A stretch of 64,000 nucleotides of DNA from Euprymna scolopes (lineage: Eukaryota): NCBI GenBank assembly GCA_053919585.1, contig CM132793.1; one strand, given 5' to 3'. Made by a program: the position numbers and the translations under genes. How positions within the stretch are numbered: position 1 is the stretch's first letter; the number at the start of each line of letters is the position of its first letter. Positions 1 through 64,000 of this stretch are shown one piece after another. The notes below the pieces were generated by a model, which searched no databases, was not told where the DNA came from, and was given only the letters and a program-made list of their open reading frames with translations.

Positions 1-958
1 ACCATAAATAAAATACTAATAACGAACAAGATAAATGCAATTGTAGAAACCGCACACTTTGCCCAGTCCAAAATAAATGTCTAACAAAAAGCGTAGTTTA
101 TCAAGCAATAATATTTGCGAAAGAAAACCCGAATAACAAGAAATACTACATAGGCATGACTTCCTTAGTATTCAAAACCCGATACTATGACCACAAAATT
201 ACATTCAAAAATAAAAAAAACACCGTATAAAAACAACACTAGCGAATAAATACTGGGAACTCAAATAAAGCGGACATTCGCCGGTAGTCGAATGGAAAAT
301 AATGAGACAAGCTACCACATGCAGACATTTAGATGACCCATGTAAATTATGCCTCCATGAAAAATGTTCTATCCTGTACTTTAAAGAACCTTAAAATCTA
401 TTAAACTGTAGGCGAGAAATAACAAACAACTGTGTTCACAAAATAAAACTTACTCTAGGATAGCGATACAAAATAGCTTTAAAACTAACAGTAACAATAG
501 AAAACAAACAACTAAATAAATTAAAGAAACATGAATATACATAAACCATCACACACATATGTATATATATATATACATGTATGTGTGTACACATAGATAT
601 ATTTATATATATAAAAAAAGGAGAACGTCTACCTAAAACCACTAACCTAGTTCTAAAACAGATCCTTTGTTTGATAAAATGCGTGCCCATTTGCTGATAG
701 AAGGGGGCGCGGTGGATACTAGAAAGCTGATTGGCTAACTAGAAATTCTCAATATATATAAAAACAAGAAGCAACCACAGAATTCGCGCATAAGCCTGAC
801 GAATCCTATAGTTGGATGAAACGCAGAATATTCAGTGTAGCTTAATCGCCATATATATTTTATAAATTACTAACTAGCTCTACCTACGTATTGAGCACTT
901 TTGAAGTAAATACTTAAAGTTTACGCATAAATCTATACTTTCGTATATTAGATTTATG
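1..958 (+). mobile_element. Penelope-like element 3' part (GIY-YIG endonuclease plus 3' UTR/pseudo-LTR), degenerate, probably Naiad-type
   Basis: From ~33: KCNCRNRTLCPVQNKCLTKSVVYQAIIFAKENPNNKKYYIGMTSLVFKTRYYDHK, then after a frameshift ..KYWELK*..EWKIMRQ..CKLCLHEK..LLNCRREITNNCVHK. This is the Cys-rich linker, VVY..YIG and CxLCxxEK tail typical of PLE endonucleases. A hammerhead lies downstream. Confidence 0.88.
791..844 (+). ncRNA. Type I hammerhead ribozyme (PLE-associated)
   Basis: taagc CTGACGA atcc-tatagtt-ggat GAAA cgcagaatattcagtg TA gctta: stem I taagc/gctta, stem II atcc/ggat, near-palindromic stem III, GUA cleavage triplet at 837-839. Confidence 0.88.
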
Positions 959-1289
959 NNNNNNNNNNNNNNNNNNNNNNNNNNNNNNNNNNNNNNNNNN
1001 NNNNNNNNNNNNNNNNNNNNNNNNNNNNNNNNNNNNNNNNNNNNNNNNNNNNNNNNNNNNNNNNNNNNNNNNNNNNNNNNNNNNNNNNNNNNNNNNNNNN
1101 NNNNNNNNNNNNNNNNNNNNNNNNNNNNNNNNNNNNNNNNNNNNNNNNNNNNNNNNNNNNNAAAAGCTTTTCCTCGCTAATGTGATGAGAAAGTTGATTA
1201 TCTGCAGAAGTTATATGCATACTGGAAAAGTCCGATACAAAGTGGCATTAACGGATCCATTAAAGTAAATAATTTGAACATTTACCCAC

Positions 1290-1526
1290 CTGGTATGCAG
1301 TAGCAGTTATAACCATCTTCATCTTGTCTTTCCTGGCAGATTCCATTAACGCAAGGTTTGCTCTTGCAACTGCTCATTCGTGTCTGACAATTCGGCCCTT
1401 GGTAACCATGGGGACACATGCATGTATAGTTCCCTTGTTCCATTTGAATGCACGTGGCGTTGTGTGTGCACGGAAAGAGCGAGCAAGTATCCGTCACTTC
1501 TTCTTCACATAACTGACCAGAGAAAC
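1290..1526 (-). CDS. Internal coding exon encoding two EGF-like repeats (Notch/Crumbs/eyes-shut/fibropellin-type multi-EGF protein)
   Basis: Minus strand: polypyrimidine acceptor tttattttctttatcattctccaAG, then (G)FSGQLCEEEVTDTCSLFPCTHNATCIQMEQGNYTCMCPHGYQGPNCQTRMSSCKSKPCVNGICQERQDEDGYNCYCIP(G), then donor GTGGGT at 1289. 237 nt, phase 1-1, canonical EGF cysteine spacing, no stops. Confidence 0.92.
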
Positions 1527-2554
1527 CTTGGAGAATGATAAAGAAAATAAACTCTCTATGATTTAAATTGAAAAAAAAAACAAAACAAATTGAAATGAAC
1601 TCTATTTCTTAGATACGTTCATTCAAACTGCGCGTTTTACGAATTACAGTTTTTTTCCTCGTATAATAGATAAAAATCATACCAGGACGCTGCATATATG
1701 ACTTCATATTCGACAATAAAGACGCGAAACTGATGTTTCAAAACGGATATTAAGAAAATATATCACAGATAAATTTTTGTCACACAATTTCTGTAATGGT
1801 TTTACATAAGGTTTGTATTGCTGTACTTTCATAGATATGGATCTACTTTAACTCATATGTTCATCAAAACGTACACAATGGCAGAGAGAGGGAGAGTGAG
1901 AGAAAGAGAGAGAGAATAGATATGTTGAGAGATACGGCCATATTAGGATAGGTTGGCTACACAAGTGCAGGTAGATCGAGTCATAGTGTAAGCCTTACTG
2001 ATGAAGTTGCCAAACTGGCGCTGGCATAGATGAACGTCTCTAGATATTGAAATGAAATGTACATAACAAAACATGAGCTGATAAAAATAGGAACTTTCTC
2101 TCCCTAATTGTATGACAAGTAATTCAGTCACTTTAACTATCGGACCCCCTTTTATCTACCGCGTATTCAATTGCTTCTTTCTATTTCTTTATAATGGTAT
2201 TAAATTTCCTTACAAGCAAAGGGCAAATTGCATACACACATTGAAAGTCTTGCATTAATTCCATTGTGAAACCTCTTCTCTAGAAATCTGCTTTTCTAAA
2301 TATAATAGATTGCGGCAGAGATATGCATGCACATATGAAGCCTATAATATTCGCATAGAAAATATCTTATTANNNNNNNNNNNNNNNNNNNNNNNNNNNN
2401 NNNNNNNNNNNNNNNNNNNNNNNNNNNNNNNNNNNNNNNNNNNNNNNNNNNNNNNNNNNNNNNNNNNNNNNNNNNNNNNNNNNNNNNNNNNNNNNNNNNN
2501 NNNNNNNNNNNNNNNNNNNNNTTTACGGCATATCAACCCTTTTCAAGTTATTTA

Positions 2555-2775
2555 ATGCCGAATCTAGTTATTTTGAAGAAAAAAAAACTTTAAATAGAAT
2601 TTTTTTTTAATCGGTTTCTATTTAACCCATAGTTGGGACCCTAACAGTTACTACCACTCCGGGTCAGAGTGGAACTGGGAGCAATACCAATTAAGGGGTC
2701 GCTGCACACTCCCCAAAGCCCGCAAGCTGGGGCCTCACCATCAGATATAATGTAAGACCATATCATTGGTCCCCA
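2555..2775. mobile_element. SINE-like dispersed repeat, copy 1 (cut by N-gap)
   Basis: Similar to 4022-4240 (ggaccctaac..tactaccactccg.gtcagagtggac.tgggagcaat..ccacactccc.aaagcccgcaagctggg.cctcacca). Confidence 0.75.
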
Positions 2776-2907
2776 NNNNNNNNNNNNNNNNNNNNNNNNN
2801 NNNNNNNNNNNNNNNNNNNNNNNNNNNNNNNNNNNNNNNNNNNNNNNNNNNNNNNNNNNNNNNNNNNNNNNNNNNNNNNNNNNNNNNNNNNNNNNNNNNN
2901 NNNNNNN

Positions 2908-4960
2908 GCGGGACCAATTAAAACAACGAGACTGTTTCATAGTGCTAAATAACAAGAGCCAAATATTCTTTTTTTTTCACAAAACTCTCAAACAAGAATA
3001 CCATAAACTTTTAAGGAAAATATCATTAAAATTATTAAAAAATCCAACTCGGACATAATTAGGAAAATAAATTAAGATAGTAAGGCAATAATAGATAAAC
3101 TGGAAATCAGTAATATAGAGTAGGTACAATTAGTAATAAAGAAGCAGATATAGTCAGTAAAATCACAATCCTGACATTATTAATAAAACTACAACTAGAC
3201 TTACTAACCCAACTAGACTGGAAATAGATAGGATCAGCGAAAAAATTCTGGACAGAATTATCAGCCAAATTAAAACTACATACAATATAAACCTATGGAT
3301 AAATACAAATGATAAGTTAAGTGGACCTCAAATATGAATAATAAATAAAATTGTTCCTTTCTACAATTTGAAATCGAAAACTACTATCTCTTTATCACGA
3401 AAGAACTTTTCAAGGAGGTGATTGAATTCGCTAAGCTTCTCTCTGATATCTTTGAGGATGAAATTGAAATCATCAGAAAGCGCAGAAATACTGTGCTGCT
3501 AAGAAGAAATGCACAGTGGGCCAAGAAATACTGAATAGGTCAATTTGACGTGAGGATGAATTTTTGGACTGAATTGACAGACCTGGTAGGTTTTGTATAT
3601 CTTATATAATCTAACTCGGATCATAGAAGTTGAAAACATCGGTCTATATAGAGAAGACGGGCTTATGATTATAAAATACTCTAACGGTCCTAAATGCGAC
3701 AGAATGAAACATTCATCCGCAATGAGTTAATGTGGATACGGCTAAAAGTTGAAATGGTTTTTAATGTTAGAAAAGTATTTTTTGATATATGCTTTAATTT
3801 AAAGAATGGGTGGTATGAACCATATAAAAAGATAACGCTAATACCATCGATGTAAACCCATTATCTAACCACCCTAAATTTATTATCAAACATATACCTA
3901 AGTAAATTAGCAAAAGGATTAGAAAAAAAAACTCCTCAAACAAAAGCATATTAAATTCCAACAAAAATCTACAATAAAGCCTTAAAGACAGTGGATATAA
4001 AAATGCACAGCTAGAATATATATGCCGAATATAAACAATCGGAAGAACATTTTTTAATAGAATATATTAGTTTGTTTAAAGTCGGTTTCTATTCAACCCA
4101 TAGTTTGGACCCTAACGGGTACTACCACTCCGTGTCAGAGTGGACTTGGGAGCAATGACAATTAAATGGTGGCTCCACACTCCCGAAAGCCCGCAAGCTG
4201 GGACCTCACCACTGGATATAGTTTAATGTCATATCCAGGACTAGAATATATCGAAACAATACACCACAATAGCACACCTAAAACACACAGTAAAAGGAAA
4301 ATAATCTGGTAACCGCCTTCCTATAATATGATGCTCAAAAGTAACCTAGTAAAGTAAATTTTTAAACCTTATCAAAAAGCATTTCCCCAAAAAAACTGTG
4401 CACAAATTATTTAATAAAAACACTATCAAATAAAACTATAGTTGTAGTAATAATTTATAATACATGATCGAAAAACAACAAAATATTTAATGGTAACTAT
4501 AGAAATTCACCCAAAGTAACTAAATTATGCAACTGTAGAAGAAAGTCTGAATGCGCCCTTAAAGAGAACTGCATAATAACCTCAGTTGTTTACAAAGCTA
4601 CCGTTTCTACTAAAGATAACCCTGACGACAAAAATATTATATTGGCATAGCTGGTAATACATTCAAGGAAATATATACGGCCCACAAATGGTCCTTTGAA
4701 AATCCAAACTATACGGACGAAACATCACTATCTAAATACTTTAATGAGTTAATTAAGATTATCACCAATAGTTAATTGGAATATCCTTAATAAAGCTAAC
4801 ACTTGTTTGTCTATAAATTCATCTTGCTACCTATGCTTTCATGAGAAACTATTTATTATAATGTTAAGAGAGAGATAGTTATACGCTCCTAAACAAAAGA
4901 AGAATATTTATTGCAAACACTATAAGAAATACCTTCTTTCTAACCTCAATCTAATCTGAA
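2908..4960 (+). mobile_element. Penelope-like element (RT + GIY-YIG), pseudogenised, probably Naiad-type
   Basis: RT remnants FLQFEIENYY (~3357), FDV.M..ELTDLVG (~3545) and ENIGLYREDGL (3632-3664; YRDDGL-type). Also KRKIIW*PP (~4292), KLCNCRRKSECALKENCIITSVVYKA..YYIG (4522-4650) and CYLCFHEK (~4824). Many stops and frameshifts. Confidence 0.9.
4022..4240. mobile_element. SINE-like dispersed repeat, copy 2, inserted in the PLE with an 11-bp TSD
   Basis: Direct repeat ctagaatatat at 4011-4021 and 4241-4251; homologous to 2555-2775. Confidence 0.85.
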
Positions 4961-5449
4961 GACTTAAACACCACTTGAAGATATAAATAACGCATAGCCG
5001 AATATGCCATCGGCATACTCTCATCTCTCATGTTGCCGTGAAACATAATACTCAGTGTGGTCTAATGACACTTACCTTGCTGTCACCTATATATCTCTTT
5101 CACTCCATCCTTGATTCGCATATATTAAGTATCTACTCCTTTATGCGCTCTTATATAACTATAAATAACTACATTTTTGTAGTCCAGAGATTCATCATTA
5201 TTTTCTCATATACATATATATATTTATATGTGAATTCTCTATTAGTTTTTTGTCAACACATGTCTGGACTTCTGCTTGCCACCTATATTGTAAACCTACA
5301 TATTACTATACCTATTTCCTCCACCACCTTATCTTATAAACTTTCATGTTATATATGTATATATACATATATGTAACCTTAGTTCTTCTCCTGCCTTTTA
5401 GTGTATGTTTAAATTCTTGTATAACTAAATTTAATTATATATATATATA

Positions 5450-5490
<41 letters not shown>

Positions 5491-5509
5491 TAGATGAATA
5501 AAATGATAT

Positions 5510-8500
5510 TAGATCCGACAACGTTTTGGAAATGGCCATATATTGCATTTTTTCTCATATGGATCTATGTCTCGGTATGAATACGTCTCCATTAGTGTTT
5601 AACTTTTCATTATCAATTATAGTGACACCTCTCTTTTTTCTTATTCCAAATTGACTTCTGATGTAGCCACTTCATTCTCTGCGGCATAATTTACTGCAGC
5701 CCCAATCCGCTCCATTTGAACTTTAGAAAGGCAACCCAACTCACGATGGCACCAGGAGTATTCTTCTTGTCTTATCCATTTCGGTCCCTCATACCAAAGA
5801 GAAAACTTTTCCTTAAATGTATTGATAGTCAAACCTCTGGTGATGTATTCGGCCGGGTTGTCATCTGTTGAAGTGTACTGAAAGTGTATCTTTATGTTAA
5901 AATCAGTTTTAACTTTCTCAGACATTTGAGCTATGTCCTGCAATCTATTCCTTACATATACATTTTTCGTTTGGACGAAGTCAGCCAAAATCCAGGACAG
6001 AATTACTTTAGCATCTGTGATTACATAGACGCCTTTTATAGGAATGTCCTTTAGGGACTCTTTTATAAAAGGGAAACATTTCGTTGCTAAAAATACGGCT
6101 AGAAGTTCCAACGTTGGGAGGGCTATTCTCTGCGAAGGAGCCATTTTCGCTTTGGCAAATACCAAGGATGAATTTCCATCCTGTACTGCATATACTGTAA
6201 ACCCATATGCGGATTTAGACGCATCACAAAAGAGAAATAATTTCGTGTCCTTTCCTTCATCTAAAACTCTCCTCGCAAAGATACAGAGTCAATTGTTGAC
6301 AGGTCACTTGCCAGTGTTTTCCAAACAGAACTTTTAGGAACAGGATCATCCCAATTCAGCTTTACTTTCCAAAGTTCTCTCATTAATAAACGACCTCGCA
6401 CTGCCACAGGTAGGTACAGAGACAAACGATCAAATACCTTTGAGGTCTCCGATATTTTCCTCTTAGTTGATGCCTCCAAATCGCCTGATGGTGGTGAGAC
6501 TGTTTTAGAATCTTGGATAGGGTCATATTGATACCGCAGCACCTTTTCCCAACCAGAGTCGAATCCTGATAACGTCCTATCATCCTCCTCCATTTTCTTT
6601 TGGAGTGTTACACAGTTGGAATTGCAAGACTGTAAATTAAAAGTTCCCTTCTGTAGACGCTCTCTCGCAGATATACAAATCAGATAAGTTTTCTGCATTA
6701 TTCGCAGTTTTCACTAGGTTTCAACATAAAAACTGGATTTCAGTGCCTCCGAACATTCATCCAAATGCATGCAACTTTAACACGTAATTTAAAATAAAAG
6801 GACTTGCATTGAAGCCAAAAATAAGGGTGTTGTACCTGTAGCAATGGAATTTTTCACCTTTCTTCAGAAAAAAGAAAAGCCGATTACGATCCTTTTCCGA
6901 TGCCAGACGAATCATCAGAAATGCTTTTCTGATGTCAACCAACAAGACATATTTGTTCATTCGTAAACGGATTATCACTTCTAGCATATCAGTCATCAGA
7001 CTTATGCCTGGATATGATGCTTCGTTTAATGACACAGAACTCTTTTGCTTATAAGAACAATTAAAAACTGGTCTTATCTTTGTAGTTGTCTGGTCAGTTA
7101 ATTTTAACACATGTCAATGGGGAATCAATGTATAGTCTTTCAATTTTTTATAGCGGTACAATTATTTCTTCAATAATACCTTCGTCTTCTTGCTGTTGAA
7201 AAACTTGAAAGCATTGGTCATACAATTTTTTCTTCTCAAGACCCTTTGTTACTTTATCCAGAATCCGTAAAGATGCACTATAATTAGAAGAAACAGCATT
7301 CAATTCGTCCTCATACCACTGAAGACGCACATGATATAAACGATCTTTAAATGTGATGGAATCTTTAAACTGTTTCACCTTCTCTTCATCCAAGGTGAAG
7401 AACTTTTCGTCAGTAGGTAATCCAATTCCTTCGAGATTAAACATGTTCTTCGACCCTCGCTCAACGTTACTGCTTTAAACCAATTATTTAGAGCGTCTGG
7501 GTAACATTCCCTTGGGTGAATAGCATAATTGATTCTGGAAGTCTTAAGTGGTGTCGTTCCTCCAAAACTTCTGCATAATTTACTTTTGTTTCTTTTCATT
7601 TCTTGACCTTGCATTCAAAGACAAAAGAGTTAACATTTCCGAAGGGGATCAATCCTTTTTGCGTTTCAAAAGCAGCTCCATACATACAAGGAATCATCTT
7701 TAGGGATTCTAGGTACTGGATTGCGTCGATCCCCAGCAACCCATCTATAGTTAATAAAGTTTTCTTGTCATAAAAATGAGCGGCCAGTCTACGATTCTTC
7801 AGATTTCTAAGCATCTGAGGAAGTCTTTCCAGATTATAAGACAGATTTAATTTTGTCGCCAGAATTGGAAGGGTATGCGTTTTGCCAGTGAACAAATTTA
7901 AATCAAAATAGATTTCTTTAAGCATTTTAGGACTTGTGCCTAAAAAAGTTTTCACATCAATAGTGCTATCCTTTGCTAAGGAGAGGCAATTCATTTTTTT
8001 AATTGAATAGTCCAGGTAAGTCCTCCGACTGCCGGTGTCACACAAGCAGTTAACTTTTACTTCCTTATCCCCCTTTTTTCACAATAATTCCAATTATAGG
8101 AGACAGGAAAGCGTTATCACAGTCTTTAGTGTGTAGGCAGGTATCAACCTGCATACTACACGTAACAGTTGAGCACATAGCAGTCATGTGCCCTTTAGAG
8201 TTGCAACTATGGCAACAAATTTTCTTGATGTCCTTAATGGACAAATATTCCCCAAGTGATATCTCTTTAGCCACCGAAAACAAAGACGCAGCTCTCTACA
8301 CCGGGTTATCCTGGCTTCATGGCTATTAGTTGCCACAGTCCTCAGACAAATGTTTATTGCTTTTGCAAAAGTCGCATTTTACCTCGGATCTCAATTCTGT
8401 ATTAAAAGTTTTAAGAGACGAGGTTTCGATCGTCTCCTCTGGCTTAATCTTAGGTTGCAGCCTAGGTTTGGACATCAGTACCTTGGTCGGCTGTCTGGCA

Positions 8501-9160
8501 ACTAGCATTTGTTTCTCTATTCTTGGTGTTTCCTTCAATAGTGTGGACAATGTCGGGTAGGTAGTCCCAGAGATTCGTAAGATTTACTTCGGGCGGGAAT
8601 TTCGCAAATAACACTTGTGCTATTATTATTGCTCCAGCTGACTTATCGTCATATAAGTCACAACTATACGAGACCCTTAGCTCGCACACATCCGCCTAGG
8701 TCTTTATCATAAAATGTGTTAACCCTTCTAGGTTTTTGGGATTATCTAACTGGAAATCTAATATGTCCTTAATTATTTCACCTCTGATCTCCTCCTCGCC
8801 CAAATATTGGTCCTTTAATAGTTTAAGGGCCATAGCGTAACTATCTTCAGAGTGGGAGAGATCATTTATAAGTTGGAGGGTCCTACCTTCCAAGGAGCAA
8901 CTCAAAAAATATAGTCTTTCCGTGTTTGATGTTATGGACCTGGCACACTTTTAGAAATTTGTCAAGAAATCCTTGAAGCTCCTCTTGTCGGTGTCGAAGT
9001 CCTTCCCATCAAAGCGTGGCCTTTTCAACTTTATTTTAAATGGCTCCACAGAAAATGAAGAATGGGCTGTTGGTTTGAAGGGTGGCGATCTCTCATTTTC
9101 TGGAGTAACCAGGTGTCCATGACTAGAGGTTGAGTCAACACTTTGTTTCATTAGATGACG
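5510..9160 (-). mobile_element. BEL/Pao LTR retrotransposon internal region (gag, protease, RT, RNase H), degenerate; integrase and LTRs not seen
   Basis: Minus-strand fragments in gag-PR-RT-RH order: KLKRPRFDG..FKDFLTNF, CDFCKSNKHLSEDC and CHSCNSKGHMTAMC knuckles, CDTGS protease, TTKIRPVFNCS..DIRKAFLMI..FGFNASPFIL, FCDASKSAYG..FAKAKMAP..LPTLELLA..TDDNPAEYITRG..WYEGPKW. Confidence 0.93.
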
Positions 9161-10489
9161 GCCATTACTGTTTTATAAAACCACGTGCGTTACTGACGCG
9201 GATAAAAAAAAGACATTCATTTAAATAGAAATAAAGTCGTTTCGTTGCAATGTGTCAGAATTAGCATACCGACGAGTAGGGGGGGGAAAGACGGTTTAAG
9301 TCTTGCAACGAAATGTCGACGTTGCTTACAAGCAGTCTTTCCTTGTAAAAGTAACAAATTGGTAACGATGATCGAAGTGTAATTTGTCTAAAAGACAGCA
9401 ACAACTACTACAACAACAGTAGAGCGGCACCCCTTTTTATCTACTCCAGCTCTCAGTCAACGAGATTCACGCGTGACTGGAATGTCTATTTAACTTGTAA
9501 GGAATAGGCACTCATGATCTTTGATCAACTGACCACCGGCCGTGTTGGTCACAGCTACCAGCAGCCCTTTCTTCCCCACCGACCTACCCACGTCAAGTCA
9601 ACCAATTCAAAATTCTCACAATTTGGTTTACTTTTTATGACGAAAGCCAGCGTAGTTTACAACCTAAAAAAGAAATCAAAATATACATTTTTGGCTAATT
9701 AAAATTTAACATTAACGCTTAAGGGATTACTTTCATATATAAATTTAACATAAAATGAGATCTCACTTCTTGGCCACGTAGCGGGACATGTAATTGTAAG
9801 CATTTTTCTATTTTGCGGGCTACGGTGGGGGCAGAAAGGGCAGATTTGGTCGGGGTGTTGTCGAATTTCCAAACATTTAAAAAAAATACGAAGTAACACT
9901 TTAAAACATGTGCGGGAGTTCATTTGTGTAAAAGATTTGTTTTGAGAAGGGCTGAACGTTAAATGTTACTTAATTTCTTATAATTGTCAGTAATTTTAAG
10001 ACTGTTCACACGCAAACACGTACACAAAACAATATTGGACCTGTACAATGCAACTGTCTCCTTGAATTGTTTTCTTATCGTTTTGTTTTTTGTATTTTTC
10101 CCCACATGCTCCAACTTCTTATATGACATTTTTTCTAAAGTTTAATCTAAGTGCTATTATGTAAAGTTATTTATTATCCAATGTATTCTGTATTGTTTTT
10201 GCTGCTAACCATGTTTGTTTCCATTCGCGCGTGAATTCAATTTTTGTGCACGCGCGAAATTGCGTACTGTTTTCACTGGCTGCCACGTTTCTTTTCGCGC
10301 GTGCGTGCATTCATTTTCCAGGTATAAAGATATCTAAAAATTCAGAGAAATTGAATTTCAACAAGGGTCGTTATATTTTCTTGGATCCCTTTTCAATTTT
10401 TGCATTTTTAAATCTTCTTTTCTGATTCCATCATTTATGACGGAAACAATCTTCACATCGAAGCAAGATATGACTACATTTACATAAAT

Positions 10490-10552
10490 ACTACTACTAC
10501 TACTACTACTACTAATAATAATAATAATAATAACAATAATAATAATAATAAT
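10490..10552. repeat. (TAC)n/(AAT)n compound microsatellite
   Basis: Direct inspection. Confidence 0.95.
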
Positions 10553-11072
10553 ATATATGGGGGGTATGCGTCTCTGCTTTGTGTTTGTGGTTTTAAGATT
10601 CTTAGCTTAGTTTCTAATGTAATGTAAACCAAAGTGGTGAGTAGTTATTACAATTTATTTAAATAATGGAGGATATTTCGAGAAATAATTACAATTCCTC
10701 CGGCTTAGAATCTTGGATATGAATTTCTTTATTATTCTCTGACAGAAAAATATAATAAAAAAATAAAGTTTTCATGATTATACAGTGCATTTTCGCCCTA
10801 AAACAACATTGTAAGCGACCTGCAATAAAGCGATGGACAGTGGAAATTACGTTGATAAAGAATAAAATTTCATAACTTCGTGAATATCGCAAGAATTTGA
10901 ATTAAATTTTGAGGATAGGTAAACTGAGAGCAGTCCTTTGATGATACAATTTCGATTTATTTGTGATGTGTATTTACGGAAATATTACTTTTTATTAATC
11001 TGCAATATAGCGATTGACACAGTTTTATATATAAACATGTGTATGCATACATACGTACATGCATACATAGAT

Positions 11073-11141
<69 letters not shown>

Positions 11142-11162
11142 TACTATAATAATTATTAAATA

Positions 11163-11208
11163 CCTACAGACACTAGTGTTTCATCCTTTCGGGAATCATC
11201 AGTGCAGG
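11163..11208 (-). ncRNA. Minimal type I hammerhead ribozyme
   Basis: Minus strand: cctgca CTGATGA ttcc-cgaaa-ggat GAAA cactagtg TC tgtagg. Stem I cctgca/tgtagg (one G-U), palindromic stem III cactagtg, GUC triplet. Confidence 0.88.
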
Positions 11209-11224
11209 ATGGCACGTTTATCGT

Positions 11225-11271
<47 letters not shown>

Positions 11272-11611
11272 TTACAACCTTTTATAATTCTGTTCATCTG
11301 CAAATGCATTAGACATATAACCCGGAATTATATCGACCAAAGTCATTAATTTGTACGCATTATCCTAGACAGTTGACCAAATCAGTCGACATTTTTTAAC
11401 ATCGACATTTAAAAAATATCATAAATTACTATACACTATCATAAAACCCGATCGTATATAATCATGTATCGTAAGAATAAGGTAGTCACAAAAAATCCCA
11501 TAAAAATAAAATACGATATGCATGCACAATAAACCATAGATACTCTTACCCATCTACCTTTTTCTTTATTTCTTGCTATCTCTATCTCTCTACTTCTCTC
11601 TTTATATATAG

Positions 11612-11676
<65 letters not shown>

Positions 11677-12394
11677 CTACTCTTTTTTATAAAGAGTACG
11701 CGTCAATGACAATAAAAATGAAATAGCGTCTACTTATGTATATAAGTTAGACTATTTCAGACAGAAACAAAAACGATGAAAACTGAACCGTCTAAAGTTC
11801 ACTCTTTTCTAACGAGTTAAATGAAAAGGTCAAATTATAAACATTTCATACGTATATTCCGTCTGGACTTATATGAAATTAAAGTTCATTGTTCATTTGT
11901 TGCTTTCAAAATCTATTGAATTACGAATCTTTGAAAGGAAACGATTATAAAACACAACTCTGAAAATATAAATTTAGTCCTGCTTCTTTTGATCGACGCT
12001 TTCCTATCACAATGTTCTTTTGTAAATATTATGCATCACTAGCGTAAATAAATTTATTTTTTACTTTTGTTTTATCACGTTTTTGAAGTCGGAATAAAAG
12101 TGCACCATTTGAGTGACGGTCAGATTCTGTTTTTTTATTCTCACACATTGTTTAAACAAGGATTTACAAACAACAAAAAATTCAACTGTGGTAGCAAATG
12201 AATCAACTGTTCTCAATGATTTGAAAAATGGCAAATGCAATATTTGAAGGCAAAATTAATTCAGAAAAGCCAGAGTTTTTTCTAAATTTCGCTTTAATAA
12301 AGTTAATCTTGACAAAATTGGGAGGGGATATTATCGTGACCAACATTTGTTATAGCATCTTATATACAGATATTATCATAATAATACAGAGGGG

Positions 12395-12700
12395 GGACTT
12401 GAGCTCCAATCTCTAGTCCCCCTTCGCCAATCTTTCACGAAAAACACCCGTCTAGCTAAAACCACTGTCAGTAATTTCCCCACTCTTTATATGTGCCTAA
12501 TTCAAAACGTAGATTCTATGAATAAAGCTTCTTTCTTAGAAGTGCATACCTATGGAACTCTCTTCCGTTTGCCTGTTTCCCACCTGACTACAACTTGGAT
12601 GTCTTCAAGTTCAACATAAACAAGTTCCTGATGAACCGTCCCCTTATGTAAGACACTTTATCAAATCTCCATCACTAACGAATACTACGATATTGTCACA
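12395..12700 (+). mobile_element. CR1-group LINE 3' fragment
   Basis: ELQSLVP... and LWNSLPFACFPPDYNLDVFKFNINKFL match the CR1 ORF2 C-terminus. Confidence 0.75.
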
Positions 12701-13495
12701 TCGATTACTGTACTCGCAATAACTCTTATCCCCGAATGACCTTCATGCCTTGATAACTGTTGACTTCTATGTAAAAAAAGAACTGTTGTTGTGATGGTGT
12801 GAAATGAAATCTTAATAATTTCGCAGCAGAACGGTTTTTTTACCGAAAATACGAAACGTTACAGAAAAGGCACAGAAAAAAGAAACAAGGCTAAAAAGGG
12901 TATTATTTGCCAATATAAGTTGGATTGCAAAAGTAAATTATAAAGCATTATATTATATTTATTGAATTATTTAGCACAACATTCTTTGTATTAATTTTTA
13001 CTTTTTACATAATCTCAATTGGGCTAGTTGTATATTAAAAATACAATAGGCACTATTTCATAAGCATGATAATACACTCATATTTGCTTCGTTTTTTTAA
13101 TTTTTTTCTCTCAAAAAATCTAGTTACTGCACTAAACAAAAGCAAAACATAAGCTTTATCAATACATATGCGCTGATTCAATATATTTCTCATTTTTTAT
13201 GATTTCCATGGCTCTTACTCATTATTGTAAATTTTGTAATACGGAGTCTATTTTGTACTACCTCATTTATGAGAATTGTAAATCTGTCTTGTTATTCTTT
13301 TCTACTGCGTTTTCTATGTGTATTAAATATAAGGATAGAGTATTACTTTAAAAATGGATAGCTTACGCCGTAAATAATGTAGGTTATTTTTAGCACATGG
13401 AGGAATGTACAGCAGATGAGAAAGAGAGGATTTAACGGAAAAGTTAATGAAGGAGGTGGAAGATTGATGAGAGAACAATAAAGACAGGGATATAC

Positions 13496-13550
<55 letters not shown>

Positions 13551-15399
13551 AAGAGAGAGATAGAGAGAGAGATAGAGAGTGATATATACAGCGACAGACA
13601 CATAAGCAGAGATAGAGACAAAGGGAGAAGATTTAACAACCTGTTATCCCTGCTATTAAACATCTATTCATTTTGAGTGGGGATTTGGGCGAAAAATAGA
13701 GTAGATTATACTCTATTTATATATCTAGACGATTCTACAAAATAGATATAAATTATTACAGAATTTAAAGGTTACGATTACTTTAACATATATGTGGAAA
13801 ATTTCTTAGGATTAAGAGATAGATTTAGTCGTTTTTGTATAAGCTTGTATGAAATTAATAGTAAATTGTATAAGAAGAAAAGTTTAAATTTAGTTAAGAA
13901 ACAAAAACATTAATAATTTAAAGTATAGTATTATTTGATTTTAGCGACACTTTTTGTAAAAATGTGTGAAAATGTTCTACAATCTTTAAAACTTTTAAAT
14001 TTAAGTTTTTTTTATTTTCACATTGTTTTTACTATTTTATACCCACATTTTCATTATAATTATTGATATTCCATAACATTTTTTACGTGTTGTTTCTCAT
14101 TTTTAATCTAATCAATATACTAAATGCATAGAAGCCAAAACATAGTTGTATTTCAGGTTGCTTTTTTTTTTCATGCATGAATCTATTTTTCATCAATTGT
14201 CAAACATGGTATGCAAAAACCTATTTCTTATTTTTTTGGTGACATTAAAACAGTTGTGTACAATGCTTTGAGTCTTGAACATGTTTGATTTGATCGACTG
14301 AGCAAATGTAGTATCATCTTATTGAGAAATATACATGGAAAATTAACTTTGTTGTCATACGTTTGTAAAAGAAATACAAACAATCCAAATTTAAAGTAGA
14401 ACATCAGTATTTCATATGAATCTAATATAAAATTATCACTATTTTTCATCTAACTGTCGACTTTTGTGCGTTTTATAGTCATATTATCATTTACTAAAAT
14501 GATAAATTGTACATGTGTGTATTTAGGAAGATATAAGTACACAAAATAAAACACCCATCTTTATCTCGCAAAAAAAAACTCCCATACTCCTATAATTCAT
14601 TTCTAAAATATTTTTCATCAATGTTATTCAGTGTGTTCATACATAATGCCTTAAAAATGAATACTTTCATTATTTCGGAGAAAGAGGTGATTTATCTGCG
14701 GGGCCTTGTCAACAGATATAGAAAAATATTTACTACTAAATCTAGATAAAATTAATCATTGTCTTTTTGTTTCAAAGTGCATTGATTGAAAACATTAATA
14801 GAACGTGCCAAAACACGCATTACAATATGTTAATATATTCATCAAGTTTTGTTATATTATTCAATGTTATATTAAATAAGTTAGTTTGCAAGTAAATTTC
14901 TAAACTCTTTAAACGCATAACTGGATCTAAAACAAACATTAAACAGATTATCATGATGATGAAAAAGCAATACTTTGTAAACACAGAATATAAAGATGTT
15001 TTTTTTTTAAACTTTCGACTGTTTATTAACTTAAATAACTATTATATGTAAACTAATAAACAAAGTATACTCACATTTAGATATGTAAAATTTGTAAGTT
15101 ACACCTTCATAAATATCATGTTTTTTTTAATTAGTGTGGCAAAGTAAACCATTTGCTACTTCATAAAGAATACTCTCAAAACTTTGTGCATACTACTGTA
15201 AGCTAAACATATCAATTTCTTTCTATTGTGTCTGTTGTTTTTAACAACAATGCGCACATTAAAATCCAATTTAGTACTCCGAGGGATGGGACAAAACTGG
15301 AGACATTCACAAAACTTTGTACACCCAATGAAACAGGAACACACATTGCTCACTGAAGGCATATATACAGTTCATATATGTATACTTCTTTTGTTCTTC

Positions 15400-15845
15400 T
15401 GGATTGTTTGAGAAGAATATTATGTGTATTATTTGGGTTCTTCGGACTACTGTTCTCGTGTTGAGTGTCATGTTAATGTTTTCGTAGGTGTAACATATGT
15501 ATATAGTAATAACACATAGCAATAAATAATGATATTCAGCTATAAAAGTGGCCTTCACTGGAAGGTTGAAAGTCGAATCCTCAGTACGGGAGACTGGAAA
15601 TATAATTGCGAATTACTTAGGACTTCAATGCAGTCATAATTAATGGAATAAGAGAATGTTGCCACCGGGAATAAAATAAATGTGCCTATCGAGCTTCCTG
15701 AGTTCGACAGAAAGTTTCCTGAGTTTGACAAGATAAACCTTAAGAAGATTGGAGATTACATCAACCAAAACATTGTAACAGTGACACTCAAGATTAAAAC
15801 ATTACTCTGAAGATAATCAATCCTCATCTAAAAAAAGACTAAGTT
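15400..15845 (+). mobile_element. Short non-autonomous element with inverted arms and a decayed hammerhead-like core
   Basis: 15424-15475 is an imperfect inverted copy of 15777-15820. The core gagtttgacaag..aagaagattggagattacatcaaccaaaacattgt is related to sequence in 21720-21950 and 45100-45360. Confidence 0.6.
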
Positions 15846-15934
15846 GTAATATTCCTATTAAGAACATAATTTATGTTAATACATTGATTTTAACCGCACT
15901 TTATGATCTAAAAAACACTATATTCCATACTTAT

Positions 15935-15994
15935 AACAGGGAGATATAAGGAATTGGTCCTGATATTGCAGAAGCAGCAATCATGAAATTACCT

Positions 15995-16031
<37 letters not shown>

Positions 16032-16097
16032 TAGGAGCTGGAGCTATATAAAATCAATCCCAGAAATGGCTGAAGCCGTATTCGATCTAAAAAATCA

Positions 16098-16165
<68 letters not shown>

Positions 16166-16420
16166 CAGGAAAGATGGTATACGGAGCCATTCCCGGAAAT
16201 GGCTGTTTGCTTAGGATCTTACACTATTATACATTAAGAAGAGGGGATATGTGGAATCAGTCCCAGAAATGGCTGAAACAGTTTACTATCTGAAAATACA
16301 TTTCTTCAATATATATTTTAAGGAGAGAGGAGTAAACGGAGTTAGTCTCGGAAACAGCTCAAATCATCTTATTTTATATATATTTTCGCAGAGGAGTTTT
16401 ATTTGGAGTCAGTCATTACG
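15935..16420. repeat. Degenerate tandem repeat (~5-6 units, core ggartcagtcccrgaaatggctgaa) with (TA)n expansions between units
   Basis: Related cores near 15950, 16050, 16180, 16250, 16335 and 16403. Confidence 0.6.
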
Positions 16421-16507
16421 ATATGAAAAAAACATTATTTCATATATATTTTTGTATGGACTGGGTAAATTGTTTCACTTCACGAATAATTTTACTTCTA
16501 TTTAAGA

Positions 16508-16985
16508 CTAGCGGAGCACCCGGCTTAACCCGGGTTTGGAGAGGTGATGTAGTAAGGAACCCCGAGGGTAATCAAAACTACAGTAGGCAGCCCGGGTGGA
16601 GAGAGGTGTTTACAAAAGTAGTAGTAGGCAGGCAGGCTCAAACCCGTAACGTGAAGGAGGAAAAGAAGGCGAAACCCCCTAGCTGAAGCGTCTATCGCGA
16701 AATCGGAAATCTCGAGCGTTGACATTAAGGCTAGTTAATCCAACGAAGACGATGACTTGCGAAAGTGTCGATTCAAAAACCGACCTCTCTTTGTAAAAAT
16801 CGGCTCACTTGAGGATCAAGAAATTAATGCGTTGGGCAGATTTTTCGGCATTTGTCAGCCGAGAGACAGAACCTTATAAATATACTGATTTTCTTATCTT
16901 CCAACGCGTGGGTCAAATGTTTTTGCGAGGCCTACAAACACACACACATACACGCATATATACATTTTATCTTTTATTTATTAGA
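16508..16985 (-). mobile_element. Non-autonomous Helitron
   Basis: Minus strand starts TCTAATAAATAAAAG and ends with hairpin acccgg-gttaag-ccgggt followed by gctccgCTAG (5'-TC...hairpin-CTRR-3'). Confidence 0.75.
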
Positions 16986-17520
16986 CTAGTGGAGAGACTC
17001 GGCGTTGCTCGGGTGTGAAGAGGGAGTGTAGTAAGGAATCCCGAATCAACAGTAGGCATCCCGGATGGAGATAGATGTTAAAAAGCGGGGTGGTAGGTGG
17101 TGAAGAGGGGGAAAATCGCAGTACGCAGCCCGGGTGAACAGTGGAGTTTAAAAAAGTATTATTAGGCATGCAGGCTCGAACTCGTAACTGGAAGGCGGAA
17201 AATAAGGTGAAAATATAGTTAAAGTATTGGATGATACGTTCATCCTGAAACCAGAAGTAGTGAGAGTTAAAATTAAATATAGTCAACCAAACGGAGACGA
17301 GGGCTTGCGAAAATATCGACGAAAATAGCGAATCCTTCTTGTAAAAAAAATGGCCAAGTTGAGGGTGAGGATATACATGTTTTACCCATATCCTCTGATA
17401 TTTGTCGTCTAATATATCGAGCTTTCAAACAACACTAACTTCGTCACCTTCCGACGCGTTGGTCGGTAGTCTTTGCAAGACATAGAAACCTACACAAATT
17501 TTGCCTTTTCTATATAATAT
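16986..17520 (-). mobile_element. Non-autonomous Helitron, related copy, head-to-tail with the previous one
   Basis: 3' end acccgagcaacgccgagtctctccaCTAG abuts the TC of the next copy. Internal homology: gtagtaaggaa.ccc, caggctc.aac.cgtaac, ccaacg.agacga..cttgcgaaa. Confidence 0.72.
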
Positions 17521-17639
17521 TATATTCAGAATATACACGCAGATAAGACATTTAAAATAATATATATTACAGATTAAAGTGTTGGGATCACTTTACTACA
17601 TAAATGTAGCATAAATGAACGCATACTTCATGCAGAGAT

Positions 17640-19110
17640 TATCGGTTAATATATAACTGTTTGTTAAATTATTATTAATATATAGATTTTTTAAAATAAA
17701 TATATTATAACTGTTTTGTAAAACTATTATTAATATATAGATTTTACTTTAAAAAACTAATATAGTAAACTGTTTTGTATAAATTATTATTAATACATCA
17801 AAAAGTAAAATATTATAAATGTTTTTTTATTATTATTACAATGTAAAATTTAAAAAAAATATATTATAACTGTATGGTAAAATAATTAATTATATATAAA
17901 AAATTACAAAATTAATATATTATAACACTTTGGCAATATTTTTCAATAGCATATAAATCTTGAAAAATGATATATTATTACTGCTTTGTTAAATTATTAT
18001 TAATATATGAAAAAATTAAAATATTTAATATATTATAACTGTTTTGTCGAAATATTTTTAATATACAACACTTTCTAAAATATTTAATAACTGTGTTGTT
18101 CAATTATGATTAATATATAAAAATTAATGTGTTATAACTGTATTGTAAAATTATTATTAATTGATAAAATACAAATTACAAAAATATTATACTATTACCG
18201 TGTTGTTAAATGAGTATTAATGTATTAAAAATTAAAGAAAAATATATTATGACTGTGTTTTTACATTATTAATAATATATGGTTATTGAATTTAATACAT
18301 TATTACTTTGTTGTAATATTATTATTAATATACAAAACATGAAAAAATATTATATATATGTATTTTTGTAATTATTAATGATACATAATTTGTTTTAAAT
18401 TAATATATTATAACTGTGTTGTTAAATTATTATTATTAATATTTTGGAAAAATTCTAAAAATTAATATATTATAACGAATTTGTTAAATTAGTATTGATA
18501 TATAAAACACCTTTAAAAATTAATATACTATTACTGAGTTGTTAAATTATTATTAATATAACAAATTTTTAAAAATATAATAATACTGTGTTGTTAAAGT
18601 ATTATTGATATATAATAAGTTAAATAAATTAATATGTCATAAATGTTTTGTCAAATTATTAGTAATATATAAAAAAATTAAATTACTATAGTATAAACTT
18701 GTTGTTTAATTATTATTAATATATAAAAATAATATATTATAACTTTTTTGTTAAATTATTATTAATATAAAAATACAAATAATATATCATAACTGTGTTG
18801 TTAAACTATCTTAATATATATCTTTAAATGATATATATATATAACTGTTATGTTTAATTATTATTAATATATAAAAATGTTTAAAAAATTAATATATTCT
18901 AACTGTTTTGTTAAATTATTATAAATATATAAACATTTAATTAATATATTATAAATGTGTTGTTAAATTATTATTTATGTATTAACAAAATTTAAAACAA
19001 TAATATATTTTAACTGTGTTGTTATTATTAGTATATAAAAATAACAAAAAAATAATATATTATACATGTGTTGTTAAATTTTTTATATTTTTAAATAATA
19101 TATTTTTTGA
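17640..19110. repeat. AT-rich minisatellite, ~55-60 bp unit, roughly 25 copies
   Basis: Recurring aattaatatattataactgtgttgttaaattattattaatatataaaa. Confidence 0.92.
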
Positions 19111-19756
19111 ATCGCAACTTATAAGTCTTAAATTGAAATATATTTAAAAAATATATTTTTTCGTATAATTAAACGAAATAGTAAAAAGTAAATATTGAAT
19201 AGCAAAGATTAGATTGTAGGCAGTGAAATAGTTTTTTTTTTAATTTGATATCTTTGCAATGTGATAAGAGAGTATAAACGAATATTTTCACACAACCAGA
19301 AACGTATTTCCTTCGATTAATAAGAAAACCCAATTAGCGGCTTGTCATTTAAGTTTTTTTAATTAATCCTTAGAAATAAATCACTTCTCTAACTTATTTT
19401 GAAAAAAAAAGAAATAGAAAATGCTGAAAATAAATTATATCTACATTTTATATTAGATTATAAAGGAGACGATCAATTTTGCAACATAAATAAAAAATAA
19501 TTAAATAAATAAAATGATAACAATAAAAATGATTTTAAAATTCGTTTAATCAACTAAAAATTAAATTATATTGATGAACAGAAATGTGTGATCTTAAAAA
19601 TTGTTATATCAGGTTCAAAAGCTAATTTTCAAGTAGAGTGAATATTATCCGATAAAATTTTATTTAGAAAAACTTAATAAAATTGCCATTGGCTGTAGCT
19701 TTCATTTACAAACCGATATTGTGTTTTTTTAAAACAAACTTATGTGTAGGATTATA

Positions 19757-20975
19757 TGAGGGTGGGAAAAAAGTTCCTGTGAAATATTTAATTTTGATTT
19801 GAAATTATGTATTTTCAAATACGTTCTCGTTATAATAATTTTACTTAACACATAATTTAAAAGGGTGTTTTTACCTTTATCTTATCGTTTAAATAACAAC
19901 TGTGTAAAAACAATTATATCTTTTCTGTCAGAAAGTTGAATTCAAGATGAAAAGAACGCAAATTTGCAAACATTTTCTTATTTCAATTATAAGTAGCTGA
20001 AACAGCTCAAGATTTTACGAAGCATGTGACCCAGAAACGACTACTGAATGCACAATACAATGTAAGTTCAATAAATTTCGTGGCGGCGCCCGGAGACTTA
20101 AGGATAATGAACGTATTGGTCGGCTACCTGGTGTTGACAACGATCAATTAAGAACCTGAGTCGGAGCTTATTCACGCACACATGTTCAAGAACTTGCTTC
20201 TGAATCAGACATAATCTATACCACGATATCGAACCACTTAAGAGAAATTAGAAAGACACAAAAACTTGAAAAATATATGCCTAAAGTATTGAACAACAAC
20301 CGAATAAATGCCGTTATGAAGTGACATCTTCTTTTATTTTACGTAACAAGAAAGACCGTTTCCAGAGCCAGTTGTGACTTGCGAGGAAACGTGGGGTCAT
20401 TACAACCGGTTACGCTCAGCACAGTGGGTAAACATCGACGAAGCTACACGACACTTCCCGAAGCAAGAATTGCACTAAAACTGATGATGACTGTTTTGTT
20501 GTCTCATTACATTACATCTTTTTGAATGCAGGCGAAACAATTGGATAAAATGCATCAGAAATTTCGACAATAAGAGCAAGCATTAGTGACGAGAAAATGT
20601 CCAATTCTTCTTCACCACAATACATGACCTATGTTGCTAAACCGATCTTGCAAAATTTGAGCGAATTAAGCTACGAAACGCTGGCTCACTCATACTCTTA
20701 GGACCTCTCATCTTCAGGCTACAAATTTTTTAAGCATTCTCGACTATTTTTACGTGTAAAATGTTTCCAAAACTAAGCGCTATCGATAACTCCTTCAACG
20801 ACTTCATCTTCATCAGAAGGGAAGATTTTGACGTTACTGGCAGGAATACACTCGTTTTGACTTGACAAAATATGTTGATTCTGATGGTACTAATTTCGAC
20901 AAAAGTTTTTGTTCGAGCCGATATTTTCATCTGAATTTTAAACTTAACACCACAAGAGCTTTCTTGTCAACCTAA
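19757..20975 (+). mobile_element. Mariner (Tc1/mariner) DNA transposon, near full length, pseudogenised
   Basis: Degenerate TIRs (tgagggtgggaaaaaagttcctgtg vs revcomp ttaggttgacaagaaagctcttgtg) flanked by TA. Transposase remnants KFNKFRGG..LKDNERIGR, KYMPKVL (WVPHEL-like), VTCEETW, LLHHNT*P and HSSYS*DLS (HPPYSPDLS-like). Confidence 0.88.
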
Positions 20976-21719
20976 TAGCAGACGATACGTAAGGTAGTTA
21001 ATTTTTGTAGAGAATGTAAGAAACTGTCAGAGAATATCACCAACCGCATGGATTAGCGGAGGATTATTATTCTCCTTGTTTAATTTTAAAGAAAACTTAA
21101 AAATGGAATAGACAATGTATACTATGCAATCATTAGTAACCACACACAACGCAAAGAATGTATCTGTTGTTGTCAATCTGTTATCAACATGCTTAGACAG
21201 ATTAATTGCTTCGATCTTTCCCCTTCTTTTTATTGACAGCTTTATATTTTTAGATCAAAATAAAAAGATACACATTTGAAATATAAGAAATGTAAGTATT
21301 CAATTTTCTTCTTCTAATAATCAAGCAATATTTTACCTTCATTAAAATTTATCGTAAAAAACACTTTCACATCTTATTAAACTAAATGATTTCCAATTGA
21401 TTTTAAATCAATACTGGCACAAAGCAGTATATTGACAAATAATATTGTTGACATTTATTTTAAAACAAATAAAAATAAACGTTAAAGGAAAACAAAAAGT
21501 AATAGAAAATATTACCTGAAAAATAAAGAGAACGTAAAAGAAAAAAATATATAAAATAAAAAACAAATATTAAAAATCAATTTAAAAACCGAGACAAAAG
21601 GCATTATATCATAATAAAAATATGAAAACAAAAAAACAAACCCTTTATTATGAATTATTACTTGAATACATATCTTACTATACGTAAACAGTACAAACAA
21701 TTGACTGATTATAATTCAT

Positions 21720-21950
21720 TAGTATTATTTGGATTAATTGGCCCAGTGTTGTCATCATGAGTGTGATTTCACAACGTTTCGATGTAACCTCCGACCTTCA
21801 GGTGAACCTTGTCGAACTCGGTAATTCAAGTGAAACCATTAAGGCACATTGTTATTCTTTGAGTCGTCTAACTATCATGTTTCAGGCGTACCCGCATATC
21901 TTTTTAGGTTAATAGTAGCATGCCTTTCATTGCTTCCAGTTTCTCCCCCT
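21720..21950 (-). mobile_element. Copy of the short element with a hammerhead-like core
   Basis: Minus strand gagttcgacaaggttcacCTGAAGgtcggaggttacatcGAAACgttgtgaaatcacac. Confidence 0.6.
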
Positions 21951-23579
21951 TTATCACGTTTCTATACCGATTTGGATATCTAAACCATTTGTCATTAATT
22001 ATTTTATTCTTCTTCGTCTTCTCCTTCTATTTCTTCTTCTTCTCATCATTATTATTATCATTAGGGATAATTACATTGTATTACAGGTTAAAGTGAGAAA
22101 ATAATTAGGAAAATGAGAAGAACAGCGCTTATAAAGATCATAAGAAAATAGAGAGATAAAGGGAAATAAAATAATTTAATAACAAGAGAAAGAAGTTCAT
22201 ATTTCATTATGTTTAAAAAAAACCACCCAGTTAGAATATTGAAGTAAAATAAAAACATAAAAACAAAAAAGAATATCACAACATGTTGCTGAAATGAAAA
22301 AAGTATATTATTTTAAATATGCGTTAAAAATTAAGTAAAATAGAGGTTTGAAATAATAGAATTAAGAAAAAAAGTGCTAGGCATATACATGGGTAAACAA
22401 AATATTCTTTTATGAACTTAATATATAATATTGCTGTTTTCTTTTACTGGTTGACATTTTGCGCCGGACAAAGATGGCTCTCAATACTCAGTACCAGATA
22501 CAGCTTAAGTGACTTGTGTTTTTGTCGAACGTACCTTCTCAATCGCTACACATTTTTTTCTTCCTCTTTCTTTTCTTTCGAAGCCTTACGTCAATTTGTG
22601 CATTTTATTCCGTGACACAACGCCCAGATCAAATCTTAAGATTCAGATTTACCAAGTAAGTCCTCATTTAATGGCGAACCTAGACAGCGTTACAGAAGTT
22701 TAAATTTAAAACTGAACGATGTTTACAAACTTTACAAATTAATGTATAAAACTTTATTGAAATTAAAGCCAAAAAATTATCTTGGATTTTTTTGCTATGC
22801 AAATTTTGTTGCAAATTTAAAATTTGTTTATCGATAATTTTATATCTATATCATTATTTGCTAAATAATACATAAACTTAAATTTTAAGTGCAATAAAAT
22901 ATTAAATTTTGTCTATTTTAAAACTGAAATCATTGACGATTAAAAATATAAATTCTAAAGGGAAGCATCTATAACAATCAGTTAACGAGTATGTCTTTCA
23001 ATGAATTTTTAGTCAACACAAGTAATATACTATTGAATAAATTAATCAATTTACATATTGGAATTCTATCTATATAGCAAACGCTGAAAATTTGTGGTTC
23101 TAATTTTCAAACACAGGAAACTATCGGGTAATTCGACATTTCCAAATAAATTTTCCTGTCGGAAAGGCCGGTTATCACGCTCAACTTGCCTGCCAATCTG
23201 TCAGGAAATTAAGTGCTGATTGTGACTTGAGCTCATTAATATGTCCGCCTGTTTCCCATTATTGACGTAAAGTGTTTGCGTTCGGACGAGGTTTAATCTG
23301 ATTTTCAACGCTCTTGCTTTGTGTAGCGTTAAGTATGCATCTGTTTTGCATACGAAATTTAACTGAAAAGTCTCTTTTACCTTTATAACTATGTTACTTT
23401 TAAGGAAGGATTATGCATGTTTATCTTAAGGCCTTTTGTCACTTGAGCGTACAGCGTTACCAATTCGAACCATGTTTTACGGAACAATGCACGGAGATGA
23501 GAGAAATGTAATTTTACATTATATTTAAACTGCTCATATCAGCAAATTCATTGAAACAGGTAATAGTATAAAGTGTACT

Positions 23580-24840
23580 AGTCTGGATCAAGAAACGATT
23601 ACAGTAAATCATTGTTCGGCAGGTGGGGATCTATCGAAAATGTGTGAGAGTTTGTTGTTAAACGTGTTTCTTGATGAATATCGTTCGAAAGTCTACAACA
23701 ACGGGAAGTTAGTTAAATTCTATTATAATACTTGTAGACCTAATTGCAATATAATGCACTGTCACATTGTAATTGGGGCAGGTATCGATGCTTTCTTGAC
23801 AGTAGAACCCTAATATATTTAAGATTATTGAACCCTGTCAAGAGAAATAAAGTAGTGGTAGCCGAACAAGTCCATATATTGTAACCATACTTCATGCGTT
23901 ATCGAATGGCAAGTTTATAATGATACAAGATTCGCTTAGGTATGAGTGATTTTACCCCAAATTTTCAGTTGTCTTGGTAATACCATCGATGTTTTTCTTC
24001 CAATAAATAACGTTGTCTGCGGATGTGCAGCCGAGAAATTTGAAGTAAAATCTCTAAACATTGCTATAATTAGTCATTGCTATCGATCATTGAGAAGGTT
24101 TCATGTAATTGCTAAAGGAAATAACTTTAGTTTTAATAACATTAAATATGTCCATCCATGTACTGCCCCATTCAACTAGGAAAGTGAATTCTTCTTCTTA
24201 TGATACTACTAAGAGCGTAGATATGTGTAGTGTCGCTTTTCACGCATGCTTATTGTAAATCGTTGTATCCTCGCAAATACTCGTCTCAGACACACTTTAA
24301 GCGGATAACCTATTCATGACTTTCAGCAAAATTAAGTTCTAAGGATCGACTCTTGATGCAATCCCACGTAACGATTACGAAGGTTAGAGTTACTCCAGTC
24401 AATGACAATCTTGTAGTTTTCCCTTGCCTAAAAAAGTTGTTAATATTTTGCACCCCTTTAGTATTACTGTATTATTTTGTTTTCATAAATAACGCTTATG
24501 CCATACTTTCTTCAGATGATTTATATGTATCAATGGCAACAGCCCTCGCGTCCACCGCCTTATCCAATGCATAGTCCATGCTGACAAGGATGACCGTTAT
24601 AATATATACAGCTATACGTGATTGTCTAAATCTATATTGCCCGTCAGTAAATTTATAATGTGGTGTGCGAACGCTTGCTTAATAAATGAGCTGAGGAAAT
24701 TATCGAAAAGGGGGAACTGAAATGATGAATATTTAGCGAGCAGTTTTGTCACAAGAATTCTTGAAAGTGTAAGCACAAAATCTCTCTCCAAGCTATCATG
24801 AAATGGAAGATTTAACAAGATATTTATTGAAGAGTATGAA
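23580..24840 (-). mobile_element. CR1-group LINE RT/3' fragments, highly degenerate
   Basis: Minus strand ARAVAIDTYK (~24545), ICEDTTIY (FADDT-like, ~24270) and LVEWGSTWMDIFNVIKTKVI (~24130-24185). Confidence 0.6.
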
Positions 24841-25163
24841 AATTACAAAGGACAAAAATAAAACAAATTGCATAAACTCGCTAGTCAACCATTAAAATAG
24901 ATTAGTAATGCCTGAAAAATGTAGTCATTACGTATTGTAAAGAAAAAAGATTTAATTGTTTTACGTACATTGTCTGATGAGGTTGAAAAGTTGTTCAATT
25001 TGATTTATCTTATAAATTTAGTCAAAATGTGTTAAAATATTTATATATGTTCAAAGGGTTTCTTTGTCTGCAATATTTGTATCAATGAATTTGTAAAAAA
25101 AAAACATTCAAACGTTAGTTACCATGTAATTTTAATTTCCATGTTCGTTGTAAGCTTCTAAAT

Positions 25164-25234
<71 letters not shown>

Positions 25235-25529
25235 GAGTGTGATATAGAGATTATTAGTGAAAATAATCGGGAATATGTTGTTTATATTTTGCCGGAACCG
25301 GTTAGCAGTTATTACAACTATCTTTTACAAAATAAAAGACGCACACAAGGCAGAGATAATTTTCCAAAGTAGAGATGTAATTGTTAAAAATAGTTAAAAT
25401 CTATTTAAATATGTTTTATAAAATAATCGTTATTGTGTTTTTTTATTATTTTCTGTTTAATGTTATACACATATTTCAATGAACTTTGTAGTAATAAAAT
25501 AGAGTATTCCATTATATCTAGCTTGTGTG

Positions 25530-26092
25530 TATATATATATAATCATGATCTTAGACCGTAGTTGCGATAGTGGAGTTCATACACCCGCACCTTCTATCCA
25601 CGATTTGAATGAGTGTTTCCTAATCCCGCCTGTTTACACTAATATTCCTTTTAGTAGCATCGGGCCAGGCGTGCATTTTACTTATGGAGTCGATAGTACG
25701 CTTTCACATTAGTAGGGAAGAAAGAACTTCATGTACTACTAAAAAACAATAGCATGCGAACGAGCATGTACTGCTTTGACAATAGAGGATGCAGATTGAT
25801 GTTCGCAAATTATTTGTTTTTTGATTGAATGGGCGATCACTACGAATTCTTAACCAACAAGCAAAGGTGGATATATGCCCTAATCAGGAGTTTATTCAAT
25901 TTTAAGACAAACAGTAGAGAAGGATGCGATCCAATGTAGATTTATGTTTTTGCTGAGATCTGGTGTCTATGTTTTGCTCGGCTTATTTGACTCAGACTAT
26001 GTCATCATCCATCTGTTGGTAAAATCCTTAAATAGATGCGATGAAGGATCCAGGGAACTTATAATGCTTGACTGTGTTAGTGCATATTGATT

Positions 26093-26184
<92 letters not shown>

Positions 26185-28650
26185 CGTGATCTGATTTGGA
26201 AGAATAACATGCCTTGTTATATTCAGTTTAAAGTTTTAATGAGATATAAGAACGCATAGAGACTTGATCAGTTAATTGTAGAACATACTAGAAAGTTGAC
26301 TAATTTGTTTAATACTATCAGGTAAATCGATGTGGGTGATGGGCAAATACGAATTATTTACTTAGTAGAAGATCGTTCCCTCCTAAAACCAGTTTGGGTA
26401 TTTCTGATTAATAGTTCAACGAAAAGAATAATTAAGAGGAATATTATTTTGCTTTAAATATTAGCAGCGATTGGCATTCGAGATATAGGTCTGTAATTTA
26501 TAGGAAATGAAAGATATTCCTCTTAAGGCAATTGCATGTAAAGAGGCTTGTGCGAAACCTTTAGATAAATATCTGTAGAAATATGTGGATACATTAATTA
26601 AGCAAAAGATTAGGAACACATTTCCTTCCAGATTATAGTTGGAATGTGGTTGCGACCGAATGCTTAAGTGGACTTCAGTAGATTGGTAGCCATTATCAAC
26701 TCATCCATGTCAATAGTGAGATGCAAATACTAAAGGTACTTGATATTTATTCACTTAGATAAAATTGCATTTTTTTACGAACGATGATTTCGAAGTTGTT
26801 AGGAAAGATCTCCCTTCACTTTTTATTCTGACATTTGAGCAAGGTGTTTCCGGCCTGTTCTTTGACTGTATGTCAAGCAAGGTGATGTTATTTATTTATA
26901 TGCTACCTCGATAGTGCGTAACATTTCTATTGATGAATTCATCTCCGGAGTCAAACTAGGAATCGTCGAAGTGTTTCTTGGCAATGATCAACTAAATATT
27001 ATGTGATTGTATTGAGCATTTGTGGTATTTTGCGGAGATGGACTTAATGGGTAACAGGGGTTTTACCATGTTGTTAGACTTGCAAGTTTTGGTGGATTTA
27101 TCACCCTTATATTTTGTGAGGAAAGTAGACTGTAAGCTCATCTATTAATTTAACAAAATTCTCATGAGCTGATTCTATATTCTGAGAGATAATTAAGTCA
27201 GATGCATATGTGGGACAGTTTTGAAGACCTGGAGGATCAATTGCTGAGAAACAGCTTGATAAGATAAGACATCTTTCCAGTAAAAAAGATTTCATTGAAG
27301 AGTGCTTGTTTTGAAACTCTCAGTGTGAGTTTGACTAGCGCAATTCTATGATCAAATCCAGCATTGCCGAAATATGAGTAGGACTAAGTTTCCTGAAAAT
27401 TATTTCTTCATTTCCTACGAAAAAGGAATGTAGTCTGATTACGAACTTTCACTAGAGTGCTACTCAAAACTGCTAAGTTGCTCTTTTGGCTTCATGAAAG
27501 TTTTGTAATCCTCAGCCATTAAATCTATCACCATTTCACTATTCTGACTGTTTTTACAGCTATACGCACAATTACCTTCACTGAGATCAAGTTTTACGTT
27601 AAAGTCTCAAGGAATAACTTATACATGTGCAAGATCATATGTTAAACCTTACTATAAAGAGTGCATTAGGAACCTTACAATGCATCCAAATAACTTGAGT
27701 TGTGCAGAAAATCGACACATATCACACTCTAGGGGTGCTCTTCTTACTCAAGTAAATCAATTCCAGAAGAGATTTACTAAATGCTTTTAAGATTGTTGCT
27801 GACCACAGGTGACAGCAAGAAGCCTACACCACCGACTTAAACATTGCCTGTATTCTTAAATGCGGATGATGTGAAGTTTTAGTAAGAGTGGGCTTACCTG
27901 AATATAAGGATGTCATCTGTAAGATAGAAGCGATATTCCTGAACTGTTATATCTCCCTAGTAGTTTTACACTGTTTGATTGTTCTTCAAATCGACCATGA
28001 GCGTGATGTATATCTAGTGTAGAATCAGTTAATAAGCGGGATCTTTTTTTACTGTTCACAAGATGTTTATGTTGTTATAGCTGGTTCTTCTCACCTACCC
28101 GCTGGGAAACCTTTAGAGCAATCTCGTCATATAATGAACATATAGATGCATAATAGTTAGAGACAGAACACGATAAGTTAGAGACCTAACTCACTTCTCC
28201 ACTGGCACAATAAAAATATGCTCCCACCAAATGAAAGAAAAACCTAGTGTGATTAATTGTCAATTCAGTAATCTTTTTTAATGGATTCTAATGTGGGTGC
28301 AAGCTACAGCTACACACAATGGAACGCATTGTACAACCAAGTACTAAAGAAGTTAACTTCGCATCCATGGGGCAAGACAATCCCGCTGGGTGTAAAGATT
28401 GTGTTTACTGATATGAAATTTACGCTTTGGATAGATTTTCTTCACCATGACTAAGGAATCCCTCCTATACCACTGGAACAAGCTGTACCATTTATGAGTT
28501 TACCAATTGTAAACATACCTAAACTGGCCTATTAATATGTCGACCTGGGTGGGCGATAAGAATACCTACGTTTGCCCAGTTTGCAAGGCCCCCATCTAGG
28601 CGTTGCAGAAAGAGTCCGACGGAAAGAAAACCATATGTAGTTAGTGATAG
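25530..28650 (-). mobile_element. RTE-group (RTEX-like) LINE, degenerate, interrupted by (TA)n at 26095-26182
   Basis: Minus strand: *DFNVK and FDHRI endonuclease remnants (27340-27620), KAFG..IP..IWK (~26650), NYRPISRMPIAAN..QTGFRRERSST (26350-26500) and DDDIV (~26000). Confidence 0.65.
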
Positions 28651-30031
28651 CACGGCTGTAAGAATGGCAAGAAAAATGTTGCAGAGCTTCGGAATTCACG
28701 TACTTGAACAATAAATGCAAACTTCATTTTATTAGGTTCTTTCTTATTTAAAATTCCTGAATTTTTATCGTGATGTCAATACTGGGTTTATTGACAAGAC
28801 TTTTCTCAAAATTCTCTAATTTCGTAATATTATACATAACTCTTATATTAATACTAATTAGGAAACTAATCCGTAGTAATTTTTTCGGCTCGACCTGCAA
28901 CTAAATTAACTACAAAGGTTAAGTTTTCATGAATATTTATTTCACAAACGATATCCGCTCGAGTCAGTGGTGCTTACAATGTAAACTTTTGCAACTTCAT
29001 TTCGTATCTAAATGTTAATGTAATTTCCTATAAGGCGTTGAATATTTTCAAAAGTATACTATCTTATACAAACTAGTTGCAACTTTGACTATCATTGATT
29101 ATCAGGCGAAGTAAAGAAATTCGTGTTATTTGGTATAGTTTGTTTAGTCTAGTTTAAATCTCAATTTACATAGAAATATATCAATGGAAAATTTGTCCTG
29201 AAATTCTTTTTCATTTGTAAAAATGTGAATCATGGTGTGCGGAAAACCAGAAGCTAAACTGACGTTTGACCAACTGCATTTCAATTTTTTAAAATCAATT
29301 TATAAATGATAGTCTATTCCCTATCTTCTAAAGCTTCACATGTTTTGTCAACTGTTAGGATATTAGCTAGAATTTTATATATTTACAAAATCCTTTAATG
29401 ACCTAAAAGTAGTTCGAGTGCTCGAATCCAGAAAGATACGTGATCAAATTTTACAACTATTTAAGTTGTCTAGTAAAACCCTGCCCTTAGTCGGTAATCG
29501 AAAAACAAAAACAAAAAAAAACGTTTGTTCTTTCACGGACGCTGTACAATAATAAAACAGAAATAATGGTGAAGGTTTCATATGAATGTGTTTCAAATTC
29601 TTGTAAAATGTTTACAAGTGAGTCGATTTGGTTTTCCTATCTGAATATCCATGATGCCTAAAACTTACGTTATATAATCCCATTGACTAGCGACAATTAA
29701 GTAACTGCCGTAAACATTATATATATATACACACACATTACGTCGTTTTCAGTATTCGGATAAGGGTATACATTTGGCTATTACCAATGAAGCCGGATCC
29801 ACATACAGAATGTTTTAAATTATCTAAAAAAAACACATACGTGCCACACACTTCCAATGCTACCATTTGCCGCGACAAATATGTGCTTAAAATGCAGATT
29901 CAGGAAGACATTTTGCAGCAGATTGTGATACACCATTACATGGCGTTCGCCTTGTCGCCTTCTAATTGGGTAAGTTTAATCGGGAGTGCATCTTCTCCAC
30001 TGGATTAAACGCGCCTAGCCCTCTCAAGTTG

Positions 30032-30104
<73 letters not shown>

Positions 30105-30110
<6 letters not shown>

Positions 30111-30200
30111 TGTTATTCGTGATACCATGCACTAATGATTCCCGAAAGAATGAACCCCTAGTGTTTGAAGGTTTTTTAGACATTTTATAGTGAATACTTA
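30105..30200 (+). mobile_element. Degenerate copy of the ~95-nt hammerhead mini-element at 11137-11228, also within (TA)n
   Basis: catgcaCTAATGAttcccgaaagaatGAACccctagtgtttgaagg aligns with the 11.2 kb hammerhead, with a mutated core. Confidence 0.75.
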
Positions 30201-30893
30201 TATATATATATATATAATATATATATATATATTTATTTTAGATATATATATAAAGTATAGAATAAAAACTTTTTAAAAATATACATATTATGTATATATA
30301 TTTTTATAAATATTATAGTGTGTGTGCAATGTTTATATGCATATTAAATTCATAAGTGTATATTTTTATATTTATATTAAATATATATTATATATTTTGT
30401 ATATTTATGTTAAATGTGGTTCTATTTTTTTACTTTGAAGTCACCACTCATCACGACCCGAGGTCCATTTGAGGATAAGCGTAAGTGAATATAACGTGAT
30501 GGTCTAGTAATCACTTATATTGTAATTTAGGTAGAATTTGGTTATTAAAGAGGAAGGTTTTGCAGAAAGTTGATTACATTATTTAAATTATTTAAGGCGG
30601 GCATGTTGTATTCAGCTGCTATCGGAGCAGTTATTAAAATCGGACATATCTGTGGAAGTTCATGGAATCTCCATTTAAATTTAGGCACAGATAGAAAGTG
30701 GGAAACGATCATATATATTTGTCATAGTAAGTCTAGAGCTTTTGTGAATGTTTTGCAAAGAGCAAAATATAAACGAGTTTAATCGATTACTTGCCATGAA
30801 AATAAGCATAGAGCAGAGACAGGCTAGCGACGTTTCTTTTGTCGGAAAGAAATTATAAGGAAAAGAAAAGGGTATTAACTACTAGTTTTCTAT

Positions 30894-31061
30894 TGTGGTC
30901 CCGGTTAGGGGTACACTATTTATATGAAAGTGTCCTACTGTTCGCTACAAGCGGTTAAACTATGTGTATGTACTTCACTTGAGAGCAGACATGTCTGGCT
31001 AACATAGGGCCAGACTGGTCCATATTATCATTAATATATGAGTGCCAAGTACCCCAGAACA
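30894..31061 (-). repeat. 3' LTR of the Gypsy element
   Basis: Shares ctac.agcggtta.act..ttcactt.agagcaga.atgtctggct.acata..catattatcat with 36990-37148. Confidence 0.75.
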
Positions 31062-32502
31062 CCTATCGCCAAATATTTATTTCCCCAAAATATATGCCTT
31101 TTTACTCTGGTTGAAATTCAAGGGGTCTATCAGTTTCCTTTTACTGCCAGATGACGTTTTCAGTACTAGTTTTAGGGGGTTTCAGGAGAAATGCGTCAAG
31201 CAGTAGGTCTAACTCCTCTTCTTCTGGTGGAATTTGCCTTAACTCGTTCGAAGTGCGTTTGCGTGTCTGGTGATCCTCTCACCATGCAGACCATATGGCC
31301 GATCCTGTTCTTTATGGTCCCTTACTCCCAAAAGATATTATTCTCTTTGTTCATCTGGAAGTATATTTTCCGTCCCGGCAAATAATTCTACTTGTGAACA
31401 GTTGTCTTTGTGAGCTTTACTTGTTTTGGTAATAATTTGTCAAAAACTGGCCGTGTTCTTCTCGACCACATTTCTTCCGACGTAGATATCTGAGCTGGTG
31501 TATTCACATTAGGCTTTATGCGGTACATTTGAAGAAATTGTTGCAACGCATTTTTGGATGAAGTGCCCTTTGCCTTCTTCCTGACCCTCTTCAATGTGTC
31601 AACAAATCTTTCGGCCTGTCCGTTTGATCTGGTGTGGTAAGTCGGGGTTGAGATGTGCTCCACTTAGAAGTCCTTTATAAACTCTTTAAATCCTCGAATA
31701 TAAACAAGGTTGTTATCTGACCCTAAACAGTCGACCACTCCGATTCCTGCAAATAACCCATGAAGAGTTTGTTTTTTTATAGTGGAATTAGTAGTTCAGC
31801 TTTTGCACCTAAAGACTTAAGGTCACTTAGGGACGCTACTGACTACTTTGAGGTGGTACTGCCCATCATGTGCATCCGCGTAGTCCATGTGTATCCGTGA
31901 ACATGGTAGTTAGCTTTTTGCCATGGGTTTAATTGAGATTGTGGCGCTAGTGCACGTCTTCTGCATATTTTCGACTTTTCGTCAATAACCATGCTCATGT
32001 TTTTCCAGTACACGTATCGACGCATTAAACTCTTCATTCTAGTTGCGCCAGATTTTCCTGTATGAAAACTATTTAAGATTTTCTTTTGGATGGTCGCTAG
32101 AACCAATATCAACCAATATAATAATCTCTGGAACCTATATAGTAAAATCTGGTTGCATATTGAAAAGACCTCTACTAATTGTTATCGGTTTGCAGTTTTT
32201 CCTTACTTTCTCGTCGCTTTCGCCTTCTTTTCTTATATCATCCAGAATAACGGGGAGTTCTTTAAGAGGGTTGCGTAGGGTCGAACTATAATCTCTCTCT
32301 TATCGTAGTGACGTGATCATCAAGTCTTCAAGTGGTTCAGAATTCCTTGATATTTACTGGGATAACCTGTCTGTGTGTCCTAATTTGACGGAACGCACTC
32401 GCTTCGCCAACAACGCACTGCTAAGAGAAAGAGTAAAAGCATGAAGATTATTTATCGATTCAGAGAAGGCGTGACTTGTACGGACTCATTGACCATTGTA
32501 CT

Positions 32503-34050
32503 GTACCTATTTACTATGCCTCCCCACGGGACAGAGTTAGACACCAGGGTCGTTTTTTAACGCGGAGTAAAGGTAAAAAAATAAAAATTGTCTCAGTCGT
32601 GAAGGATTTCTCCTCCGCCGAAAGAGAACAAGAAATGGAAGTGCAGCATCTGAAGAACAGATGGTATTTATTTGCTCCCCCACCGAGCAAATTAGGCACA
32701 AGGCCGATTTTTAAAGTGAGGAGTGAAGGGGAAATGGGGACCAGCTCCCCGGGGAGTAGGGGAACTGGATAGTGACAATTGGTATGAAGGGTTTCCCCTA
32801 CATTGACCAAGGTCTTATATGTGGAGTTGCCCCCACATATGGTCTTTGCTTGCAGTATCTGCCGGAACAGATGGTATTTATTTGCTCCCCCACCGAGCAA
32901 ATTAGGCACAAGGCCGATTTTTAATGTGAGGAGTGAAGGGGAAATGGGGGCCAACTCCCCGGGGAGTAGGGGAGCTGGATAGTGACAATTGGTATGAAGG
33001 GTTGCCCCTTCATTGACCAAGGTCTTATATGTAGGGTCGCCCCCACATATGATCTTTGCTTGCAGTACCTGTCGGAACAGATGGTATTTATTTGCTCCCC
33101 CACCGAGCAAATAAGGCACAAGACCGATTTTTAATGTGAGGAGTGAAGGGAGGGGGAAGGGAAAAAGGGGACCAGCTCCCGAGAGGTGGGAAATGGGAGC
33201 TGGTTAAAGGTCAGGCATGTGGGGTTGCCCCCACATCTGGTCTTTGCTAGTCATAGCTAGTCATAGCTTGCAGTATCTGTCGGAACAGATGGTATTTATT
33301 TGCTCCCCCACCGAGCAAATTAGGCACAAGGCCGATTTTTAATGTGAGGAGTGAAGGGAGGGGGAAGGGAAAAAGGGGGACCAGCTCCCGAGAGGTGGGA
33401 AATGGGAGCTGGGTAATGGTCAGGCATGTGAGGTTGCCCCCACATCTGGTCTTTGCTAGTCATAGCTAGTCATAGCTTGCAGCATCTGCCGGAACAGATG
33501 GTGTTTATTTGCTCCCCCACTGAGCAAATTAGGCACAAGGCCGTTTTTAATGTGAGGTAAAAACCAGCTCCCCTAAAAGGGGTCACTCTGGTTACCAAAA
33601 ATAATAATTGTCCCAGTATAGAGGGTTTCCCCTCCATTGACTGGTACAAATTATCTTAAGTGCAGCATCTGCCGGAACAGATGGTATTTATTTGCTCCCC
33701 CACTGAGCAAATTAGGCACAAGGCCGTTTTTAATGTGAGGTAAAAACCAGCTCCCGTAAAAGGGGTCACTCTGGTTACCAAAAATAATAATTGTCCCAGT
33801 ATAGAGGGTTTCCCCTCCATTGACTGGTACAAATTATCTTAAGTGCAGCATCTGCCGGAACAGATGGTGTTTATTTGCTCCCCCACTGAGCAAATTAGGC
33901 ACAAGGCCGTTTTTAATGTGAGGTAAAAACCAGCTCCCCTAAAAGGGGTCACTCTGGTTACCAAAAATAATAATTGTCCCAGTATAGAGGGTTTCCCCTC
34001 CATTGACTGGTACAAATTATCTTAAGTGCAGTGCATCTGCCGGAACAGAT
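32503..34050 (-). repeat. Tandem array of 8 structured modules (minus-strand order C,C,C,B,B,A,A,D)
   Basis: The plus-strand anchor gaacagat recurs at 32655, 32865, 33075, 33283, 33492, 33675, 33858 and 34043 (periods 210, 210, 208, 209, 183, 183, 185). Constant ~75-nt block with type-specific middles. Confidence 0.95.
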
Positions 34051-34088
34051 ACTACACTTTGATCTTGGCCCGCAGACCAAGAATCGGT
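34043..34088 (-). ncRNA. U2 snRNA-derived 5' fragment (nt ~1-46), truncated
   Basis: Minus strand accgattcttggtctgcgggccaagatcaaagtgtagtatctgttc vs recalled invertebrate U2 atcgcttctcggccttatggctaagatcaaagtgtagtatctgttc. The last 24 nt are identical, including GTAGTA, and stem I is preserved (tcttggtc-tgcg-ggccaaga). Confidence 0.9.
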
Positions 34089-36989
34089 GTACGTATATTA
34101 TTTTGAATTTAATAAGCATGCTAGAAAGAAAACGAGTTTGTTCTTTTTCCATGTGAATTGAATTATCTTACTGACCAAGGCGAGTGTTTAATTATTGTTT
34201 TTTCCTTAGCGTACAACCGACCGTCTAGCCGATGGCATGTCAACTCTGAACACCAGACGACCATGGCGTCCTGCTGCATGAAATATCATATCTGGTCGCC
34301 TTTGACCAGAATAGCGATTGGACGAGATAATAGGTCACAGTGAGCACCATTTTTAACTATTCGAACCCAATCCATACATTTCTAGGCCCAGTTCCAACAT
34401 TTTTCCTTCGTCAGTAGTTCATTTAAATGCGCGCACAATGTGTGCATATTAAGAATTAAGCTTGATAGAATTAGCTAAGCCTAAAATACTTTCCAGTTTG
34501 ATTATGTCGTATGACTCAGGCTTTTTGTTTTGCTATGGAACTCTCCGGACTAATCCGATTACCATTCCTATCTGCCCAGGGTATTTCATTTGATCGAAAA
34601 AATATTCACATTTGGTGTCTGTAAGTGTAGAGGAACCCTCGTTCATTCTTTCGAATACCTGAAAAACGCTATATCTATGTTGCTGTATAGATTCGCTTTT
34701 CATTTGAATATCGTTGAATTATCCGATGGATATATCAAACCCACTCAACATCGTGTTGATTAGCTGTTGAAAGATAGCTTGTGGGGCTTTGATCCCGACA
34801 GCAAACTTATTAAAATTAAATAGGCTCTTGTGAGTGGTAATACAGAACAGTTTTGAGCTTTCTTCTTCAACGGGAATCTAAAGGTAGGCTTCCCGCAGAT
34901 CTATTCTTGGAAATATTTTCCCTCCATTTCGTTTCCGAAAAAATCTTCCTCGAGGTAAAGGGAGCGAGTAATTATGATCTTAAGTCTAATATTCTTATCC
35001 ACTATTTTATCATCATGTCATTCCCTATATTTTGGTCATCCGCTTGAGTCCACGTTGTTTATACGTAGTTCTTGCGGGGTCTTTTTGATCTGCAATGATA
35101 GGCTTTGTGTCCATTGCATCTACAGCGATCAAATTTCACGGGTGGTATGGACAATCTTTAGCAAATGAAGTTCTCCACATCCTTGGAATGAGTAACGGGG
35201 CAACTCAGGAATGTTTCTTTACTGTTTTAAGGGTAAGTTTTTTTGTTATTTCGTATGTTTTTAATATGTGCAACACCTGTTTCTTAATTATTTTTCGAGT
35301 GTTGGTTCTTCGAGATAATTCTTTGGCACTCCTCAGCCCATTGTGAAAGTGTTATGTATGGTGCTTTATCCAATCTGGTTAGTGTCAGGCGTCTTAGTAA
35401 AGCATCCTTGGTCGATACTAAGCCTTGAATAAAATATCCGGACCTTAAAGTTGTCGGCCGTCAATGAGGATAGTCCGAAGCCGTCACAATGTCGGTTTAC
35501 GACTGAAGCAAATGTAGTGTAATCTTAATCTTTTTTGTGGATCAAGTTGATGGATCACCATCTTTTCTGGAATAAGCTGATTTTTCGACAGTATTATTAT
35601 ATCAACGATGTCACTATTTCGTCGAGGCGTAATTTGCTCGTCTGTTTAGGAATGACGTAGTCCACGGACTTAGTATGTTCTGCAGCTCGCATTTCTTTGT
35701 ACTAAAAGACGACTCTTCATCTGCCTGCTCCATGACTTGCAACCAACCCTGAATACGTCACGAAATCTGTGAAAATAGGCTTCAAAAGTCCACTCCTTTT
35801 CGGGACGATAGACTTAGACGATAGAACTGCTCCTAATGCTGAATAAATCGCGTCTTTTTTAAAATTCTGATCTGACACGTTGCGGTCTTTCTTCGTTTGG
35901 TAACAGTTCCAATTTTACTTTGCTTGTGACTGCGTTTTTCTTCTTCTTCTCTCTCTCTCTTTTCTCTTTTCTATCTCTTTTTTCTGTTGTTTCTCTTTGT
36001 TCATCTTCTCTTTTTTCTGTAATTCTAAAGTATGAGTTTGTTGTAACCGTATCTTTTCAAATAGTTGCCTTGAAAGGTTTTCCATTAAAAAAATTAAATA
36101 GACTCAACAGAACAATCTGTGTCTAAGAAATGATAAACAAAAACCGCGCGACTTCACGGAGAAGATATGCCAAATATATATTCACGAAGATAAATAAAAA
36201 ATAACGAGCATTCGGTTTTAACAGAAAGAATTATTCAGTTTTCCACAGAGAACAAAAGAATTTATTTTAACTCTCTTTCGTAAAAAAGTACGAAGCATTT
36301 AACGTCCGATAGAATTTCGAATAATAAACGAAGTGAAAGCAAAAATACCGTCGCGTTTTCGCGTTTTCGCGTTTTCGCGTTTTTTGCATTGGATTCTCGT
36401 AATGAATATATGCGGTTTCAATCCTTCGTAGAGCCGATGTACTTTTCTCTTTTTGTTTTACCGGGAAAAGGAAACCATGAAGCTATCGACCAAGAAAAGT
36501 TTGGTCACCGAAACATTTATTTCCCCCCCCCCCAAATATATACTGATAATCGAATATGGGTTTTTGCCACGCGGAAAAATTACGATATTTGCACAAGCGA
36601 AACATTGGGTAAGCCTATAAAAACAACAAAAAAATATTTTCTTTTCTTTGTGTGATTAAAAAAAAAGGTTCACTTTTAACAAACAGTCTACAAATAACGA
36701 TATTTGGATAAAGAGAAAAAAAACTCAGGGCAATAAAATTGTCATTGAACATAAGAAGTGAATTAACTGCATTTTCTTAGCAATAGAAAGCCTTGTATTT
36801 TTTCTACTCATGGCGTTTTGAAAAATCCACATTTCCCTTGGCGAGGATTTTATTTTTGTTACTAAAACACTTCATGGAACCACCATTTACCTTTCAAAGC
36901 AGGTAAAATACGAGTTTACTAGAAGTTGGTTTCTTATCCAAAGAAAACGATTATGGGGACTTTCTTTGAATACCGGACGTCGGCAATGA

Positions 36990-37148
36990 TGTAGTCCTTG
37001 CTAGTGGTCACAGTAATAAGCGGAACAGTACCTGGTTTCCACTACGAGCGGTTACACTGCGTGTTTCCTATTCACTTTAGAGCAGAAATGTCTGGCTTAC
37101 ATATGGCCATATTATCATGAATAGAGGGGCGTCAACTACTCCAATACA
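36990..37148 (-). repeat. 5' LTR of the Gypsy element
   Basis: TG...CA ends; homologous to 30894-31061. Confidence 0.75.
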
Positions 37149-38535
37149 GTTTCCTAGCCGGTGTTGTACTCTATCAAAGCAGCATAGGCTCTGCCGAACA
37201 GCTATTGTTCAGATATAGTATCAGTGTTCCATTGTAGGGCGCACATGGGGCATACTTTTACATGATTTATACATGCAAATCTTACGTTAGCCTGTATTTT
37301 AGAGGACACCTTAATGTTTCGATACAAACACATTTTACTTTCTTGATTTATTTTGATCTGAAGTATGAAGCGTAACACCAGACATTGATTGACGTATATA
37401 ATACGGTAAGATATTCTCATTTTTATCTGCTATTTATGCGTGATGTGATGTAATTATTGTTGTTTAAATAAAAAGGTGTTTTAAATATTCTATTTTTTAA
37501 TACTCTGACAAATATTTAAATAATACTGTTATGATAAAAATCGTATGTCTAGAGTTTTTAAGTCAAATTGTGCTCAAAAAATAATTGGGAGACAATGTTA
37601 TAAAAAAACCTTAACGCAGTATAAAGTTAAGGTACTCTATATAATTGGGGTGAATGTATGTAGTTTTAATTTGAAAAAAAATGTGTAAATATTTGAACTG
37701 TTAAATTTTGTAAAAAAATGGGAGTATTATATGGTCCCTAAAACCTCTAAAGCACTGCTACGAACTGTAATGTTTGATATATTTATTAATTAATGTAAAA
37801 TACCTATTAACATGCTATACTAAATTAATCATTGTATTGTAAGCAGATCATAAAACTAGGTGTAATCCTTTTACGTAACAATAATAAAGCGAATATAATC
37901 CACATAANNNNNNNNNNNNNNNNNNNNNNNNNNNNNNNNNNNNNNNNNNNNNNNNNNNNNNNNNNNNNNNNNNNNNNNNNNNNNNNNNNNNNNNNNNNNN
38001 NNNNNNNNNNNNNNNNNNNNNNNNNNNNNNNNNNNAGTGTCAGTAATAAATGACAGAGGAGACTAAAGTAAGAAAAAGATTTATAATCCCCATAATAATA
38101 TTTGTTCTACTATCCATCTTTATACTAATATTTTTCTTTTTTTTTGTAGTTGTGTACACAGTTTTGAGCAAATAGTTTCACAGCCTATGCAAAGGGTTTT
38201 GTATAAGGGAGCAGTGTTGTATGTGTGTAGGAGATTCTAATGGTGGCTGATAAACAAAAACTTTCATTTCTTGATTGAAACCATTTTCTTTATCAGATTC
38301 ACACTTAACGCTGAACAATCATCAATTCACCCCTGGCTATTTCTTCTTACTTCTACTGCCAATAGAAGTATTTTATGCACGATATGCTATGAAAAGAAGA
38401 AACGAAAAATCTACACACACTTGGAAAAAAACACCTCAATACTAACGTTCAAATCTTATTGAGTGCTTATTGAAAGTGGATAAACTCTATATGATTCTAT
38501 TATAATGATCGACTCGCGAGAAATAAACGGAATAA

Positions 38536-38572
<37 letters not shown>

Positions 38573-39059
38573 TATACAGATATATATATATATATATATA
38601 TAGATAGATAGATAGACATGTGGATAAAAATTTCTTAATTGATTCCAAATTATCTGAAATGACACGACATTAAAAAAGATACGAAATAATTACTTAATTA
38701 TGACTGTCAGGCAACCAAAATTTTAAAAAAAAATCTTTCAACGCATTTTAAAGACCTTAACAAACACCTTTTCATTTTTGATGAGTAAGAAATTAAGTAA
38801 ACAATTAATTTAAAAAGTGTATATACAAACATATAAATATAGTTCAGATACTATAAGACTAATATATAAAATATCGTACCAAAAACTTGACTCATGTATA
38901 ACACAGGTACGTCTGAAAGTAACATTTTTGTATTTTCCAAAAAAAATTATAAAAAATGTAATAGAGAATATACTAAATTTTTCTGTTTTTCAGCAGTTCA
39001 CCTGTAATTTTCTATAAAAACACAACGGAATTAATTCATCATAGTTTTTATTACATTTA

Positions 39060-41830
39060 CACCCGAACAAGGTACAGTAACACTTTGATGATGATGTTTG
39101 TAGGGAGCTAATATCAGGGAGATAAGTTGCACTGATACTATGAAGAGAGTTAGGCAGCAAGATGTCTTTTCACGTTACACTTGATGTTAAGCATGTCTGT
39201 ACAATGGGAAGCAGGTAACTTGAAGGGAATTCCGAAATCTAGCTGATCTGGGGAAGAAACGTTTGCAATAGAATGATTTCTTACATCTAAGGATCTCTAC
39301 TGTGTAGGGTGGGATTTTACTGCTTGTAGGATTTGTCGGGGGTATTTACGTCAAAGGGACAGACGGGCTGGTAGTTTGTCGAAGCATCCACTAAAAAAAA
39401 AAACAACCAAAGGGATGTAATTGATGAGGCTTAGATGACAGTTAAGAAGCTATTAGGTTGGCGACCCAGTGGCACTCTGTCCAGAAGTGACAAACTAGTA
39501 GCACATGCACCAAACGAAATGTGACAACAATACTCCACACATCAGGGCATGGTGCCTTGTAGAGATATATGATATTTTCAAGCGTAAGTAACTATCAGAA
39601 TGGTAGAGAGAGCCAGCCTTCTTTGCAACCTTGGCAATGCTCTCGATCTATCTCTTCCAACCCATGTTACCTGTGAACGTTAAGCAGAGGAGCTTGAAAA
39701 AATAATTTAAGGTAATGTATCCTTCGCCAGAGTTGTCGGTGGTGTAGAAGGAAACAAGCTTTTTTGACCCCATTCCACTACAGATTATAACTCTTCCCAT
39801 ACGGTTTCCTCCATTTTCTTGGATATGTGTTCATTTTTTTTCCTCTCGTGACAGTTATAGAGCGTGGTGTCGTCAGAAAATATACTCACTCCAGAGACTA
39901 TTTTACCGGGGAGGTAACTTATGAATGTTACGAATAATAAAGGCCTGAGTTACGCCCGAATTTATATCATATAATTTAGACGTATATCACTCGAGGACAA
40001 CCTGAACTAGGCTCTTACTTTAGCAAGATTAAATTATGTTAAGTATTTGTCCAGTAATTCCATATAATCTGATTTTCCTAAGAAGACAAGCGTTAGATAC
40101 ATTTAGAGTAAGTGGCATCCCCTTCCCTGCCTTATCCAGTGTATTTACGTTCAGCGATTACAGTTAGAATATATGCAGTAGAACGGGCTTGCCTAACTCA
40201 ATCTTCATAGTCAGACAGAAGTTGAACTCCTACAAGGTAGTGGACTAGAGCTAGCTTAATTATGGTTTCAAACATTTTGGTATAAAAAAGGGAGGAGAGT
40301 AATGGGGCGATAATTTAATGGGTCAGTTTTCTCGCCAGAATATTTGTTAACTTGTACCACAGAAACAGTTTTTGTTTGGGGTATTCAGAAAGCACGATTC
40401 GTTAAAGCATTTGTTGAAGAGTTAGAAGAAAACTGGAGCAACTTCACCAGAGCATTTTTAATAGTGCAGTCTGGATGAGATCAGATCCACATGCTAATGA
40501 GTGTCTAGGTTTTTAGGATATCGTGTACTTGAGAAGGGGTATTTTTCAGATAATCTAGTGCGGTTTTTATTCGGAGAGGAAAATAAGGAAGGAAGTAGTT
40601 TGCTTAGTCCAAAGTAGAGTTTGAGGCAAACTGACAGGCAAGCATGTTAGCTTTCTTGGTTGACGTGCAATCAACATTATGATTGTTGAATAATGGAGTA
40701 ATTGTTGATTGCTCATTATTTCCGACACTGTTGTAGATTTCCAAGAAATCACTACTCCTTATTTCTGCGCTTCGATGCGGTTTCTCGGGCTTTCGGTATA
40801 TTGCTAATTTCTGAAAATGAATATTAGATTCTCTAAACTTTTGTCTGTCTGTACTCACTTATGCCGGATAAACCTGCGTTATGCACGTTGCCTCTGATCA
40901 ATGGCAGCTGCGCAATGAGAAGTAAACCATTGAGGAGGGTGAGGTTTGCTATAGAACCCCCCTGTATAAACATGTTTTGCAATTGCTGCTTTGAACAATT
41001 CAGTGGTCTCATCTGTTCACTGTCCCACAAGAAAAAGAACGTTATTTCCCCATGGAGCATCACTGATTTGATCTCAGTCAGCCTTATTGCAGTATCTCGT
41101 CGTTTGGAGCAATAGCTCTCCAACTTGGAGTCGAGAGATTAGAGTGATGCCTACCATTATCATCGCATGATCAGCATTCCGAGTGGGCAATGGGCATTGA
41201 TTACAAAACACTCAGAAATTGTTGTAAAACATAGATCCAGGAGTGAGGATTGCTGATCCTTACAATCTGGGATTCTGGTCGGCTGTATTACTGTCTGTGT
41301 CAAGGAATGGGATATAGAAAAGTTATGGATGATGCTACCAGCAACGTCTCTGTAGTTAGACAAGTCAGGACAATTATTGTGGTTGGCGTTAAACTCACAA
41401 AATACAGGATTTGGGGCGCTAGTGGCAAGAGAGAGTGCTACATATATGATGTCATTGACATCATTGATTAGAGTACAGCCACGGGTCTAGGGAAACCATA
41501 ATGCAAATATAGGTAGCTAACGCTATGTTGTAAAAATAGTTTGACGCATATTAAATCCTGGTAATATTATTTTAATTTATATTCCCTAGTCATGAGGAGG
41601 GTGTTACGAATATAAAGTCCAAGTTCATGCATATGTCTGGCAGAGTGCTTACTACAAAAGTGGAAGATAACCATCCATGTTAAAGATGTTAGATGTGATG
41701 GAGGAGCGCGAGTTAATTTAATTTATCGCTAAGATATCCGGGGAGTCAGCTAGGAAAATTATTCTACACTATCTACGTTAGTGCTAAGTCCACTGGTATT
41801 TGTAAATGCAAGCCTAAACGGCGGAGGCAT
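39060..41830 (-). mobile_element. CR1-group LINE ORF2 (APE + RT), degenerate
   Basis: Minus strand: LAFTNTSGLSTN (~41800), QTVIQPTRIPD..SSLLDLCFT (41230-41300), KKANMLACQFASNSTLD (~40610), SIFSDDTTL (~39870) and WNSL-like 3' end (~39230). Confidence 0.85.
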
Positions 41831-43484
41831 TCATTCTATTTATGAACATCCTATTACAGTTATATTAAACATAATATCGCAAAAAACAGGCTTTGTTATA
41901 TCATAATCCGTTAAATTTTATGCAAGAAAAATTATAACTCTGATCATTATTTTTAGCAAGCATCTTGCCGTTTCCTGGTAGTAAAATACGCTTAAATATT
42001 ATTTTTTGTGTTGATGCACTTACTGATCCGCGCTATTTTCAAATCGTATTTTTGTAAGGTTAAAGTACAGAATAGGTACAAAACACTCTACCCTTCTCAT
42101 GTTAAGAATTGCTTTTTAAATAATAGCGTTATCATTACAGTCCGGATCAATAAGAGCATGAGTACCATTTTTTACAGAAACTGAGACATGTGAATGTGAG
42201 TTTTAAGCTTTTTACAAAAATGTTTGTTTCTGTAACTAAAAAAAGGAAAAATACTCGAGGTGTGAACGAAACGAACCAAAAGACAATAAGTAAAGTATAA
42301 TAACTCTTAGACCAGTTTTGCACGAAATGGTTAAAAAAAAAATATTCTAAATATAAATGAAATGTCATGTTTCTCGACAGTGCATGACATACACACCAAA
42401 ATTCGAGGAGTCCCGCATATTAATTTGATACGTTTACCTTTTAGTAACCGTTTTTTTCCAGATAAAAAAGATTAAATGTTTACTTACATCTTTGAATATA
42501 CTGTATACTAAATTTGAAGTCTGTGAATAAAAAATTGATTGAGAAATGTCCTACAAACGTTCTCACTTATATAGATATATGGATTTAAGTATCCTGTGCG
42601 TCTATACGGCGAACCATTTATTTTGATTGGTTTGAATGCATTTTTCTTTTGAAAAATGAATTATCTATTATTATCTATTATATTATTATTATTATGTATA
42701 TTCACAGGCACCACTCGGCCTATTTACATCATGTTTAAGGGAGATGCTGAACACAATGCTTACATGTTATTTTTTCAGAGGCATGTGTCGCTCCTTCCAC
42801 GTACAAAATTTATTTGTTTATCAAACAGTCAACCATGTGATACCGACAAGATTCTTTATCGTTAAACTTCAGTTATCGAACTTTAACCGCCGCCTAAACC
42901 CAAATATATCGCTCAGCAGATTAATTAACCTGGTTTGGATACTTAAATATTGTTTGAAAAAATGGATACGTAAGTGTTGTTTGAAAAATGTCTCACCGAA
43001 TTGTAATCTGTAATTGAAACTGTCTAAGCATATATGTAGGCACACACATTTTTAAATCTGGTAAACCTTAATTAGAAGTATTACTCAGCGTATAAAAGGA
43101 AGGAAAGGACAACAACCAATACTTGTTCTCGTACCAATTTTATTACTGCCAGAACATTGCCGAAACTCTCAAAATTACCATCATTTCAAGTCGACAGTTA
43201 TGATACTTTATTTCCATAAAGTTGTAGAATCCTGAAATATAGGGAAGGTGAAATTAATTCGTAGTCTGAAATGTCAGACCGATACGTGATCAGAATTAAC
43301 AAGTATAGTCGTTAGCCAATCAAAAGATGTGGCTTTGCGAACCAAATTCAACGTGAAATGGAAGAACCATAAAAAATCAATGCTTCTATTTGCGCAACTA
43401 TATACGCAGGATGCTCATCCGTATACGAATAATTACTTTTGAAATGACACACACAAGCACACACACATGCACACATACATATAC

Positions 43485-43520
<36 letters not shown>

Positions 43521-43754
43521 CGTAGCTCGTGATGTTCAAATAATTAGAGCACTATGCACGATCGTTTGACATTTAAAAAATAAATACATTTAAACAATAT
43601 ACTTTGCGCTTAAATTTGTCCGTGTGGGTTTGTTGAACGCTAATGGAGTTATAGATAGGGTCGTGGCCGGCTCGAAATTCTCGACTGGCGCTAATCGTGA
43701 CAGCCTGCACTGGTGATTCCCGATAGGATTAAACACGAGTGTATTTAGCAAAAT

Positions 43755-43756
<2 letters not shown>

Positions 43757-43832
<76 letters not shown>
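43757..43832. repeat. (TAT)n/(AAT)n microsatellite pair forming an inverted repeat
   Basis: Direct inspection. Confidence 0.9.
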
Positions 43833-44550
43833 TAGGTTGTTAAGAGAATGTGTGAGATATATATATCCAATGAGAGTATAATTGGAAAATAAAGGATTAA
43901 TACAAAGACGCTATATTTGCTATATCATTCGAACAGATAATAATCGATATTTTCTGCGTTCAGAGTTTACATATAATTCTTCTTCATCTAGTGCCTAGTT
44001 AATTTATATCGGCTTAGAATATGCTTCCCGAATTAAACTAAAGGATGAGAGTTCTATAGAAAAATACGTCTTTTAAAACGTAAAAAAATACTTCTTCGCC
44101 ACGTCTTGAAGAACACTTTTTAGGAAAATATTAAACGAGACTTTTTTTAAAAGACAATATATAGTTTCAATAATTTTTTTTTTCTATGAGGATGGATTCT
44201 TGGAATTATGTAACAGGATAACACATAATTGGTGTAGGTAACCGGTTTTAACGACAGTTTGTCTTACGGAAAACATAACCAAAGCTCAAAAAGTACAAAT
44301 CTTGGTGGTATACTATCCAATATAAGTATACTAATCTAGTCTTTTACCATTCGTTAAGCATGAACATAAATTTTATTTTACTGAAATCAACTTTACATAA
44401 AAAACAGGTTTATTTGGATGAAAAGTATTCTGTGAAAGTATATACACCATATATATGTATATATATATATATATATATACATATAATATATATATATAGT
44501 TATATATATAGTTATATATATATCTGTGTACTCCAATAACTTTGATTTTT

Positions 44551-44606
<56 letters not shown>

Positions 44607-45099
44607 ATGATTGCATCCCCCTCTTGTACATTTACAAAAACAGATGTCAAATACGAATTCAATACATTGAGGCTGTTAGTGATTCTTAAAAAATACAGCT
44701 TTGGAACCCCATTTTAGACACATTATGTCGTAATAATAAAATACTACATTTCATTCTACGAACAACACCATCACAATTGCAGCATCTGTAGGGGAAGGAG
44801 TCCCTGTTTTTCTCTCTTAATAGTTATTCCTATGCTGCTACTAGTTATCATGGGACGAATTCTACACGGTCCATAGATTGTGTGATTACACCGACCGTTT
44901 CTAGTAATAAGTTTTGTAATGGTTTTTATGCAATAACGTTTTATATTTGACGGCATGCCAAGCAACACTCGCACATTCCTTTTTATATATATGGCAATAG
45001 TATTTGTCAGCGATAAATGTACATGTGCTATTCATTTACAGAATACCCGAAAACATGGAAATGTCGCCAAAAAGCACAGTGTTAATGGCGTTGGAAAAC

Positions 45100-45360
45100 A
45101 ACACATTTCACGTTTCTGAATTTTTGAGATGAGGAGTGGTTTTTCGTTTATTTGGATTCATTGGACTGCTGTTCTCATCTCAGCTATCCGCGTTAAGTAA
45201 ATAAAGGATTCCACTCGAAATTCCGTCCAAATTCCCGAGTTCGGAAGAAAAATTTCCTATTTGACAAGATACACCGGAAGAAGATCGGAATGTGCATTTA
45301 CTGAAACATTGTCAAAATCACAACCCGATGAATCCAAATAATACGAACAAATTTAACATT
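45100..45360 (+). mobile_element. Third copy of the inverted-arm element with a decayed hammerhead-like core
   Basis: 45143-45164 ttcgtttatttggattcattgg is inverted relative to 45325-45347 ccgatgaatccaaataatacgaa. Core acaccGGAAGAagatcgg..ctGAAACattgt. Confidence 0.6.
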
Positions 45361-45770
45361 TATTTTTACTTTGAACATTAACCTTGTGGATGTATTTAAC
45401 TTGTGACACAATGTCTCCTTCGGAATACATGCACTTTGTTATAATTAATTTTTAGTTACTCTTATTTTTTTTCATTCTGCCTTAAATGCAGACGGTTACA
45501 ATTGGAATATAATAGGCAACAGTATCCTACTTTTCTTTGATACGTTAGGTGAATAGTAATAATAATCACATAACATAATCAAATCCGCATTTTAAGAATG
45601 TGTTTATATATACTAATGTTGTTACTTCGGTACGGTTCATTCATTCAGGCCACAGACGCAAGTGTTCACTAATTTACTGGACAGGCAGTTGGTCCTACTA
45701 ACATCCTAGTTTAATTGTTTTTTACATGTGGGGTGAGGGATATACGTGCAACACCTGTAGAGGGGTTCTG

Positions 45771-45850
<80 letters not shown>

Positions 45851-46471
45851 CCTCCAGTATTTGACAGACTATGGATACCCACATAGGGATGCTTGCACGT
45901 AAAATTTTTGTGGTAGGAGGTGCGCAATCTCCAACCACACCTCCCATGCGTCGACAGTGTTAAATACCACTGGCAAGTGAAGTGTATGTCCAAGACAACT
46001 GGAAACAAATGCCGAGATAAGCGGAGAGGACATACAACGCCTAGAATTCCCAAATAGTCACACATCNNNNNNNNNNNNNNNNNNNNNNNNNNNNNNNNNN
46101 NNNNNNNNNNNNNNNNNNNNNNNNNNNNNNNNNNNNNNNNNNNNNNNNNNNNNNNNNNNNNNNNNNNNNNNNNNNNNNNNNNNNNNNNNNNNNNNNNNNN
46201 NNNNNNNNNNNNNNNNNNNNNNNNNNNGCATAGATATTTTTATATATTAAATAAGACAATACAACTTTGTTACCATCGGCTGGTGGAATTGCATTCTTTT
46301 GCAAAGAATCAAACAAATTTGCATATTATTTTACAAGTGTTCTCATAATATCATAAGCTGTAGTAAAATAGTACGAGTGAATACATTCCTGCAGCTATTA
46401 CATTTATATTTGCTTTATAATTGCGTAAAATCGTTACACTAAACACTAACCTCTTTCTCTCTCTATCTCTT

Positions 46472-46532
<61 letters not shown>

Positions 46533-46536
<4 letters not shown>

Positions 46537-49500
46537 CGTGGATCACCACCTTACTATGGTGGGGCATTTTGCGAGTCTCTATGACCCCTAGAACTATGCC
46601 GGCGGGAGTCATGTACTCGTGGTAGGGCCACCCAAGCCGGACAGTTGAAAGGGTAGAGCCCAGACGAAGAGTGATCCAGAAAACTGATGGGATTATACCT
46701 GACCACAAGGAGAGATACACCCTTAGTCTTTGTTAAGGCATGTGTCTAGGAGATAGAAACTCTGATGTAAAACCTGAGGTCTGTTGTTCACTTCCTCTAT
46801 GGCAAATCTTTGCACCGATTTAGTGCTATCAGCAGCACCAAAAAGTGTGGATAGTTGTACACGAGCTTTCACCACTATAATCAAGGCCTATCTGTGGGTT
46901 CTTAGACAACTTTGATAGGGTTTAGGTTTTACCTGGTCCTGCACCAACAAAGTCCATGGGCGGAAGGTTTAAGGTGACGGGGATAGGTGAAGAGTATCAC
47001 TTGAAGTCCTTAGCCGAATGTCTTCACTGTGGCGGCCAATGGGTGATGGCCGTTCTGTGCAAATATGTGTGCAATTGCGCAGCTCGTGTCCTCCATTGGT
47101 GGCAAAGCAGCCTTATTTAGGGATAGCACTGCTTTTTCCATGTATGGGGAAGGGGCGATAAAAGGAGCCCTAAACATTGCTCGTGCACGTTCACCTTGAC
47201 AGTGAGCTGCAGCTGTCTGGGTATCCAGTGTACAGTCGAAATAATTATAAATTAAGTAAGAAATTTAATATTGGATCGTGGAATATTCGCACCCTCCAGG
47301 ACAATCCTAATGCCCCAGAACGTAAAACAGCGTTGATATCTCGTGAACTTAAGAAACATAAGATCGATATTGCGGCACTCAGTGACACACGCCTTGCTGG
47401 TGTCTCTCAATTTAAGGAGGAAAAGGTGGCTATGTCTTTTTCTCCAAGAGTAGAGGGCCTGATGAGTCTCGCCTCTCTGGTGTGGGATTTGCCGTAAAAT
47501 CAGAACTAGCCAAATCACTGAAATCTCTTCCCAAAGGTCTATCGGACCGCATTATGACTTTGACACTTGAGTTGGAACTTGAAACTCGGGTTACACTTGT
47601 AAGCTGCTATGCATCAACAATGAGCAGAGCGGACGAGGAGAGAGATGAATTCTACCAACAACTACGAGAAGTAATCGGTGGTATTCGCCATAAGGACAAA
47701 CTCATTTTGATGGGCGACTTTAATGCTCGGGTCGGTTCTGACTGCCAATCATGGAAAGGGGTTCTGGAGCATCATGGCGTTGGTAGAATGAATGAAAATG
47801 GTCTTCATTTGCTCTCCCTCTGCATAGAATTCAATATGACCATCACTAACACAGTTTTTCAACAGAAAAATTGTCGCAACACCACATGGATGCACCCTCG
47901 TTCAAACAGCTGGCATATGATTGACTATGTCATCACTAAGAAACGTGATTTTCGTCACTTCAAAATAACGCGCTCCTTCCATACAAGCAGTTACCTATCA
48001 GATCATGCCCTGCTACGTAGCAAGGTGTCTCTGAGTCTTTGGCGCAGACAGGTAAAGAAGTCATCTATTCCAAAACGTATTAATGTATTGCCGCTTAAGA
48101 ATACTGAAACTCGAACAATACTTTCTGACAAGTTCGATGAAAATTTAGATGGTGTAGAAATAACTGACAACATAGAAGCGTCATGGGAAGCGCTACGAAA
48201 TATCACCCATTCCCCTGCCCTGGAAGTGCTGGGCTTACCCATACGGAAGTACCAGAATTGGTTTGATGACAAGGATATAGAAGTCCAGGATCAAATTCAG
48301 AAAATACCTCAAGCTTACAAATCATGGATTGACGACCAAAACTCTACTGGAAAAAGATTGACATACAAAACCTGCAATGGGAAAGTGCAGAGGACACTAC
48401 GACAGATGAAAGAGAAATGGTAGATCGCACGCAGAAGCTGTTCAGTCAGCATTCAACAGAAAGGACACAAAAGCCTTTTATGAAGGTATAAGGAAGGTTT
48501 TCGGTCCTCAAGAATCAGGAGTTTCGCCAATTTTAGCAGAAGACGAGACATTACTGACAGACAAGGACGGTATCTTGAGACGCTGGAAGGAGCATTTCGA
48601 AACAGTTTTAAATTCTTCTTCGGTAACAGACGATGAGATTATAAACTTAATTGAGCAAGTTCCCGAGAGATCAGCACTATCCGTGTTACCAACTCTCCCA
48701 GAAGTCCTTGCAGCACGTGAACAGATATCATTGGGTAAAGCACCAGGAAATGACGGTATACCACCGGAAGTCTACAGATATGGTGGCCATAAACTGGCCA
48801 GAAAGCTACATGCACTTTTCGTGTCCATTTGACATCTGGAAAAGTCCCACAGGACTTTAAAGATGCATCAATTTACCATCTTTATAAAAATAAAGGCTTA
48901 GGGAATTCCTGTGACAATCATCGTGGCATATCTCTGCTCTCAATTGCTGGAAAAATCATGGCCAGACTAATAATCAACAGATTAATCAGACATCTTGTAG
49001 ATGAGACATATCCCGAATCGCAGTGTGGTTTCCGCTCTCTTCGGGGTACAATAGATATGATCTTTTCTTTGCGACAGGTCTCTGAGAAAGTTCGAGAAAA
49101 GAACCAAGAGCTATACATAGTGTTCATTAATCTTACTAAAGCCTTTGCCACTATCAACCGAACTGCCCTATGGAAAATCCTTAAGAAAATTGGTATACCT
49201 GACAATATGCTCAAAGTTATAACATCCTTCCATGATGGCATGAAGGTTTCAGTGATGCCCAATGGGGACTCTTCTGAGCCTTTCAATGTGACCAATGGAA
49301 CAAAACAAGGTTGTGTAATGGCTCCAGTACTATTCGCCCTTTACTTCTCTGTTATGCTGAAATATGTATTTGCAGATGTTGACACTGGCGTTCATTTTCA
49401 ATTCCGTACAGATGGTGGGATTTTTAATCAACAGCGCTTCAAAGCGAAAATACTTCTCCGAAGAACCATTATAAGAGATTTGCTGTTTACAGATGATGCT

Positions 49501-50539
49501 GCCCTTGTCGCGACTTCTCGGGAGAAGGCTCAACATCTTGTAAATCGGTGTTCTACTGCATGTAAAGCCTTTGGCTTGACAATCAGTAGAAAGAAAACGG
49601 AAATCATCTACCAGCCACCACCTACACCAAAACAAGTACAGGGTGTTAAACAGAAACAAACCTTGCACAATTTTCCTCAGATGTCGATTCAGGTAGATGG
49701 GAAAAACCTGAAGTATGTTAACAAGTTTACATACTTGGGAAGTGTGGTTGATTCAAGTGCATCTCTTGACCATGAAGTTATCAACCGTATCTCCCGAGCA
49801 AGCAGCGCCTTTGGCAAGCAGCACACAAGATTATAGAATGTCGAGGTTTAAGCCTGAAGACAAAAATGCATGTATATAAGGCTGTGGTACTGTCCACACT
49901 TGTGTATGCCTCGGAGACGTGGACCCCGTACCGAAAACAAATTTCGCAACTTGACGTCTTCCATAAGAGATGTCTACGTGCCATTTGCGGTTTTACTTTG
50001 AAAGACAAAATATGACATGCGAAATTATTCACACTTTGTAAAATCAGCAACATCGAAAGCTTCTTAATCCAGTCGCAGCTTCGATGGGCGGGTCATGTGA
50101 TGCGAATGGGTGATGATAGGATACCGAAGCAACTCCTGTATGGCCAATTAGACAGAGACCGTCGAAACGTGGGACGACCATGGTTGCGTTACAAAGACAA
50201 AATAAAGTCTAATTTTCAGGTTCTAAATATTGAATATAACAACATTGAGCTAACTGCAAAAGACAGAAGGAAGTGGATAGAAATGTATGACAGAAAAATC
50301 AAGGAGTTCTCGGCGTTTTGCATCGAAAAACTAAAAAAAGCGAGAGTCAAGTCAAAAAATAATACTGAGCAGTGTGGAGCTAAATTCTCGCATTTATATG
50401 TCTGTCACCACTGCGGTCGCCATTGCAAGTCTCTAACAGGACTGAAGTGTCACATACGTCTAAGTGAATGTCGACACGCTGAGTTCTAGACCTTCAGGTC
50501 AATTTTCGGAGTCTCATACGTCGAAAATCGACGGAGAGT

Positions 50540-50545
<6 letters not shown>
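46533..50545 (+). mobile_element. RTE-clade (BovB-like) LINE, essentially full length, few disablements, inserted in (TA)n
   Basis: BovB-like 5' UTR (tggatcaccacctt..gggccacccaagccggac). APE: IGSWNIRTL, GDFNARVG, IDYVIT, SDH. RT: NHRGISLLS, PESQCGFR, GTKQGCVMAP, LFTDD. C-terminal CHHC..H zinc finger. 3' hairpin cgtcgaaaatcgacg and catcat tail. Confidence 0.96.
47240..50489 (+). pseudogene. RTE APE-RT ORF broken by several stops and frameshifts
   Basis: Consecutive ORFs 47177-47497, 47482-48423, 48575-48832, 48829-49836 and 50097-50489 tile one protein. Confidence 0.92.
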
Positions 50546-50595
<50 letters not shown>

Positions 50596-51120
50596 ACTTG
50601 TAAAAATTAAAGAAAAGAGTTTGCCAGGTAAAGGTCGAACGATGACATTATTAATATTGATCCGTAACCTTATAGCTATTGGTTAAGTTTTTACATTTTA
50701 GTCTAGCATAAAACAGATCTTTATAGCTAAGTATTAAAGTCAAAGTAAATAGTGAATCGTAAGCAAAATCTTTTGGTTTGGATTCTCAGTGGTTGCGCAC
50801 GAGTCATTTCTTTTAAACTTTTTAAATTACTATACAATATGATAATAAATCTGCGTCAATAAAAATATTATAGTTAAGTTATTTCTTAGGACTTGACAAN
50901 NNNNNNNNNNNNNNNNNNNNNNNNNNNNNNNNNNNNNNNNNNNNNNNNNNNNNNNNNNNNNNNNNNNNNNNNNNNNNNNNNNNNNNNNNNNNNNNNNNNN
51001 NNNNNNNNNNNNNNNNNNNNNNNNNNNNNNNNNNNNNNNNNNNNNTGTTAAAAAAAACACTTTGAAATGAGTTAAATACATATTTAATCTGAAAAGGAAA
51101 CACTAGATGAATGGATAGTC

Positions 51121-51170
51121 ATTAATCCGCGGAGTTTCGAAGTAATACGCTCTTTCTCATCAGAGGGTAC
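51121..51170 (-). ncRNA. Probable decayed type I hammerhead
   Basis: Minus strand ccct CTGATGA gaaagagcgtattacttc GAAA c tccgcgga t ta. The core and a palindromic stem III are present; stem I does not pair. Confidence 0.4.
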
Positions 51171-51789
51171 GAAATTAGCAAAATGCGGGATCGGATTTTG
51201 CTTGCAGAAGTATTTGATGAAACAACAAATAAGTCAAAGATCTTACTTGAAAACAAAATAAGTTAAGCAGAGGGAGTATGGTAAAGAAAAAGGTGATTAC
51301 ACATTAATGGATAGTCTTGTGGAAGATAAAAAGTACAGTGACGGTAAAACCCAAATGTAAAACTTCAAGAAAGTTAAAAGAATTTCCATTTGTACAAGTA
51401 AAATCCAAGGAAATCCCGTAATTGGAAGAAGATGAACCATAATAATCCAAAGGCAGAACTCCATGGAATAATTCACAAAAATGTGTACAAGGAAAAAATA
51501 ATATTAATAAAAGAAAAATAAGATGTGCTTTTCACTCTACTTCCGAGACGTAACTATAAATAAATTTAATATTTATTATTTACTTTAATTTTACCATCTT
51601 GGATCATTTTGGTAAATTCTATTGTAATTTTCATTTCATATATATATATATATATAAATGGGATCAAACTTTAAATATAAAAGAATGAATATATATTCAA
51701 CTATCTTATTAAAAACTCGTAACTCATCCGACCACGCGTTGCTGCGGCCGAGTCTGTTGAAAGAAACTATTAGATTGATTTGTAGCGCA

Positions 51790-52000
51790 TAGACACACAC
51801 ACACTTACACATACACACGGACGCGTACACACGGACAAACAATAACACACATGCACGCGCACACACACGCAAACACTAGTGGACACACATATGCACACAC
51901 ACCCACACGCAAACGCGATCACACACGCGCGCACAAACGAACACGTCCGCAAACACACACGGACACACATACACAAACACATAAACACACATGCTGACGT
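51790..52000. repeat. Degenerate (CA)n-rich simple repeat
   Basis: Direct inspection. Confidence 0.85.
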
Positions 52001-53781
52001 AACTGCATAAAAACAATGATTAAGCGTATAAAGAAAGAACATTAAAAAAGAAAAAAATATGTAGCTTTCCAAAAAGATTAAACATTGGCTTATCAGCAGG
52101 TGCCGATGTGTAAGAGAATAGTATTTAATAGCAACATGCCTGATCTATGTAAACAAAAAGATTTTTCACGGTAGGGTAACGGTATTAGAACAGTTTACCT
52201 CTACAGTATATTGAATGTAAAAAATTAAAGTAATTATTAACTTATGAACATGTCTCGATGTGTCACAGTTGGTTATTACATTTGTCTCTGCTTTATGTTA
52301 AATAAAACGATTTCCTCCTGTAGAGAGTGAATTTGAACATTCCTGGGGCTTTCATTATTGCAATAAAAATCTTGAAGGAACGAATCGTCAGCTCTCAGCT
52401 AATGAGAGTTGACGGAATCTGAGTAGAGACACTTTATTATTTTGGAATTGGGAAATGGGAAGATCGTGGTATATATATGAGTATATCCTTCAGTTAATTA
52501 TGGTGAAACCCCATATCCGTCGAAAGTGCAGAAATCCTCCCTGTGATAAATAGGGACGGCAAGAGAACTTGTTATTTAGAGTTAAAATTAGAAACTACTT
52601 ACTCTATATATATTAACGATTATGATGAGATTGCTCCAAGGGTAAAATGTAGGATTTTATTATAACGAGTAAATGTGTCTAAAATGCCGTTCTTAAGTGA
52701 CATATGATAGTGACTAATAGTCTAGATATAATACATATATATGTGGCATCTGTTGTTTTAGAAAATACAGTACTTTGGTGCAGAGGGGAATTTCTGCGAT
52801 CAAAATATATAGGGGATAGTTGTATTCTTTATTGATTTTTCCTGGATAATTTCGGATACAAATATATGAATCATCGAGACATGAGTTTCTATCGTAAATT
52901 AAATATCTAATGATCGTGTTTTTAATCTTGATTTGTGCAGATAGTATTTAACGATATAGTGTGCGTAAATATTTGCTAACGTTTTAAAGCACGTGTTAGT
53001 TGTAGTGTAATGATAAGTCGCAAAAAAGCATATGTCTAAATAATGTACACATTTAAATTAATTGACAATTTTAACTATAACAAGCTAAAAAGAAAAATTA
53101 ACTTTTGATAAAAACCGAATGTTTATTATTTTATTTACATCTTAAATTGGTGGCAAATTAATTTTGTGGATTTATTCTTAAAAATGCTACTACCAGCTAG
53201 TTCCTATCCTCATTATAAACTGCCAATAATTTCTATGTGAGATGATTAATAGAGTTAATTTAAATCTATTACCATATGAATAACAACTGACTTCAGATAT
53301 TGATCTTTGTTACACGTCGCTGCTATTAAACTATATTTACACGGAGATTAAAAGCAGAATCGTGCTGTTGATGTAGTATAATATACAGTCAAGAAAACTA
53401 TCTGATATATTTTCCTTGAACAGGTATAGTTTTAATCGGTGAAATTAAGTAAATTTTGAATATTATTTTAACATATTCTGTTGTATTTTTTTTATTAGTT
53501 TACTATTTTACTTGCTATATTTTTGGGATAGTCAACGGACTCTTATACTTTTTATACCGAGCAATTAAAAGTATTGCATATTTTTGCATCAATTTGCTAG
53601 AGATGAATTGATAGTGTCTATTTCTAGCATGTGAAAATAGTTGGAATATAGCAGTCTATCGATATTGATTACTATATGGGCATATAATACCAAATGAGTT
53701 AAGATATTTTAATAGACAGTTTTATAGATTGTAAAGTTATTAATTTTTTTTTTACAAAAATGATTCTCATAAATATTTTCA

Positions 53782-54194
53782 ATAGCATTTCAGCCCGGCG
53801 TTGATCAGGGGTTTTGGACGTGTATGTTGAGCAAAAACAAAAACAAAAACGGTCAATTTTTTTTAAACTTAGACCCTTATTATGACCCCTTAACATTTAT
53901 TGTTTTGGGCTTCAATCAAGTTAGTAAGTAACCTATATCTAAATTTCAAGTGTTGAGCCCAAAATTGGCGGCGGAGTTTGGTAGTGTTCTCAAAGATCAA
54001 ATCGTTGAATTTTGACCCCCTTAACAGACAAATTTCTGACCGAAAATGGATTAAAAAGATTTTCCCAAATCTCTGTGCCCTGTATATCAAATTTCTAGTC
54101 TGTGGGCTTAAAATTAACAAAGTTATTATGTAGATAAATGTACACAGACACACACACATACACACTGACAAGTTCACTTTTATACATATATAGA
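53782..54194 (-). mobile_element. Non-autonomous Helitron-like element
   Basis: Minus strand starts TCTATATATGTATAAAAG followed by (GT)n; the other end has a decayed hairpin (plus cccggcgttgatcagggg) and CTAT instead of CTAG. Confidence 0.6.
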
Positions 54195-55160
54195 TTTTAA
54201 CTTAATTTACGTATAAAGTTATAAAGTAAAGTCTGTCAGATGCTTTAATTTTGATATATAATGACTAAGAACTTACAACTCTATATTAATCCTTATTTTA
54301 CATCATTAGTTGTAGTATAACGGTTTTCGCTTCAGTGTTTTATACAACCTACTCCGATGTGAAACGTTATTTTTAAAATTAATTTTCTTTTATTTTGGCA
54401 TAAGAAAAGCAACAGACTATTATATACGTGATAAACACTTTGCTGCCTCATTAACTCATATATTTTTATATTATGCAACAGATTATTCACTACTAAAATC
54501 TTCTTTTACTATTAGATTAATGTGATAGACAAACTAACATATTATTCAACTTATTTCAGTTTATTACACACACACAAACACACACACCCACATACATACA
54601 TATATATATATATATATTAATGATTGTATAGAGATATATCTAAATTATTTCATAAACATTTTATAAAATAAGCGGAAATTAAAGCCGCACATATTAATAC
54701 GAATAGAATCAAATCGATGTGCATTAGCGATATTTACTTCTACAGAGATAATAGGAATCAAAGTGAGATCTATTTTAGATCGATGTATAGATATATACGT
54801 CTAAAAGTGAGCATTATATGTTCAGACAGGGGATTGTGTAGTTTACTTAAAAGGGGAGGAAAGATCAGTTAGATGTATTAGTACACGCATTACCTAATGA
54901 TTGATTGTTAAGGAGGAAAAAGTCTAAATGTTTTCGATTTCCGGAAAATCTGAGTAAGAGTCTTACGATAAACAACGGATCAGGTTAAGATGTATATTAT
55001 GCGTCACAGGAATAAAATCACACAAAAGTCTTAGAGAAAAAAAAGATTCATTAAAAATGGAACATAATAATATACGCGTATCAATCTTCGGCTTTTAAAA
55101 AAAAAAATTTTTTTAAATATATTAAACAAATGTGTACCATACTCTAATGTTTATAAATAT

Positions 55161-55710
55161 ATAGTAGGGTGCCCCGGTGCTACCCAGGATTGAATAATGA
55201 CAACGAATATTTCACACTTCTATATTTTCATTGTCCTTTAAATCGGTGAAATATCGCATTTTTCAATTAAACATTTAATTGATTTGTCTAATTGTGGACT
55301 CATCGCGATGCACGTGGAGACAGCTTAACATGTCTCTCGGAGTGACTAAGTTACCAATATATATTTTTTATCTCCATTTCACTGCAGAGAATTTATGTTG
55401 ATTTTATACTTTTTTTCTTAATATGTTTACATTAAAATTAAAAATGGAAAATAAATGATCATGCGTCAATTATGTTCTAAACAAAGACAGACATTTCGAA
55501 TGCGCCATTGTCATATCAAAGAACCTACCTTTGCTTTTATATTGTGTTTTAAATAGAAACAGCCATTTCGAATGTTCCCCTGTGATATCAAACGACCTAC
55601 TTGGGAATTATACATTTTGAGTTAAACGGTTTGTGTTGTATAAATACATCTTAAATTCACTTGTGATGCTCAACTGTGTAAAAAGTTCAGAGATACGACC
55701 ACACGCATAA

Positions 55711-55714
<4 letters not shown>
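55161..55714 (-). mobile_element. Degenerate non-autonomous Helitron-like element
   Basis: Terminal motif tagtagggtgccccggtgctacccagg resembles the other Helitron 3' ends; internal direct repeat catttcgaatg...gt.atatcaaa..acctac. Confidence 0.4.
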
Positions 55715-55787
<73 letters not shown>

Positions 55788-56360
55788 ATATATGTGTGTG
55801 TCTGTGGGTGTATGCGTTTGTGTGTGGGGGTGCGTGGGCGTGTTTGTGTGTTTCCCTGTTTGTTTAATTTTACTCTAGCTTGTGCTTTCAGAAATCAATG
55901 AACCCCGCCCCACTTTCTGGGACTAACATTTAACTTAATATGAGGCACCTCGTTATTTCAGAAACTCTTGATATTAGGCACATAGTTATTTCATAAAATC
56001 TGCTTTACGTCTTAGATTTTGGGTTTCTTAAGAAGGTTAGATTATTCACTTTCTACTCCCCAACTAACCAGAGAAATGACGATAGTATATGTTACTTGTG
56101 ATATTACGGGATTCAAGGATAAGTCTTCCATTAGTCTGATAAAAAATGAATGCTGTAACCCAAGGCAACATCACTTGAATAAGGTGCATTATTTCTCGTC
56201 TAAAACATTGTAGTTTAGCCATAAACAGATCTTAATTGAGATTCGAAAATTACGTAATTTAGAATATTTAGTGTATAGAAAATTATGGTACAAACTACTA
56301 TATCGGGAGATCTGACACTCCTGGACTGTGTGTAGTAGGCATTCGAATTCTTTTCTAAAA

Positions 56361-56425
<65 letters not shown>

Positions 56426-58889
56426 GTGTGTGTGTGTGTCGGTGTCTGTGTGTGTATATGTGCATGAGTGTCAAAAATGCATTAGAGCTTATTACTTTAA
56501 TTGCATACTTTTATATTTATTCTTATGTATGAGACGAACCAGACTTCATGTCTTAAATTAAGAACATTCCTTAATATAAGCATGGCTTATTATGAGTTAT
56601 CATCCTAAATATCAACTGGAATAATTGTACTGAAAACATGTCGTCTTTTTATTTTCATATTCTGTCTTTCAACATGTCTTTTATAATATATATTTTATAA
56701 TATATACATTTATGTTATTCTATATTAGCCATAAACAACATTAGTTTTTGTTTGCTCTTTGTGAATATTCTTAAATCTTGCAGGAATTCATCTCTGAAAT
56801 ATTAAATTCTCAATATATACACTACACAACGGACACTCTGCTAAGCATGAATTTTCAAATACCTACATTTTTATTTTTATTTTTGAACTTTAACCGAACA
56901 AGATTGATGATTGAAACCTACGTTATCTGATAATAATCCTGATTAAAACATGTAAGCATGAGGAAATTTTGGTCTATGTACAAATAAGTATGTAAAAACG
57001 TGATGTAAACAGTAAATCAAAACTTATACAACTAAAACATTAATAATTCAAATAATTTTAGTATTTTCCATGATTTCTATTAGAACATACAATATATGTT
57101 TTCATTTTGGATATGCTTTTTCTTTTCCATTTAGGGAGGAGGCAAAACGGCATGCAATGTACGTTATTGAACGTTTTCCTTGTCAAATCAACGTGTTGTC
57201 TCCCCTCCCCGATCCCCCGTCTAGCTCAAATCTGAACATTACCGTACTATACACGCAATAACCCTTATCCCGGAGTGGTTTCTGTGGCTTGTTTAGTGGT
57301 GACAACCTTGTAAAAGAAAAAGCAAGCAGTTTTATTATTGAGAGTTATCTTTGCATAAAAGGTAAGACTATTAACCAGATCCAACGCACCGTGTTTGTTT
57401 ATTTCGATTAAATATATAAAAAAATGTTGTCGTTCGTTCACATACATTGGCGGCTATCGCATCTGGCTTCTTTATAAAACGGAAAGTATTGACAATGGCA
57501 ATGATAAATCCGAGTCGATGCTTAAATAGGAATGTTAATTTTAATATACAAAAGAATCAACCTTTTTAATAGTGTTTTTCAGCACAATATAATTTTCTAC
57601 CCGAATCAATAACGATTTTCCCTTTATACTTTTTAACATGCTACAGCGACTTCTGACTCACATTATGAGAAACTTTCCGCTAAAATTTATCGGGGAATTA
57701 AACGCTACATTTGAGTCAAACGAATACGTTGAGATGTTTGCGTAACAAATTGCTGTCGCCATGACTTACCTGCAAGGCTTCAATGCGCTTTGATATTTTA
57801 CTGCTAATTTAGATACTGCTTGTTTATCATTTTATATTGTTTTGTTTTAAATATTTTTTGATTACATGTAAACACAGCCTGTAAAATTTATTCATGATGC
57901 GGCCTTTAACACAACATTTTTTAGAACATTTTGTTTTCAATATTTTGCATTATGCCATATTAATATTTTCTTAGTTTAAATCTATGAATAAAGTAAAAAA
58001 AAGCGGTCATATTTTAAACTATAACGGCATCCTAGTCATATATTTACTTATTTAATTAGTTATTATATAAATATGCGTATTTCAATAAAAGTCGCGAGGA
58101 CCTGTGGTGTATACGCGCGAAGTCTAAAGACACAGCTTTCTTAAGACTAAATTTTCTATCATCTATTCGAGTGATTTTAAGAATACAATAACGAATAACT
58201 TGAGACTCCAACAAAGTCATGGATGTAAACAATTTCATCGGTACGATTTTATAAATAAAGCATATTACTTTACTCATAAGCGAATTAAAATATTTATGAG
58301 ATTATTTACAAATATCGTTCTCTGAAACGATCAGCGTGAACTTGACTTAGTTTACTGCCACTAACAATTAAAATGTACAGGTCTCTTAAAGTAGGTTCTC
58401 ATATGTAATCTCCTTTACAAAGAATAGCCAACGAAAAACAGTGGCATCAAAAGCAATCGACAGTTATGGAAAACCTTAATGTTGTAAAAAGGAAAAGCAT
58501 TCAAGAACCCATAGTAAAACATGAAAAATGTTTTACCGATTTTCTATATCAAAATGAAAATTACTGACTGAAACCGCGTGAGAGATTCCGTAACAAAATT
58601 TCATGCATTAAACGTATAATTTCAAAAGCTGTTTAGTTTATTGTTTTATACGATTAAACATTTTTAATTCTTGACCTTTCTTTCTGATCCCTTAAAGTAA
58701 AACTGGTAGCGGTTCTCTTCGCCAAATAAATAGCTTGTATTTTTCTATTAAATGCATACTTAGAAACAGGTTTTACATTTTAAATATATGTATTTTATTT
58801 TACATTTAAGCTTGATTCTCATAAGTATTTGAATAACATATTGGAAACTAAAATCAATTACAAATAAACTTTGTTTTATATTTTGTTCG

Positions 58890-58958
<69 letters not shown>

Positions 58959-59879
58959 GGGGATGATAAGTAGTTAAATGGATTAATCCTAAACTTATAA
59001 ATACGAGATTAATAAATTAAAAAATATATCCATTTTGAATTTGGAAACTGATGTATCACACAGGTAAGAGATTAATTTTTATAGCATGAAAAGGTTAGAT
59101 AATGCAATTAGGAATAGGAAATTAGATCAAATATTTGTACCATGGCTTCTTCCTTAGATTAAGGGAGGTGGTGTTTGATCAACACTGCTGGGGAGCTATG
59201 ATGTAATATGCTGTTTTGTTTTTAAATCTCCGAGACAGTATTTCATGGTAAGCAACTGAGGATCCCTTAAAAATAAATTATTAGTTCTATACTTAATTCG
59301 AGAACAAGTTAATGCAGCGATTACAAATGATTAAATGGCTTACTGACTAGGTGATTTTCTAACGAGTGATTACTTTTTTTGTATTGTTTTAAAGGTTAAA
59401 AACTTCAAAGACTATATATATATATGTATATATATATATGTGTGTGTGGGTGGGTGTGGGTGTATTACTTCCGATAATGAGTTAAAATATTAACAAAACA
59501 CAATTAATGTTTTCTGTATCTGTTTATCAACGTACTTTTATTTTTCTGTATTAAATTTAACGAAAAGCGATAATCAAAAATAAAAAAATAAATGATTAAA
59601 GAAGGAAGTCTTATTTTGACCAAATTAAACATTTTTATATAACCGTACATGACAACTGTATTCGTGAAGTTTATCACCGTCCAATTAGAAAGGCCTCACC
59701 TTCTAAAAAATAACTGTAGATTATTTTATCACACAGGAACGAGCTCGAAATTTATGATTCTTTTAAGAGCAAGACTGAGCCATAATACTTTATTTTAAAC
59801 GTTTCAATTTAATCAAATTGATTCTGTATAAAATTTACAGTTGTTTATATAAAAATTAATGTTTGTATTAAGAACACGG

Positions 59880-59940
59880 CTGAACCATGCTATTAACTAA
59901 GTCATTTATAAACTGAACCATGATATTAACTAAGTCATTT
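59880..59940. repeat. 28-bp tandem duplication
   Basis: ctgaaccatg(c/a)tattaactaagtcattt twice. Confidence 0.9.
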
Positions 59941-60114
59941 AAAACATTTTGCCAAGCTTCTTCCCATTACACGGTGGGGGCACGTAATTAGTAAAAATAG
60001 CTGATATATCTAATTGAAAAATAGATAATTTTGATTTCAATGAAAATAAGTGTATATTTAAGTGACATTATTATTGACACTATTTCCATCTAAGACAACG
60101 TCAAGTCTAGCTAC

Positions 60115-60154
<40 letters not shown>

Positions 60155-60164
60155 TATACATATC

Positions 60165-60316
60165 AATATGTAACATACTTATAGAAGTATATATATTAAT
60201 ATATATATATAAATATATTAATATATTAAAGTATATAAATATAATATATATATATATTAGCTATTAATATGTTTAAATATATATATTATTATATTTATAT
60301 ATTTAATATATTAATA

Positions 60317-60357
<41 letters not shown>

Positions 60358-60395
60358 GTTTTAATATATATACTCCTATAAGTATGTTACATATT
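60165..60395. repeat. 35-bp inverted repeat enclosing a nearly pure A/T spacer
   Basis: 60165-60199 equals the reverse complement of 60361-60395 with one mismatch. Confidence 0.9.
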
Positions 60396-60949
60396 AAAGT
60401 GTCCATGTTTAGAAACTGACGTCGAGGTTTAAGAGTTGCCAAAAAGGAACGTGAGTAAAATGTAAAGGCGTATTTGTCAGCGCGTTTTAAAAGGTGTCAA
60501 ATTGGCTAAGAATGAGAATGGCTAACACACAAAGAATGTTTATAGAAGATTACTATTAAAACCAATGTTTGCTTTTCAAACCATGAAATCTAAGGATGGG
60601 AATAAATTTAAATGAAATTAACACTTTTATATCTTTGATAACACTATTTAACTCACTTTCAGTGGCATAAGATCTGAAACTTGATTCCAGTTGTTTTGAA
60701 TTTACTTATGTTGTAATAAGCATCTGTTTGTATAGATCAAGCCTAGTTAGAAGCTACGCTACATCACCGTTCTGAAAACCGCCAGAAGAGTTAATGTGTT
60801 AAAAAGATATTAAAAGAAAAAATGAAAATACGTTTTTTATTTTTATCATTGATTTGAATGTAAAAGAAACTATTATTTGTTATTAAATATATAAGTTATA
60901 GATTAAAAAATACATGAGTTTTTAAAATGTTTTCTTCATTCATTTTCAG

Positions 60950-61400
60950 GTATGTTGTAAACAAACATGAACACACCATGCCCGATAAATCAGGTAGAAA
61001 AATGCGTAAGGCGTTTAATTCTGCTATAGTTGTTGTTCATCACATCATGAAATCAAATATAGGGACTACTTCTCTTTCGACGTGAGCTTATTTTCCCTAA
61101 TTAAAGTGAAAAAGTCCAGACAGATATTGAGCATCACGAAAAATATGTCGCTTCTATGAAGACGAATGGTGTCAGTAGATAAAGGAAACTTACGAAACAA
61201 CACACGGCATTTCACGGCATCATGTCACAACATGTCAAAAACTATTATTTTTTACTTATTCGTTTTTCGGTGTTCATCGGTAAATCTTATCACATCACAG
61301 ACTCCAGTCTGGATTCCGCAATTGGGCACAGGTTTTTATTCAGATAATGTTTCGAAGCCTACTCTTCGCAAGATAAATTGTTCGTTTCTTTTTATAAATA
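60950..61400 (-). mobile_element. Possible hAT (Buster/Charlie) transposase remnant
   Basis: Minus strand FPLSTDTIRLHRSD resembles the IPLSNDTVxRRI motif; the rest is decayed. Confidence 0.35.
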
Positions 61401-61599
61401 TATATTCTTCATTCCATAGTGTCTGACAGTGAATGTTACTTCTATATGACAAATGAATCAACTAACAGAAATAGCTATTAAGATGTTACAGGATTATTAG
61501 AAGAACTCCTGAAATTAAGATAAGTAGAACGCAATAACTTATATCGAGTTCAATTTTTTTGTAAAAAAACACCAGTATATTGCTCATTACGGTACAAAA

Positions 61600-61720
61600 C
61601 TTGATGCAACGATCAGCAAACTTTTGCAACAAAGAAAGAAACCTCCTACATTTCTTTGGTTATAAATGTGATTGCTTCTATTGTTCTGATATTCCTGGAT
61701 TAGTCACCGAGATGGGAGCT
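61600..61720 (+). mobile_element. Possible DNA transposase remnant (Chapaev3-like)
   Basis: FCNKERNLLHFFGYKCDCFYCSDIPGLVTEMG resembles, from memory, the FRxRxxxxxxFFxxxxxxxYCxDIxGL segment of that family. Confidence 0.35.
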
Positions 61721-61789
61721 CCGATTCGTGGGAAGCCCCTTTTATTACTAGTTTCTGAGACTGACATTCATTCCTGATGTAAAATGGAA

Positions 61790-62290
61790 AACAAATCTAA
61801 TCTGATTCCAAGATGGCCGGTAAGTTGATCTATAAGAGCAAGGTGCGCCTTCCAATGAGGGTAATGTTGCCACATCTGGAATAAGATGCTCGGTACACCT
61901 TACCCTGCTTCAATAGTGTTCAAACAGGCTTTTAAACCGAGCAGGTGATGCACTTTTTCCCTGCAACCTCTTTCAACAGAAGAGAAGTCACGGACCTGTC
62001 ATTCCTCTATCGCAAGTTTCATGGTAAATGCTCATATGCACTTCAATCTTTAGCGGCGCCCCTTGTTGCCAAACTTTTCCAAAACCACTCAATAAGCTAA
62101 AACCAACATGTATGATTTCCCCACTACTTATCAGTGGCTTAATGTAAACAGAGAATCCATAAATAAAGCTTCTTTCTCAGAACTGCCCGCCTTTCGAACA
62201 CTGTCTCGTTGGCATGTTTTCCGGCTAGCTCAAGAAGTATGTAACGATTTTAACTAAGTAGTTTATTCACTGTATAAAGCTCTATGCAGA
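61790..62290 (+). mobile_element. CR1-group LINE 3' fragment
   Basis: YKSKVR..CCHIW and LQPLS..RREVTDLSFLYRKFHGKCSYALQSL. Confidence 0.72.
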
Positions 62291-63719
62291 GTTTATAAAA
62301 TTCTATGTGATTTAATTAGATATATGATATTCTGGATTTCAGAATTAGTATAAAATTAGCATTCATTTTAAAAATGTGTGGAAAGTATTAAAGCAGAACA
62401 CAAAAATAGCTGCAAAAACAAAACCTAAACGAGAATTTCCCGATAAATATGATTGGTTACAAAGATAATGCAATTAAACATATGCTTTAACACTAACTAT
62501 TAAGCATTGCATGTAATGTGTTGAAAGGTTTGTAGCTTAACTTTATCTCGGTGATTTTAATCCTTTGTGGTATTTTCTTATAAACAAAAACTAAAAATAC
62601 ATGAGTATAAATAGGAATTTTGACCAGTTATATACTCTGTGAAATCTGTATATAAAGATCTATAAATTTACATTTGAATAATATGTAATATAAACTGCAT
62701 TAACCAAAGTGAATACACCGAGTATTTAATCGGATCCATATAATATATTTAAATAGCGCCGCTTTTTCATGAAAGTTTCGAAAATCATTGCTGGGATTTT
62801 TGTAAAGCAGACTTCATGGACGACTATGACCTTCTGTTCTAAAGCACCATTCATTGAGAGTATCTAATGAAATCAAATAAAAACAACCTTTCAATGTATT
62901 ATTGACCAACACAAAAGTATCAGCACAATGCATTATAAATGGTTTCGCCCCGGAGATATTTGAACATAGACAACAATAACACTGATTTTTTTCGGTGAGA
63001 GAGAATCCGCTAAAAATTGACTTTGCGAAGAAAAGCTACATGTCGAAAATACTGGCCATCAAGTTAAATGTCTTCACTAATCTGGCAGGAAATTAAATGC
63101 TGACTTGATTCTTGATAACCAATATGTCGAATAGTCTATAAGTTTTCTAACCTGTCGACTTTCGGAAGTAGGTTAATCGTAATCCCAACCGTTATTTCGG
63201 ATACGATCAGATACGTAAATTTCATTATTTTTTCGTCTATAGTTCTGTATTTTGCTGTTTAGAATATTATTTATTTGAAAGTAACACCTTTCTTCAACCT
63301 TAAACCCTATTTGGTATTTCGTCAGAATATAGTTTTAATTTGTCAGCTTTGACTTCTACAAGCGTTTTAGGTTGTATGATTCGTAGCAGAATGTTTTTTA
63401 ATAAATGGCTGTAAAAATGTGCATGTTCTACAACGCAGTGACTAATTTCATGTTATAAAATGTTAATACGCGATATTTTTTAAACGATTCCTTAATTTTT
63501 TAAATTTGGCCGGCTTTACAGCGAGAAAAAGCTTCAATAGTTAGTTAATGTCTATTACTAATTTATCACGTTTTTTTAACAAAGTACAATAATTCATTTG
63601 ATTATTCATGGTATAAAATGTAATGTCTATTCAAATGTTTCTCTATCTCATTTATAAGACGTAATGAAAATGTTAAAATGCAGGTCGTTAGTAGACTCGC
63701 CGGATCAAAATTTAAACGT

Positions 63720-63895
63720 TTCGCTGGAACTCAATGCATTATGCCAGAACTCAGTGCATATTAAACGCCATGCGCAAAAACTCAATGCATTATACCGAAA
63801 CTCAATACACCTTAAAAGTTACGCCGAAACTCAATAATATTAAACGTTACACCGAGTCTCAATAAATTATGCCGGAACTCAATACATATTGAGTT
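63720..63895. repeat. Minisatellite, ~7 copies of core gccggaactcaatgcattat
   Basis: Repeated (g)aactcaat(g)ca with 20-32 bp spacing. Confidence 0.85.
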
Positions 63896-64000
63896 AGATG
63901 ATATTTTTATTTTACGTTGTATAACCTCAGTGAATGTGATGTAATGCTGAAAATAATACTAATTAAAACGATTTATTGATTGTTGTTGTTGTTTATCCAA

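What the first reader, a model, noticed from the sequence alone, without database searches (positions are those of the whole stretch)
32396..34089. U2 snRNA-headed cassette carrying a polarised array of eight structured RNA modules
Seen: on the minus strand the insert opens with a U2 5' end (34088-34043). Right after the branch-point-recognition sequence GTGTAGT it continues into eight non-coding modules: C 34050-33866, 33865-33683, 33682-33500; B 33499-33291, 33290-33083; A 33082-32873, 32872-32663; D 32662-~32503. Every module begins with ATCTGTTC, the U2 sequence that follows GTGTAGT, and A-C end in a shared tail (..ctcacattaaaaa(t)cggccttgtgcctaatttgctcRgtgggggagcaaataaaYacc). Known: the non-LTR families Utopia and Keno insert site-specifically at this part of U2, and snRNA-headed SINEs (SINEU) exist in crocodilians. 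Inference: this could be a non-autonomous U2-targeting system in which short structured RNAs are added serially at the U2 site, giving a leader-plus-array architecture that is itself mobile. I do not know of a description of this arrangement.
Basis: partly seen in the sequence, partly recalled or inferred. Interest (0 to 1): 0.92.

Follow-up and report, generated by a model that had tools for sequence, protein, structure and literature searches.

The report
Self-stacking U2-headed retroposon array
A short mobile element carries the front end of the U2 spliceosomal RNA gene, which is the landing site of a U2-targeting jumping gene, so miniature copies of that jumping gene have stacked up behind it one after another, giving a time-ordered array repeated at tens of thousands of places in this mollusc genome.

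Summary
On the minus strand, 32503-34088 is a 38-nt U2 5' head, seven 183-210-nt units (C,C,C,B,B,A,A) and a terminal unit D. The element ends at 32503, not 32396.

Each unit is a miniature of a LINE. Its first ~22 nt and a hairpin match the 5' end of 7-kb LINEs (APE endonuclease + RT) that interrupt this genome's real U2 gene array, and its tail matches their 3' tail. Each tail is followed by (A)TCTGTTC, the published Keno/Utopia insertion site.

The family is very large: 33,208 head→unit, 46,579 tail→unit and 29,930 head→D junctions.

The evidence favours one-by-one insertion at the head-proximal site:
- Arrays differ at every locus.
- Members of a doublet are no more alike than random copies.
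- Pairwise identity falls from C (98%) through B (97%) to A and D (93-94%).
- Order is 84% "upstream is younger".
- Some junctions keep partial or whole heads.
- Solo head+D SINEs with target-site duplications are common and look younger than array Ds.

The partner LINE is Keno-like, not Utopia-like, and nothing shows that whole arrays move. No insertion was observed directly. I class it as a new variant of known kinds.

The parts
34051..34088 (-). U2 snRNA 5' head (U2 nt 1-38: stem-loop I and the branch-point-recognition sequence GTGTAGT). It supplies the upstream half of the LINE target site. No U2 promoter or spacer lies upstream.
   Evidence: Rfam U2 from model position 1; 30/38 identity to canonical U2; only U2 nt ~1-46 of the 764-bp U2 unit match the window; heads of other copies
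33866..34050 (-). Unit C1 (185 nt, subtype C183): mini-LINE unit nearest the head, inferred to be the youngest insertion
   Evidence: C units are 98.3% identical between loci
33683..33865 (-). Unit C2 (183 nt)
   Evidence: fold z = -3.8 on this strand
33500..33682 (-). Unit C3 (183 nt)
33291..33499 (-). Unit B1 (209 nt, subtype B208)
   Evidence: B208 units are 96.7% identical between loci
33083..33290 (-). Unit B2 (208 nt)
32873..33082 (-). Unit A1 (210 nt)
   Evidence: fold z = -4.6; A units are 93.6% identical between loci
32663..32872 (-). Unit A2 (210 nt)
   Evidence: the downstream A of AA doublets looks older than the upstream A (0.936 vs 0.957)
32503..32662 (-). Terminal unit D (160 nt). 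With the head it forms the founder SINE. Its diverged tail ends ...GGCATAGTAAATAGGTAC, which is the 3' end of the whole element; there is no poly(A).
   Evidence: (29,930 head->D junctions; solo head+D copies with TSDs)
33866..33908 (-). Example of the shared 3' tail (GGCCTTGTGCCTAA, hairpin TTTGCTC/GAGCAAA with a G-rich loop, then ATAAACACC), homologous to the 3' tail of the U2-resident LINEs. Inferred to be the RT recognition element.
34029..34050 (-). Example of the shared unit 5' end (ATCTGTTCCGGCAGATGC...). ATCTGTTC is U2 nt 38-45, the downstream half of the target. It forms a UNCG-capped hairpin and is homologous to the LINE 5' end ATCTGTTCTCAGTGCTTACTGC.

Best explanation
The locus is a founder SINE (a U2 5' head fused to unit D) that landed here by ordinary target-primed reverse transcription. 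It then served as a portable landing pad. The head keeps the sequence GTGTAGT|ATCTGTTC, which is the insertion site of a Keno-like LINE (APE endonuclease plus RT) that lives in this genome's U2 gene array. Miniature, internally deleted derivatives of that LINE (units A, B and C: ~22 nt plus one hairpin of the LINE 5' end, GNRA-capped hairpins, and the LINE-type 3' tail) were copied in trans by the LINE machinery and inserted one at a time at that site. Each insertion leaves its tail abutting the old ATCTGTTC and recreates head|ATCTGTTC upstream, so the next unit goes in next to the head. The array is therefore a stratified record. Here the order of arrival was D, then A2, A1, B2, B1, C3, C2, C1. 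SHOWN: the anatomy; the LINE in the true U2 array and its domains; homology of unit ends to LINE ends; the junction classes; the age gradient; the lack of positional orthology; solo head+D copies with TSDs. INFERRED: trans-mobilisation by this LINE; endonuclease nicking at nt 37/38 of the head; insertion in place at dispersed copies rather than in master copies; the way the 5' end is joined (homology between the RNA's ATCTGTTC or head and the target).
For: (1) Genuine U2 genes form a 764-bp tandem array on contig C9. The array is interrupted by 7.06-7.6-kb elements with ORF2 = Exo_endo_phos + RVT_1 + zf-RVT and a 766-aa ORF1. Their 5' junction is U2 ...ATCTGTTCT|CAGTGC. Their tail (C-rich tract, GGCCTTTGTGCCTAA, hairpin, CTAAATAC) aligns with the unit tails. 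(2) A 31%-identical relative from a marine metagenome also sits in a U2 gene: U2 nt 1-28 | LINE ... poly(A) | GTATCTGTTCTTATCAG. (3) PMC4640811 reports that U2 downstream of Utopia starts at nt 39 and that the Keno flank is identical, which is the flank seen after every unit tail. (4) 56,081 tail->unit/D junctions are exact at that site, against 3,967 that retain TCAAAGTGTAGT (U2 nt 26-37); some retain a whole head. That pattern fits a fixed 5' joint with a variable bottom-strand nick. (5) Every one of 40 loci has a different array. (6) Between-locus identity is C 0.98, B 0.97, A 0.936, D 0.930. Within-locus identity equals between-locus identity. (7) Doublets show no position-specific sites, and within-doublet identity equals that of random pairs; the upstream A looks younger than the downstream A (0.957 vs 0.936). 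Order is concordant with 'upstream younger' in 769 pairs against 142. (8) 10 of 12 head->D sites not selected for array length are solo ~200-nt SINEs, and at least five have clear 10-14-bp TSDs. Solo Ds look younger than array Ds (0.964 vs 0.928, p about 0.014). (9) The LINE is abundant, many copies have intact ORF2, and copies are often spaced ~7 kb apart. Full-length copies elsewhere in the genome also start behind a head.
Against: No insertion event was observed directly: there is no empty-versus-filled orthologous site and no polymorphism. No unit was found in a genuine U2 gene (0 of 37). The LINE copies inside the U2 array have 3' junctions at U2 nt 1 or nt 23, not nt 38. 16-18% of unit pairs are out of age order. 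Head variants of arrays (GGCCAAG, GGGACAAG) differ from the commonest solo head (GGTCAAG). The source transcripts are unknown, and the RNA-seq coverage is two-stranded and looks passive. The LINE tails found are homologous to the unit tail but not identical, so the exact autonomous partner of A, B and C has not been identified. The sampled loci were chosen by similarity to this array, and the solo Ds were chosen by an exact 32-mer. Age is inferred from pairwise identity, which also depends on how varied the source copies were.
Confidence: 0.65

Rival explanations
1. RNA-level concatenation. Each array was made in a single retrotransposition event: the reverse transcriptase started on a D tail and jumped repeatedly from the 5' end of one head/unit RNA to the 3' end of another (template switching), so the array was never built step by step in DNA.
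For: Template switching is the mechanism proposed for the recurrent 5' additions in SINEU (PMC4494074). Junctions that carry partial or complete heads look like RNA 5' ends joined to tails. Unique arrays and the absence of positional orthology fit this model as well.
Against: It does not predict the C>B>A>D identity gradient, the 84% age-ordered arrangement, the upstream A of a doublet being younger, or array Ds being older than solo Ds. About 93% of the internal junctions counted are exact at the known endonuclease site, with no untemplated nucleotides. That would require all donor RNAs to start precisely at ATCTGTTC.
Confidence: 0.17
2. DNA-level tandem duplication. An ancestral composite SINE (head-C-B-A-D) retrotransposes as a whole, and its internal repeats expand and contract by unequal crossing-over or replication slippage, as in a VNTR or satellite.
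For: Same-type doublets and runs are frequent, and the C..B..A..D tendency is shared between loci. Genuine higher-order DNA duplications do exist (L022 repeats a block; a 281-bp periodic head+unit array at C1:30311073-30313906).
Against: Neighbouring same-type units are no more similar than random copies from other loci (B208: 0.972 vs 0.971). No diagnostic sites mark position 1 versus position 2. No two arrays are alike. Unit types differ in age. Partial heads at junctions (3,967 copies) cannot arise from in-register duplication. A, B and C have different cores.
Confidence: 0.1
3. The units are U2-derived bodies: variant U2 snRNA 3' halves, that is, a rearranged U2 gene or pseudogene cluster, rather than LINE derivatives.
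For: Rfam U2 aligns end to end over head+C1, including an Sm-like ATTATTTTTGG followed by two hairpins.
Against: The score of 36.9 is below the gathering score of 46, and nearly all of it comes from the first 46 nt. BLAST of the genome's own U2 unit matches the window only at U2 nt ~1-46. There is no promoter or spacer. The unit ends match LINE ends instead. Copy numbers run to tens of thousands, with TSDs.
Confidence: 0.02

Closest known systems
Keno (Tx1-group, APE-type LINEs that insert specifically into U2 snRNA genes; Kojima & Fujiwara 2004, as cited in PMC4494074 and PMC4640811)
   Same: The autonomous element here has an APE endonuclease followed by RT and an ORF1, sits inside U2 genes, and its mini-derivatives are followed by U2 from nt 38/39 on. 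A 31%-identical relative with a poly(A) tail sits in a U2 gene of another organism.
   Different: Keno has been reported from vertebrates, lancelet and cnidarians; this host appears to be a mollusc. The tail is a structured hairpin ending ...TAAATAC(C), not poly(A). The copies in the U2 array abut U2 nt 1 or nt 23 at their 3' side. Most copies lie outside U2 genes, behind portable U2 heads. Membership of the Tx1 clade was not tested phylogenetically.
SINEU (U1/U2-headed SINEs of crocodilians; Kojima 2015, PMC4494074)
   Same: A SINE whose head is the 5' part of U2. A Tx1-type partner is inferred. There are recurrent additions at the 5' side. Tandem copies that sandwich a target-site duplication are attributed to sequential insertion. 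The same open question applies: how is an element with an external-promoter head transcribed?
   Different: SINEU has poly(A) tails, targets a Mariner transposon, gains U1/U2 pieces (not LINE-derived units) at its 5' end, and forms at most dimers. Here the target is the SINE's own head, the added pieces are complete mini-LINE units, and arrays reach 8 to 15 or more units at tens of thousands of loci.
SIDEs: short internally deleted derivatives of the rDNA-specific LINE R2 (Eickbush laboratory; from my own knowledge, not checked in the paper library)
   Same: Non-autonomous elements made of the 5' and 3' ends of a site-specific LINE that use the same target site and machinery. In R2, target sequence at the RNA 5' end helps the 5' joining.
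   Different: R2 uses an RLE endonuclease and a ribozyme, and it stays in rDNA. No ribozyme was detected here, and the target has been exported across the genome on a SINE.
Utopia (RLE-type U2-targeting LINEs; PMC4640811)
   Same: The same U2 insertion site. Utopia-1_NVit is occasionally inserted in tandem in U2 genes.
   Different: Utopia encodes a restriction-like endonuclease. The LINE here encodes an APE endonuclease, so it is not Utopia.
Head-to-tail arrays built by successive retrotransposition, such as the HeT-A/TART telomeric arrays of Drosophila (from my own knowledge)
   Same: Polar arrays whose order reflects the order of arrival.
   Different: Those grow on chromosome ends without an endonuclease target. 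Here growth is at an internal, sequence-specific site carried by the element itself.

Membership tests
Keno / Tx1-type U2-specific LINE (the autonomous partner) | APE-type endonuclease N-terminal to RT, plus an ORF1 | tested here: met
   Exo_endo_phos at residues 4-230, RVT_1 at 508-759, zf-RVT at 977-1032; 766-aa ORF1.
Keno / Tx1-type U2-specific LINE (the autonomous partner) | Copies inserted in U2 snRNA genes | tested here: met
   four insertions in the 764-bp U2 array on C9; a distant relative (L073) is flanked by U2 on both sides.
Keno / Tx1-type U2-specific LINE (the autonomous partner) | 3' flank is U2 from about nt 38/39 onward | tested here: inconclusive
   Met for all units and for relative L073. 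The four LINE copies in the U2 array abut U2 nt 1 (L044-46) or nt 23 (L043) instead.
Keno / Tx1-type U2-specific LINE (the autonomous partner) | RT groups within the Tx1 clade in a phylogeny | not tested
Utopia (NeSL-like) | Restriction-like (PD..D/ExK) endonuclease C-terminal to RT | tested here: not met
   an APE endonuclease at the N-terminus and no RLE domain.
SINEU (snRNA-headed SINE) | Head derived from the 5' part of U1 or U2 snRNA | tested here: met
SINEU (snRNA-headed SINE) | 3' poly(A) tail and sequence relationship to SINEU-1/2/3 | tested here: not met
   the element ends ...GTAAATAGGTAC with no poly(A). Sequence similarity to the crocodilian SINEU families was not tested.
SIDE-like internally deleted LINE derivative (units A, B, C, D) | Both termini homologous to the partner LINE, with the coding region missing | tested here: met
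   alignments of the 5' ends (ATCTGTTCY..CAG.TGCT, and the CCAG..GGGG..TGG hairpin) and of the 3' tails (GGCCTT(T)GTGCCTAA, hairpin, TAAATAC). The homologous stretches are short and diverged.
U2 snRNA gene (Rfam RF00004) | Score at or above the gathering threshold, with an upstream snRNA promoter | tested here: not met
   36.9 bits, below 46; no U2 spacer or promoter; only U2 nt ~1-46 are present.
Satellite / VNTR made by DNA duplication | Neighbouring repeats are each other's closest relatives | tested here: not met
   within-doublet identity equals that of random between-locus pairs (B208: 0.972 vs 0.971; C183: 0.982 vs 0.981).

The most novel reading that the evidence does not exclude
A site-specific retrotransposon has escaped the copy-number limit of its natural target. 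A SINE carries the U2 target site in its own head and has sown roughly 60,000 decoy landing pads across the genome. The LINE and several generations of its mini-derivatives then colonise these pads one unit at a time, always next to the head. Each locus thereby becomes a leader-proximal, chronologically ordered array, a fossil stratigraphy of retrotransposon activity formally comparable to how CRISPR arrays grow. The genuine U2 genes, meanwhile, stay largely free of units.
Probability: 0.5. Interest if true: 0.72.

Novelty: new variant of a known kind. Interest (0 to 1): 0.62.

Why it matters
U2-targeting LINEs are thought to be held back by the small number of U2 genes (PMC4640811 discusses this). 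Here the target appears to have been made portable by a U2-headed SINE, with about 63,000 head junctions, and LINE-derived units have piled up on it, at least 80,000 of them. Four things follow. First, it would be a natural example of a retrotransposon multiplying its own safe landing site. Second, it gives thousands of independent, time-ordered arrays from which the succession of SINE subfamilies can be read directly. Third, it extends snRNA-headed SINEs from crocodilians to a mollusc and links them directly to a Keno-like partner, which the SINEU paper could only infer. Fourth, it shows that SINE-type repeats are under-annotated in large mollusc genomes where SINEs are reported as scarce (PMC8967140, if the host is a decapodiform cephalopod, which is my inference). 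In practical terms, the endonuclease-target pair is a compact, naturally validated system for studying sequence-specific target-primed reverse transcription.

Tried and rejected
1. Units as U2 bodies: the Rfam U2 full-length alignment suggested this. I rejected it because the genome's own U2 matches only nt ~1-46 and the unit ends match LINE ends.
2. Known ribozyme or other RNA family in the units: Rfam found nothing at gathering thresholds for the whole window, and only chance-level hits at E up to 10.
3. Units inserted in true U2 genes: the pattern tail+ATCTGTTCTTATCAG gave 37 hits, and none continues into U2. They lead into other elements that share the ATCTGTTC start.
As a result LINE tails outside the U2 array, solo head+A/B/C copies and master copies could not be examined.
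5. The genome search family search with RF00004 failed twice. A pattern search replaced it.
6. Naming the LINE clade from named homologues: the 77 homologues are all unnamed or uninformative.
7. A TSD for the window copy itself: only an ambiguous GTAC(A) is present, so it is not convincing.
8. Dimer units (B-B, A-A) as inherited blocks: rejected.
9. RNA evidence for a capped minus-strand transcript: not obtained. Coverage is on both strands, and 74% of reads run on into unlike sequence. An apparent start cluster at 32572 lies next to the A-rich stretch of D and is probably oligo-dT internal priming (my inference).
10. Coding potential: the ORFs in the array (the longest is 201 aa with a GTG start) are frames running through repeats, with no support.

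Full report
WHAT IS THERE. Read on the minus strand, window 32503-34088 is one element. It opens with a 38-nt head, ACCGATTCTTGGTCTGCGGGCCAAGATCAAAGTGTAGT (34051-34088). Seven units follow: C1-C3 of 183-185 nt, B1-B2 of 208-209 nt and A1-A2 of 210 nt. A 160-nt terminal unit D closes it and ends ...GGCATAGTAAATAGGTAC at 32503. All eight units start with ATCTGTTC. A, B and C share the first 22 nt (ATCTGTTCCGRCAGRTRCTGCA) and a ~60-nt tail (...CACATTAAAAA(T)CGGCCTTGTGCCTAATTTGCTCRGTGGGGGAGCAAATAAAYACC). D has diverged versions of both.

The head matches this genome's own U2 nt 1-38 at 30 of 38 positions. Nothing of the U2 promoter or spacer is present. Rfam's U2 model aligns over head+C1 but scores below threshold (36.9 against 46 bits), and most of that score comes from the head. 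As RNA of this strand the units fold into a UNCG-capped 5' hairpin and GNRA-capped hairpins, with z-scores of -3.8 (C) and -4.6 (A), against about -2 for the opposite strand. D folds no better than shuffled sequence.

IT IS A VERY LARGE DISPERSED FAMILY. The genome is 5.9 Gb. A search with the array returned 7,951 first-look candidates. All 30 loci fetched have the same design: a head, usually 5'-truncated somewhere within U2 nt ~5-26, then a mixture of C, B and A units, then usually one terminal D with the same sharp 3' end and no poly(A). Genome-wide junction counts at two or fewer mismatches (reversed controls gave 0) are: head->C/B/A unit 33,208; tail->unit 46,579; tail->D 9,502; tail->partial head 3,967; head->D 29,930. 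Read layout shows very high depth in DNA of two organisms, and short-read contigs bridge both unique flanks of this locus. An assembly collapse is therefore excluded as the origin of the architecture, although the exact unit order at this locus was not verified with long reads.

THE AUTONOMOUS PARTNER. The genuine U2 genes form a 764-bp tandem array on contig C9. That array is interrupted by elements of 7.06-7.6 kb. They encode a 766-aa ORF1 and a 1149-aa ORF2 containing an APE-type endonuclease, a reverse transcriptase and a zf-RVT domain. This is an L1/Tx1-type LINE, as described for Keno, not the restriction-like-endonuclease type of Utopia. Their 5' junction is U2 ...GTAGTATCTGTTCT|CAGTGCTTACTGC.... 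Their 3' end is a C-rich tract, GGCCTTTGTGCCTAA, a hairpin and CTAAATAC. Both ends, and a CCAG..GGGG..TGG hairpin in the 5' UTR, align with the unit ends. The units are thus internally deleted mini-versions of such a LINE.

The LINE is abundant (21,185 first-look candidates). Many copies have intact 1149-1151-aa frames, and copies often lie ~7 kb apart in head-to-tail clusters. The few full-length copies of this subfamily elsewhere in the genome are also preceded by the U2 head (58 junctions). A relative only 31% identical, with the same domain layout, lies in a marine-metagenome scaffold between U2 nt 1-28 and poly(A)+GTATCTGTTCTTATCAGCTTAATA, so U2 targeting is a property of the lineage. Kojima & Jurka (PMC4640811) state that U2 downstream of Utopia begins at nt 39 and that Keno's flank is identical. 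That is the (A)TCTGTTC found after every unit tail here.

HOW THE ARRAY AROSE. I compared three models.

Model (a), DNA tandem duplication of a composite SINE, predicts that neighbours are the closest relatives and that arrays are shared between loci. Neither prediction holds. All 40 arrays examined differ. Same-type units within a locus are exactly as similar as units from different loci. In 19 AA, 22 B208-B208 and 7 C183-C183 doublets there are no position-specific diagnostic sites, and within-doublet identity equals that of random pairs.

Models (b), template jumping within one event, and (c), serial insertion over time, both give unique arrays. Only (c) predicts the observed stratigraphy:
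- Between-locus identity falls from C (0.98) through B (0.97) to A (0.936) and D (0.930).
- 84% of ordered unit pairs have the younger type upstream, 82% when D is left out.
- The upstream A of an AA pair looks younger than the downstream A (0.957 vs 0.936).
- Ds that terminate arrays look older than Ds of solo elements (0.928 vs 0.964, permutation p about 0.014).

Junction anatomy also fits endonuclease-directed insertion. About 93% of the internal junctions counted are exact at the Keno site. About 7% retain TCAAAGTGTAGT (U2 nt 26-37), and some retain a complete head. A fixed upstream joint at ATCTGTTC combined with a variable bottom-strand nick (nt 37/38, 25/26 or 0/1) would give exactly these classes. 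The LINEs in the U2 array show the same range, with tails abutting U2 nt 1 or nt 23.

THE FOUNDER. Of 12 head->D sites taken in chromosomal order rather than chosen for array length, 10 are solo ~200-nt head+D SINEs with variably truncated heads. At least five have clear 10-14-bp target-site duplications, for example ATTAACAAGTTT and CAATAAATAGATCC. The other two are arrays. Arrays L010 and L021 are flanked by 16-17-bp duplications. Head+D is therefore the dispersing element, and the arrays sit on a minority of copies that look older.

Arrays can also be stacked upstream of other terminal elements that begin with ATCTGTTC, including a LINE 5' end (L048) and further families (L049-L053). They can also follow LINE-type tails (L003, L026). 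In two LINE copies within the true U2 array, the upstream U2 fragment carries GGTCAAG. This is the variant typical of solo SINE heads and of RNA reads, whereas canonical U2 has GGCTAAG. That suggests the head sequence travels with the RNA and takes part in 5' joining.

WHAT IS NOT SHOWN. No insertion was caught in the act; I have no empty site and no polymorphism. No unit lies in a genuine U2 gene. The source transcripts are unknown: poly(A) RNA-seq covers both strands, and most reads run on into other flanks, as expected for passive transcription of many copies. Tx1-clade membership was not tested. The host is a mollusc according to run labels. The 5.9-Gb size and the chromosome-scale contigs numbered up to 46 suggest a decapodiform cephalopod, but that is my inference.

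COMPARISON AND NOVELTY. Each component is known: Keno-type U2 targeting, snRNA-headed SINEs with a Tx1-type partner and recurrent 5' additions, tandem SINEU-3 copies that sandwich a target-site duplication (PMC4494074), occasional tandem Utopia insertions (PMC4640811), and internally deleted derivatives of site-specific LINEs. What appears to be new is the combination and its scale. The element carries its partner's target site in its own head, has spread that target to tens of thousands of loci, and has been colonised repeatedly by several generations of mini-LINE units into polar arrays of up to a dozen or more units. I found no description of this, or of any U2-headed SINE in molluscs, in the paper library. 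I class it as a new variant of a known kind.

Its central inference, serial addition at the U2 site by a non-autonomous U2-targeting system, is supported by indirect but convergent evidence. The proposal of Utopia/RLE as a possible partner, and the idea that the whole cassette is mobile, are not supported.

Noticed in passing
G000:C9:168867294 onward (loci L035-L047): The genuine U2 snRNA genes form a near-identical 764-bp tandem array of hundreds of copies. The pattern gave 1,538 hits genome-wide, many on C9. At least four 7-kb LINE insertions interrupt the array, and L047 contains a 100-N gap.
   Followed up: partly
G000:C19:152711311-152791055; C4:62475985-62540021; C38:61449414-61498272; C46:97.6-98.1 Mb: Copies of the Keno-like LINE with intact ORF2 occur in clusters spaced ~7 kb apart, that is, head-to-tail LINE arrays away from the U2 locus. 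This is probably the same self-stacking behaviour at full length. The DNA could not be fetched.
   Followed up: no
G000:C1:30311073-30313906: Eleven head->unit junctions with a regular 281-bp period: a satellite-like array of head+unit repeats. It suggests that DNA-level amplification also occurs at some loci.
   Followed up: no
L049-L053, L055, L025, L014 and L027: Further element families share the U2 head and the ATCTGTTC start but have different bodies, e.g. ATCTGTTCTTAACAGATGCTGCACTTACATTTGTAAC... and ...TTGTGATATAAAGTGGGG.... There is also another tail type whose hairpin is compensated (AATGCTG/CAGCATT instead of TTTGCTC/GAGCAAA).
   Followed up: partly
L073 (marine metagenome scaffold, 5,620 bp): A complete APE+RT+zf-RVT LINE with a 486-aa ORF1 and a poly(A) tail is inserted in a U2 gene of an unidentified marine eukaryote, between U2 nt 1-28 and nt 36-60. 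It is a Keno-like element from outside the taxa listed for Keno in PMC4494074.
   Followed up: partly
L012:2470-2640 (minus strand): Between the head and the first C unit lies an 82-nt insert. It consists of only the first ~18 nt of a unit, then unrelated GC-rich sequence, then a second partial head (AAGATCAAAGTGTAGT). It looks like an aborted or heavily truncated insertion at the same site.
   Followed up: no
L022 (G000:C10:38473978-38478341): A block (head, B208, B208, A, partial head, truncated units) is repeated two to three times. This is a higher-order DNA duplication superimposed on an array.
   Followed up: no
window 32514-33119 (-): A 201-aa open frame with a GTG start runs through D, A2 and A1. 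The A unit is 210 nt, a multiple of three, so frames can persist across repeats. There is no evidence that it is coding.
   Followed up: partly
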